DNA of 64,000 nt from Sporopachydermia quercuum (lineage: Eukaryota), in NCBI GenBank assembly GCA_001599295.1, contig BCGN01000006.1, forward strand, positions 434,001 to 498,000, written 5' to 3'. Shown piece by piece: positions 1 to 64,000 of the stretch. The notes beneath the pieces were generated by a model. That model was not told the origin of the DNA. It made no database searches and saw nothing but the letters and a program-made list of their open reading frames with translations. Each line of letters opens with the position of its first letter. Positions within the stretch are counted from its first letter, which is position 1. A program made the position numbers and the translations under genes.

Positions 1-2061
1 ATGAAAGAAGATCCGAAAGCAGTTGAAGGTGCTCTCAGATTCTTCAACAATTATATTGAGAACGACAATAACATGGGAATGGTCAAAGTAACTGGTGATA
101 GTACATTACCTACAAATGCTTCTTACACTATTCTCCAAAAAAAGAAGCCTGTAAACCATAACATAATTACCGCAACACCGATCACTCTCAATTCATCACC
201 TTCTTATCTTGCGGCACCTCAAACTGTTGAACTAAAGAGACCATCTGTCCCGGGTGACAGGTCTCAAAAAACATTCTCGCAATCATCTTTTTTGAATTCA
301 ACTGCACATACTATAAAATCTCCTGTTGATTTGACAGGTGCTTTTCCTTTCCTTACAAAGGCACCTTGCAAAGGTGGAAATGAAATGAAAAAAGTAACCA
401 GTTTAAATCCCGGACCAAGACCAGTAAATACGAAGAATCATAGCCAAAGTCCGTTAATGAGGCAGCATCCTAACCAGTTTGCTGACGAAAGGAAAAATAT
501 AGTAGCTGTTAGGCCGGCTCCTAGAGTACCTGATTTAGGTAAGTCAGCATTGCATCGGCAAGAGCACGGCACTTCCCCTATTAATAGATCGCAACAAAAT
601 CAACATATGCAGGAACAGAGGATCAATCAAACCACCTACGCTAATCAATACTCTGGTGTGTATAGCCAAACCGCTAAAAATCCAGAAAGTAATCAAACCC
701 AACATAAGGATCAATTGTCCTTAAAGATTTCAACAAATAATGATCAGCTATATTCTATGTCGAATCCTTACTTGAATTCCCCGTTCAATTCACCATCACC
801 TGGGGAGAGTAAACCTAGTTTTGAATCCTTCAATGGTAAGGAAAACGTTTACTTACAACGTGAGCCTACAAAACCTCTGCAACCTCTTCGTATTGCACCT
901 GCTGTGCCAGCTAGTCATTCGGTTACTCACCAAGGCTCGCCCAAAGAAGCATCACCTCTGGCTATTAGAAGGAATGATGCTGATAATGTCCCTTCTTATT
1001 CTCAGAATAATCAAACTCAAGCACTTAAAGTTCATACTGAAGTCAGCAGGACACCAGAAAATCAGACTAATAGAAAAGAAAGTAGTCGATCGGGGTCAAA
1101 TGATGCTAAAAATATGGCTAATCTACGTGCTTTAGTCAATAGGACTGTATTACCTCAAGATTTCTATCAGAGAAAGCAGAAAATTGGACAAGGTGCCTCT
1201 GGGTTAGTTTACGTGGCTGTGACGTTGAAACCTATTAGTATCAATAACACCAAATCTCATTTCAGAGTCGAGAAGCCTGTTGGATCAAAAGTGGCTATTA
1301 AACAAATGGACCTTAGCGCTCAGCCTCGCAAAGAACTTATAGTGAATGAAATTTCTGTAATGAAAGAAAGTCAGCATAAGAATATTGTCAATTTCTTGGA
1401 CTCATTTTTGGTACGAAATGAGAAAGAACTGTGGGTCATTATGGAATATATGGAAGGCGGGTCCTTGACAGATATCATTGAAAATAATCCACCATCTTCT
1501 ATCTCTGAAAGTCAAATGTCATATATCTGTAGAGAGACTGTTGAAGGATTGCGACATCTACATCATAACAATATTATTCATCGCGATATCAAATCCGATA
1601 ATGTTCTGTTAGACTCTAATGGAAATGTTAAGATAACAGATTTTGGTTTCTGCGCTAAATTAACAGGGCAAAGATCTAAGAGGGCTACAATGGTTGGAAC
1701 TCCTTACTGGATGGCACCTGAAGTTATTAGAAGGGACCAATATGATTCTAAAGTTGATGTTTGGTCTCTGGGCATTATGATTATAGAAATGATTCAATCT
1801 GAGCCTCCTTATCTCAACGAGGAACCTTTGAAGGCTTTATACATTATTGCAGCCAAAGGAACACCAAAGCTTGAAAAGCCAGAACTACTAAGTATGGCTC
1901 TAAAGTCGTTTTTGAGTATATGCTTGTGTGTTGATGTGAAATACAGAGCCTCAACTGATGATCTCATCAAACATGAGTTTTTGAGAAAAGCGTGTGATAG
2001 AAGACATTTGGCTCCACTTTTAGAGTGGAAGAATAGAAATGTTGACGACGACGACTTATAA
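1..2061 (+). CDS. CLA4: PAK-family Ser/Thr kinase, Cla4/Skm1-like (5' part lies outside the window)
   Basis: The C-terminal STE20 kinase domain has GQGASGLVY, VAIKQM, HRDIKSDN, DFG and TMVGTPYWMAPE. The N-terminal 'KEDPKAVEGALRFF' is the tail of a CRIB/autoinhibitory segment, so the ATG at base 1 is probably internal. 'LSAQPRKELIVNEI' and 'LSICLCVDVKYRAS' are Cla4-type. Confidence 0.85.
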   Translation: MKEDPKAVEGALRFFNNYIENDNNMGMVKVTGDSTLPTNASYTILQKKKPVNHNIITATPITLNSSPSYLAAPQTVELKRPSVPGDRSQKTFSQSSFLNSTAHTIKSPVDLTGAFPFLTKAPCKGGNEMKKVTSLNPGPRPVNTKNHSQSPLMRQHPNQFADERKNIVAVRPAPRVPDLGKSALHRQEHGTSPINRSQQNQHMQEQRINQTTYANQYSGVYSQTAKNPESNQTQHKDQLSLKISTNNDQLYSMSNPYLNSPFNSPSPGESKPSFESFNGKENVYLQREPTKPLQPLRIAPAVPASHSVTHQGSPKEASPLAIRRNDADNVPSYSQNNQTQALKVHTEVSRTPENQTNRKESSRSGSNDAKNMANLRALVNRTVLPQDFYQRKQKIGQGASGLVYVAVTLKPISINNTKSHFRVEKPVGSKVAIKQMDLSAQPRKELIVNEISVMKESQHKNIVNFLDSFLVRNEKELWVIMEYMEGGSLTDIIENNPPSSISESQMSYICRETVEGLRHLHHNNIIHRDIKSDNVLLDSNGNVKITDFGFCAKLTGQRSKRATMVGTPYWMAPEVIRRDQYDSKVDVWSLGIMIIEMIQSEPPYLNEEPLKALYIIAAKGTPKLEKPELLSMALKSFLSICLCVDVKYRASTDDLIKHEFLRKACDRRHLAPLLEWKNRNVDDDDL

Positions 2062-2234
2062 TAATTTTATCTGGGTGTGAAAATATATATTTAATGATTT
2101 AATTGGGTTTTCTCTATACTCATCAACATTCTGTCGTAGGAGTTTAGTTATTATTATTTATAGTCTAGAAAGAAGAAAAAATCGGACACGAACTAAACCT
2201 TCTCAGAGAGAGCAATTGGAAACACTACACCAGA

Positions 2235-3461
2235 TTAGAGTAACTTTCCTAACTCTGCTTCTGCCTTCTCAATCTCTGCCAAAGCAGATTGATGGAATTT
2301 CTTCAGAATTCTAATGAAAGTAACTAACAAGTTGACTCCCTCCGCAGGCTCAATAAGTTTCTTCATTAAAGATGTAGCAGCAGCAGTGTGAGACACTAAT
2401 TCGTCTTCTGCTTCGTCAAGTTTAGGTTGAAACTCCTCAATATTTTCGGACTTTATTGACTTAGATTCAAATCTTAGGGCATCGAATGTGAGTCTTGAAT
2501 TCTCGACCTTCTTTCTTGCAATTGCTGCTTCATGAAAGGAGCCATCAAGAAGTTGGTGTAAAACATCATTGAACTCTGATTTTATAGAAGCATCTTGGGC
2601 CAATCTTGCGTTTCCAAGGTTTTCTTCAAGTTCGGCCAACACAGACAGTGCTTCAGCAAATGGAGATGGATCGGCCTCCTCTTTCTCTTTGTTGCCATTG
2701 ATAATCACTTCGGATGCCTTTGCGGATCTGCTGATAGCATGATTGAAAGTTTTGTGTTGAACATTAGATGGTGGAGCATTCAAAATTGCTTCAGCTTCAG
2801 ACGTTGTTGTTGCTAATGATAATCCTTGAACTTTCTCTGTCAAATTCTTGGAGAAGTCGGCCACAGACTCTCTCTGGCTTATTGTTAATGATGATTTCTT
2901 ACATAAAAATGTTCAAAACATCACATAAATAAATAAATAAAAGACAATAAAGATGACAGGTTGCTAACTTACAAGATTTGCTGGATAGTCGTAAGCCTCG
3001 TTCTCATAGTTTGAACTATATTGTATGTTAGTTGATAACTATCTTCCGGCGCTAGTCCCTGTACCGTTCGTATCTTCTCAAACAATCTGGTAACTAAGCA
3101 AAAACAAACAGTAACGACTGTTCACTTACGTGAGAGACAGAAGCTTTTTGTATACTGATCTCAAAGAATCGACCTCTCTTTCAAGATCAATGTATTCTTG
3201 AGGTAACTGGCTCTAGACATATGATATTATCGGTTAGTACTGATTCTCCTCTTGCCCTTTCTCTCTAAAGTTACAATAAAATCAACAACTTACAACATCA
3301 TCTGCGTTCCCTAATTTCTCCTGAATTAATCTTGAAGTTCTCTTAGCAAACGGAGTTACACTGGCTCCTAAGCCTTGGATTTCTTTGAATCCTTCATTTA
3401 AACCAGTTTGGAAATTATCAGCAATTGACTGAAGTGATTTGGGAAAGCTAAATGTTGACAT
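2235..3461 (-). CDS. GVP36: BAR-domain protein Gvp36, 4 exons
   Basis: Exons 3461-3294, 3212-3130, 3015-2973 and 2873-2235. Introns 3293-3213, 3129-3016 and 2972-2874 all start GTAAGT, have TACTAAC/AACTAAC/CATTAAC branch points and end in YAG. The spliced protein reads MSTFSFPK...PFAKRTSRLIQEKLGNADDV-SQLPQEYIDLEREVD...NYENEAYDYPANL-RESVADFSK...KTFNHAISR...RKKVENSRLTFD, matching Gvp36 motifs. Confidence 0.88.
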
Positions 3462-4198
3462 GTTTCTAGCGTACTTTTTCTTTCAAATTACAATTAATTT
3501 TTCACAGTATTATGGTTCTATCAAATGAGAGAGAAACCTATATCAGTATAATATTCATTGTTTATATTCTCTTTGTCATTTTGTTATTTCATCTTCTCAA
3601 CATCCATAACATACATGCTTCCTTTTCCTCCTTCTCCTTATCTCGGATTTTAATTGAGACGGTCTGAATTTTACCTGCTCAGCAACATCTTGAATTCTCA
3701 GGGCCTTCTGCTGTAGTACGAAGAAAAAGGAGCCCCCGTGAAGGGTCTGTCTTGTTCTGCCACTTTTCTATGCACTAATGAACTAGAGATGAGATGTACT
3801 TCCAAAAAACCATCATGTGCCTCTCTGGGTGTTGTAGTTTGACGACTAGTACAATTTGTCTTCCAAATACTTAAAATTGAAGTTATATGTATGAATGAAC
3901 ATTTTGGGCTTATCTAAAAACCTACCTAAAAAGAAAGAGTGCAGGAGTCTGAATTACAGAAAATTTGATATTAATTAAATAAATGCACATGATAATTCAT
4001 TAAATCTATAAAAGCCAAAAGAAAAATTTAATAAAAGAATAACACCGTCGAACAAAATTAATGCAACATAATAAGGATATTAATTGATTGGCAACTTGAA
4101 TTAGGGATGATGAAAAAATATTAATGAAAGTTGCTTGAATGCAAAGGAAAGCTGATAAGACTTATTTATTATGTCCTAACTTTTGCTAATAGATGCAA

Positions 4199-6028
4199 CT
4201 AATCTGCATATTCATCTTTGGACAATTTGGCTCTGATATGAGGACCATATCTGTAGAAAGCAAATGGAATCAATACCATAGCCAAAGAGACGAAGGCTAA
4301 GAACCAACTTGCCCACTGTTTGCCCATTGCATGATACATTTGGGTCGTAAACAAAGGGAAAGCGGCACCACCAGCTGAACGAACAAAAACTTTAGCGGCT
4401 AAAGCAGAAGCAGCAAACTTAGCATAGGCATCAATAATATAGTTATTTACCGAGTAGTAAACCATAACCATACCATAACCGAAAGAAAGTCCAGCAGATG
4501 CAGGTCCGACCCAGATGATGTGCTTGTATGAGGTTGCACCTAAAATAAACAAGGCAATTGGAATGAAAGGAGCACCGATCATGGCACCAATCAAACGGTC
4601 TTCAGGAATAGGCTTTCTTCTCTTACATAAAAGAGCGTACTTCCTTTCGACAATTGGTGTAGTGCACAGAGCAAACATGGCACCAATCAAAATAGGAATA
4701 AACATTAACCCGATTATACCGTCATTGTATCCATAAAGTTCACCGAAAATAACTGGATATGCAAAGAAGAAAGCATATAACAAAGAGTAAATTAGAACCA
4801 CATAAAAGTTCATTAGATCTAACACAGGTTCTGTGGCAATCAAGTACAAAGGTCTAATCAAAACAGATTGTAACAACTCTTTGAATGATAGCTTCTTCGC
4901 TTCTTGTTCTGTCATGATCTTTTCATTACCTGTTTCTTTTCTCAATCTCTTGGCTCTCTTCTTCAAAATAACTGGAGCGTAAGTTTCGGGAATTAAACTA
5001 ACTAAAATCGTAATAACACCAGCAAATGCCATGTTAACCCAGAAAAATAAATCTAAACGACCTGAACCGATATTAATCCAACCGCAAACAATTGGTCCTA
5101 CAACTGGACCACAATAAGGAGCTGCTGCAAAGAAAGCAATGGCCAGACCACGCTCTTCTTTCGAGAAAATATCAGCAATTGTACCACCGACCAAACTAAG
5201 ACCTGAACTGGCGAAAACACCGCATAAGAAACGTGAAACCAAAAGGCCACCAATGTTTGGTGATAGAGCGCATGGAATGTTAAAAATTGTGTATAACGAC
5301 AAAGAAATGATATAAACAGGACGTCTACCAACTTGCTCTGAAAGGGGTGACCACACAAGAGGACCAACAGCAAAGCCTAAGACCATCAAAGAGCATGTTA
5401 GAATGGCAACTTCCAACGATACATTGTATTTTTCAGAAATCAAACCTAGACCACCAGTTACATTGGATGATCCAAATGCAACAGCAACTACTAGCATTGA
5501 AACAACACCAGTATAATACCACTTCAGCGTTGTTGACCAATTTTGTGGATTCTCTGGATCTTTCAGAAGGAATGTAACAAATTCAACTTCATTGTCTATT
5601 GGTTTCTGTTCACCTTGTTCTGCTGCTGGAACTGGTTTACCAGTTACCACTCTTCTGATTGAGCTTGTACGACCAAGAGACCTTAATGTTGCAACCGGAA
5701 CTAAACCTGTTTCAGTTTCTAATGTATATTCTTCTGGGAATAATGGATCTTGCACCATAGTGGGAGCAGAAAGGTCTGGTAAAGGCCTTTTTTGACTTAC
5801 ACCTGCGCTTTGTAATGTTTTCACAGTTTCTGCTGGTCTTAAAGAACTCATTCCGCTATAATTACTGTAGATACTCTGTAATTCATTTCCCCTGAATGCG
5901 TTCACATCGTCGGCTGTATCTGATGGTAAAAGTTCTTGAGGGTTGAAATCGTCTGGGCGTTGGAGCTTTTCTTGCTCAACCTCATCGCCGATTGAGGCTC
6001 TTTCTGTCGAAGAGTCACTATCTGACAT
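4199..6028 (-). CDS. TPO3: MFS DHA1 polyamine/drug:H+ antiporter, Tpo2/Tpo3 type
   Basis: Contains LFPEEYTLETETGLVPVATLRSLGRT (Tpo2/3 N-terminal signature), DPENPQNW, WSPLSEQVGRRPVY and PETYAPVILK, with about 12 hydrophobic segments. Confidence 0.88.
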   Translation of the reverse strand: MSDSDSSTERASIGDEVEQEKLQRPDDFNPQELLPSDTADDVNAFRGNELQSIYSNYSGMSSLRPAETVKTLQSAGVSQKRPLPDLSAPTMVQDPLFPEEYTLETETGLVPVATLRSLGRTSSIRRVVTGKPVPAAEQGEQKPIDNEVEFVTFLLKDPENPQNWSTTLKWYYTGVVSMLVVAVAFGSSNVTGGLGLISEKYNVSLEVAILTCSLMVLGFAVGPLVWSPLSEQVGRRPVYIISLSLYTIFNIPCALSPNIGGLLVSRFLCGVFASSGLSLVGGTIADIFSKEERGLAIAFFAAAPYCGPVVGPIVCGWINIGSGRLDLFFWVNMAFAGVITILVSLIPETYAPVILKKRAKRLRKETGNEKIMTEQEAKKLSFKELLQSVLIRPLYLIATEPVLDLMNFYVVLIYSLLYAFFFAYPVIFGELYGYNDGIIGLMFIPILIGAMFALCTTPIVERKYALLCKRRKPIPEDRLIGAMIGAPFIPIALFILGATSYKHIIWVGPASAGLSFGYGMVMVYYSVNNYIIDAYAKFAASALAAKVFVRSAGGAAFPLFTTQMYHAMGKQWASWFLAFVSLAMVLIPFAFYRYGPHIRAKLSKDEYAD

Positions 6029-6244
6029 GGTTGTGAATTATTTATAAAATTTAATTTTGGAATTCTTTTGTTCTCACCACTTCTAATATAATTATAAATG
6101 GTTATATTTCTTGTTGTATGTACGTTTGTAGTTTTTTCAATAAGTAATTGTATGTAGTTTTCACAACACCTGGTACTTTCTAATAAATCAGAACTAATAA
6201 TGTGTTTTCTATTGTCAACACCTAGTATTAATGGCGGGGCCCTC

Positions 6245-6252
6245 TTTATATA
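6245..6252 (-). promoter_or_regulatory. Putative TATA box of the TPO2/3 gene
   Basis: TATATAAA on the minus strand, about 220 nt upstream of the ATG at 6028. Confidence 0.45.
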
Positions 6253-7518
6253 TGCAATTTGACTATTTCAAATATTAAACCCTTGTGAGTGCTATTCTTA
6301 AAGTTTGACCAAGAAGGTCATTAAGGTATGGTCAAATTCTTGATTTTGTAACCGAGAATGTTAATAATTTTTCTTACTTCATCGCTTTCAAATTGATTTT
6401 CTGAATTGTACGCAAGATATTTTCAGATTGCTAAATTTATTTTCGGATGGAAGAGAGATTTTTCCAGATTTTGAACTTTATTGCTATGGTAAATCTTTAG
6501 AGTTGGCATGAGATTCTGCGTAAGTTCAGTGACTATGTGTACTAAAGTTTGTATTTAGCTACTTTTTCGAAGCTTAGAATCTAAAGTTAAATAGTTAAAT
6601 ATAGCGGGACAGGGTTTAGAGATGTTGCGAGTCTAATAAGGTGGATGTTAGATGCCGACATATTGTAAAATAATAAACGCTAGAATTAATCAATGTTGGT
6701 GGTTTCGGTTATTTATAGTATTTGTTTCACTGAAAATACTCGCATAAGTAACCTCAAGTTCAAGTAAGGTTCAATAGGCATAATCAACTCTCTTCAATTG
6801 ACTTTCCCTCTTCTATGCCATTTGATTTTCCACAGTGAAAGGTGTTTTTAAACATTGTCATGAAATTAATTCCTAAAACTTTCTGTATTCCTTCTTTTTC
6901 TTTCCAGTTGTGTAGATCTCCCAAACATAGCCGCACGGTTGACTTACATCTCCCATAGAAAGTTGGTTCTCAGGGCTTACCTGACGAACTTACTGCGACC
7001 GAACTTTGAGAACAGAGATAATCCATTGAATTGCTGATTCTATTAGGAGCACCATTATCTCATCCTANCGGCACCTTGTTTTCGATATAAAGGTTGTGAG
7101 TTCGATTTTTCACGTTTCAATGGCATTCATTGATTCATGTTTAACTTGGACTATTAATNTTGCTTCGTTGTGTGTTAAAACCAAAGTCCATATCCTACCA
7201 ATTTTCTGAGAGCTGGTGGAACTATGATTGTAATTACTTGCAACGGTTCCCAATTGTCTGTCGGCTGTTAGGCTTCTAGTAATCTAGCTTCTATTCTTGG
7301 CTCTTGGCCACTTAGGTTCCGTGGAGATCCGAAAATGACTTATACCAGATTGAATAAAGTTCACCATGAGCCACCACATAAGCTTTTTTTTCGATTCCGT
7401 ATAAGAACTCATAAAAAGAAATTTGCGCGGGCCGAATTTTCATACTCAATTGATAGAATAAAATTTGTAGAGTATATTCTTCATTCATTCCTTATTGTGG
7501 ATGGAAAAAAGTAAAAAC

Positions 7519-7540
7519 AAAAAAAAAAAAAAAAAAAAAA
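7519..7540 (+). repeat. poly(dA:dT) tract, 22 nt
   Basis: Uninterrupted A run in the long intergenic region. Confidence 0.9.
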
Positions 7541-7799
7541 GAAAAGACAAAAAGTGTGTCTTCCGTATGTAACTTTTTGAAGTGATGTCTATTTACTAAA
7601 CTGATCTATAGGTACGACGACGGACAGTAAAGGTTTGGGGAGAATGCTTTAAAGGGGTGCATCAGATAAGGAGTAGAATGGGTTCGGTAGATTATATTGT
7701 AAAAACAATATATTAGACCTACATACTAGAGTCCATATAGAACATCCTGGTTAAATTCCTGGTTATTTGTTCCTTTCTTGGTCTCAGGGGTTAATTTTG

Positions 7800-9439
7800 C
7801 AACGATATTGACTCCAGTAAGGGGTTCATACGATAAGGAAGAGTTCAAGCGGATTGATTNCTGTAATTTGCGGATTCAACGATCTGCAAGACTATAGCGA
7901 TCGTAAACCCTGATTTTATATTCAAGCCTATTGAACTAACGTCATTGCCCGTTGTCAATTGAGTTTTAATATGGAGGTTTCAAGGTAACTCTGTTTATCA
8001 TAGACGATTCAGTTGAAATCCTTTTAGTCCTCCCTCAATTGCCTCCAACTTTGTATTTAATTGCTCTGTTCATTTGCTCTGATTAGAGTTCTTCTTAACT
8101 CAACATTATATTTATATATACATATATTCGACAATCAGCTCCTGTTCTATGTTGTTAAAGCAAACGTTATATGATCTTACATAGATGATATTTCGATTTC
8201 ATTAAGAAGGAAGTGGTATGCTCTCTTGGTTCCATTCCTGGGTCCATTGTTGGTGTTTTTGAGATATTCTCATGATGTCGGAAGTAAGTTCCATTTTCGC
8301 CTAATATTGTCAATCATTAGGAGTTATTGTACTTGGTTTATTGAAATAATGTCCTTTGTTTGTCTGATCTCATCTGGGCAGTTTAACTGCTTGTCTATAA
8401 CTACCCGCAATCAATTTGCAATTGACTTCGTCGATTGACTTCAGTTCCAGTCTTGCAACAATTTGTTTTCTTGCTTTGCATGTGAAAATACTCCTTTGAA
8501 TACATAATACCTTATATTATCAAGCCTTACTTTTGCCGCCAGTGAAGTACAGCCTATATATTTTCAACTTTCACCTCAGCAATTCACCCAGCAAGTCTTT
8601 CATTCACTTCTACCTCCGTCCAAGGTCATTGTTATTATTGGGAGCAGCATGATTTAAGCTTTGCTACTTTCCCTGCATTGAGGATAAAGTTTATTTGTAC
8701 TCAACCCCAAGGTGAAATTGACTAACTTATGAAGTTACCATATCGGTCCTTGGTCTTTATCCATCTATTCATTTTACTCAACTATTTCGTATTTGGTCCT
8801 TTAAAATTCTGTTCCTGAAAAAAATGGCTCTTAGCGGATCATGTTGCTCGTGAGAGAAATATATGATTCTTTTCTTTATCACTTTGACATCACTCTGACA
8901 TATTGCTCTCTACTTGGTTTCAATGTGAAAGCTTACTCTCTCTATGTATTGCAGGGGGAGCCCCTGCAGAGATTTTTTCTGTCCTTTTCAAGTTCTCAAA
9001 ACAAGGTATTCAGGCTCTTTTTTAGACAAACTCAGCCTTACCTGGCAGTTTTTTTGTCTATTTTTGTTGGTACGGTATTTTATCGACAGGTGCTCGTATT
9101 CCCAAAGCATGCCCACATTTTGGAGGCTCTGCCAAAGTTAACTTTTCTAGCATTGGGTCCCAGTTCACGGCTGCTTTACCTGACGTCAATTATTTGTTCA
9201 AGGACCCTTCCTGTAGTTAACCCGGTGATAATATGATCAACATGAGAACTGAGAAGATACACTTTTATGTTTCCTACGATGTGGCAATTTCTAACGACTA
9301 CTAGCTGTATTGTTTCAAGTAGGTCACTTTTGTCTACTCGGCTACCCAGCGGTTTCTCCACGGCATGTTCCTGATTGTAGGCTCTCCGTTTGAATCTAGT
9401 AGACCTTTTCGAATTTAGACCTCCTGAAACTATATGCAC
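7800..9439 (-). pseudogene. Possible highly decayed Mutator-like (MULE) transposase relic
   Basis: Broken minus-strand frames give peptides in the expected motif order: IKVYLLSSHVDH, VNWDPML, YGNFIS*SISPWG, HAAPN, IDKQLNCPDEIRQTKDII..V.*LLMIDNIRRKW and TTGNDVSS. The resemblance was judged by eye only. Confidence 0.25.
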
Positions 9440-10389
9440 ATATATGTATTGAGTATATAGTAGTGCTTTGTTTTCTTGTGTGTCCGTCCAACAACAAATG
9501 ATATAGATATTTATCTTCTGTCTTCAAGCAATTTGCTTTGATTCATCCTTCCTAACCAACCATAGGTATTGTCGAACAATTATTGACCATATAAATATAT
9601 ATAGTATGAAGTTTGCTTCCCAGAGGCTCCCATTCAAATCTGCTCCCCCTGTACATAACTGGAAATCATGATCACCTAAATTGGAGAGAACCTGTGCATA
9701 TGTTCTGCATGTAATTTTATTCTTATTTTCACAATTTGAAACGGAATTTGTATCAAGTGTGTGAACTGCACTATCTATCTGCTAAAGAACATAGTGAAAG
9801 GATAATTACCTCTCTTCTTTATTGCTTTTTAATTTTGGCTATTAGTATGATATAATTTACTAATCCTTCTCTAAGGCTACAAAAAGAGCACAAATGCTTC
9901 TCCTGCATATTTAGATGTTCCTGCAGCTTTTATGTATGCTGGTCGAAACTTTTCTCCTAGTCTNTCTCCAACCAAAAAAGTATAGCATATGTATGCAATG
10001 TACTATAATCTGGAACCAGATTACTCCCTGACTCAATTAAAAGCTTGTTGTAGCAACAAAATTTAGAAATTCATCAATATTAGTAATTGATTTTGCTCTT
10101 GGGACTCAAAAAACAAAGTTGCAGAAAGATTGACGAGATCTGGAGTTTTTTTTTTTCCCACTTAGCATCAACAGAATATACTAATACCTAGATACATATA
10201 TACTTGAATTGTCAAAGCCCTTTATCTGCATCACGCAGTCTCTATACTTAACGAATAATAAAGCTGTTCAACAAGGGCAATCAGACATCTGTCTGTCGTT
10301 AGTTGGGTTTTCATTTCACTTTTTTTTTTTTTTGAACACCAGATCGAACCAAGAATCAATTGCTCACGTCACAATCTTCAATCATCACT

Positions 10390-13134
10390 ATGGGCATCAG
10401 CTTCAAAAGGAAAAGTGCTACCTTTAATCAAGTACACGCTTTGACATCAGGTAAAACATCTGCATTTGCAAGTATTGCTTCGTTGGCGGAAATCAGCTCA
10501 TACACGTACGAGAAGAAGAAAAGAGAAGAAGTGTTCAAAGCAATCTCTTACAGACTTGAAGAATCAGAAGACAACTCAATACAGCTAGATAAAACACTGC
10601 GATTATTACACTATATAATTCTCAACGGCCATAATGCATGTGTTCNATTTGCTACTAAGTTCCTCAACTCAAAAATAAGACCCATATCATGGGATCCAAC
10701 TACAAAACCCTCGATAAAGCAGTTTGCCTCTGATATAGTGACTTTGCTAGAATCACCAGAAGAACTGAAAATCCAAAAAGACAACATCAGAAAAGGTAGG
10801 CCATTGAATGCTCCTCCTCCAAATGCTAATGCTGGACCGGTACCTAGCCAAAGCAACGCACAATATACACCGATTCTGCCAACCAGACCCGTAGGGACAA
10901 GCGGGGGTTATAACGAAAGTGGAAATGTCGTAAACGCCTTCGGAGGCCTTCGATTAGAGGAAGAGAGCCTGAACAGTTTTATCCCTGCTCGAAGTTACCA
11001 GAATTCATTTGCTGAGGACGAGGAAGACGAGCAATTAAGGGCAGCAATCGAAGCNTCAAAAAATACATACGAACAGGAGCAGAGAACTCATCTTAGCTAT
11101 TCGCCAGAATTAGCTTACGATGCCAGTAACAATGAGCCTGAACTAGACGAAGACGAGGAATTAAGAAAAGCCATTGAAGAATCTAAGAAAACGGCAGAAG
11201 AAGATGCCAAGGCGAGAGAATCAAGATTAAAAGAAGACGAACTAGCTATACAATATCTTCTGAAAACCAGCGAAGAAAAGAAACCGAAGATAGCCTATAT
11301 AAATGACAAACAACAAGAACTTGGAAGTATAATGAATTCGGCAACGCCAGCCAGTACGTTTGAAAACAATCCATTTGTTACCTCATCACCCCAAGGAACC
11401 AGTCAAACAGCTCCAAATATAACAGGAATAGTATCATCACCCGTGTTGCATGATGGATCACTGGGCTTCCCAGCTCCACCAACCCAAGCAAATTCTCCCA
11501 TAAAAAAACCAGTGATTACGGAAACACCTGATTTTCTTTCTGGAACTACTGCCTATGTTCCTCCTGTATCAGGATTTGTTCTTCAACCAAAAAGGAAAAC
11601 TTCATCCAACGTCTCTCATGCACCACCTTCTGCTAGTGNGGGTAGACCGTATCCAAACTTCACCGAACAAAATTCTAATCCTTTTGCTAACTATCAGCGA
11701 AATCCTACTGTCAATGATAGTAAGACCTACCCTCAAAACGTCAACCCTGTATTTACATCACCAGTGAACAATAACTATAATAATAGCAATAACTATACCA
11801 ACAATCCTGCACAGGTCAATAATCCTTTGAACAAGATTTACTCTGGCTCAACAATGCCTTCAACAGCACCATATCCTATTGATCCTATTTATGACCAGCC
11901 ATCTAATTTCGCACACACTTCTTCTACAGGGGCCACCAAGAGTAGTTATCCACTACAATCACCCTCACCATCACCGGCACATTCGAGTCAACAATCGACT
12001 AAAACGTCAACTGGCATCAGCTCTCCAATAATACCTTCCAATCAACACTATCAATCTCCTTCAGTTCCTTCTATTTCTGATTCCTATTTGTCATCCAAAC
12101 TCGGTGATACTGACAATTGGTATAGCACTGATGTCCCCAAGGATTCTTGCAAAGGTATGAACCCTGTTGGAGCGGGAAATGAACATGCATCTCCTACATC
12201 ACCAGGCGGTACTTATACACTGAAACATACACTGAATAAACCTCAATACGACCACTACAACCCTTTTACCAGCTCATTGGACCAAAGTAATAATAACGAC
12301 AGTAGCATACCTAATAATACAACAGGTTATACTTCAGCATCCAGACCAGAAGAAGTAACGAATCAGATATATAGACAGAATTATCCTGAAGGACCAACTG
12401 GTACTTTTAAAGCGAATTCCAACAATAACAATTCCAACTCTCAGGGTACTCACTATGCAAATAACGGTTATCATACAGGAATATATACGGGACCCCCATA
12501 CTGTGATGACACAAAAGTAGCAGGTCAGATTTTGTCACATACAACAGGACAAAGTCAAAGACAAATCCCAACCAGTAGTATTAGTACTAGTGCTCCTATT
12601 GCCGGACGTGTTTCTTCAGAAACAAGAATATCAACAGCAGCAGCACAAGCTTCGGAAAACTACAATGTATTTGCGTCAAATAATAATTCAAGCCTAGACC
12701 AAAGTAATAACATCAAATTTGCATCTCCATCATATTTTCCAGCAGAAAGCTTTATTGCTCATCAAGCAATTCAAACAACAGACGCCCCAGGTGCTACAGG
12801 ATCTCAAGGCACTCAAGCAGGAACATCAATTGCGAGCCTTGCTATTGATATACCTTCTAATTCTGCTCCTTATCCAGTATATTCAAGTAATAATCCTTTT
12901 GGTGAGTATATTGATCAGGAACCAGAATATGCCGTTGACAATAACAACAACTCTAGCAGTATGAGTGTGAATGCCACCGGTGGAACGAGCAACATCACAG
13001 GTATTGATTACTTATCTCCAGCTACAACAGGCAAACCAATGGATCCTCCTTATCCGGTTTTACCTGATCCTGAGTTTGCAGGTGAGTTTCATAACGAACA
13101 AGTGAAAGAGAAATTGAACAATAGTGACAACTAG
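10390..13134 (+). CDS. Epsin-like endocytic adaptor: divergent ENTH domain, 2 UIMs, NPF motifs, long low-complexity tail
   Basis: The first ATG is at 10390 (the ORF track starts at TTG 10360). ENTH-like helices: LAEISSYTY..EVFKAISYRL..KTLRLLHYIILNG..IVTLLESPEELK. UIMs: EDEQLRAAIExSK and EDEELRKAIEESKK. Four NPF motifs: NNPF, SNPF, YNPF, NNPF. Confidence 0.75.
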   Translation: MGISFKRKSATFNQVHALTSGKTSAFASIASLAEISSYTYEKKKREEVFKAISYRLEESEDNSIQLDKTLRLLHYIILNGHNACVXFATKFLNSKIRPISWDPTTKPSIKQFASDIVTLLESPEELKIQKDNIRKGRPLNAPPPNANAGPVPSQSNAQYTPILPTRPVGTSGGYNESGNVVNAFGGLRLEEESLNSFIPARSYQNSFAEDEEDEQLRAAIEXSKNTYEQEQRTHLSYSPELAYDASNNEPELDEDEELRKAIEESKKTAEEDAKARESRLKEDELAIQYLLKTSEEKKPKIAYINDKQQELGSIMNSATPASTFENNPFVTSSPQGTSQTAPNITGIVSSPVLHDGSLGFPAPPTQANSPIKKPVITETPDFLSGTTAYVPPVSGFVLQPKRKTSSNVSHAPPSASXGRPYPNFTEQNSNPFANYQRNPTVNDSKTYPQNVNPVFTSPVNNNYNNSNNYTNNPAQVNNPLNKIYSGSTMPSTAPYPIDPIYDQPSNFAHTSSTGATKSSYPLQSPSPSPAHSSQQSTKTSTGISSPIIPSNQHYQSPSVPSISDSYLSSKLGDTDNWYSTDVPKDSCKGMNPVGAGNEHASPTSPGGTYTLKHTLNKPQYDHYNPFTSSLDQSNNNDSSIPNNTTGYTSASRPEEVTNQIYRQNYPEGPTGTFKANSNNNNSNSQGTHYANNGYHTGIYTGPPYCDDTKVAGQILSHTTGQSQRQIPTSSISTSAPIAGRVSSETRISTAAAQASENYNVFASNNNSSLDQSNNIKFASPSYFPAESFIAHQAIQTTDAPGATGSQGTQAGTSIASLAIDIPSNSAPYPVYSSNNPFGEYIDQEPEYAVDNNNNSSSMSVNATGGTSNITGIDYLSPATTGKPMDPPYPVLPDPEFAGEFHNEQVKEKLNNSDN

Positions 13135-14941
13135 TGGACAGTAAGTCATTGAATTGTTGTGATTAAAAACTCAGAGTTGATACTTTGGCTGATTCGGTAT
13201 ACTAATTAGTTTGGTACGATGCGGACGATTTTCTTTACATATTCAGTGCGGGGCTTACCGACTACGGTAGATATCTAGAATAATTTCTTGATCCTGAATT
13301 GATCCAATAACTATAGTGTACTGGAAAAATGGAAATGGATTGTTTCATCCAACTGGACCATCTTCGCTATGCTACTTCCGTTGTTTCTGCCGTCATTATT
13401 TCCAATAACTGTTGCGATTTCATCCTTATCCCCTGACATGGACCCAGTTTCAGGTCCCCGTCAGCGAGAGCTATAGGTGGTATATCAACTATTCATTATA
13501 CGTTAGTAGTTAGACTCTTCTTGAGAGCTCATATACTTATTTTGTGTAATATCGTCAAAGGGATCTTACAGTAAAGCTCTTCTGTTTGTTCGTAATACAA
13601 ACAGACAATACCTACAGTACAAGAATCAAATTCATTGATGAAAATCATTTATACTGGGAACATTACAACATTCATGAGATATCTTTCAATAGTTGGTTGC
13701 TTTTGGGAACATGCCATTGAATATGCAGACAAGTCGTTAGATGGCTTATTATTTTTTCAATGTGTTGATCTTGTTTTATTATATATCTTTTCTAAAATGG
13801 ATCGAATGGTATCAATCTAGCGAACGTTTTTAATTGGAATTTGTTAAAAATACACCGTTTCGATTTGTCGTAATGTTTCCTTAGATACAGTCTCTCGTTC
13901 TATCGTTGTATGGTTTTGTTTTCTAATAATAACAGATGAATACCGAGTAATAATATTTTGTTTAATCGGAACTGCTTTGTTTCTGGTTTGCTTCAAGAAG
14001 TAGTTCCTCCTGTAATTTTCTAAGCGAACTTAGGACTTGAACTTTTCAGATTAACTAACACACACGCAGATGACGACCATTATGATACAGCCTCTCAATC
14101 ATTTGGATCAATTAAATAAACTACGCATTTCAACAAATTACTTTCCTTATGTAGTAATTATGTAGTAATTGTACTATTATTTTATCGTATGGGAAGAAGC
14201 ACCTATGTTTATATATACATTTTTACTACTATTGCTCTACTATTGATCATACTCTATACGCCATAGTCTTTCTTACACTGTTTCACTTATCTCAACGGGA
14301 AATTCATTAATATACATTCTATCAACATCAAAACCATAAAACTCCATCTGTATTGTTGCTAGGAGGTTGATTTATTCAATAACCGATAGGATTTATATTA
14401 TTATTTATACCTCAATGAACTAATTGAAAGAAAATTTGCTAGAAGAAACCATTTAGGTATTGTTTGAGAGAAACTTTCACTCACGTACAGTTTGGGAACG
14501 AGGGCTTATGTCCTATTGGGTATTTGATCGGATTTATTAAAATAATAATTAGGATAATTTAAATATCTTTTAATAGATGTTTGATTATATTCATTATATT
14601 AACAAAGTGCTGTGTTTTTTGTTTAGTAAACAGTTGTACAACCTTTTTATTAATATATATTAACATTATAATAACTATTTATTTATTTTAATTATAATTC
14701 CAATTAAACCAAAAGAAAGGTATTTTAATTTTAAATCACCTAAACAAAAACCATGAATAAATAAAAAAAATAATAGTAGTAAAATTACGTTTACATTGTT
14801 GAAAATAATACATTATCTAAATTAGGCTGATTTAATTTAATTAATTCTATCTTAACTGTTTTATTATATAATTTTTCTAATCAACACCAAAGGATCAGCT
14901 TACCAAGAACACGCTAATGCATCTTTCATGAGTACCCGTCT

Positions 14942-17377
14942 CTACCATGTAGAATATAAACATTTCATCCACTCTTTCCTATCAGTCCAATAACGAGCAC
15001 ATTTACCATAATATATAGCAGGAAAAGCCAAGAGCATTACAAATAATTGAACACCTCCATAAGTTAAAAACGCAGTTCGGGGACCTCGAGCAGATATAAA
15101 CGAATTGTTGAAAATAGAAAAAATAAATCCAGTTACGTTCTTTGCTAAATTTAAAGAAACGAGGGTTTCTGAAGCAAACACTTTATAACTATCAACAGAA
15201 TACGTAATTGCAGTTGTTGAAGCAAAGCAACACCCAAACGATAATATTCCAAAAAATATAACTGGTACGATCCAATGATCACCATCCTCTATTGACCATC
15301 CAAATCCCATCAAACCAAGAGCTATAAGAACACTAGCAGGAAATACCATTAGTAATCTGAATTCTGGTTCATATACACCATTATTATGCTTGATCANTAT
15401 TTTGACTAGTGAATCTGATATTCTTCCTGCACTTAAAGATCCTAAGATGCCACCAGTGAAAGGTGAAACGTAAAATAAACCAATAGTGTCTTGAGAAAAA
15501 CCATAAGGCGTAGCTTCGAATAGATGCGAAATGCACTCAGAGATAACAATGAGCCATACTACTGCAAAAGTGTATATTAGTGATGCATATGAGATAGAAG
15601 GATATACTGCTATCAAAACGAATGGTCTTAATAACACTTTCCACCAGGAGTCGCTTGATAATCTGCCAACGTATAGTTTTGAGGATTCCATGAAACTTTT
15701 CATTGGAATGTTAGATGAGCTTGCAGAGAGAATTGATTCTCTCCTTAGAGAAGGTTTTCTATTAGCTGTGGATGTGCCCATATTCTGTGCACTATTAGTA
15801 TTGTTGATGAAGGAGTTTTCCTCTGGATTTTCATTGTTGGCTACACTGCTGCTCGGGGTGCTAGTCTTTTCACTAGCACTGTAGTATTCACTATTTCTAT
15901 GATGGTCACCTATGCTCTTTCCGATACCAACAGCCATATGACTCTCATCAATAGATCTATTAGTTAGAGCATTACAGACTTTCAAACTCTTATGAGAATA
16001 ATCATCTCTACTCACAGATTGAACTAGACGAGGATCAGCAAAAGAGTTCGCTCTATGTGAATTCAACGATGGTGTTCTAATTATATCTGCTTCTCTTGCT
16101 AACTCAGTTTCTTTCAATGACTCTTTATTGGGCACTGGAGTTCTATCGAAAAACGTCTCTGGAACAAATAAAAATAGAAGAATAATCAAAAGACCAAGGA
16201 ACATCGATAGGATCCAATATAGCCATGACAAAGTTAAGTACTGAAATATCAAACCAGATAGTAAGGGGACGATGTTTTTACCACCAAGTAACAGCATTGT
16301 ATAAATTCCAATTCTATAAGCTCGTTCGTGAGCAAAATAAATCTCAGCAATAGTTGAAGAAGGTAAAGATTCACATGGTGAAGCACCAATAGCCATGAGA
16401 ACTCTTGCTCCCATGAGAGATCCAAAAGAGTGAGTATTGGCTCCCCAGATAGCTCCTAGCAAGAATACTCCTGACCATAGTAAATACACTATTCGTTTTC
16501 CGTATAAAACAGCAGTTGGTGATGCTAACAGTGCACCAAAACCAAGAGCAAGCATGAAACCTCCAACAAGATAAGAAACTGTTGAAGGGGATGTATGGAA
16601 TTCCACAGTCAACGATGACAATGCAGCAGCAAGAATTGGTGTTTGACCTCCTCCCAGGAATGATAGAAACCCTACAATGAGAAGTTCTAAATCTCTTCTC
16701 CAGATTGGCCAATTTAGNGGATCATTAGGGTTATTTCTAGGCTGTGGAAAAAGAATAATGCCGCCTTTTGTCCTCTTTAGTTCAGTATTGGTGTGACCGT
16801 TCTTGTTATAGGAAATTGTACGGCTGTTATTCTCAAACTCCACTTGCTTAATTCTGGTTGGAGAAGTCGTGGTTTCATCAGTATTAGTATTATTATTGAT
16901 TCTGGTTTTGATGTTACTAATACTATCACTATTGTTGACACTATCAACTTTTAAGTTTCTAGTTGCATTTTCTCCAGGTCCAATATCAGTGTCAGCATTA
17001 ATATCAATATTATGACCATTGTATTTATTTTTAGCTGACTTCATCCTATCTTCTATCCTACCATCTAGCGCGCCATCTTTTGGTCCAACTTCACTATTAT
17101 CATTTGAGAGAATTGGTGTCATATCATTAAAGGAACTAGAAGCTATTGCATGATTTGCAATAATGCCACTTGACAAATTTCGGTCGCTATCATTAGCATT
17201 GGCATTATCCTTACCCTTATCCTCATCCTTCTTCTTATCATTACGATTTATGCTGTTGTTTGAAGTTAAAGGGGTTGGAGTACTAGTTGTTAACGTTCTA
17301 TGTAATCCAGACAGCATTACTACTGTCCCAGTGACAAATTCTTGTGTACCTGGCTGTTTGATCCATTTCGTTCTCAT
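14942..17377 (-). CDS. HOL1-family MFS transporter (GGGQTP subgroup)
   Basis: Contains FVTGTV, ILFPQPRNNPNDxLNW, AVLYGKRIVY, EIYFAHER, PETFFDR and NGVYEPEFRL, with two bundles of six hydrophobic segments. It belongs to the HOL1 family but is not clearly the direct HOL1 ortholog. Confidence 0.8.
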   Translation of the reverse strand: MRTKWIKQPGTQEFVTGTVVMLSGLHRTLTTSTPTPLTSNNSINRNDKKKDEDKGKDNANANDSDRNLSSGIIANHAIASSSFNDMTPILSNDNSEVGPKDGALDGRIEDRMKSAKNKYNGHNIDINADTDIGPGENATRNLKVDSVNNSDSISNIKTRINNNTNTDETTTSPTRIKQVEFENNSRTISYNKNGHTNTELKRTKGGIILFPQPRNNPNDXLNWPIWRRDLELLIVGFLSFLGGGQTPILAAALSSLTVEFHTSPSTVSYLVGGFMLALGFGALLASPTAVLYGKRIVYLLWSGVFLLGAIWGANTHSFGSLMGARVLMAIGASPCESLPSSTIAEIYFAHERAYRIGIYTMLLLGGKNIVPLLSGLIFQYLTLSWLYWILSMFLGLLIILLFLFVPETFFDRTPVPNKESLKETELAREADIIRTPSLNSHRANSFADPRLVQSVSRDDYSHKSLKVCNALTNRSIDESHMAVGIGKSIGDHHRNSEYYSASEKTSTPSSSVANNENPEENSFINNTNSAQNMGTSTANRKPSLRRESILSASSSNIPMKSFMESSKLYVGRLSSDSWWKVLLRPFVLIAVYPSISYASLIYTFAVVWLIVISECISHLFEATPYGFSQDTIGLFYVSPFTGGILGSLSAGRISDSLVKIXIKHNNGVYEPEFRLLMVFPASVLIALGLMGFGWSIEDGDHWIVPVIFFGILSFGCCFASTTAITYSVDSYKVFASETLVSLNLAKNVTGFIFSIFNNSFISARGPRTAFLTYGGVQLFVMLLAFPAIYYGKCARYWTDRKEWMKCLYSTW

Positions 17378-18223
17378 GGTTGGTTTGATAGAATTGGGCT
17401 GTTGATTACATATAATGAATAAGGGTGCTTGATCATTTTGTTAGTATCATTTGATACTTTATGATTGATTGACTGTATGTTTACTTTGCTATCGGGAAAT
17501 CTATCGTCGGTTTGTCCTAACTGGAATATAAAGCTGCGTGATAGAAACAAAAAGCCTTCCGGTCATTCCTCATGCAATCTCTCTTTTATAATACAGTCCC
17601 TTTGCCTATACACAAACATCTAATGGAAATCTCTCAAAATGCGTTCCATTTACAATCTTATTCACTACTTTCTACTGTCAGCCTTCCAAAAACTAGATTT
17701 CTTCAAATGGAATCCAATCTTTATCTCCTTTGTCAAATCCATTTCTCCATTAAGAATCATGTACTAAGACAAGAAATTTAATGATCAATTCTCATATACT
17801 CTTCGATGCCCTCCTGTTCCCAGTACTGTTAAGCAAATGTCCCATAACATAGAGCCGTCTCAAACCCTGTTACACAATCTCCTTGATATCATTAAAGGGG
17901 ACAATTATAGATGACATTATCAAAAATGCTGCAATGCCTCAACTTTTGCTGTAAAATTGTCCATAAACAGCATGTATATCCCAATTAGGGAGCGCCCAGT
18001 TTTAAGAATTTCAATCAAATCACAAAACGGTAACTTTCAAAAAGTACAAACCCCAAACGTATATGGTACAAACCCCATTGAATTAAAGAAAGAATTTTGT
18101 AAACAAGCGAAGAAGTCAATAAGGATGTATTTATTAGCATTATCATAGAAAAAGAAAGAAAAAAAGGTATTAAATAAATATAAAGAGCTCGAAAAGACCA
18201 CAACTAAGGACATTNAAAAAGTA

Positions 18224-18848
18224 ACGCGTGAAAGAAAGAAATCAAGGGATGTAATAATATACGTAGTTTCTTGATCCTTTTTGTTTGCTAATATTACCAC
18301 TTTGTCTCGTTGCCAGCGTTACGCTAAGTTAGGTTACGAGTAGTCGCAAGAAAGCCTGACAGAAACAGTACAGCGGGAGGTTGATCTACTAGACGAATAG
18401 AAGACTGGTCGCGTTAGTTTGCTTTGATCTGATTTGAACAATAACGGAAACAGAAGCAGTTGGTTATAGTCTTTTTGAAGTACAAGTGAATGATAAGGAG
18501 AATAAGTTCTGATTTATCAGATCTCAGTTGAACTACAAATTAGTATTGATGAAAAAAGCTTAGACAGTTGGAAGTGGGCTCCCCAGTAAAAAAAAGACAT
18601 TTCAAATTAATTTGATTGAGATTCCAGGTCAGATTTCAACAATTGAAGAATGGAAATGAATAGAAAAGAGTGAAATAAATAACAAATCAAGGACAAAACA
18701 AAATATAATCGAGCATTCTAAACCGTTCAAACGAGGATTCAAAAAACCCAGCATAGAGGAAGGGTATCATCAAGAATCGATGAGAAACAAGCAAAACAGA
18801 TCATTATTATCATAAAAGTTCATTTAGTTAACTTATTTACCCACGCGT
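18224..18848. promoter_or_regulatory. Two MCB elements (ACGCGT) upstream of CAF120/SKG3
   Basis: ACGCGT at 18224-18229 and 18843-18848, plus TCGCGT near 18409, in AT-rich DNA. Confidence 0.45.
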
Positions 18849-18964
18849 TTATTGATCTGTTGTTGTTATACTCTGTCTCACAACAACAACAAACACACAT
18901 AAAAGCATACATCTGAGTTTTATTTTTGTTTAACCTATTTGACAAAACTCACTAGCGTTGCACG

Positions 18965-21900
18965 ATGGGAGTTTTCACCACCAAGGGTGGATCCAAACGA
19001 TTCTCTCTGAATAGTCAACACAGCGTGGAGATTAGCAGAGAACGAGAAACTTCAGGCTCAGGTTTACCGCCGCCAGAAGATCTGGGCCCAGAATTGAACC
19101 CAATCGTTACTCTGTTGAACTGCCAAAACAGCAGAAAATACTTTTCAGGTTATTTCATGCTCTTGTGCGATCTCAACGCAGACGGCCAACCTGCTGAAAG
19201 GAAATGGAATGAAGTGTATGGCGTGCTGACAGGCACTCAACTAGCTTATTGGAACACCGGAAGTATTGGATCTAAGGAAAGATTTGATGCTTCTAAACCA
19301 AACTACATCAATTTCACCGATTCTAGTTTCAAACCTATTGAAGTGTTGCCGTCTCCGAACGGTGATTTGCACAACCTAATTGTCGTATCTACTACATTGA
19401 AGAATAGATTTTTGTTGCAGTATTCCAATGTGGAAGATTTCACCACTTGGTACGCTGCTTTCCGTTTGTCAATTTTTGAACTCACATCCCTACAGGAAGC
19501 ATATTCAGCTGCATTGCTTTCGGCAAGAGGCACACGATTGAAAGACATCAGGGTCATTCTTGCTGAGACTAAATTCAGACGCGAAGAATGGGTTTCTGTT
19601 AGATTTGGCTCGGGAATGCCTTGGAAAAGATGCTATGCTGTAATAACACCTTCAGAACATAAAAGAAATCCAAAGAAACAATTAAAGAAGAAACACTACG
19701 GTACGATTCAGTTCTACGAGGACGAAAAGAAGTCCAAGAAGAATTCTATGGCTCAAATTACTAGTGCTACATCTTGTGTAGCTATCTATCCACAATCACC
19801 AGTACTCATTGACCAATCAACACTGCTGAAAATTAAAGGCGATATTTGCTTTGGAAAATCCAAAGAGCCAAAAGAGGCATCTATATTCTTAATGCCAGAA
19901 CAGCATCCTTCTGTTGCAGGATTTGAAACACTTATTCGTTTTTTAGTGCCAGTGTTGGACATTTTCCATTTATACGGTCGTCCAACACGATTGATCTCAG
20001 ATAAAACTAACCCAGAGTCCTTACTTTTTGCCTTGCCAGTATTACCAAAATGTCATTATCTTACACTTGAAGATACTAAGGATCTATGCAAACGTCAAGG
20101 ATATCAAAATTGGTCATCTTCTCAATGGGATGAAGCATTCAAACAAATTCTTTCCTCGAAGCTTCAAACAGGCTACGAAGGTTGTGGTAGTCTTTCTTCT
20201 TTTGGTGCTACCATCCGTAACCGAGCTTTAGGAGCTGCAAGCCCTTCGCCAGTGGGTCATCCTGACGCGGTGTCTAATCTAATGAGAGTTCAGAATGAAG
20301 CTTTACAACAGGGAAACGGAAATGGTCTTCACAGCGGTGCTCCAGTTACTAGAGTGTTAAGCAATGGCCAGGCAAGTATCAGCACTGGCTCATCATCAAG
20401 TCTCTCAGAATTAAACCAAGCCAACAACTCCAAGCAATTAAGATACGCAGCCTCACCTTTGAGACAGCAGTTTTCATCAAATGATGATATCGATGAAAAA
20501 AGAGCAGCAGGCAGAGGTGCACCATATTCTGGTAGTAATAACAGTAGCAGGTCTTTAGGTTCTGTTGAGGACTCTATGGTAGCTTTGAGCTTCACCAATG
20601 ATAATAATAGTGCTAGCAGCAACTACAGACAGCAAACTGCAAGTGCTGGAGACAATAGCAAATTAGGAGCACTAGGAACCCCACCATATCCTATCAATGG
20701 AGGTATAGGTGTTGGTCCTCTTGCAGCTGTTGCTGGCTCTAAACAGCTGAACCCTTCAAAATCAAACGAAAGCTCCAACTACAGAAATAGACAGCAATTT
20801 CAACAACAAGGCAATAGAGACGCGGAGGCTTCTTCAGGTGCTATAGGGAGTCCTATACCTAGTAACAGTGAACAGAGGAATCCATATGCCCACTCAGCAG
20901 GCAAATCACAGTATTCAGAAGAACCAGTAACACGAGGTGCAACAGTAGCAACTGCATCTTTAGGCGGACCTCTAAGTGGACCAGAGGATATGGGTTCTCA
21001 GTCTCAAGATCTATCTGGAGGGACATACGGACAACCTCAAGGTCAATATTCATCGCCAACTGAATCTGAGTATGTAAGGAATCAGACTGTTGCCAGCCAT
21101 AAACCAATGGGTCAGCAGCAGCAACAGGATAGACCAGAATACCGGAACAATGGTGCCAACAACATTAGCAGTTCTAATGGGAGACCCCTATACAATGCTG
21201 ATGGATATAATACTGATATGAATATGCCTGCTCCTAAACGGGGTCCCCTGCAACCAGGACAACCGCCACCGCAAAGAAATCAATCTTATGAAATATATGT
21301 TACCCCCACCCCTACTACGAACGTCAATAATGTTCCTTATAGCAACACACATGCATCTCAACAACAGCAACAATCAGTGCTACCAAAGCATCAGCAGCAG
21401 GCTGAAGGTTCATATCCACATAACCAACCAATTCAACTCCAACCTCAGCAAACTCAGCAACGAGGACCTTTCCAACACGAATATCGTCAGAACCAATTAA
21501 AGCAGCCTCAAGGTGCGTACAACAACATTAAAAAGCTGGCGACTCCACCTAAAATCTCCACGAAACCATCGCAAAGTCCTCCACCGCAAGCAGATATGCA
21601 TGTTCCTGTGCCCATGCAGCAACCCGCTTATCAAACAGGTTATCCCTCTGGCGATATGAACTATGGATACTCTAACGAAGGCTCACGACCCCCAGGTCAA
21701 GGATACCATGGACATCCAGGAAAGGGTCCTCAAGGATTTACTTCCCTTCAGCAGCCAAGGTTTGTTGAGAGACCACCAGGAGCAGGACCTTATGGTTCAT
21801 CTTCAGGGCAATACAACAACAGCTCGCAATCTTCGTTACCTATGAAACCTGGATACACGAAGAATAGCTCTTTCTCAAAAGCCCAAGGACATCCAGGCCA

Positions 21901-22411
21901 ATTCCAACAGCCACCCCAACAACAGCTACCNTATCAACAGGTAAAGCAATACCCTCAACCTAGTCCTGGTGCTGGTCCTCAAGGAATTCCTATGCCGAAC
22001 TCCCGCCAAGATTCTTACAGTAATCCAAACATTCCTAGACAGCAAAATGGTCCTCCAATTGATCATGGTGCCTCTGGCTACGAACAATATCCCCCACAAC
22101 GAAGGGCTCCTCAGGGGCATAGCTATCAAAACCAACCCATTCCACCCGGAGATATTGGCTACCCTTCGCCATCTTTAAGTCAGCACCAAAGAAGGCCACC
22201 GCTTAACAGTGGGTTAGGGTCTAGCTCAGGCTCAAATTTTGGATATATCTCAACTTCCCATGGAAGTTTCGGATCATATGATCAAAAGGGGGTTCCTGTG
22301 GGACCAGCATCAGCAGTTCCGAATAGTCCATATGCAGTTGCAGCTCAAGCTTCAGGGCAGAATAAAATGAGTAAGAATCAATCAAGGCGAAACAATCTGT
22401 TGGGTGGATGA
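18965..22411 (+). CDS. CAF120: Caf120/Skg3-family PH-domain protein with a long Q/P/G/S-rich tail
   Basis: Contains [29 protein letters not shown]...[46 protein letters not shown] and [18 protein letters not shown]. Confidence 0.8.
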   Translation: [1148 protein letters not shown]

Positions 22412-24384
22412 TATTGAGGTCAAAATGATGCATGATGTACATATTGCTAGATCCTTGGCTGATCTTGAATAGTTTACCATGCGCTCCGGTTGCTCTGGTA
22501 TTTCTCTTCTTTGGATATAATCCCGACACCTGTGTCAGGATGTATGTACAGAGAATAGAGAAGACGTTGGCCGTCACTGTTTGCTCTTCCAATTAAGTAT
22601 AGAACACCATCGGTAATGAATGAATAAGTGAGCTGAGGTAGAGTGCACTTCAAAAGGCAGTTCAAAAGGTAGCTATTGCAAGACTGACTATCACGAATTA
22701 TTTATGAAACTATATTTTGCTTCCTTTTTCATTTGACGTTATGAACAGTAATTAGTGGCCTCTTAACATGTGATTTTATTGGCTATTGATTCAGTGCTGT
22801 TGTACTATAGTGTACTCTATTGTACTATGCTTCCAATTCACTATATATTCTACTGTTTTGAATTTCATTGTATCTATACTATTACAGTTGAGTTGGCTTA
22901 ATCTTGATTTATTTTGGTATATTTCAGTTTATTTTAATTTATTGGAATTCGTTTCATTTTCTTTCCTTTCGTTCCCTTTTGATATAATCTCTTGTATTAC
23001 TAGTCTGAGTTTTGTTTCATGATGTATGTATGTCTGTATAATAACTAATACACTTGTAATATATATAAATGTGATGAACAAGCTAAGCTGGTTTATTAAA
23101 GTAGCATGAATACTTCAAAAGAGAAAAAAGAGAAATGGATCACTTATCTATTGATTCATCTACTATCAATTCATTTACAGTATTTAGGAATTTGTTGTAT
23201 TGTTCGTTTTCAATTGAAAGTCTGTTAACAAACTGGTAAAATGTATGCAAGAAATTAAATAAAAATATCATTTGATGTTCATTTAATCTAGACTATCATA
23301 GTCTTAGTCACTGAAGTTTGATTATATAATGTACTAAATGTATCTAGCTTCACTTCACATCTAAATAAATCAGCAAATTTGCATTGTAAATTCTACAATT
23401 TGGAGTATTTATGGACAATAGGATGTTGTGTTGATTAATTACTATCACATCACTTGAAAAAGATGTAACTGTACTCAAATCTCACATTCAATCTAGCCTC
23501 TTGCTTATTCGATGACCAGTAAATGTTTGACATCAAAAAGCATCCAGCTCAAGGTCAGCTATGAAAACGTTTGACCGAGCGAGGAACAAGGCATTAAGGA
23601 ACAGAAAAAAAAGAAATAATGAAAAATAAAATAAAGGTGAAAGGTAGGCGATGGACTGAACAATTCAAATGCGAGACTATGAACCAAGTTATATCATTAG
23701 TTCCTTGCTACGATTAGACTTGACAGCTTTAAAATTGTTTGTTAGTATTGAGTGATTTCCATTATTCAAACGTTAGTGCTACCTTTAGAGTGGCTAACTA
23801 TTCAGTGGTTTCTCCATTCCGTTGTTCAAGTTTACTTCTATTCCAGGTGTTGCAAGTACTTTGAATCAGTAAGAAAAAAGCAATTTCGAAAGGTGCGATT
23901 CTTATAAAGAGTGCAATTCATCTTCATGACAAATATAATACAAATGCGACATAGTACTATGCATGGATAGATGCGTGATTATTTTTGATCATATGACAGT
24001 TAAGCCAATGTTCTTTCTATAATGCACCAGCCAGGCTTCATTATGTTATTACGTCCGTTGGTTTCACAGATACGATATCTTTGTGTGAATATTGGCCGAA
24101 TATTTTGATTGGAATCCATCTTTCAGCATAGTTCACGCTATTGTTATCGTACCTCGCACAAAAAATCAATGATTCGAGCTTTTCATGCTTGCCTTGGCTT
24201 TTCATGACATTATCCCGTTATATGTGATGATAACATACTTATCAAACAGTTATGTCATTGATTGGGCCAATGAATTGCTAACTCTTCATCTAATAAAAAG
24301 AAAAAAATACCCTCAACCAATCATCAGCAAACTAGCCATCATACAGAGGGTAGCTTACAGTTCTCTTGTTGAAATCACCAAAAT

Positions 24385-27300
24385 CTACACAGTATCAACT
24401 GCTCTCCTCAGAAACCCAACTATTCTTGCTGTATCGACATTAACAGGATCACTTTCCACTGCCTGAACTAAACCTTCTAATAGTCCATCTACCTGATCCT
24501 CTGCCACACCAGTGCATAAACTGACAACTTTCCTAAACTTGGCCTCTAATTCAGCAGATCTCATTTTCAGATCGTCTTTCAGCTTCACAAGTCCTGCCTG
24601 GTTCTGCTTGTATGCTTCTACTCGAGCTTTTAGTATTCTAACAGGAGGTAAATCAGGATAGGAAGCCAGCGAACCTGAGAGCTCGATATAACCAGTGTTT
24701 GTTGACTGACCAGATAGAATTGCTTCATGTTGCATTGCAACATGATTATAAATAGACCAAACTCTGAAAGGTTCATCTGCGTCAATTTCAATCTTGGCAT
24801 TAGGATTTTCATTTTCATTGTTGTTGTTACTACTGCTATTCATGTATGAGGAAGAACTAGGTAGATCCTTTACTGATGCCATTGAAATATCAGCATCGGT
24901 GTCAGCACCTGCACCTGCGCCTGTGCCTGCATTATCACTATTATCACCATTATTACTGTTATTACCGTGTTTATTCCCAGAAGTACTAGTATTTCTATCA
25001 GTAGTATTAGCCACGCTAGCATTAATATTACCTTCAGTAGTATCATGACCTCCATTCAGTAGAGCAAACTTGCGAGATTCCTCTTGAATGGCACGATCAA
25101 GATTCTGAGACCGTTGTTGCAATTCCATGAGTTCTATGCTTAAAGCCTTTAAGTTCTCGTATTTTTTTCGTGACTCTGCTATTTTCCCTGATGATACAAC
25201 TAACTGTTCTCTCATCTCTTTAATAACTTCTTCTTTGCTTGCGAGTTCGGATTGGAAGTCTCCCGAAAGTGAATCCAGCATTGTTTTCATTGATTTGAGC
25301 ATATCCTGCGATTTCTGTACTTTGTCAAATGGATTATGGGCAAACGCTCGCTTTTTACTCTCATTGGCACTGCTGCTTCGCCGTTCTGATGCTATTGATA
25401 AAGAATTACTTTTGCTCAATTGCCTAGAAACACTATCAATGCCAACTCTCACCCCATCGAAAAGACCAGAAGGGCGGAAATTAGATATATCTTCGCCATT
25501 AATAACAATGCCAAAATCAATTGGCTTTAACCCAGCTCGGTTAGGTATTCCTGTGTCAGCACCTACTTCCAAGAGTTGTTGAACAATGGACTTGTTGCCA
25601 ACAATAGCTGCCAGATTCAAACTCGTATCTCCATTTTTATCCTGGTAATTCACAACTTCGTTCATGAACTTAGTGAAGTTGAAAGGGGTTCTTTCTATTG
25701 TGGGCCCTCTGGTGACAATCCATTCAAGAAGAGATGAAAGATAGTATCTTGAAGCATCTGATCTACCCTTAATACCTGAAGTAACAGCAATGTGATGGAG
25801 CACTGTTCTTCCCATTTGGTCAACCAGATTGATATTAGGATATAAAAGGTCTAACAATTGAGGAAATGTACATTGGTCTAGATTATTTGTTACTAGCACA
25901 GCTTTTACCAAAGGCGTTTCACCCACAAAGTTACATCTTAGTCTGTTGGCACCATGCCTGACTAATTCTTCTACCAGGGAGATTCTACCTAAGGCCGCAG
26001 CCCAGTGTAAAGCAGTATGACCAAGGTCGTCAATAGGGATATCAAAGTTAATCGCTGAGATTTTATCCTCAGAATGAAAGATATCTATCAAACGGTCTTT
26101 GTCGTTGGTCATGAATATTTTGGTGATCATCTCTTTAGAATGGTAAAAGTTTTCGACAGAATCCGGGTTCAATGGTTCTAAGCCATAAGGAAAATATGGG
26201 TTGTCCATGTCATGATCAAATACTGGTACTGGATAAGTAAGAGTACTAGTGCTCTGCAGATGTTGTGATGATATAATCTCAGGTTTGGACGAAATGCCAG
26301 TAGCATTATTATTGGTGGTATCATTGTTTGGATCATCGGTAGGTGTTTTGGAACCATCCACTAAGTGATCATTAGCTGAAGTAGTAGAGCTCTTCAGAGT
26401 GTCCATTCTGGAGGACGCCAATGGTTGGTAGGATTGATAAGATTCTTGGTTGTTCTCAGAATGATTGGTACTGGTGAATTTAACACTGGGATCGGAATTT
26501 CTTGAAGCAGCAGACATCGAATCAGATGACATCTGCTGAGATACATCTCTACCTTCGGACATAAGAGCTGTGTTGACTGTAGCAGAAGGTATAGAATCAA
26601 CAGTGCTAGTATTGTTGTTACTGTTATTATTAATGTTGCTACCTTCATTTCTTGCGAGCGCTATCAAACCACTTTGTTTCTCAGATAGACTCTTTCTTTT
26701 CTTAGAACCTACTATTTGCTCTTTAATAGGTGTCTTTGTCGAATGGTTGTTCTCATCATAGTGTAACAATGGTGAGATCAAATCAAAGACTTTATAGTGC
26801 TGAGCTATTTCAACACCACGTTCCAATGGTACCCATGTTCCTTGATATTTACCATATCCACCTTGGATCTTTTCGTAAGGTGTTGTTCTAATTTCTCTCT
26901 CAATAATGCGGGTTCTTTTTGTTTTGTCCAAACCAGCAGCCTTGAGAATTTGAGTGACATTAACCGTATTATCGGACACTCTTTTCATAACAGTAGCACT
27001 ACTGACAGCCATTTCGTATACTTCAATGCCTGAATAGATAGCCTTATATATTCTTCCAGGAATTTGGTTTGCGTCTGAGGACTCTTCGTTTAGATTGGAT
27101 CCTATCGATGAATCTTCTGACAGAGCACCAAATGAGTTAGTAGAAGACGCACTTGGAGAGGGATTATTTCCTGGTATTAATTCACCGTTATTGTACATTT
27201 CTTTTAGGACGTTGAACTGGCCTTGAACATGTCGTACTTGGTTTTCATTGGCTGTGGAAGAGTTTGAAGTAATATGATCTTGAGGTGTGCCGTTATTGAG

Positions 27301-27630
27301 GGTGTTTGCTTGCATGTTTATGCTTGAGTGCCTGCTATGCAAGTGTCGCTGCTGCGGCTGTGGTTGTGGCTGATATTTATTACCTCCAATTGAGGTGGCT
27401 TGAGCCAACTGATCATGAATATCAGACATTGATAAACTAGCTTTCATTGATGGTTCCTTTGGAAAGTTCTTCCTTTCAATTTCGTGGGAATCATCCATAA
27501 TTAGATTATTATCTTCATTATACCCGCCAGAACCAGTATTGGACATTTGATTATCTCCTGTGTTGTATGTGGAGTTAATATAACCAGAATTTGTGTCAGA
27601 GGTATGGTCATTTATCTTTAATGATGACAT
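24385..27630 (-). CDS. SWI6: SBF/MBF subunit of the Swi6/Cdc10 type: APSES (KilA-N) domain, ankyrin repeats, coiled coil
   Basis: APSES domain: IYKAIYSGIEVYEM...VNVTQILKAAG...EKIQGGYGKYQGTWVP. Swi6-type ankyrin block: GHTALHWAA...HGANRL...GETPLVKAVLVTNNLD...GRTVLHHIAVTSGIKGRSDASRYYL...NGDTSLNLAA. C-terminus: FRKVVSLCTG...LVQAVESD. Confidence 0.8.
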   Translation of the reverse strand: MSSLKINDHTSDTNSGYINSTYNTGDNQMSNTGSGGYNEDNNLIMDDSHEIERKNFPKEPSMKASLSMSDIHDQLAQATSIGGNKYQPQPQPQQRHLHSRHSSINMQANTLNNGTPQDHITSNSSTANENQVRHVQGQFNVLKEMYNNGELIPGNNPSPSASSTNSFGALSEDSSIGSNLNEESSDANQIPGRIYKAIYSGIEVYEMAVSSATVMKRVSDNTVNVTQILKAAGLDKTKRTRIIEREIRTTPYEKIQGGYGKYQGTWVPLERGVEIAQHYKVFDLISPLLHYDENNHSTKTPIKEQIVGSKKRKSLSEKQSGLIALARNEGSNINNNSNNNTSTVDSIPSATVNTALMSEGRDVSQQMSSDSMSAASRNSDPSVKFTSTNHSENNQESYQSYQPLASSRMDTLKSSTTSANDHLVDGSKTPTDDPNNDTTNNNATGISSKPEIISSQHLQSTSTLTYPVPVFDHDMDNPYFPYGLEPLNPDSVENFYHSKEMITKIFMTNDKDRLIDIFHSEDKISAINFDIPIDDLGHTALHWAAALGRISLVEELVRHGANRLRCNFVGETPLVKAVLVTNNLDQCTFPQLLDLLYPNINLVDQMGRTVLHHIAVTSGIKGRSDASRYYLSSLLEWIVTRGPTIERTPFNFTKFMNEVVNYQDKNGDTSLNLAAIVGNKSIVQQLLEVGADTGIPNRAGLKPIDFGIVINGEDISNFRPSGLFDGVRVGIDSVSRQLSKSNSLSIASERRSSSANESKKRAFAHNPFDKVQKSQDMLKSMKTMLDSLSGDFQSELASKEEVIKEMREQLVVSSGKIAESRKKYENLKALSIELMELQQRSQNLDRAIQEESRKFALLNGGHDTTEGNINASVANTTDRNTSTSGNKHGNNSNNGDNSDNAGTGAGAGADTDADISMASVKDLPSSSSYMNSSSNNNNENENPNAKIEIDADEPFRVWSIYNHVAMQHEAILSGQSTNTGYIELSGSLASYPDLPPVRILKARVEAYKQNQAGLVKLKDDLKMRSAELEAKFRKVVSLCTGVAEDQVDGLLEGLVQAVESDPVNVDTARIVGFLRRAVDTV

Positions 27631-27936
27631 TTATTCTCAATTATTGTTTGTTATTGCTGCTAATATGTAATGAAATTTATGTTAAAGAGAGGGTGAGGTA
27701 GTTGGGAGATACATATGACGTAATCATTAACTATTCCTCGCTTGTCAATTAATGGTGAATGGCTGATATGGTTAGACTGATGAGAAAAAATAGTATGGAA
27801 GTNAGCCAAATGGTTGTCCATACAAGTTAGTGAATCAAGTGCAATTTGAAAGTTATGAAGGGTATTAAGAGCCTGTTCAATCAAGTATTACAATTGACAT
27901 GTACTATACAACTCTTGTGATAGTGCAGCTCATTCA

Positions 27937-27995
27937 CTACAATACAATACAATATAGAACAATGACAATGAAAATGAAAATGAGAATGAGAATGA
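27937..27995 (+). repeat. Short compound microsatellite, (TACAA)n followed by (GA[A/G/C]AAT)n
   Basis: tacaatacaatacaat...aatgacaatgaaaatgaaaatgagaatgagaatga, upstream of SWI6. Confidence 0.6.
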
Positions 27996-29413
27996 TAGTT
28001 TCCTCAAGTTATTCAATCAATCAATAAGAATATCTGGAATAACAAGTCAATTGTGTATCTATTTCAATTTATTTCCAACTCTATCATTCGCTATTTTTCC
28101 TTTTCCTATTATCACCTTCCATGCTCGCGATTCTCTCCGTCCCTCGCACAATAATGGGCACGAGGGAGGAAAAGCAAGCAAAATGAGAGTGAAAACTGCG
28201 AACGGGAAAGAAAGTGGTGTATGTCCTACAGAAGTAAATTGTCCTGGACCTTAATGGGAGGACAAAGTGGACAGAAGGATGTTAGTGTTAAAGGGGTAGG
28301 TAGAGAGAAAGTCCTTGATTGACATTATAAGGGAGAACTAGTTATAAAGCTGATATAAACAGTGATATTTAATTGAGCATCTTTTTTTCATTTTGTTTGA
28401 AATGATTTCGAATTTCGAGTACAGTACCGTGGACGAAGTGAAGACTGGCGGGCAGATTGCATAGGAAGAGATCAATTATTGTCCGGTAACACAAGATAAT
28501 AGGTGAGAAAGTGAAACGGAAATGATAAGAGTAAAATGATGAAACAGTATGAGTGGGTTATGTAAATAATCTGTATAATTAATTGATATTTGTTGGAGAA
28601 TTGTGCCATGAAGTAGCCTATTACGCTTTTTGATTACAATGAAGACTTTAGTTCTGGATTCACTTAGGCAAGATGCGGTAAGGGTAATGAAAAGTTTAAC
28701 TATATCGGAAATGATATCAAAATTTTGGGTTCCCTTTCCGATAAAACACAACTCAATTGATGTATGACTAAGATATCTCCAAACGGACAATCATTTACTC
28801 CTGCTCAAAGTTTTATGGCTTCTTGCAGAGATTCTGTATGAAATTTTAATGATTAATTCGAGATTTACCCCATCTCCATCTATAATCGGAATGAAGTTTA
28901 TCGCTTTCGATCTGTTCTGGGTCTATTTGGAAGAATCGCGACATATGGTAATTTTGTCCGCTCAGCATAATGATCATTCTTCATAACTGCAACTGACTCT
29001 AAAAAGACTAAAAGCAACTATTTTGTAGTCCTTATCTTATTGTTTCTAAAAGGTTCATCTAATCAATCATCAAACTCAAGAATATTGGATTTTTTTGATT
29101 CATTCATTGAGTAGTAAAACGTATAGCCGTCCCTTGGAGTCTTATCAACGTCCGGTGTTTCGATTTTCACTGTCCCTTACCTATCCGATAACGGCACTAG
29201 AAACCTTCATTCTATGCGGTATCTCATCCTAGTGTGACATGATGATATGTTCATAATTAATTGATTCTAAATCTGACTTGCTTGTAGCAATTGAGATAGC
29301 AACTAGTCCTCAGCTGATCAATCATATATCAGTAGTCTTCCTGGGGTGATTGATAGAAACGAAAACATTGGTGTGTTTTGTTGTTATCAATCAAGAACAG
29401 AATCGTAGTAATC

Positions 29414-30646
29414 ATGTCAGAGCTCCCTTCAACTCCAGGTGAATTGAAGTTCATTCAACCATATATTGCAAGAAGTAAGGAGGTAGAGAAGGCAAATCCT
29501 ATTATATCATATTTCTGTAAATTATTTGCAGTTCAACAAATTCTGAACAAAAGTTTGCATTTGAAATCTCAAGAGATTGCTAGCTATGCCGGAGCTTTGC
29601 TTGATAACATTGAATATCTAAAGAATAATGAACCCAGCTTAACAAGTGAATATGGCAAAGAAATTTTGAATGATGATTTATCAGCGTTTGTTTATATAGA
29701 GAATTTTGCTCAATCAGTATTTGGAAAAGCCGATAAAGATATAAGGAATCATGATTGTTCAAAGTAAGTATATGTGCTTTTGAAGATATCTAATCGATTG
29801 GATAGATGATTGCAATATATTAACAATGTGACTCATAGACAAACTGCAGCTGCTCTTTTTGCTGCATCGATATTCTACAGTTTAACGGCACTGTTTCCAA
29901 TTGAAAACTCTGAGTCTTCGCTAGAGGAAGTAAACTCAAAAATCAAATATGCTAAATACCATGCAGCTCGAATTTTAAAAGCTATCAAAGAAGGAACAGA
30001 TCCCAATGACTATGAGTTACCAGAAGAAGAGGAAGAAAAACAAGCAGAAGCAGAATTAGAACACGGCAATAATGTTAAGGATAACAATGATCTAGAAGAT
30101 GCTACAAATGAGTCCGTAGAATCATATGGCTCGAAACCAAAGGAAGAACAAGTGTCAAAAGCTGAGATTAACCAAGTTATAGACGAAGCAATTAAAGGAT
30201 CATTTAAGCCTGGTATGACTATTTATGATATAGAGGATGATGCTACGGTTGCTATCAATAGTCTCTCAATTGATAACTCAGTTCCTACGGTGTTACCATC
30301 ATTCCCAGCGCCACCAAGCTCTGTAGATGGTAACAACCCTGAACTATGGGTATCAGATTCAAGTTCTCAACCTCAATCACCTAAGCTACCTCATGTCCCT
30401 CGAGCTCCATCAGTCCCAACGACAGCCCCTACGACGCCTCCCCCTGTGTCAAAAGCTAAACCTTCGTCAGAGATCCATATAACTAAGGAGAATGTTCAAC
30501 GCATTGTTGATGAATCTGAATTATACTCAACTGTTCAAAAGCATGCCAAGTTTGCCATCTCAGCATTAAACTATGAAGATGTTCCTACAGCCAAGAAGGA
30601 GCTTTTAACTGCTTTGGCCCTGTTGGAAAAGAACGCTCAGTTCTGA
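29414..30646 (+). CDS. VTA1: Vps4 activator Vta1 (ESCRT), 2 exons
   Basis: Exons 29414-29763 and 29839-30646. Intron 29764-29838 (GTAAGT...TATTAAC...TAG) joins the two ORF-track pieces in frame. MIT region: PIISYFCKLFAVQQIL, KIKYAKYHAARILKAIKEG. VSL domain: QKHAKFAISALNYEDVPTA. Confidence 0.92.
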
Positions 30647-31008
30647 TTATGTAATATTATATTACGTGACATGAAATATTATAGTGTTTCGTAAGTTCAT
30701 GACCAAGACTGTGTTATTGAGCTCGTCTGTTGGTTAATAGTAATGTATATTACTGAATAAAAGCTCCTTCTCTATGAATATATATTTACCTTTTCAATTT
30801 GCTGTACAGTTACATTTACTTGTCTTTGTATCAAGCTTTGTTAAATACTTTCTCTCTCACCTAACCACGCTTCTCTATATTTGATGATTACGTAATCTTT
30901 GGTTTTTGTCTTCCCTGTTTGCCCTTCTACCACTTCGCCCAGAGCATATCAAGATATAATGACTATATTTACCTACTCAAGTAATTATCAGAATGAAATT
31001 TAAACCCG

Positions 31009-31019
31009 TGAAAAATTTT
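31009..31019 (+). promoter_or_regulatory. RRPE element upstream of SUI2
   Basis: TGAAAAATTTT, an exact consensus match, about 225 nt upstream of the ATG. Confidence 0.55.
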
Positions 31020-31242
31020 AATATTCCACATGAATAAAGTACAACACAACCGCATGAGAAGACTCATTCGATCAGTGAGAGGAACAACATATTATGACCA
31101 TTAGGAAACAAAGCTTATTGTTTTGCATAAAGCTAGTCAAATATTCTGATTGGTAGAATAATTGCTTGTTGAAAGCTGCAGTTGTGGAATTACTACAAAA
31201 AGTGTGTCACCAACCAAGCGAATCAAAGAATCTTTAATAAAC

Positions 31243-32178
31243 ATGAGCACAACTAGTTGTCGATTTTACGAGAACAAATTCCCAGAGGTCAATGACCTAG
31301 TAATGGTCAACGTTCAGCAAATTGCTGATATGGGAGCCTACGTGAAGTTGCTTGAATATGATGGAATTGAAGGTATGATTCTGTTGTCAGAGTTGTCCAG
31401 ACGTCGTATTAGAAGTATTCAAAAGTTAATCAGAGTTGGACGTAATGAAGTTGTGATTGTCCTTAGAGTTGACAAGGAAAAAGGATATATTGATTTAAGT
31501 AAACGACGTGTGTCACCAGAAGAAGCTGTGAAGTGTGAAGAAAAATATAACAAGAGTAAAGCAGTGCATTCGATTCTCCGTCATGTTGCCGAAAAGCATA
31601 ACGTTCCTCTTGAAACATTGTACCAAACCATCGGATGGCCATTGAGCCGGAAGTATGGACATGCTTATGATGCCTTCAAGATTGCTATAACTGATCCTGA
31701 GACCGTTTTTGAAGGAATTGAACCACCTTCTAAGGCCATTTTAGACGATTTACTTGTGTATATTTCCAGAAGATTGACACCGCAACCAACCAAAATTAGA
31801 GCTGATGTTGAAGTCACTTGTTTTGGCTATGAAGGTATTGATGCCGTGAAAAAAGCTTTGGCTGCTGCTGAAGATGTTCCCAACTCATTAAACGCCACTG
31901 TGAAGGTGAAGTTGGTCGCAGCTCCTTTATATGTCTTGACATGCTCTTGTTTAGATAAGCAAAAGGGTATTGAGATTTTGGAAGAATCAATCAAGAAGCT
32001 CACTGAAGAAATCACGTCATCTAGTGGTACTTGTAATGTTACTATGGCACCCAAGGCTGTCACTGCAACTGATGATGCTGAATTACAAGCACTGATGGAT
32101 AAGAAGGAGATGGAAACTCGACAAGTTGATGGTGATGATGATGATGACGACGAAATTGGATCAGGTGAAGAATTATAA
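31243..32178 (+). CDS. SUI2: Translation initiation factor eIF2 alpha
   Basis: Starts MSTTSCRFYENKFPE at ATG 31243. S1 domain with the phosphosite loop GMILLSELSRRRIRSI and KGYIDLSKRRV. Confidence 0.97.
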   Translation: MSTTSCRFYENKFPEVNDLVMVNVQQIADMGAYVKLLEYDGIEGMILLSELSRRRIRSIQKLIRVGRNEVVIVLRVDKEKGYIDLSKRRVSPEEAVKCEEKYNKSKAVHSILRHVAEKHNVPLETLYQTIGWPLSRKYGHAYDAFKIAITDPETVFEGIEPPSKAILDDLLVYISRRLTPQPTKIRADVEVTCFGYEGIDAVKKALAAAEDVPNSLNATVKVKLVAAPLYVLTCSCLDKQKGIEILEESIKKLTEEITSSSGTCNVTMAPKAVTATDDAELQALMDKKEMETRQVDGDDDDDDEIGSGEEL

Positions 32179-32343
32179 ATTATTACTCAATGAACTCATA
32201 GAAAGACACTTACATTCTACAGCTCCTCATATTACCCTTATAACTACTTACTCTTGGCGTGTTCCTTTATTTCTATGTGTAAGTGAAACAAATACAAATA
32301 AAAGTTAACGCATGGAAACCTCGTAAAGATTATAGTAATTTAA

Positions 32344-32673
32344 TTATTGTCGTTGTTCTATTTGTTCTTTATTCTTGATACTAACAAATTTGATTTGCGA
32401 TACTCCTGCATGTCGCATCGTCACTTGTTGCCCTTCAAATGTTCCCTGTAGTACCACCTTGTGTAATTCATCATATGCCTCATAGATATCTATGAGATCG
32501 TAATCTTTACAGCTGGGGAAGTGCTGAGGGAAAGAACACACTAAAGAATCTGAGGATTCATTTAAGCTGTGTTTAGATGAGTTCGATGGGGTTCTATGTA
32601 TCCTCACTTCTGGGTCGCTTTTAGGTAGTGATGAAGAAGAGGAGGATTTGTTGATTATTCTTTTGAAATTCAT
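32344..32673 (-). CDS. Hypothetical 109-aa protein
   Basis: ATG-initiated ORF that overlaps no known gene, convergent with SUI2, with a TATA-like sequence near 32950. No family recognised. Confidence 0.35.
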   Translation of the reverse strand: MNFKRIINKSSSSSSLPKSDPEVRIHRTPSNSSKHSLNESSDSLVCSFPQHFPSCKDYDLIDIYEAYDELHKVVLQGTFEGQQVTMRHAGVSQIKFVSIKNKEQIEQRQ

Positions 32674-34186
32674 ATTGAATTAAATGTGCGTTAGTTGTTG
32701 GATAAGTCGTGAACAGTAGAGGTATATGTGCGTATGTGTTCAATGTATAAAGCTGGATGGTAAAGCAGTCTTTTCGTTGCTGATCGTTTCTTTTAGCTCC
32801 ATTTTTTTTTGTGCTCTTTGCTATCGAGTGGATCATTTCCTATTTATTAACTAATATCTAGGTAATGGTTCTATGGTGTTCGTCGTTCAAATATTATCCT
32901 ATCGAGTGGAAAGCTTTATTGGATACATCAGTAAAGACAATTAGTTCCTTTTATATAATCCCAGACACTAGACTTGTGTCAAGTATGTTATAAGATAGAA
33001 GCAACTTTGTCCGATTGTAATGAATAGACAACAATATCTCAAAAGAAAAATAGCAAAACTAGCTGTAAAAATAAACCCCTCTCCTTATCCTCATATTTAT
33101 CTATAATTAAGATATCTCTGACTACAGCGTTTTAGCATTGTATTATCTAGGTCTCAGGTACCATATGATGCCAATTATGGGATGAGCCCAGCCACAAATC
33201 ACTACAGATAATATCACTAGTAGAAAAAATTACGGTCCGGTTACATCACTTTCTCGATTGCTATTTTGTACTATAATGTATAGCAATTTTCATTTTGTTA
33301 TATACATATATCCATACATTTGCATTGTGATCTCTTTTCTGTTGTATCATTGATTCGTTGGACTGATTTCACAGATTACTTGATATAATGCAAAAAAATC
33401 TGTACCTGTTTCACAGAAGTGCTGAGTTTGTTTGTAGTGAAGAACAAATTGAGTTTTCTCAGAGTCCAAATGTGGGTGGTTTTGTGATAAAGTTTGTTGC
33501 ATGTGAAAATAGAAAAAGTACAAAAATGCTGGGATTCGATGGAATGCGATAATGAGAAAATAAGCCTAGGAATGAGATTTCGATAATAATAAAAGGGTAG
33601 ATAAATACACCTATTTAAACGCCCGATTAAAATCGAATTATGAATTTTGATGGATACTGGGACAGTATGCTGCCGTTCCAAAAATAGAGCTTACGTAGAC
33701 TGAGAGGGGGTTTTCACAGTATAGGCGGTTCTGGGAGCATCATAAAAGCGTGAGGAAGCTCATCAAGAGGGGGCAAATACTATAGCGTATCTTATGATGC
33801 TTCTATTATGGAATAAAAGTAAACCATACGAATCAAGAGGCTGAAAAGATACGAAGGTTCAGGCTGACATTAATGGAACTAGAGTACAGGAACAAGAAGT
33901 GACTAAGAAAGGAAAATAAACAGACATTACAGAAATCAACAAGATATACACTGAAAAGAGACCAGATACTAGTTATTCAAACGTGAAATCGAACGACGAC
34001 TATAATAATTAAATATGGAATTGAACATGGAATTGAATACAGGATTGAATACGGAAGTATTCAAAGGATATACTTATGGATAATAAATAATTCAATTGAC
34101 TTCTTAACAGCAGTAAATCTCAGCAATCTTCCTATCGTACTTTTAACGATCTTTCCAGCCTCTCAAAGGCAATTACCATAAAATAA

Positions 34187-35659
34187 TCAATGTCGTCGCT
34201 GAGGACCTTTAGGACGACTAAACCTGAGACTAGATTTTGATAAACCTGAAGAATGAGCACTGGCAGAGTCTGAACCTCCGGTATCAGAAACACCAGACTT
34301 GGCCGCCAGATCACTAAAATCAAGATCAGTTCCATCATGTGCTTCCATCTACGGCGACCTATAGTTAGTATGATAAACTGAACAAGAAACAGATACCAAT
34401 CTTCATCATGACACTTAAATAAATGAATGAACAAATGTAAGACATACCTCCTTAGTAACATCAATACCTAGTGATTTCAAGGTATTCACAACATGGATCC
34501 TGTTGGTTGCATACACCATTCTTTCCTTAACTTTTGCTCCTGATGGACAACTATAAACAAACACTACATACTAGTAGTTAGCAACAGGCATTCAACATCC
34601 ATTGAAATTGAAACTACTTTACCCACCAGAAGATCAAAATGTAACATACCAGAAAAACTAGGTTCTTTATAGACTGTATATATAGGGGAGTCGTCAGGGA
34701 TCTTACTGGACAATTCAGAGGCAGAACTAAGAGATTCAGATCTAAATAATGAAATGACCTCTTCCGGGAGTGTAATCTTGAATTGTAGAAGCTCCGATCC
34801 ACTTGACTGAGCCAACGACTGAATAGCATCTTTCAATTTATCTTCGAAATCAAAACCAACTCCGTTATGATCAGAAACAATAACACGAGTTCTCGCGGAA
34901 GATGTCCCTAACATTGAAACTACTTCATCCTCCTTAACGTGCTGTAAACTCTTCTCTTCAGCGGTCAAAGGTGCAGCTATAGCTTCATGAGCTTGAAATT
35001 GGTCCCAACCTTCTTTACTGACCTCGTCTAAGTCTGTCAAAAACAATTCAGTATGAAATCTAGAAGACCCTCCCAATTCTCTAATCAAGGTGATTCTAGA
35101 TGATGCGTATAACATTTTGCTCCGGACTGGAGCAGAATCAGGAACAAAAGAAATAAAGGCAATCTCTTCCGGACCATTAAGTTTATAAAGTATGTATCTA
35201 GCTTCATCCTTCTTCAAAAGTGTTTTTACAACAACAAAATCTTCTTCATAATTAGATCCACCTTCTACTATCTTATGAGGAACCATTGTTTCTACGCACT
35301 TGTTAGTGAACGTTCCTGTGATATAAGATGATATGACGGAATGGTCCAGAGGTATAAGGGAAACAAGGACCATAGTCAATTGAACCGAATTCCTATGGTA
35401 ATTGAAGAGATATCATATGAAAAAGAATCACAAGGAACTAACCGAGATTTTGCTATTATTCATCTTGTTTAATCACGGACATACCATTTTCAATTTTCAC
35501 GAGCAATGCTCTGCTTTTTCCATTGAGAAATTCTTTGAAAGAGCTTAAAAGCTCATCAGAAGCTGAATTAAGAATATGTTAACATCATCCTCAACTGTCA
35601 CAGAAAAACACACAAACAATCTATAAATAAATACCTTTGATACCTGATTGATTAGACAT
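34187..35659 (-). CDS. TWF1: Twinfilin (two ADF-H domains), 5 exons
   Basis: Exons 35659-35635, 35562-35485, 35291-34650, 34563-34448 and 34348-34187. The spliced protein reads MSNQSGIKASDELL...FISFVPDSAPVRSKMLYASSR...PLTAEEKSL...FVYSCPSGAKVKERMVYATNR...RFSRPKGPQRRH*. Confidence 0.92.
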
Positions 35660-36701
35660 AACGAAGGAAACAATTTCTATNTCCTGTGACAACCCTTGCA
35701 AACTATCTACCTCTATATGCCTCATCAGATGCAACAACGTTCAAGTAAGTGTTCAAACTCAAGAACCAATAGCAGCAAAGTAACTAAAAAGTGCCAACCT
35801 CAATTCCACACACTCTCAAATTTACCAGTTACTGAAAAAGACCTCTCGAACTATGACCACTCGTTTATCCACCATCCAAATCATCCATATCTGCCTAAAA
35901 CTCCTTGCTCCGAGCCTTTTCCATTATCACAAAACCAATGTCCCAAAACACATACCTAACTATGTAACTTTTTTTCTTTCTTTTTCCGTGGCACCCCCGT
36001 CTCAAAATAGGTATGATGAACACTCACAAAAAATTCCAATCATCACAAAAGCTTCCTATTTCGGCACAACATAAATATCTTCCCTTTTTAGATATACTAG
36101 TGATCTAATGGAGTTTTTTCGATATTGCAAGCAAGTGATGGATGGGGATAGTATAAGCAACTTGTAATTAAGGCGAGGATCAGAGGGAGACAGGGATCGG
36201 AGAGAAGGAAAGATGATGGAAATAAGATAAGAAAAGATTTTGAGTTGTCTTGGATGTAATCGGGATATTTTATAGGCAGAAGTTAATGGGATTTGTAGGA
36301 TTTGCTTTTGATAGGAAAGTATAGGGCCCCTTGATAAGAGATATACTATAACGGATCAACAACAGCAAGGAGTCGAATACAAGAATATTTGTCCGTTAAT
36401 TGTGCTGGTATTGCAAAGAGTGTGATAAGCTGCAGGTATCAAAGATTGAAATAAAAAAGAACGGACTGTTCTATTTCAACAACTCTATGCTTCGTTGATC
36501 TATTGATCCATTGAAATATCTACCTACTTATTCAAAACCGCACCTGCTTTTTGGGCTGAAATTGAAAACAAAGTTACTTTATTTGCTTACTATCCGTGTT
36601 AACCAAACAGATTACCAGGTAATAAAAGTTATGTTATTAGCAATCAAAAATACATCAATGAACAACATAGAATAGAACCTCTTTAGAACCACACACATAC
36701 T

Positions 36702-39700
36702 ATGGATCAATCAATTAAAATAGGGCAAAGAAAAGCCAAATTCAAAGCCAAAGAAATTAGAGACATAGAATTGAACTCCGCTTGTTTACTGATTTCAAAA
36801 CTCAGGTTTGGTTCTTATCGTGTTGATCAGTTTGATAGTAATGGATTCATAATACCCGATATTCAAAGGGAGCAAGAACACCAACATTTACATCAACATC
36901 AGGAGAAACCGGCCAAACAGTCAAATGAGCAAGAGAAAGAAAACGAACAGACAGAATCAAACGATGTATACATTGAAACACAATCAATCACTAGTTATTT
37001 AGACGTCTCTACGAGCCAACTTCTTATTCATATGACAAGTGAATCATGTTTAGATTTCACCCTGATGAATGATTTTTTCTTAACATATAGAAACTTCACT
37101 ACTAGTAAAGAAGTATGGGATCTCCTTGGAAGCAAACTATGCTGGGGTTTCATTCAAATAAACACCTGCAAGAATAGCAAAACTCAAACAATGGCTAGCA
37201 GAATCTGCATAAGGACTTTTACTGTAATTCGTCATTGGATTACCAATTTTTTCTCAGACGATTGGCTGAGCAACAAAAGGCTTAGAAAATCATTCACAAG
37301 TACTGTTGATTTATTATGGTCGCTATGCGCAATTGCAAGATCTAACAATAAAAAGCTTATGAAGTTCATACTAGTACACTTGAAAAGACAATGGTTAGAT
37401 CAAATCCAGCTTTACTACGGCGAGAGGGTATCAATGGAATCTGATACATTAGCTTATGGTGCTGCTTGTAAGACAATCTTAGTTCCTCGGGAATCGTTCA
37501 TTGAAAATGATGAAATAAGAAGTGGAAACGAGAACAGTCAATCAAATAATCAGTTACTATACAAATATCTTGACGATCTGTTAAATATTGGCTCTCAGTG
37601 TCATTTGGTTGACGGGAAATTCCCTTGTATGCAATCATCTAATGTCAAGGTGTCTTTGGTTGAAACTGAAGACGGGTATAAAATGATTGAGAGTATACCA
37701 GAAGGCGATAAAGTTAGTGGCAGTAATGTTGACAAAAGTAATAAGACAACTAGTATCAGGAAAGGGGCCAGAGGAAAGACAATTGACTATTTAGTTGAAT
37801 TGGCTATTGATGAGTTCAATAGATTGGAAAAGATAGTGAAAGCAAGACCAAGAGAAAGAGAAAGGCAGAAAGTGATCAATGATAGTATTGCTAGTGATGA
37901 TGAAAGAAGCATGATTGCTGGGAATAATACTAGTTACAATATTACTAGTAATAGGATTAATTCTAATAGCAATGACCAAACAACAGAATATACAGTTAAC
38001 ACTGCTACTTCTGAAAGCATTCACTTATCAGATATTCCGTCCTTTGTTGACGTTAGTTATAACGACCTTGATATACATATGGGCTCTAATTATTCCGCAA
38101 ATAATGCTGCATATAATAGTTCTGATAATAGGAACAACCTATTGAGAAAGCCAGCCATCAACAATCTAAACCAAATAAACACCAGTTCCAACAGTATCAA
38201 CAGTATGGGCAGAAGCAAAAATAATAATAGTATTGGATTCGATATATATACAGATTTTACTTTTGATATATCTCTTGATGGTATACATCACCAGACATTT
38301 GCTAGTCATGATGATAGTAATAAAAGCCATTTGATCAATAAAACACATTCGATACATTCGACTGATGTTTCGTACCAAAATCAGCTGTCAATACATGAAG
38401 ATGAAGGTGAGAATATCGTTGAATGTACTAGGAAATGTTCTAATGCGGATTACAACAATAAGAGTTGTAGTTTAAATGGCTCATCCGACTTTATACTTGG
38501 TCCTGATGGTGAACTCTATGAAATGTTTCCTGAACCAAACAGTACCAGTAACAGCAACAATTCTTTTGACTCATTAAAATCCGGTGACACAACTGAATCA
38601 ATGGTAGAAACAAGCCCAAGGAAAGGAAGTGTTGGTGCTGACTTGATTGGTGATATGTCAATAAAGGAATTGGAAAGGTTGAGTGAATTCCCAAGTATTC
38701 ATTATGAGAACAAAGAGATCGCAGTCTCTGAGACTTTGAAACTACTAGAAGGTAAAGTGAAGGATGTTTTCACCAATAATTTGATAGCAGATGGGTTTTC
38801 CAATAGTAGCATCGGATATAATATGAGTGGTGATAGTTATACTATGGACATGAGTGGTACTGGTACTAGTGTTACTTGTCCTTTGATGTCTTGTAGACCC
38901 CTGCCTCCAATCCCTGTGGAGGGAAATGAAGATACTAGCGAGAGAAATGGTACACCTACTAGTATTAATTCAGAGTCAAACACTTCTATCTCAGATTGTG
39001 ATATGGTTGTTAGTAATGGAAACGAGAACAGTGAAGAAGGTAGCTTGGTTACAAATATGTCTGATATTGAGGATATGGATATGATTATTCCAATGTCTAC
39101 TCGTGATGAAGTTCACAGGAGTAGCGATTTGATGAGGTCGTTCAATTCTGTTTCCGATGAAATGGGTGATTTGGGCAGTAGTTTAGAGATGTCGATACGA
39201 GAGAAAGAATATAAAAAGAATGATAACAAGCAATCAGTTAACGTTCAAGAAAGCATCCGGGGAAATATTCAGGAAAACAATCAAGAAAATACACAACAAA
39301 ACTACAAGGAATCTAACATTGTCAACTATTCATATCGAAGAAACAACTCTTCTGAAACTTCCAGTNCTCATTCGTTCTCAACCTCTGTCTCTAATCTATC
39401 AAGATCAACTGCATTTAGCCACGAGGTTGCTACTAATATTTCTTCTAATTCAAAAACTCATGTGCACGTTCCGTTTATTATGGAATACCCTCCAGACCAT
39501 ATAGTTCATGTGCTATCATTGTTAGAGAAAGAAAGCTTTCTCTCTATCCAATGGACAGAATTTTGTAATTTGAAAGCCGAAAAAATCTCCTCGCACCCAG
39601 TTAGAAGCTGGCTTGAATGGTATTTCATCCAAAAGGACCACTGGAAAGCAGATTTGAAGAAAAACGGCATTTCCGTATATATCTCACGATTCAATTTGAT

Positions 39701-40295
39701 GGTCAATTGGGTGATATCTCAAATCCTATTAACCAAAAATAACACCATTCGTGAGCAGGTGATCAAGCGTTTTATTGAAATAGCAGAGAAATCCTTTGAA
39801 CGTCAGAATTATTCAACATTTGCTCAAATCACACTGGCATTAAACTCAGAGTCCATTCTAACGCTCAATTATCAGAAGCATCAGATCGAAGGTATAACTA
39901 AGCTCATAGAGATAATGTCACCTACGAACAATTTCAAAAAGATGAGAAGAGTTATGCAGAATGCAGATAGAAAGAAAGGAATAATTCCGTTTTTAGGGAT
40001 ATATTTGAAGGATTTGGTTCAAACGGAAGAAACTGGCGGTATGAATGGAAGTAATATTACTCTTGGAAGTATTAACTTTACGGCTCAAAGGGCAACCGCA
40101 AAAATAATTACAGTTATCAGAGAATATATGAGTAGTTGTGAGAATTACGACAATAACTATAGGAAGCAAAGGCTTGGCGAAGGAATAGAAGTCGCTGATG
40201 AATGTATTAGCATGGACTTAAAAGCTAAGTGTATTTATATTAAGAGTCTTACTGATGAAGCAATGGAGGAAAAGTTGAGTGAGATATTAGCATGA
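36702..40295 (+). CDS. LTE1: Lte1-like RasGEF (REM domain + split CDC25-like domain), mitotic exit regulator
   Basis: REM: DFFLTYRNF, RTFTVIRHWITNFFSDDW. After a long S/N-rich linker comes HVPFIMEY...SWLEW...ISRFNLMVNWVISQILLT...QNYSTFAQITLAL...IIPFLGIYLKDL. Confidence 0.8.
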   Translation: MDQSIKIGQRKAKFKAKEIRDIELNSACLLISKLRFGSYRVDQFDSNGFIIPDIQREQEHQHLHQHQEKPAKQSNEQEKENEQTESNDVYIETQSITSYLDVSTSQLLIHMTSESCLDFTLMNDFFLTYRNFTTSKEVWDLLGSKLCWGFIQINTCKNSKTQTMASRICIRTFTVIRHWITNFFSDDWLSNKRLRKSFTSTVDLLWSLCAIARSNNKKLMKFILVHLKRQWLDQIQLYYGERVSMESDTLAYGAACKTILVPRESFIENDEIRSGNENSQSNNQLLYKYLDDLLNIGSQCHLVDGKFPCMQSSNVKVSLVETEDGYKMIESIPEGDKVSGSNVDKSNKTTSIRKGARGKTIDYLVELAIDEFNRLEKIVKARPRERERQKVINDSIASDDERSMIAGNNTSYNITSNRINSNSNDQTTEYTVNTATSESIHLSDIPSFVDVSYNDLDIHMGSNYSANNAAYNSSDNRNNLLRKPAINNLNQINTSSNSINSMGRSKNNNSIGFDIYTDFTFDISLDGIHHQTFASHDDSNKSHLINKTHSIHSTDVSYQNQLSIHEDEGENIVECTRKCSNADYNNKSCSLNGSSDFILGPDGELYEMFPEPNSTSNSNNSFDSLKSGDTTESMVETSPRKGSVGADLIGDMSIKELERLSEFPSIHYENKEIAVSETLKLLEGKVKDVFTNNLIADGFSNSSIGYNMSGDSYTMDMSGTGTSVTCPLMSCRPLPPIPVEGNEDTSERNGTPTSINSESNTSISDCDMVVSNGNENSEEGSLVTNMSDIEDMDMIIPMSTRDEVHRSSDLMRSFNSVSDEMGDLGSSLEMSIREKEYKKNDNKQSVNVQESIRGNIQENNQENTQQNYKESNIVNYSYRRNNSSETSSXHSFSTSVSNLSRSTAFSHEVATNISSNSKTHVHVPFIMEYPPDHIVHVLSLLEKESFLSIQWTEFCNLKAEKISSHPVRSWLEWYFIQKDHWKADLKKNGISVYISRFNLMVNWVISQILLTKNNTIREQVIKRFIEIAEKSFERQNYSTFAQITLALNSESILTLNYQKHQIEGITKLIEIMSPTNNFKKMRRVMQNADRKKGIIPFLGIYLKDLVQTEETGGMNGSNITLGSINFTAQRATAKIITVIREYMSSCENYDNNYRKQRLGEGIEVADECISMDLKAKCIYIKSLTDEAMEEKLSEILA

Positions 40296-40873
40296 GGATG
40301 GGTAGGACAATGAGAGGAGATAAACGAGATGGATTTTACCAGGGATTTCATATCAGTAGATAGGTAATTAGTAGAAAATATCTATGGAATAACAAGGAAT
40401 GGATAGAGTAGATATCAGAAAACTCTCTATCACTTGAGAGTTTTCTAATTTTTATTATAGCGAGAGAGTCCCATAAATTACTTGAACAAAAATTCATAGT
40501 TCAATGTCTTCAATATTCGGTGAGTCATCTACGAAATAATTTTAACTGCATATTCCATTGATTACTATGCTTGTCAATTATTTCAAATCGCCGATCAAAG
40601 CTTTTCATGCGAAAGATTCAAAATTGATTCCAAAAAAACTGCATCATTATATTCAATTTACATTCAATTGTAGCTACTATAGTTAATTTTGGCTACCTCT
40701 GATGCTAAATGTTATTAAGACACTAATGGCTTTATACAGCCAATATCGAATTGCAGATTGTATTTTGGTATGAGAATCGAACATTTATAGAGTATCAATC
40801 ATGGTTGAATAAATACATTACTACAGATCATAAGTTAGAATTGTTTATCATATCCCGAATTACTGGAATTGCA

Positions 40874-41947
40874 CTAATAATCCATTATCTCATCATTTCT
40901 ACCAATTCCTCCATTATTATTGCTTCTATCATTTCGATCAAAAGAACCTCTGAATGCTTCATTATATGGTGGATTCCTTCTTTCAGTAGTTAAAACCCTA
41001 TCGCTATTATTGTCATTATATATTCTGTTTTCTTGATCAACAATTGCATCATTATTATCATTATTACTATCGTTATCAGTATAGATATTTTTGTCATCAT
41101 CAATATTTTCGATGTCAACTGAGTTTCTTCGATATCCATGATCACTAGAGGGTTTATCTGCATTAACTGCATCAACTACATCAACAGAGATAGCGTCTAA
41201 ATCCCTATTTTCATAATTCTTACTATGACCATTCAATTGATTTTCTATTGTTTCTTCTTGATCAATATCTAGTTTGATAGGTAAATAATAGATTACTGGT
41301 TTAGTAGATGTGTGAAGCAGCTCCTCTTTCCTTCTCTCAGGTGCTTGCGAGAGAAAATCTTCTGAACCATATGAATGATCTTCTCTACTTCTGTTACTTC
41401 CTTTAAAGGAGTCGTTATCATCATAAGACCTACTTCTGCTTCTGGAGCTATTTATTGGTCTACTCCCTCTTCTTTTGTCTCTACTATCAGGGAACCAAAT
41501 ATCATGATCTCTTGTTGGGTCAAAACTCCTGCTTCTATTCCCATTTCTACCTCCGTTGATGCTTCCTCTTCCTCTTCCCCTTTCTCCGTTATCTCTATAC
41601 CTTCTAGGGTTAGAGAAAGGATTTGGTATATCTCGAGCTTGTTCTTCCATTAGCTTCTTTCTAGCTTCTACTCTTTCTTCTATTATCCTTCTTTTTTCCA
41701 ACACTGATATTTCATTACTGACATCACCATTATTATTACTATTACTGTTTCTAACGTCTTTCGATTCATTCAATGAGTTGATCAAATTACCAAACAAACG
41801 AGCTCCTCTTCCTCGCTCCGCTCTTTTCACATTCTCACGAGCTTTTCTTAGAGTATCGTCGGAAGATCTTTCATTGCGAGAACTGTCAGCAAAGGCCCTT
41901 TTTGGAGCCCCTGGTATGCCTGAATTGCCATTAGATTCTGCATCCAT
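40874..41947 (-). CDS. Pinin/SDK/MemA-domain protein
   Basis: Contains ERGRGARLFGNLINSL, KRRIIEERVEARK and LHTSTKPVIYYLPIKLDIDQEETIENQ (pinin domain motifs), plus an RS-dipeptide stretch SRSRSRS. Confidence 0.7.
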   Translation of the reverse strand: MDAESNGNSGIPGAPKRAFADSSRNERSSDDTLRKARENVKRAERGRGARLFGNLINSLNESKDVRNSNSNNNGDVSNEISVLEKRRIIEERVEARKKLMEEQARDIPNPFSNPRRYRDNGERGRGRGSINGGRNGNRSRSFDPTRDHDIWFPDSRDKRRGSRPINSSRSRSRSYDDNDSFKGSNRSREDHSYGSEDFLSQAPERRKEELLHTSTKPVIYYLPIKLDIDQEETIENQLNGHSKNYENRDLDAISVDVVDAVNADKPSSDHGYRRNSVDIENIDDDKNIYTDNDSNNDNNDAIVDQENRIYNDNNSDRVLTTERRNPPYNEAFRGSFDRNDRSNNNGGIGRNDEIMDY

Positions 41948-42591
41948 GTTGTATACATATATTAGGCTATTATTATGTTGAGATGTGAATGTGGCTGCAG
42001 TGGTAGGGTAGGTAGTAAGTACTAGGGAATATCACAGAACCTAGGAAGTTTGGTTATCGTGTCTTTAATTGTAAGTTCAGTATTAAATAGTCAACGCTTG
42101 ATACTTTGTTTCTGACTGATTGTACTTTGCTGATACAAAATCTAAGCCTTTCTATGGTGATCTATTGTATTCTGTCATTTCCTGTAATTTAGTGCATTAT
42201 TCCCCAGTAATCACCTACAATCCATATCTTATATATCTTCCCGTATTATGCACAGTTTATATCTGACGAAACAGCTAATTACACTTCTTCTATTCATTAA
42301 TCAAGCTACTAATTCCCAGCAAAACTCATGAAGACGATTTGTTGATATACCATTTATTCCTTCCTTCTTTCTGTCTTTTGATTAGAAGCTGTGGCACAAA
42401 CACTACTAAGGCCAAAAACTCTGTAATAGGAATTTTTGACATATTGGGAAATCTATTTCTTAGATGGATATTAAGGTTAAAAGAGTTCACTCTACAGTTA
42501 TTAAATTATTACATAATCAGTAATCAGAACTTACAATTGTCAGCCTTTCTTTGGCTAAACCTTATATCCTAGTCAGGAAAGCTCATAGTAA

Positions 42592-42601
42592 GAAAATTTT
42601 T
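42592..42601 (+). promoter_or_regulatory. RRPE-like element upstream of MAK16
   Basis: GAAAATTTTT about 420 nt upstream of a ribosome-biogenesis gene. Confidence 0.4.
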
Positions 42602-43018
42602 GCTANGAATTCCTATTGCAAGTAACGAAAAAAATGTTTACTGTGAGAAAGAGGATTGAAGATTGATTACAGATGATTAGATGTTTATCTAAAACAATGC
42701 TGGTCTATTGTTTTTTGGAGAGAAGAAGGAACAAATAGCGTGTGCAATACATTATTCAAATAATAGGTCATTGAGATCTTGGTTAATTGAAATATTAGAA
42801 AGAATTAAATTGTCACAGAAGAACCGGGTGAATATAGATGGTAGTTAAGAGGTATCAGTAGCTAGAATATATTAGCAAAGGAAAATCAAGTGAAAGGTTT
42901 TCTGAGAACTCTGAGAAGATTTATACAGAATTTTTTGGGTTAAAGGAAGGGAAATAAAAGGGTCATATAAATTATTCAAGGCACTAGAAGCTATCAAAGA
43001 AATAAGAAATAAGCAAGA

Positions 43019-44042
43019 ATGTCTGATGAAGTAAGTACCATTTGAATGAGGTTAGGATAGAATAAGTTAAGTGCTTGTTGATAAGAGCAGAAACTAACCA
43101 GGAAACTAGATAATATGGCAAGTAATCAATCAGCAATTTTGTTCGTTTAAGCTGAAAACTACAAAAGAACAAAATTTTTGCAGAAATGAATATAATGTAA
43201 GCGGATTGTGTAGTCGTCAATCATGCCCATTGGCTAATTCACGATATGCTACAGTTAGAAACGTTGAAGGAAGACTCTACCTATACATGAAGACCATTGA
43301 AAGAGCCCATATGCCTAATAGATTATGGGAAAGAATAAAGCTACCTAAAGAATATTCTAAGGCATTAGAACAAATTGATAAACATTTAATCTATTGGCCA
43401 AAGTTTTTAATTCATAAATGTAAGCAGAGACTTACAAGGTTGACACAAGTTGCTATTACAGAAAGACGATTAACCCTCAAAGAGGAAGAACGTCATTATG
43501 TTGGTGTGAAGCCAAAGGTGAAACGACGAGAACAAACCAGAGAGAGAAAGGCTTTGGCTGCTGCTAAGATTGAAAAGGCAATTGAGAAGGAACTTTTGGA
43601 TAGGTTGAAATCTGGCGCTTATGGTGACAAACCGTTGAATGTGGATGAAAAGATTTGGAAGAAGGTTTTGAATGGTGTTGAAGAAACTGAAGGACTTGAA
43701 GAAGAAGAGTTAGAGGAAGATTCTGATTTAGAAGACGAAGAATCTGATTATGGTGAAGTTGAATATGTTGAAGCTGATGAAGATGATGAAGAAAACTTAG
43801 TTGATTTAGAAGATCTTGAAGCATGGCTTGGTGGTAGCGATTCAGAAGAAAATGCTACTGATAGTTCTGATGAAGACAGTTCAGAAGAAGAATCAGAAGA
43901 TGACGCTAAAGCTGGAAGTAAAAGAAAATCATCTGGTAAGAAAGCCGGAAAGAATAAGAGACCTAAAGGACCAAGAGTTGAAATTGAGTACGAAGAGGAG
44001 AGAGAGCCTATTACAAATTTGCAGGCACTTGCTCAATATTAG
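43019..44042 (+). CDS. MAK16: 60S biogenesis factor Mak16, 2 exons
   Basis: Exon 1 is 43019-43030 (MSDE). Intron 43031-43109 is GTAAGT...AACTAAC...TAG. Exon 2 reads [45 protein letters not shown] and continues to an acidic tail and VEIEYE. Confidence 0.95.
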
Positions 44043-44485
44043 TGGGATAACTACACTATATGTATTGGATAAAAGGGGTTTTCATATATACTTAATGTTT
44101 TCATATTGCATTGCATTAGAAGAGCTTTCAACGTAGGAGAAAATGGTATTCGCTATATTGCAAAGTAGTTTGGTTCTGAATCTTCGTAGTAATCTTTAGA
44201 ATGTTCGAGTTAAGTTGTTACTATCTTGAGAAGCATTTTAATTTACTTTGCATTATGAAACAATAGTTTAAAAGCCGTTACAGCAAGGTCAGTAAGGTTG
44301 ATATGAGATCTTGAAACAAAAAGTATATCTCACGTATCACCAAACCCTCATACTTCGACTTTGGTTGGAAAATATTGAGTAAACTACAGTAATTATCTAA
44401 AAGAACGCTACTAAGCAAAGAAATTAAAACTAGATGATTGTTTTCTATGTAATTTTGATGATTAACTAAAGAACTTATATATTGT

Positions 44486-45151
44486 TTATGCTTCAGCTAA
44501 TTCTCTGAGACGTCTGATAGTAGATCTGACAGTCGTAGCAGCAGGAGTGCTAATAAAATCGTTAGNAACAATTGAACAAAAAATGTTTACAATCAACTAT
44601 ATAATATTAATTATAACTTACGCTAAAGTATAAGCACCACCAGCGATGGTCTTACCACTGGATTGGTCGTACCAAACACCAACAGCTCTTCTCTTAACGG
44701 CATTCTTACCGGTGAAAGGAGACAAGTATCTGGCGTGTTGTTGAACTTCCAACTTCTTACATTGACGTCTTAAGGAAGAACCGTATCTCACACCGTATTT
44801 ACCGGTGATTCCAACCTTCTTAGTTCTCTTAGTCCTGAGATACTGTTAGCATTAATCCTGCAGGTGAATATTGAACTTATTTTGTAATATTCGTTGTATA
44901 TTTCTGAACGATCGAATATTGCTGAATATAAAAAACAATCACATATTTAGAAGATATGATTGAATTTCGTTTCTGAGTTTTGAAGGGACAGATCTTGAAC
45001 AATCTTCGTTATACTTGTGGAACCCAGTACAGTACCGGACTCCGTGCTGCCAAATAAACGTTGAATGTTTACTCTCGTTGTTTATTCCCATAATATCAAC
45101 ACTACAATATAATCAAAAAATCAGTTCTCGTCATTTAGTTAACACTTACAT
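44486..45151 (-). CDS. RPL43: 60S ribosomal protein eL43 (L37a), 3 exons, zinc ligands lost
   Basis: Exons 45151-45150 (AT), 44834-44622 and 44549-44486. Introns 45149-44835 and 44621-44550 (GTAAGT..TGCTAAC/TNCTAAC..YAG). The 279-nt CDS gives [92 protein letters not shown]. Not in the ORF track. Confidence 0.96.
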
Positions 45152-46513
45152 TGTGATCTGGTTTGATGTTAGTAAAGTTGTTCAGATGATGAAATGTTTT
45201 GGTAAGTAGCCGAACAAAAACGAATGATAGTAAAACGCAATCAATGAAACAAACGATCTTTGTTGGACAGTTTTAGTTCTATAATTTAATTGAAAATCCC
45301 ACACAAGCTAGTACTAATTCGCCTTCTAAGAGTTATTCTCTTCACTCAACTATCGTCGCAATATCATTCATTGTTTCAGCCCAATTATATCAATCCCACT
45401 TACATAAAATTGTTCTTATATGAATCGTTATAATCACCGAGTTCTGGTTCAACAATAACTACAATTTAAACAAATTTCTCTTAAGAAGAACTTGTAATAA
45501 TAATAGCTATATGGGAATATGGAAAGCGAAACCAGGAATATTAGAATGGGATAGAATAGAATGCACTAGGATCCTTACTGAGAGTGTGGTGGCTACTGCA
45601 TCTACTGTTTCTCGACCAAATGTGCGTGGGTGGGTATCAATGAAAATTTACCAATAGTTATCACTCATAGAAATGTTTCTCATTCTTCAGTATAACTATT
45701 TCATTATTTCCTAAGTAGGACATCTATTTGATTGACCTTATTATTATATATCGAGTCAAAGCCCTTGAAAACTACACGTGATGAATATTAAATCTCTTTT
45801 CTTTCTCAATTTCTATTATTTAATTACATAAGCATTAATACCGTTAGAACACCTACAACGGTGCTTCTCCGACAAGTGGTTTTTGTATGGAGCTCCTTCT
45901 GGGCTGTGTCACGTTGATGCACAACAATATTCCAACTCCTTTTGATAGAACGATGGAAATTGTATTGGAGATTTAACTGATTCGAATACGGAGATTAGTA
46001 GTTATTATATACTTAAATCCTCTGTATTGTGATATTGATACTCTTTTGCTAATAACGGATGTGTTTTGCAAGAAGGAGCAGAGCAACTATTGGTGCTGAT
46101 CTCATTACTTTCTATCATATTGACTCTTCAGTGGATGATATTATTATAAGGAACAAAGCATAAACCACAGGCTGAAAGGGAAGGTTCTGTATTTTGTAGG
46201 GGTAGCTAAAAGTGTTTTATGTTTTCTTCAATTGTATTTCAATTGTAGCTAGCGGTTGTATCTACCAACGCACTCCGGTACCTATATAAGCGCTCTGGGA
46301 TATTCATCTCATCCTCATCTTACCTACTGCCTATCAATTGCTTTACAATCCATCTAATAAAAAAGTACAGAGTTACAGAAAGTTGCAATAAGATAACAGA
46401 GAGAAAAATTGGGACCGACCTCACCAAGTATTCAGCAGTTAATTACCTCAGATCTCTTTTAATTTGGAACATTCGGTTCGTCTAGTCTAATCAATCCTCC
46501 ATATCCTCTTACT

Positions 46514-49500
46514 ATGTCAAGAAATAACCCATACGAAGGTGCCAACATAGGGAGAAATCCCTTTGACGGTTCCGACAGCGATGACGAATTTGATTTTGAT
46601 TTACTCTCGTCTTCAAATGCCAACCAAACAAATAAAACGTCTACGTCTGACAATGATCAGGGGCCTAATGTGGCGTTTGGTTTGACCAAAGAATCAAATA
46701 GCAATGTGAATCGCAACCAGGAACCAAACTATGGACAAGGCATGGATTTGAATATAAATGATCCTTATTACCTGGGGAATAATCAATCGTTACGACAGTT
46801 TGATAGTATTACTACCAGTGCCAATAATAATGAATTCTTTGATGATTTCGAAGACCCTTTCACCAATAACGCTAATGACTATATAACAGCAGATGATCGT
46901 GATGCAGTGCTACATCATGATGGTGATATTTACAACAGACCAAGTGGAGCTAGCACAGGGACTGGAAAAGGAATCTCTGGTTTTTATTCCAACCTGAAAT
47001 CCAAACTAGGTTTTGGTCACTCTTATGCTGGTGTTGATGTTCCTTTGACAGCTGGGACAACTAGTACAGGAATAGGTGCAGGTGCAGGTACTAGTAGTAC
47101 CAGTAACCCTTTTACTGATCCAAACACTCCTTCAGAGGAACCATCACAAGATTTCGACATCAGAAGACTGTTTGCTAAAATAACCGGCAAAGAAAATAAA
47201 TCCTACATGCCTACAGGCCCCAGAGAAATTTATCTTAATAATCCGACATCTAATCACATCCAAGGCTATGGAGACAATCATATCAGTACAACAAAATATA
47301 ATCTATTCACTTTCCTACCTAAGTTTCTTTTCGAACAGTTCTCCAAGTATGCAAACCTGTTTTTCCTCTTCACAGCAATTATCCAACAGGTCCCTGACGT
47401 TTCTCCTACAAATAGATGGACCACATTTATTACCATTTTAGTAGTTCTGGTAGTATCAGCAGTTAAGGAGATAGTAGAAGATGTGAAACGAGCCAATGCT
47501 GATAAGGAATTGAACAATTCCATTACTCAAGTGCTTGTTGGAGGTGAGTTTACCCCTAAACGATGGATCAATGTTGCTGTTGGTGATATCCTTAGAGTGA
47601 AATCAGAAGATCCTATACCTGCTGATATGATTCTTTTAACCTCTTCTGAACCAGAGGGGCTTTGCTATATTGAAACTGCAAATCTAGACGGTGAAACAAA
47701 TCTGAAAATCAAACAGGCATCGCCAGATACTTGTCACCTGCTCTCTCCAAGTGAACTAAGCCGTGTGGGAGGTAAAATTCTCTCTGAACAACCAAATAGC
47801 AGTTTATATACCTACGAGGGTGCCTTGCAACTTCAGCAAGGCGGAGTTACCAAGGAAATAGCTCTTTCGCCCGAACAAATGATTCTCAGAGGTGCCACAT
47901 TACGGAATACACCGTGGATTCATGGTATCGTGATATTTACTGGTCATGAGACAAAGCTGATGCGTAATGCAACAGCAGCACCAATCAAACGTACAGCTGT
48001 AGAACATCTAATCAATTTACAAGTGGTTTTCCTGTTTTCTATTCTTATCTTGCTGTCACTGGTATCCTCTATGGGCAACGTGATCAAAATCTCTGTATCT
48101 AAAGACCATTTGTCTTATCTGGCAGTGGAGGGTAAAAACTTAGCGGGCGTTTTTTTCAAAGACTTACTTACTTATTGGATTTTATACTCAAATCTGGTTC
48201 CTATTTCCCTGTTCGTTACTATCGAGGTAATCAAGTTCTATCAAGGATATTTGATAGGGTCAGATCTAGATATGTATTATGCAGAAACTGATACACCCTG
48301 TGTATGCAGAACATCTAGTTTGGTAGAAGAGCTAGGACAAATTGAGTATATATTCAGTGATAAAACTGGCACACTGACTAGGAACATTATGGAGTTTAGA
48401 TGCTGTTCTATAGCCGGTAAATGCTATATTGGTGAGATCCCCGAGGATAGAAAAGCTATTATGGTAGATGGTGTAGAGATGGGCTTCCATACTTTTGAAG
48501 AGATGCAACAGGAGCTAAATGGGGATAGTGGCCTGAAAATTGTGTCAGGTGGTAATTCAGATACCGCCCTAGTTATCAATGAATTCTTGACTTTATTGGC
48601 AACTTGTCATACAGTTATACCCGAAATCACTGATGAACTGGATCCGAAAATTGTAAACAACGCCCATCCCGATTTTAGAATCAAATACCAAGCAGCTTCT
48701 CCTGATGAAGGAGCCCTGGTTCAAGGTGCTGCTGACTTAGGGTATAAGTTCACTACTAGAACTCCACGATTAGTCACCGTTGAAGTAAACAACCAAAAGC
48801 TCAATTACGAATTGCTAAATATATGCGAGTTCAATTCCACCAGGAAACGAATGAGCGCTATTTTCAGAACTCCGGATGGTACTATTAAGCTCTACTGCAA
48901 AGGTGCTGATACTGTTATCCTAGAGAGATTGGTTCAAGACATTGAAAATCCTTTTATAGAAGCAACAACACGTCATCTAGAGGAATTTGCAGCAGACGGT
49001 CTTAGAACTCTTTGCTTGGCTACCAGAATTATCCCAGAGGAAGAATATAGCCATTGGAGTAGGATCTATGAAAAAGCGGCCTTAACATTGAACAATAGAA
49101 GCGAAGAGTTAGATAAAGCCGCAGAACTAATAGAAACGGATTTGTTCCTGCTAGGAGCTACAGCAATTGAAGACAAACTTCAAGATGGAGTTCCTGAAAC
49201 AATCCACACTTTGCAAAACGCTGGAGTCAAAATATGGGTTTTGACTGGTGACAGACAGGAAACAGCTATCAACATTGGACTTAGCTGTAAACTCTTGAGC
49301 GAGGAGATGAATTTGTTAATTGTTAACGAAACATCCAAAGAAGATACCAGAAGAAATATTGCCAGTAAACTAGCAGCAATCACCAGCCATCAAATCACGG
49401 CAGCAGAAATGGATTCTTTGGCTTTAGTGATTGATGGCAAATCATTAGGATACGCATTAGAACCTGATCTAGAACTAGACCTGTTGAAACTTGGCCAACA

Positions 49501-50662
49501 TTGTAAATCAGTGATCTGCTGCCGAGTCTCACCATTGCAAAAAGCCCTGGTGGTGAAAATGGTGAAAAAACATACAAAATCTTTGCTGTTAGCTATTGGT
49601 GACGGTGCTAACGATGTGTCAATGATTCAAGCTGCTCACGTAGGTATTGGTATCTCTGGTATGGAAGGCATGCAGGCTGCGCGTTCTGCAGATGTTAGCA
49701 TTGGTCAATTCAAGTATTTGAGGAAACTCTTACTTGTTCATGGGCTTTGGAGTTACCAACGACTTTCTGTAGCTATTCTCTACTCATTCTATAAGAACAT
49801 TGCCCTGTATTTGACCCAGTTTTGGTTTGTCTTTTATAATGTTTTTTCTGGTCAGTCTATCTACGAATCGTGGACAATTACATTCTACAATGTGTTTTTC
49901 ACTGTTTTACCACCTTTCGTTCTTGGAGTGTTTGATCAATTTGTATCAGCAAGACTATTAGATAGATATCCTCAACTTTACAAGCTAGGTCAGAATTCTA
50001 CCTTTTTCAACGTCAGGATTTTCTGGGGATGGATTTTGAATGGTGTGTATCATTCCATTATCCTTTTTTTTGGCGCAGCAGGTATCTATCGTTATGGTAA
50101 CGTTCAAGGCAATGGTCTTGTTTCAGGACAGTACCCTTGGGGTACAGCATTATTTTCAGCATGCGTGTTGACAACGTTAGGCAAAGCTGCCATTGTATCA
50201 TCTACTTGGACGAAATTCACTCTTGCCAGCATTCCAGGGTCATTTTTGTTCTGGGTAGTCGCCTTTCCTCCATATAGTGTGATTGCACCTTTGATCAATG
50301 TTTCTAAAGAATATAAGGGCGTTTTGGTTCAAGTTTACGGGTCCTTGAACTTCTGGGCTATGACACTTGGTCTTCCAGTGTTATGTTTGCTTAGAGATCT
50401 TGGTTGGAAGTACTACAGAAGAATGTATAGGCCGTTAGAGTATCATTATGTACAGGAGATTCAGAAATACAACGTGGCAGACTATAGACCTCGAATGGAA
50501 CAATTTCAGAAGGCTATTAGGAAAGTGCGTCAAGTGCAAAGAATGCGGAAACAAAGAGGATTTGCATTTTCACAAGGTGATGAAGGACAAGAGAAACTGG
50601 TCAGGTTGTATGATACCACACAGGCTCGTGGAAAGTATGGTGAATTGAAAGAAGCTACTTAG
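46514..50662 (+). CDS. DRS2: P4-ATPase phospholipid flippase Drs2
   Basis: Contains DNHISTTKYN, IETANLDGETNLK, NLVPISL, DKTGTLT, TGDRQETA, GDGAND and the C-terminal autoinhibitory RMRKQRGFAFSQ, with N-terminal NPF/DPF motifs. Confidence 0.95.
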   Translation: MSRNNPYEGANIGRNPFDGSDSDDEFDFDLLSSSNANQTNKTSTSDNDQGPNVAFGLTKESNSNVNRNQEPNYGQGMDLNINDPYYLGNNQSLRQFDSITTSANNNEFFDDFEDPFTNNANDYITADDRDAVLHHDGDIYNRPSGASTGTGKGISGFYSNLKSKLGFGHSYAGVDVPLTAGTTSTGIGAGAGTSSTSNPFTDPNTPSEEPSQDFDIRRLFAKITGKENKSYMPTGPREIYLNNPTSNHIQGYGDNHISTTKYNLFTFLPKFLFEQFSKYANLFFLFTAIIQQVPDVSPTNRWTTFITILVVLVVSAVKEIVEDVKRANADKELNNSITQVLVGGEFTPKRWINVAVGDILRVKSEDPIPADMILLTSSEPEGLCYIETANLDGETNLKIKQASPDTCHLLSPSELSRVGGKILSEQPNSSLYTYEGALQLQQGGVTKEIALSPEQMILRGATLRNTPWIHGIVIFTGHETKLMRNATAAPIKRTAVEHLINLQVVFLFSILILLSLVSSMGNVIKISVSKDHLSYLAVEGKNLAGVFFKDLLTYWILYSNLVPISLFVTIEVIKFYQGYLIGSDLDMYYAETDTPCVCRTSSLVEELGQIEYIFSDKTGTLTRNIMEFRCCSIAGKCYIGEIPEDRKAIMVDGVEMGFHTFEEMQQELNGDSGLKIVSGGNSDTALVINEFLTLLATCHTVIPEITDELDPKIVNNAHPDFRIKYQAASPDEGALVQGAADLGYKFTTRTPRLVTVEVNNQKLNYELLNICEFNSTRKRMSAIFRTPDGTIKLYCKGADTVILERLVQDIENPFIEATTRHLEEFAADGLRTLCLATRIIPEEEYSHWSRIYEKAALTLNNRSEELDKAAELIETDLFLLGATAIEDKLQDGVPETIHTLQNAGVKIWVLTGDRQETAINIGLSCKLLSEEMNLLIVNETSKEDTRRNIASKLAAITSHQITAAEMDSLALVIDGKSLGYALEPDLELDLLKLGQHCKSVICCRVSPLQKALVVKMVKKHTKSLLLAIGDGANDVSMIQAAHVGIGISGMEGMQAARSADVSIGQFKYLRKLLLVHGLWSYQRLSVAILYSFYKNIALYLTQFWFVFYNVFSGQSIYESWTITFYNVFFTVLPPFVLGVFDQFVSARLLDRYPQLYKLGQNSTFFNVRIFWGWILNGVYHSIILFFGAAGIYRYGNVQGNGLVSGQYPWGTALFSACVLTTLGKAAIVSSTWTKFTLASIPGSFLFWVVAFPPYSVIAPLINVSKEYKGVLVQVYGSLNFWAMTLGLPVLCLLRDLGWKYYRRMYRPLEYHYVQEIQKYNVADYRPRMEQFQKAIRKVRQVQRMRKQRGFAFSQGDEGQEKLVRLYDTTQARGKYGELKEAT

Positions 50663-51564
50663 ACTTTAAGTTAGATAGATGGAATGATGTTGCAAATGTG
50701 TGCAGATGTGTATAGATTGTTAGCTTGTATGACTGAATGGAAGGTATGAAATACTAGCATTTACTAAATGAACAACGTTTTCATATTTCAGCGATTTGAT
50801 TGAAGGAGATGGTTCTATGTATGAAACAGAACGTTAACTCCAAAATTACCCAACTGTACCTACACCTTTGGTTCATCTTGCCAACAAGATGATACTCCAT
50901 TAAGTATGAGAATAAAGAAGCGACGCATGTTCACAAAGTGTTATCAAAGATATTATTCTACAACTGGTAAGACTATTCATCAAAAATACAGTACTAGATA
51001 AGCTTTTACTTCCATTAATATGAATGATTGTCTCAATATTAAATTGTTCTACTAAGCATGAATCACAGCATCCCATAACAGAGGGTAAATTCTGTGGGGA
51101 TTAGAAGCTTAAAAGATGAGATGGTAGGAGACGAGACTCCGTACTATATCACGTGTATTTTATAAGTTTCCCAATGATTGGTATCCATTCCGATAACTCA
51201 TTGACAGGATATATAACATAACTGGCTTCGGTTGGTAAGATGGAAAATAGTAGTAAGCCTGCCAACAGATTGGATTTATTAGCATTTATATATTTAATTT
51301 AGAACACCTCTCTAATTGATGAGGTTCTGGTATAGTAGGCATGCTGCAAGAGGGTTCAAATTAACATAATGAGTAGTAGGCACTCAATGGTATTAGACAT
51401 ACATATCTATGAACCATAATTCATTATTTATCAGCTCTTATTCATCAAATATACTATAACAGCTTCTATAATGAATTTTCCCCTTATTACTATCTTCAGA
51501 TACATCTTTTAATTGTTATTTTCACTATCCTCCCCATAGGTTCCCGTCATCTCAATTAACCCTT

Positions 51565-52911
51565 TTATAAATCCAATGAAACATCAGCGGGGTTCAACTG
51601 TTCATGTTTGAATTCTTTATCACCACCGGCACCAACGTAATCACCAGCTATTTGTCCAGTGCCCTTCATTATATATTGATAGCCAACTAATCCCTCTAAA
51701 CCAACAGGGCCTCTAGCATGAATCTTGTTAGTAGAGATTCCTACTTCAGTACCAAAGCCGTATCTGAAACCATCAGCAAATCTAGTAGATGCATTCCAAT
51801 AGACGCCTGAAGAATCAACACCTTTAAGGAATTGAGCGGCTTTTTCTTTACTTTCAGTGATAATACAATCAGTATGCTTAGATGAATGCCTGTTAATATG
51901 TGAAACAGCTTCAGATACTGATGGGATAGTAGTCACAGAGATATCAAGCGACAGGTACTCTTTATCAAAGGCATCATAATCAGCATCAACAACTTTTTCT
52001 GCTTCTTCGGAGGTAAGATACTTTGATAGAACAGGTTTCAATTCGGCAGTGACATGAAGAGTTACACCAGCTTTTATCAAAGCTTTAGCTACTGAAGGCA
52101 AAACAGTATCCACAGCTTTGCGATTTACTAGAAGCTGCTCTACAGCGTTACAACCGGCAGGGTAATTGGTCTTAGCATCAACGACAATTCTTTCGGCCAT
52201 AGAAACATCAGCATCTTCTTCAACATAAATAGAACAGATCCCGTCAGCATGGCCTAAGACTGGGATCTTGGTATTGGATTTAATATTTCTTACCAGAGCA
52301 TTGGAGCCTCTGGGGATCACTAAATCAATGAATTTATCTTGAGATAATAAAGCACCTACTTCTTCTCTAGTAGCAACCAGCTGAATAGCCTTAGCAGGAA
52401 CAGCTGTAGAAGCCAATGACCTGCTTACAACAGAAGCCATAGCTTGGAAAGTGTGAAGAGATTCTTTACCGCCTTTTAGGATAGCAGCATTACCTGATTT
52501 AATAGCCAATGCAGTAATATTGGCGATAACCTCTGGACGAGACTCGAAAATCACCAATAGAACTCCTACAGGGCAAGTGACACGATAAAGATCAAGGCCA
52601 TCGTCAATTTTAGTTGCCAATGTAATCTTTCCAATAGGATCTTCTAGCTCAGCAACATCAAGTATACCTTTAAGCATAGTTTCGTATTTATCACCTTTTG
52701 AAAGATCCAACCGTTTTATTAATGAAGAACTAAGGTTATCTGATTCTGCTGCTTTCATATCAAGCAAATTTGCAGCTATAATCTCATCTTTGGCTTCACT
52801 AAGTCCTTCATAGACAGCTTTTAGAGCATTTGTTCTCTCATCATTAGACAGTGTCTTAAGAATTGTGGAGGCTATGTGCGCATCCTGGGCAATTTGTTCA
52901 GCGTTTGTCAT
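51565..52911 (-). CDS. PRO2: Gamma-glutamyl phosphate reductase
   Basis: Contains PVGVLLVIFESRP, KSGNAAILKGGKE, LVIPRGS, the catalytic YPAGCNAVE and NASTRFADGFRYGFGTEVGIST.KIHARGPVGL. Confidence 0.97.
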   Translation of the reverse strand: MTNAEQIAQDAHIASTILKTLSNDERTNALKAVYEGLSEAKDEIIAANLLDMKAAESDNLSSSLIKRLDLSKGDKYETMLKGILDVAELEDPIGKITLATKIDDGLDLYRVTCPVGVLLVIFESRPEVIANITALAIKSGNAAILKGGKESLHTFQAMASVVSRSLASTAVPAKAIQLVATREEVGALLSQDKFIDLVIPRGSNALVRNIKSNTKIPVLGHADGICSIYVEEDADVSMAERIVVDAKTNYPAGCNAVEQLLVNRKAVDTVLPSVAKALIKAGVTLHVTAELKPVLSKYLTSEEAEKVVDADYDAFDKEYLSLDISVTTIPSVSEAVSHINRHSSKHTDCIITESKEKAAQFLKGVDSSGVYWNASTRFADGFRYGFGTEVGISTNKIHARGPVGLEGLVGYQYIMKGTGQIAGDYVGAGGDKEFKHEQLNPADVSLDL

Positions 52912-53176
52912 CCTGATTTTTCTTTTTCTTTTCTTTTATTCTATTTGATAAACTTTTGTTAATATACAGTAAAATATATGCATAAATATATTTAATATAT
53001 CTAACATTGTTTGTCCTATTTACTACCTGTAGCTATGTATGTAATGAAAAGGAATCTCAAAGGCTTTGCTTATAAGGATTTTTAGGTAGTCAGTCATCTT
53101 GAAGAATTGTTCCTTAAGAATTTGGTTTGAATCATTTATAGTGAACAAGTTTTCTTTCGAACTGAGCAACTTGATA

Positions 53177-53650
53177 TCACGTGATCGGATTAATGATTGG
53201 TTAATATAGAATAGAGGGAAATAAAAGAGATAAATAACGATTAATAGAGAGCTAAACATAAATATATTAGGGTCAGAGTACTGGAGAACTAGTGACTTTG
53301 TTATTCTTATGAAGGGCCAATTTTAAAGACCAAGAATGAAGAAATTGGTTGATATCTAAGAAGTGAAAGTGTGATAGTTATGTTGGATGATGGATGATGG
53401 ATAGTAGTCCAACTCTACAAGGTGAGGCTAGATGTAGAGATGTAGAGCTCTAAATGGTATAGAAGTTGTTAAATTTTCAAGAGACATTGAAATAAACTAC
53501 TCCAAACATTTAGTTCATATTGAAATTGCTTGTAGTTTCATTATTCTCATCATTTCTAGTTTCATTTCTAGTTTCATGTCTAACTCTCCAAAACATGTGA
53601 CCATATCAACCTAAAATCTAAGTCACATGTCATTAATTTTAACACGTGAC
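53177..53650. promoter_or_regulatory. CACGTG (Cbf1/bHLH-type) sites in the PRO2-CSN3 divergent promoter
   Basis: ATCACGTGAT near 53177 and CACGTGAC near 53643. Confidence 0.4.
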
Positions 53651-53849
53651 TTCCCCATATCTGTGCCATCTTCATTTCCATCATTGTCAGAATCACCAAC
53701 AGCTCTTTCTTATCATCAACTGCCTCAACAGCATCAGTAGCTATTTAAAAACATATTTAGCTCACTTCTATTAACGCTTATATTTGAGTTCTCAACAGCA
53801 TTCAACGCCATTATTAATTTGATGCCAAAAGGGCCACCATCTCAGAAGT

Positions 53850-55189
53850 ATGGACCAACTTATCACACTCCTCCAGGCAGGCGAAATCACTCAGCTAAAA
53901 AGCCAAATAGAACAACTGAATTATCAGCAGCTATGGGCGCTTTTATCTCATGTCCGACTGAGGAACCCATCCTGGACGTTTATTATTTCCCAAATGGTGA
54001 GGCAAGATGTCAATGGGGCATTCTTATTTGACTCTTTGACGCCAGTAATGGAGGATTATCTGTACTATATTAACATTGATGAGATCCCACAAGTTAAAGA
54101 ACAATGTAAGTTTGATGAGAATGTGAATGATGAGAATTCATGCATAAAAGGAGCAAATACTAACAAACAATATTAGTTGCATTAATAATAAGAACCTATG
54201 GCCAACTAGGTATTACCTGGAATAAACATGATATAGTATCAGCTATCTATAGAAAATTCCTTCGACGGATCCCTCACAGTACTACAAGACTGAACCCTCT
54301 TCATAGGTTTTCAGGAGTTCCAGAGATTTCAGAGGCTGATGCTATAGTAGAAATAGCTCCAGAATACGGAACAAATGCTCAAGACGCATACTGCTATTTC
54401 TACCAACTAGGGATTATGGGTATCACTAACGAGCTTCCTGCATGCATAGGTCTACAAAGCATGGAAATAGCAGTGCAGTTTGCATACAGAGGTACCGGAA
54501 GCACAGTACAGTATGATTCTATGAGACTGATAGAAGCATATGTGTTGAATTGGCTTCTGGCTGGGTGTGATGGCATAGACACTGAGACTGATAAAATGGT
54601 GAAAGCCATATGCAAGTATTCTGGTGTGAAAGATTCAGTAGGAGTTGATCTGATTCAAAAATATCTTTCTGATGATGTCTCGGGTCTAATAAGAGTCTAT
54701 GGAAATGCAGAAGGGCAAGTACTAGGAAATGTACCGTTGAGAAATCTAGTTAGGAGGGTAATAGCAAGAATGAGACTGAAGGCCATCAATGTTCTCTCCC
54801 GGGTTTATACGAGTGTTTCTATGGAAGAGTTATTAAACGACGAGAAACTGAGCCCATTTGAAGGTTTAGAAGGTCTTCCCGGGCTTGAAGAACTGTTTGG
54901 TGATGTAGAAATTGTCGATTTCAGTAGTGCAGATCTTCGTAAAAGACTACAGCTGAATAGAATACGAAATATGGATGATATGAGACGGAGTATAGGCAAT
55001 CTTCTTGGCGGGGTAGACCATTTGAATCTCAGGAGTGAGAAAAGGGGAGATACAATTCGGAAGGGAAGTGTATTAAATGAAGAGGTCTCACAGGGTGAGG
55101 AAGACGATGAAGATGAAGAGGCTGAGACTGAAGAAGATGACTATCAGAGTGAAATGAGCCAACGACAGTTAGACGATGAGCTTGATTGA
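53850..55189 (+). CDS. CSN3: Divergent PCI-domain protein, probably COP9 signalosome subunit 3, 2 exons
   Basis: Exons 53850-54105 and 54177-55189. Intron 54106-54176 (GTAAGT..TACTAAC..TAG) joins two ORF-track pieces in frame. The motifs RLNPLH, DAYCYFYQLG, LIEAY and NLVRRVIARMRLKAINVLSRVYTSVSMEEL parallel CSN3 (LTSIH, FLCYYYYGG, LESYKK, LVKQ...IQRLTKTFLTLSL). Confidence 0.6.
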
Positions 55190-57987
55190 GGTGACGGTAG
55201 AAACTGAATCAATAATGAACAATTGAATTTCAATTACATATACTGATAAGATGGTAACATATGAATACAACTATTGGGATAGTGTGCAAAATGATGCCTA
55301 GTAATTGAATAAGGATCACGTCCCTAATAGTACGTTGAACAGAGCCTATTAGTAACTGTTGAATCGACTTCGATTGATGATGTGAACAACTCGTTGATGT
55401 AATTGTTCTAGTTGAACTTTAGATTACACAATGTAATCAAAATGTAATCACTAAAGCTATACAGATAACAAGCAGTAAAACAACTTCCTCACTGATCTTA
55501 CTGATGTTACGATAAAGCAAATCCAAATGCTAGTTCTCTTTGGTCATTCGAAAACCAGACATGTAAATCCTCGGGCAACTGAATGAAATCAATAGCAATA
55601 ACTAGGACTACTATACTGGATAACTTTCCTTCATGAAACCATAAGGAAGAAACAGTGTATCATGAGAGGAATAGTGTTTCAGCAATACTGTTAATACTAG
55701 TACTATTATTGACCCTACTATTGATCTTATTCTTATCGTTTTATTATTTTTCTTGCTATTTATACCCTGGCAGTATCAATAGACACCAACTAAAATGATA
55801 GCATGTATTATTAATGAAGATGGAGTTTTTCAGGATAACTTAGTATGGCTTATATGCTAGTTTGTTCTTGCTTGGACATCTGAATGGCACATACGAGCGG
55901 ATAGATCTAGATGTATGCCAAACCAGCAAGAACAAGGAGAACAATGTGAGAAAGTTAGAATTAGCAAGAATAAGACATGCGGTAAATAATTTATGGTAAA
56001 ATCTGTTTATTGATGATTATTATAATTAAATTAATATAGATTATTTTAGTATGATCAACAACCAGACCCTTTTGCCGGATGCTGAATAATACTGTCATCT
56101 TGGTCATCGGAACAACCGATCGGAACCTGCCGGATCACTATCTATGCTTGATAGTATAAGTAGGCTGTGTTTCCCGAGTTGTCAGCCCCATAAGGTAGTA
56201 GCTTTCACCTTTCTTATGAACATGAAGAAACGAACCGTTAGTTTATCCGAAAGTTTAATCAGAGTTTAGCCATTCCGAAAAAGTATAGATCACGCGGCTT
56301 CCCCCTAGTGAGTCTCTAATGTGGGGTTCCATTCCAAACCCGGATTAATTATGTTAGGGATCACTGTGTGGAATAAAGCCGAGAAAACCTGAATTGAGAC
56401 GTGAATTGGGGAATATGAGCAAATAAATGAACATATAAGAGACAGATAGTTATGATAGATTATGATGTTACTCAGATGGTTATTTACATGTTTGATTAGA
56501 CGATCTAATTACCAGACAAGTTAATGAATGGAGGAAAGCAAGCGCTGTGCTGTAGATAAATATGATAACTATGGTTCATCAAACGTGAATGAAATGGAAA
56601 AGAAGGCTTTGATTCTTTTTAAGGCTATTCAATCGTCTCATCATTCAATGAACATGTATATTGAAAGTACGGTAATCAAATTGTATAAAGGCAAACTAAT
56701 TCCCAACTAGCAGAGCACTTCAACATAATAAACTGACCCGTTTTCTCATCGTTTTCGACAAGTAAAAGTAATACAACCACCTATATATACTTGGGTGATA
56801 TGAAGGGCCATTTGATCCCCCACGAAAGTAACTAGCCGGATAACTGTAGAGTAAATGTGTGGGAATAATAGTCCCGATGAGATACTAGATTGAGACTCAA
56901 AGTGTGTAAAGAGTCTTTGTGGGAAAAACCCGGAAATAATGATACGAAGAGTTGAGGGACTGGTTGGTACCCCGATGGTCTATTTCGGGTCAATGTGGTC
57001 CCTTGAAGGTGAGATATCATATGAAATTGAAGAGATTGTATGCATTGAATGAAGAAGTAATCAATGATTAATCATTTCGGTTGAATAAAATCGAAAAAAA
57101 TACGGAAAACATAGGTTTANCTTAGTGACTCTACTTAACTACGTAATAGTGGCAGAGTTGGTTTCAGTATGCAAATCTGTTAAGATTGAAAGTAGTATAT
57201 AAATGTCGCATTGATTATAATGAGTGATGTAAGTGAGGTCCTACCTAACGATGGACCCCACATCAAGGGTCTGGATTGGTTTCATTAGGCCTTGAGTAAA
57301 GAATGAGGATCTAGGGAATCTAGTCCCTTACCCCAAATGCTCTCTCGAGAGTCTATTTGAAGCATTTCTTTTCAACCGTTTTTCTTTTAACGAGGTTTCC
57401 CTCACCATTGCTAATTTCATCATTATTTAAAACGTAATTCATCAGAGATTCTATAGTTTTATATTGTCTATATTTACAACATTGGATATTATCATATCAA
57501 GACAAAAATTTCAGCATAAGGTCAACGGCTCACTTTATTTATATGCAATTTACTCTTTCACTGATGCAACCTTTTCTCAAGTACAAAAGGCAATACCAGT
57601 GAGACTAGCAGAAGCCTGAGCCCACAATCTACTATGCGATAATACATTTAATGGTTACACCAATCATATAAATAAGGTAACCTTTGTTCACAATTAATCA
57701 TCAAGTTCTTGAATTCCACTTCTTTAGTTATAACTTCTCTTCTTCTCTCTATCAATAATTATCTATCAATTTATGCCTCATACTTTATATGTATTGTACT
57801 ACTCATTATTGATTATTTTCTCTCAGACCCTCTTCATTACTCATCCTCATCTCAACAAAAAAACAGACCCTCATATTAATACGCCTAGAGAATTAAAGTA
57901 TAAAATTTTCCATCCTTTCTCACTTTTATGCCGGGGTACCAAAGGAGGTTCTTTTTCTTTTATCCTTAGGAGGTTATGATTTAATTA

Positions 57988-57997
57988 TTATATATAA
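57988..57997 (+). promoter_or_regulatory. Putative TATA box of TKL1
   Basis: TTATATATAA about 160 nt upstream of the first in-frame ATG (58153). Confidence 0.45.
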
Positions 57998-58152
57998 TGG
58001 AAAAGGTTCACTTATTTTTAGTAGAATTCGAGTTTTTTCCCGTGAAATCAAACAAATAAAGAGATTTTCTTTTATTTTTGTTGATTGATTGTTTATTTGG
58101 TTAGACAACTATCTGCCTTGAACTATATTGTAGATAGGATAAATATCATCAT

Positions 58153-60846
58153 ATGAGAATTAGCCCAGGGATTGGTAATTCTGTTACAAGTAGATTAAGA
58201 AGATTTTATACAACAATGTCTTTCACTGAAGTTGATTTAAAGGCAGTGAATACCATTCGTCTTTTGGCTGTAAGTATTCAGATTTTAGTGAACTTAGACG
58301 AAGGAAATATGATGTTAATAGAGAGAAGACGACATAAAGAAAAATGTGGTTGCAATTGAGTGAGTCTATGGGGAAGCATGGCGAATGGAATGGCAAGAAC
58401 AAGAGCTGGAACAGGTAGGAAAACGGACGTTTTCAGTAGAAGAATAGAAGATTAGAAGAATAGACGAATTGGAGACAATCTGATGGTACAATAGTTGATA
58501 TTCTTAGTAGTTGTATTGGATTACCATCTTCAATCAATCAATCAATAGTTGTACATTAGAAGTTCACGCAATCGGATAGCATTATATTTATAATGTATGA
58601 ACTTGCGTGATCATTCATAGCTAGATTGACAACCATTTTATCATTTATGTTCATTTCAAATGTTAGTTTTCTTTCGTCTCCACTGTATAGATTATTGAAA
58701 GCCGCCTATTGCTACTGCTATGATATCACCAAGATCTAGCCATGACTTTCTACGATTGCCATGATTTTGTTACCTTTGATATTCATCACTATTTCCCTAA
58801 TGATAATTAATACTGATTGAACCAATTACTAACTGCTAAAACTTACAGGCTGATGCCACCGCTAAGGCTAATTCAGGTCATCCTGGTGCCCCCATGGGTC
58901 TAGCACCTGCTGCCCATGTGTTGTTTAACAACTACCTTAGGTTCAACCCAAAGAACCCTGAATGGTTAAACAGAGATAGATTTGTTCTTTCAAATGGTCA
59001 CGCTTGTATGCTCCATTACACGCTTCTCTATCTCTTTGGCTATCCATTATCTCTTGATGATCTTAAATCCTTCAGACAACTTCATTCCAAGACTCCAGGT
59101 CATCCTGAAGCTGAAACTCCTGGAATTGAAGTCACCACAGGTCCTTTAGGTCAAGGTATTTCCAATGCTGTTGGTTTAGCTATTGCTCAAGCTAACACTG
59201 CTGCTAGATATAATAAGCCTGGTTATGAATTAATCAACAATTACACCTATTCTATCTTTGGCGATGGTTGTATGATGGAAGGTGTTGCTTCTGAAGCATG
59301 CTCTTTGGCTGGTCATTTACAGTTAGGTAACTTGATTACTTTCTACGATGATAACCATATTTCCATTGATGGTGATACTAATGTTGCCTTTACTGAAGAT
59401 GTCACCAAGAGACTTGAATCCTATGGATGGCACGTTATTTGGATTAAAGATGCTGACACTGATTTAGGAGCTATAGCTGCAGCTATTGAAGAATCTCAAA
59501 AGGTTAAGGATAAGCCATCTTGTATCAGACTGACCACCACTATTGGATTTGGTTCTCTTTTACAAGGAACTCATTCTGTTCACGGAAATCCTTTAAAACC
59601 TGATGATATCAAGCAATTGAAGACCAAGTTTGGTTTCAACCCTGAGGAAAGTTTTGTTGTTCCTAAAGAAGTTTCTGACTTATATAGCAAGAAGATTAGT
59701 GCTGGTGCTCAATATGAAGCTGAATGGAACGACCTTTACGCACAATATCAAGGTGAATATCCTGAATTGGCTGCTGAATTATCAAGAAGAATTTCTGGTG
59801 TTTTACCTGATGGTTGGCAAAAGGCTTTACCTGTTTATACACCTAGTGATCCTGCCGTTGCATCAAGGAAGCTTTCTGAAATTGTTTTGGAAAAGATTTT
59901 TGATGAAGTTCCTGAGTTGATTGGGGGTTCTGCCGATTTAACTGGTTCTAACTTGACTAGAACTAAGAAAGCCATTGATTTCCAACCTCCTTCTACTGGA
60001 TTAGGTGAATACGCTGGAAGATATATTAGATATGGCGTTAGAGAACATGGTATGGGTGCTATTATGAATGGAATTGCTGCTTATGGCGTAAATTTTATTC
60101 CTTATGGTGGTACTTTCCTTAATTTTGTCTCTTACGCTGCTGGAGCAGTCAGACTTTCTTCATTATCCCAACATCATGTAATCTGGGTTGCTACCCATGA
60201 CTCCATTGGTTTAGGTGAAGATGGACCAACCCATCAACCTATTGAGACTCTTGCTCATTTCAGGGCTTTGCCCAACACAATGGTCTGGAGACCTGCCGAT
60301 GGTAATGAAACCTCAGCCGCTTATTTGAAGGCTATTGAAACAAAGCATACACCATCAATCCTTGCTTTGAGTAGACAAAACTTGCCTCAACTTGAAGGAT
60401 CATCTATTGAGAAAGCTGCTAAAGGTGGTTACATTTTGGTTGATGTTGAATCACCAGATGTGGTCATTGNTGCTACTGGATCTGAAGTTGCATTATCTGT
60501 AGATGCTGGTAAGAAATTAGCAGAAGAAGGTATTAAGGCTAGAATTGTTTCTTTACCAGATTGGTTCACTTTTGATAGGCAATCAGAAGAATATAAACTA
60601 AGCGTTATTCCTGATGGTGTTCCAGTATTGAGTGTTGAAGTTATGGCTACTAATGGATGGCAAAAATACTCTCACGAACAATTTGGTATCAATAGATTTG
60701 GTGCTTCCGGTCCTTATAAGGATGTGTATGAATTCTTTGAATTTACACCTGAAGGAATCGCCGATCGTGCTAAGAAGACTGTTGAGTTCTATAAGGGTGT
60801 TGAACTCAAGTCTCCATTGAAGAAGGCTTTCCATTCTATTACCTAG
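58153..60846 (+). CDS. TKL1: Transketolase, 2 exons, two candidate in-frame starts (58153 and 58216)
   Basis: Exon 1 runs to 58269 (MSFTEVDLKAVNTIRLLA). The 579-nt intron 58270-58848 is GTAAGT..TACTAAC..CAG. Exon 2 has ADATAKANSGHPGAPMG, RDRFVLSNGH, the ThDP motif GDGCMMEG...DDN and THDSIGLGEDGPTHQP. Confidence 0.96.
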
Positions 60847-60880
60847 AGATAAGTCAACGATTTTTTGATGGATGTTAGAA

Positions 60881-60948
60881 TTAGTTAGTTANTTAGTTAG
60901 TTAGTTAGTTAGCTAGTTAGTTAGTTCGTTAGTTTATTAGTTAGTTAA
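60881..60948 (+). repeat. Imperfect (TTAG)n tetranucleotide microsatellite in the TKL1 3' region
   Basis: About 16 TTAG-like units with a few interruptions. Confidence 0.9.
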
Positions 60949-62186
60949 TGTTGAGTAAGTTAAGATATACAGATAATATATTAATGTATGCTATATTAGA
61001 AGGTACGTTTGATATAGAATTCGACTTATTGTAGTTATTGATGTTGGTACCTGATATCTTGATTGTATGATTATAGATATGAATATGTATGAAGACGAAT
61101 ATGATAGTGACAAGATAAGATGTTGGATAAACTCAAGAAGGATGATCATTTGATATAACACAATTAAACGCTGGGAACCTACAGGTAACTTTTGTTTGAT
61201 GTTTATGGCATGACGACGATTACTCTTACATTGGATAACTCTTATTAACTGACTGATCCATCTTCTAATGGAATGCGCCTTATGGTACAAACAGGTATCT
61301 TATCTTTTATATAACTTATTCAAGTAATGGAGAAATTTATCTTAAATTGCTTTCAAAGCTCTCTAGACTTCAAATCAACAGCCAATCCAGTTAAACTTCC
61401 TGAGAGAATAAAAAGAATAAAAAGAAAAATGATTTGGATCCAATTGGTATTTTCATTGATGGATGTTTCGATCAAATTAATGAATGAAATTAACAGCATA
61501 CGCACATAACTATGAATAATCTTTATCACAAATAGAAGAGAGACAGAAAAGCCATCAATGAAGTTACTTCCGTGACAATACATTTCCACACCAATGTAAT
61601 TCTAGAGTCTAATATTTAATATACACATATGTGTTTTCATTCAATGTGTTATTGTTAGAAAGATGAAAAGTAAGATAATAATAATAGATTAACACCCTAC
61701 CAAGTTATCTTCGGGATAATGAATATAAATCATCATAATCTAATGCAACGTTATGAAGTTATAGTATGATTGATATTACATTCTATTACATTCTGTTACA
61801 CTGTTTTATCGCAATATATTCTACATTACTAAACTGGTACATTGGAGTTAGACAATAAGTTGAATCACTTGATAAACGTACAATTCAACTCAGTTTTCAA
61901 TAAATGGCAAGTGATGTAATACGAGTCAAATTGATATTTTTTTTCCCTTGCCATCAATCAATGTTCAGTTCCAGAATTCAATGGCAGACAAGTGGAAACT
62001 CTGGTATTACTTTATTGCTGCGGTTATTATATAGTGCGACAACAACTACTACTTTCAGTAAACACCAAGTTACTATAGACTAATTGTATACTAACCACAT
62101 CTTNTAAACTTCCACTGTATATCTAATTATATTATAGAAAATCTAACTTAGCATACGACAAACATAAGCGAAAACAACTTCGTCAT

Positions 62187-64000
62187 CTAATAAACTTCTA
62201 GTACATATCTTCCAGCTTCCTTCAACTCTTCAATCTCTCTAGCTGAATCAATCTTGTCTCCCTTACTTTCAGCATCCTTTTCAATAACCTCAGATAACAC
62301 TTGAGTAACATCAGGAACAGGCCAAGTAGGACCACATAAATAAAAGCCACCCTTCTTAGCAACAAAAGCATCAACCAACTCATTCATTGACTCTCTAATC
62401 TTATCTTGAATATAAACCTTGTGAGGTTGATCTCTTGAGAAAGCAGCACCAATATGAGTAATGATTCCCGCGTCTCTATAAGCTTCCCACAATTCACCAT
62501 ACAAATATTCTTCCTTTTGATGTCTTGAGCCTAAGAATAAGTAGATTTCACCAATTTCATGACCTTCGGATTTCTGTAAAGCTCGTTCTTCAACAAATGC
62601 TTTGAAAGGTGCTAAACCCGTACCTAAACCAGCCATAATAACAGGCTGGCTTGGTAATGGTGGTAACTTCATAACTGAAGGTTTAACACTGACAACTAAT
62701 TCACTACCAACAGAAAGTTCCGATAAGTATTTAGAGCAATGACCAAATCTCTTTCTACCTTTAGAATCAACCCAATCGACAACGACAATAAGTAAATGAA
62801 CTTCATTAGGATGAACCCTTTGAGAAGATGCAATAGAATATTCTCTTCTCTTTAAAGGAGCAATCAATTTAACCAAATCAGCTAAAGAGGGTCTCGCAGA
62901 GCTGAACTCTTCGAGAATATCAGCATAAGTACTACAATCGACTTCAGTTCTTTGCTTCAACTCTTCAGCGCCAGCTCCTGAGACCAGTTTTTCTAAATGT
63001 TCCTTCTCAGCAGCTTCTTTAGCAAATGGAGCCAATCCTTCATAGAATCTCTTTGGTGGCTTACCAAACAAATCAATGTTTTCTGAAAAGGCCTGTAAAA
63101 CAGTTCTGGTTTCTAAAACATCGGCATTGTCTCTGGCGGGAACATTAATCAGTTCATTCTCATCAAGACCATATAAAGCAAGGAAATCTTTGACCATAGC
63201 CAGGTCGTTCCTACCATGGATACCTAAAGCTTCACCAATGGCATATTTAAGGCCAGTACCAGAGATATCGAATTCGATTTGGAAGATATTTCTGTCGTAG
63301 TAAGCAGGAGTGACCCGTTTGTTTTCTTTCACTTTAACAATGAAATTTTCAACTGGTAAATCAGGTCTCAACGAGGATTGAACCCCATAGGCTTCTCTAA
63401 AAGTGAGTTTCTTGGCAACTTCATAAGCAGAGGAGCATTCGACAGGTTCAACCTCAGGAATGCGTTTTTCGTTAGCTTCAAAGGAAGAGGAGTAAGGGAA
63501 AGAGGGAAGATTAGGAACAAACTCAACCTCAGTCTCAGTTTCATCCTCCTCAGCCTCAATAGCCAAAGAGGCCCATTCCGGAACTACAGGCAACTCAACC
63601 AAGCCAGTATCAGTTACCTTATCAACCAAAGTAGACAAAATAACTGCCAAAACTTCAGTATCGTTACCATTAGCTGTAACAAGCTTAGGTAAGATCTTAT
63701 CTTCTAAACCAGGATAGGCAAGCTTCCAGAAGGCGATTTGTGTAGCCATATTCTCAGTACGGCCTTCAGTTTCAGGATGTTCACCAATGGCTTCGAAATC
63801 NAGAACAAATAACTTGATATTCTTCAGAGCCAAATCTCTACGGAGACTAGAAGGTAAAGTTTCCAAGTCAATGCTCTTGGAAACACCAGTGAGAAGCAAC
63901 AAAGAGTTAGGAGCAGCATGCTTAATGACATCGAAATGCTTCAAAATGTCAACAGATGATACTAGTGTGAAGTCAATAACTTCAGAAACTGATTGGAAAG
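62187..64000 (-). CDS. MET10: Sulfite reductase (NADPH) flavoprotein subunit Met10 (5' part lies outside the window)
   Basis: The frame is open to the window edge. Contains RVTPAYYDRNIFQIEFD, FAD-binding RREYSIASS, GLGTGLAPF, AFSRDQPHKVYIQ, YLCGPTWPVPD and the terminal GRYVLEVY. Confidence 0.93.
   Translation of the reverse strand, partial: FQSVSEVIDFTLVSSVDILKHFDVIKHAAPNSLLLLTGVSKSIDLETLPSSLRRDLALKNIKLFVXDFEAIGEHPETEGRTENMATQIAFWKLAYPGLEDKILPKLVTANGNDTEVLAVILSTLVDKVTDTGLVELPVVPEWASLAIEAEEDETETEVEFVPNLPSFPYSSSFEANEKRIPEVEPVECSSAYEVAKKLTFREAYGVQSSLRPDLPVENFIVKVKENKRVTPAYYDRNIFQIEFDISGTGLKYAIGEALGIHGRNDLAMVKDFLALYGLDENELINVPARDNADVLETRTVLQAFSENIDLFGKPPKRFYEGLAPFAKEAAEKEHLEKLVSGAGAEELKQRTEVDCSTYADILEEFSSARPSLADLVKLIAPLKRREYSIASSQRVHPNEVHLLIVVVDWVDSKGRKRFGHCSKYLSELSVGSELVVSVKPSVMKLPPLPSQPVIMAGLGTGLAPFKAFVEERALQKSEGHEIGEIYLFLGSRHQKEEYLYGELWEAYRDAGIITHIGAAFSRDQPHKVYIQDKIRESMNELVDAFVAKKGGFYLCGPTWPVPDVTQVLSEVIEKDAESKGDKIDSAREIEELKEAGRYVLEVY

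What the first reader, a model, noticed from the sequence alone, without database searches (positions are those of the whole stretch)
44486..45151. Zinc-free ('C-minus') eukaryotic ribosomal protein eL43/Rpl43: all four Zn-ribbon cysteines replaced
Seen in sequence: the hidden 3-exon gene splices to a full-length 92-aa eL43. The canonical CxxC...CxxC (S. cerevisiae C39/C42/C57/C60, 'YDCSFCGK...WTCSCCKK') reads YLSPFTGK...WYDQSSGK. The codons are TCT (44722-44720), ACC (44713-44711), GAC (44668-44666) and AGT (44659-44657). Two of these need two substitutions from a Cys codon, so sequencing error is implausible. The rest of the protein is highly conserved, the introns are intact (including the split AT|G start), and codon use looks ribosomal-protein-like (AAG, AGA, GGT, GTT), so it looks functional. 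The non-ligand C26 is kept, so this is loss of Zn ligands rather than general Cys depletion. Established knowledge: eL43 is normally a C4 zinc ribbon in archaea and eukaryotes, and C+/C- swaps with Ser/Thr/Asp substitutes are well known for bacterial L31/L33/L36/S14 under Zur control. Inference: this yeast either replaced its only eL43 with a Zn-independent version, or keeps a zinc-sparing paralog, a eukaryotic counterpart of the bacterial system. I am not aware of this being described in budding yeasts, but I could not search.
Basis: partly seen in the sequence, partly recalled or inferred. Interest (0 to 1): 0.9.

Follow-up and report, generated by a model that had tools for sequence, protein, structure and literature searches.

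The report
Cysteine-free ribosomal protein eL43 in yeast
A budding yeast carries a well-conserved, apparently highly expressed gene for ribosomal protein eL43 in which all four zinc-holding cysteines have been replaced, so it is a rare natural test of whether this ribosomal zinc site is needed.

Summary
A three-exon gene on the minus strand (44486-45151) encodes a 92-aa eL43 (Pfam PF01780, E 3e-27).

Contigs of two runs from two studies carry the stretch without a single difference. The rest of the protein is ordinary: residues never seen in 112 homologues lie only in the two zinc knuckles. Codon bias is strongly of the highly expressed type, and the intron positions match those of relatives.

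Homologues almost always keep the four cysteines: 110 of 112, 144 of 148, 73 of 80 and 22 of 22 in four searches. No yeast with the same pattern was found. Marine protist sequences with 0-2 cysteines do exist, and one reads N/T/D/S.

Published precedents are Haloferacales eL43 without the zinc finger and "zinc-free" ribosomal paralogues in Encephalitozoon cuniculi.

I found no second copy at 80% or more DNA likeness in either contig set, and no Zap1-like motif upstream. The best reading is therefore a constitutive, probably sole, zinc-free eL43, not a regulated paralogue.

No whole genome and no RNA data were available.

The parts
45150..45151 (-). Exon 1 of RPL43/eL43: the bases AT of the split start codon (the G comes from exon 2).
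   Evidence: The following GTAAGT is the 5' splice site.
44835..45149 (-). Intron 1: 315 nt, GTAAGT 5' site, TGCTAAC branch-point-like site 10 nt before the AG.
   Evidence: The same acceptor position, with TACTAAC or CTAAC just upstream, is seen in organisms B and C (loose ends, my reading) and in loci L001-L003.
44622..44834 (-). Exon 2: codons 1 (third base) to 72 (first two bases). It holds the whole former zinc ribbon.
   Evidence: P0001, 70 aa; Pfam PF01780 at 94.9 bits against a cut-off of 21.9; PDB eL43 chains at E 2e-28.
44720..44722 (-). Codon TCT = Ser39, in place of zinc ligand Cys 1.
   Evidence: Never seen at this column in 112 homologues.
44711..44713 (-). Codon ACC = Thr42, in place of zinc ligand Cys 2.
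44666..44668 (-). Codon GAC = Asp57, in place of zinc ligand Cys 3. It is flanked by Tyr56 and Gln58, which are also never seen in the homologues.
44657..44659 (-). Codon AGT = Ser60, in place of zinc ligand Cys 4.
44759..44761 (-). Codon TGT = Cys26, the only Cys and not a ligand. It is present in 19% of homologues, including the nearest ones.
44550..44621 (-). Intron 2: 72 nt, GTAAGT 5' site, TNCTAAC (N at 44566) 11 nt before the AG. It splits a codon after its second base.
   Evidence: The position and phase are the same in L001 and L002.
44486..44549 (-). Exon 3: the last base of codon 72, codons 73-92 and the TAA stop (44488-44486).

Best explanation
This is the working gene for large-subunit ribosomal protein eL43 (RPL43) of an early-branching budding yeast, and probably its only copy. 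The Cys4 zinc ribbon has become a cysteine-free ribbon with ligands Ser39, Thr42, Asp57 and Ser60.

Shown:
- The gene is intact and its splice positions are conserved.
- It is codon-optimised like a highly expressed gene.
- It is unchanged outside the two knuckles.
- It cannot form a Cys4 zinc site.

Inferred:
- The protein still takes its normal place on 25S rRNA.
- The two knuckles are held together without zinc. Most likely the Asp57 carboxylate accepts hydrogen bonds from the three hydroxyls (Ser39, Thr42, Ser60).
- The new Tyr56 and Gln58, together with the rRNA contacts, add stability.
- Once the first ligand was lost the other free thiols had no use, so they were replaced as well.
- The form is constitutive. 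It is not one half of a zinc-regulated pair.
For: - Gene model and ligand codons.
- Family: PF01780, E 3.1e-27. Solved eL43 chains at E about 1e-28, with S/T/D/S aligned to the four Cys.
- Conservation: of 70 positions, only S39, T42, Y56, D57 and Q58 are never seen in 112 homologues, and R50 and S60 are rare. Residues 2-37 and 62-71 show only residues found in at least 6% of the homologues.
- Codon bias: AAG 8 of 9 Lys, AGA 9 of 11 Arg, GGT 8 of 9 Gly, TAC 4 of 5 Tyr. Fifteen of the 16 other ORFs in the window have lower values on all four measures; the sixteenth, the cofilin-like ORF, is lower on three and has AGA 6 of 8 Arg.
- Intron positions are shared with relatives.
- Sequence quality: two contig sets from two studies are identical over 851 bases.
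- Copy number: each of those sets, read whole, laid exactly one record at 80% or more likeness. The same call laid the orthologues of organisms B and C on 44726-44838, with 12 and 17 differences.
- Convergence: one member (P0393) of a marine protist eL43 cluster reads N/T/D/S, the same residues at ligands 2-4. Fourteen of the 15 listed members read N/T/C/S.
- The neighbouring MAK16 keeps its run of cysteines, so there is no general Cys depletion.
Against: - No whole genome was held. A diverged C+ copy, below 80% DNA likeness everywhere, cannot be excluded. The tool itself warns that a filter drops some records.
- The nearest yeast homologue occurs as two gene copies (L001 and L002). This raises the prior for a paralogue.
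- There is no evidence here on RNA, protein or metal content.
- The AlphaFold model is only moderately confident (mean pLDDT 68.9) and rests on an alignment of C+ homologues. It says nothing about zinc.
- The hydrogen-bond network is inference. I could not inspect coordinates.
- PMC8305020 (passage read) states that the zinc finger's importance was shown experimentally for the S. cerevisiae protein (Rivlin et al. 1999). I could not read that paper.
Confidence: 0.68

Rival explanations
1. Zinc-sparing paralogue. The genome also holds a canonical C+ RPL43 that I could not see. This C- copy is used, perhaps induced, when zinc is scarce, as with the bacterial L31/L33/S14 C-/C+ pairs.
For: - The whole genome could not be searched.
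- The nearest yeast homologue has two gene copies.
- E. cuniculi is reported to encode both zinc-coordinating and zinc-free versions of some r-proteins (PMC8807834, Methods passage).
Against: - Only one record per contig set of organism A lies on the gene at 80% or more likeness, whereas other species' orthologues were laid by the same call.
- No ZRE-like motif (consensus recalled from S. cerevisiae Zap1) lies in the 1362 nt upstream.
- The very strong codon bias fits a constitutively high-expressed gene.
Confidence: 0.14
2. The site still binds a metal. The oxygen ligands (Ser, Thr, Asp, Ser) would coordinate a hard ion such as Mg2+, Ca2+ or K+ in place of Zn2+, or a water molecule. That would be a metal swap and not a metal-free ribbon. 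This concerns the mechanism only and is compatible with a sole copy.
For: - One carboxylate plus three hydroxyls is a plausible hard-ion site (inference).
- The same T/D/S solution recurs in an unrelated protist sequence, P0393. This points to a specific geometry and not random decay.
Against: - No coordinates or metal data were available.
- Fourteen of the 15 listed protist cluster members keep Cys and not Asp at ligand 3, so Asp is not required.
Confidence: 0.12
3. A decaying or extraribosomal copy. The gene would be a relaxed duplicate on its way to a pseudogene, or would have a role outside the ribosome.
For: Loss of four near-invariant residues would normally suggest relaxed constraint.
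Against: - The reading frame, both introns and the split ATG are intact.
- All changes outside the knuckles are common residues.
- The codon bias is the strongest of 17 genes in the window on AAG, GGT, ACT+ACC and TAC, and within a few points of the highest on the other three measures.
- No other copy was seen.
Confidence: 0.04
4. A sequencing or assembly artefact.
For: The window holds 21 single Ns, one of them inside intron 2, so the assembly is a draft.
Against: - Four separate codons are changed, and two of them need double substitutions.
- Two contig sets from two studies agree at every base of 44400-45250, at depths 33.8 and 99.3.
Confidence: 0.02

Closest known systems
Canonical eukaryotic eL43 (S. 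cerevisiae Rpl43A/B = YL37a; K. lactis eL43 in PDB 6uz7)
   Same: - Same family (PF01780), same length (92 aa).
- The N-terminal rRNA-binding part and the C-terminal helix match.
- 79-83% identity to the three nearest homologues over exon 2.
- The 2-nt first exon of the S. cerevisiae gene is recalled, not tested here.
   Different: All four Cys of CxxC...CxxC are replaced. The second knuckle is remodelled to W-Y-D-Q-S-S-G-K.
eL43 of Haloferacales (for example Haloferax volcanii HVO_0654), reported to lack the C2-C2 zinc finger
   Same: A natural eL43 without the zinc finger across a whole lineage (PMC8305020, section 3.8, passage read).
   Different: It is archaeal and halophilic. I did not see its sequence, so the replacing residues were not compared. 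The supplement with the details was not held as text.
Marine protist eL43 clusters with 0-2 cysteines (P0381 cluster; P0355 cluster; P0109; loci L022, L028, L038, L044, L058, L076, L078)
   Same: - Eukaryotic eL43 with lost ligands, otherwise conserved. The P0381 and P0355 clusters and P0109 carry the source label 'merc'; that this is a marine metatranscriptome catalogue, and hence that they are expressed, rests on my recollection of the label.
- P0393 reads N/T/D/S, sharing T, D and S with the yeast.
- A Pro follows ligand 1 in most of them, as in the yeast.
   Different: - Most keep one or two Cys: NTCS in 14 of 15 listed members; SCCT in 4 and SSCT in 3 of 80 loci.
- The lineages are unrelated. 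Three loci carry in-frame TAG or TAA at Gln positions.
- They are undescribed in the papers I searched.
Bacterial C-/C+ ribosomal protein paralogues (L31, L33, L36, S14) under Zur control
   Same: A zinc-ribbon ribosomal protein whose Cys ligands are replaced by polar residues. For the bacterial system see the passages in PMC13090322 and PMC11508205.
   Different: - No C+ partner and no zinc-responsive element were found here.
- The protein family and the domain of life are different.
Zinc-free ribosomal protein paralogues of Encephalitozoon cuniculi
   Same: A fungus-related eukaryote with zinc-free versions of zinc-binding r-proteins (PMC8807834, Methods passage).
   Different: - There the zinc-free form is a second gene, and the cryo-EM map showed the zinc-coordinating isoforms.
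- The passage does not say which proteins are involved.
- The organism is a reduced parasite, not a free-living yeast.

Membership tests
eL43 / Ribosomal_L37ae (Pfam PF01780) | Profile match above the curated cut-off | tested here: met
   94.9 bits against a cut-off of 21.9, E 3.1e-27, covering profile positions 1-67 of 85 with exon 2 alone.
eL43 / Ribosomal_L37ae (Pfam PF01780) | Full-length architecture: a protein of about 92 aa with a basic N-terminal part, a ribbon and a C-terminal helix | tested here: met
   92 aa after splicing. Exon 3 matches the consensus C-terminus [13 protein letters not shown]. The best solved matches are eL43 chains.
eL43 / Ribosomal_L37ae (Pfam PF01780) | C4 zinc ribbon (CxxC ... 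CxxC). This is typical of the family but not universal, since it is reported absent in Haloferacales. | tested here: not met
   The ligand columns read S, T, D, S. Homologues read CCCC in 110 of 112, 144 of 148, 73 of 80 and 22 of 22.
eL43 / Ribosomal_L37ae (Pfam PF01780) | Incorporation into the 60S subunit | not testable with these tools
   No RNA or proteome data. No RNA holder was listed.
Zinc-sparing C-/C+ ribosomal paralogue pair (Zur type) | A C- form without Cys ligands | tested here: met
Zinc-sparing C-/C+ ribosomal paralogue pair (Zur type) | A C+ paralogue in the same genome | tested here: inconclusive
   - No genome was held.
- There is no second hit in the window.
- Runs X1 and X2, read whole, each laid one record at 80% or more likeness.
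- A more diverged copy would be missed.
Zinc-sparing C-/C+ ribosomal paralogue pair (Zur type) | A zinc-responsive regulatory site upstream | tested here: not met
   No match to ACCYYNRRGGT in 45152-46513. The motif is recalled from S. cerevisiae Zap1 and may not apply in this lineage.
Zinc-sparing C-/C+ ribosomal paralogue pair (Zur type) | Exchange in ribosomes under zinc limitation | not testable with these tools
   This needs cultures and proteomics.
Constitutive zinc-free eL43 (as reported for Haloferacales) | The sole eL43 of the organism lacks the zinc ligands | tested here: inconclusive
   Ligand loss is shown. Sole copy is supported only by the contig lay.

The most novel reading that the evidence does not exclude
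The C- eL43 is one arm of a zinc-responsive ribosome remodelling system in a free-living fungus. An undetected C+ RPL43 would serve in zinc-replete cells and this copy would take over when zinc is scarce, possibly alongside C- versions of other zinc r-proteins. That would be the first regulated eukaryotic counterpart of the bacterial Zur-controlled paralogue switch.
Probability: 0.08. Interest if true: 0.85.

Novelty: new member of a known kind. Interest (0 to 1): 0.55.

Why it matters
- Nine cytosolic r-proteins keep CxxC motifs across model eukaryotes (PMC13090322, passage read). It is still debated whether their zinc is structural, a reserve or a redox sensor.
- A free-living, culturable yeast whose eL43 has no cysteine ligands is a natural experiment on that question.
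- It shows that the eL43 zinc site can be dispensed with in a eukaryotic ribosome.
- It offers a concrete substitute set (S/T/D/S, partly repeated in a protist) that can be tested by swapping into S. cerevisiae RPL43.
- It gives a starting point for asking whether the lineage economises on zinc more widely.

Tried and rejected
- Whole-genome search for a second copy and for eL37, eL40, eL42, eS26, eS27, uS14 and eS31: not possible, because no genome is held.
- Other r-protein genes in the window: none. I ran Pfam on 16 long ORFs and on 133 stop-to-stop ORFs of 50 aa or more in the gaps. Parallel ligand loss therefore could not be examined.
- RNA evidence: no RNA holder was listed. Splicing and expression remain untested.
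- Earlier findings of this scan: three look-ups returned nothing.
- C- relatives: the C- specific peptide patterns ([16 protein letters not shown] and others) were among the six scanned in metagenome contigs and found no relative with the yeast pattern.
- Bacterial-type promoter and terminator scan: not applicable to a yeast gene, so I ignored it.
- Recalled yeast promoter motifs (Tbf1, Rap1, IFHL, RRPE, Abf1) were absent upstream. Only one CACGTG, at -629, and two GATGAG near the divergent flippase gene were found. This is uninformative.
- Rfam on the window: nothing in the RPL43 introns. No tRNA genes.
- AlphaFold and Foldseek: the model resembles eL43 (TM about 0.6; rmsd 7-9 A because of the extended tail). 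It was built from C+ homologues, so it is no evidence on metal binding.
- Solved structure of a Cys-poor eukaryotic eL43: the five alignments shown for a protist query were all CCCC chains. The other chains were not inspected.
- Rivlin et al. 1999 and Dresios et al. 2002 on yeast YL37a are not held. Only their titles were seen, in reference lists. The supplement of PMC8305020 is not held as text.
- Exact species: not pursued.

Full report
**What is there**

On the minus strand of 44486-45151 lies a three-exon gene.
- Exon 1 is only AT (45151-45150).
- Intron 1 is 315 nt, with GTAAGT at its start and TGCTAAC 10 nt before the AG.
- Exon 2 is 44834-44622.
- Intron 2 is 72 nt, with GTAAGT at its start and TNCTAAC 11 nt before the AG. 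The N is at 44566.
- Exon 3 is 44549-44486 and ends in TAA.

The spliced frame is 279 nt and gives 92 aa, with no internal stop and one Cys at residue 26. Exon 2 alone (P0001) matches Pfam Ribosomal_L37ae (PF01780) at 94.9 bits against a cut-off of 21.9. It also matches solved eL43 chains of K. lactis, S. cerevisiae and C. albicans at E about 1e-28. Exon 3 matches the usual C-terminal helix.

**The ligands**

In the HMMER alignment to K. lactis eL43, the four Cys of CxxC...CxxC face Ser39, Thr42, Asp57 and Ser60. ACC and GAC are each two substitutions away from a Cys codon.

**Real or artefact**

Contigs of two runs of the same coded organism (X1, study P1; X2, study P2) cover 44400-45250 with 0 other letters and 0 gaps. 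Their depths are 33.8 and 99.3, on records of 91 kb and 49 kb. One of them may be the source of the window, in which case the other is an independent sequencing. The window is a draft with 21 single Ns.

**Is it under selection**

A per-column comparison with 112 homologues gives these results.
- The only residues never seen elsewhere are S39, T42, Y56, D57 and Q58.
- R50 and S60 are rare.
- Every other position carries a residue found in at least 6% of the homologues.

Against the nearest homologue (P0003, 83% identity) there are 12 differences in 70 residues. Ten of them lie in residues 37-62 and none in residues 2-30.

Codon use is strongly biased: AAG 8 of 9, AGA 9 of 11, GGT 8 of 9, TAC 4 of 5. 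On the same four measures, 15 of the 16 other ORFs in the window are lower throughout; the cofilin-like ORF is lower on three, with AGA 6 of 8.

The intron positions are conserved.
- Loci L001 and L002 have the same acceptor before G-ACT-AAG and the same phase-2 intron before the last exon.
- The loose ends of organisms B and C show TACTAAC just upstream of the same acceptor (my reading).

The neighbouring MAK16 (43110-44042, plus strand) keeps its cysteine run, so this is not general Cys depletion. Together these points argue for a functional, highly expressed gene whose change is confined to the metal site.

**How unusual it is**

Ligand patterns among homologues were as follows.
- Word-indexed protein search: 112 hits, of which 110 read CCCC, 1 reads ACCS (P0109) and 1 is truncated.
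- Representative search: 1288 hits at E of 1e-3 or better, with the best 150 listed. Of the 148 new ones, 144 read CCCC, 2 YCCC (the plants Ilex and Cryptomeria), 1 SCCT and 1 NTCS.
- Metagenome scan: 80 loci were kept of 282 relatives. Of these, 73 read CCCC, 4 SCCT and 3 SSCT.
- Longer proteins: 22 of 22 new ones read CCCC.

No sequence has the yeast pattern, and none of the Cys-poor ones is a yeast.

The NTCS representative (P0381) heads a cluster of 22 members. Most listed members carry the source label 'merc', which I recall to be a catalogue built from marine metatranscriptomes. Of the 15 listed members, 14 read N/T/C/S and one (P0393) reads N/T/D/S, the same residues as the yeast at ligands 2-4. 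Three of the SCCT loci carry in-frame TAG or TAA where homologues have Gln, so they come from organisms with a reassigned stop codon. Cys loss in eukaryotic eL43 is therefore rare but recurrent, and part of the same replacement set arose twice.

**Lineage**

The transketolase encoded in the window is at most 76% identical to any database protein. The best hits are Nadsonia fulvescens, then Lipomyces species. The best eL43 hits are an NCBI yeast protein annotated as similar to S. cerevisiae RPL43B (P0003), then Magnusiomyces paraingens and Nadsonia. The organism is thus an early-branching budding yeast with no close annotated relative. I did not pursue the species.

**One copy or two**

No genome is held, and the window has no second hit. 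In the contig lay at 80% or more likeness, the whole contig sets of X1 and X2 each laid one record. The same call laid the orthologues of two other yeasts, B and C, on the conserved first half of exon 2 (44726-44838, with 12 and 17 differences). Their loose ends decode to D-C-S-F-C-G-K, which is canonical (my decoding).

A paralogue as conserved as those orthologues would therefore have been seen. A more diverged one would not, and the tool warns that some records are filtered. The nearest homologue exists as two loci (L001, L002), which keeps the paralogue idea alive. I put a sole copy at roughly three in four.

**Regulation**

The 1362-nt region up to the divergent flippase gene has no match to a Zap1-type element. 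The consensus is recalled and may not hold in this lineage. No RNA run was available.

**Mechanism**

Shown: no Cys4 site is possible.

Inferred:
- The ribbon is kept. The AlphaFold model has mean pLDDT 68.9, with the ribbon blocks at 74-79. It resembles eL43 chains at TM about 0.6, but it was built from C+ homologues.
- One carboxylate (Asp57) and three hydroxyls (Ser39, Thr42, Ser60) can form a hydrogen-bonded cluster where the zinc sat.
- Tyr56 and Gln58 are new and unique, and may pack on that cluster.
- A hard ion or a water molecule at the centre is an alternative that I cannot exclude.

**Literature**

- PMC8305020 (section 3.8, passage read): eL43 lacks the C2-C2 finger in Haloferacales. 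The eukaryotic orthologues named there, for example rat and yeast, contain it. Its importance was shown for the yeast protein by Rivlin et al. 1999 and Dresios et al. 2002. Those two papers are not held, and the supplement is not held as text.
- PMC8807834 (Methods passage read): E. cuniculi encodes zinc-coordinating and zinc-free versions of some r-proteins, and the map shows the zinc forms.
- PMC13090322 (passages read): nine CxxC r-proteins, eL43 among them, are conserved across six model eukaryotes 'though some variations exist'. No eukaryotic paralogue switch is described.
- Nine searches found no paper on a Cys-free eL43 in yeast or other fungi.

**Verdict**

It is best filed as a new fungal member of a known kind: natural zinc-free versions of zinc-ribbon ribosomal proteins, already reported for eL43 in haloarchaea. 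It is most likely constitutive and not a regulated paralogue. It is a useful natural experiment but not a new principle.

Noticed in passing
L028, L038, L044 (also L022, L058, L076, L078); proteins P0355, P0381-P0399, P0109: Eukaryotic eL43 sequences with only 0-2 of the four zinc cysteines (patterns SCCT, SSCT, NTCS, NTDS, ACCS): the L loci come from metagenome contigs, and most of the proteins carry the source label 'merc' (recalled to be a marine metatranscriptome catalogue). Three loci have in-frame TAG or TAA at Gln positions, which suggests a reassigned stop codon. P0393 shares T, D and S with the yeast.
   Followed up: partly
L001:1501-1710 and L002:1501-1710: The nearest yeast homologue occurs as two loci in one metagenome. 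Their exon-2 proteins are identical, their ligands are canonical CCCC, and both introns sit at the same positions as in the window gene.
   Followed up: partly
window 23421-23594 (-): H/ACA snoRNA snR36: Rfam RF01242 at 88 bits against a gathering score of 43, full length.
   Followed up: no
window, 21 positions (for example 7068, 9964, 27803, 44566, 63801): Single Ns are scattered through the window, about one per 3 kb. One lies in the branch-point-like site of RPL43 intron 2. They may be ambiguous or heterozygous base calls.
   Followed up: no
window 45084-45250, run X4: A 237-nt contig at depth 2 in the run of a different organism (B, same study as X1) is identical to organism A's sequence here. 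This looks like low-level carry-over between libraries and not shared ancestry.
   Followed up: no
window 29357-30643 (+): A Vta1-like gene is split over two frames: Vta1 N-terminal part in 29357-29764, the remainder plus Vta1_C in 29810-30643. It is probably interrupted by a short intron.
   Followed up: no
window 43110-44042 (+): MAK16 (Ribosomal_L28e and Mak16 domains) lies tail-to-tail next to RPL43. It keeps its N-terminal run of four cysteines. The open frame extends upstream of the first ATG at 43287, so its start may be spliced.
   Followed up: no
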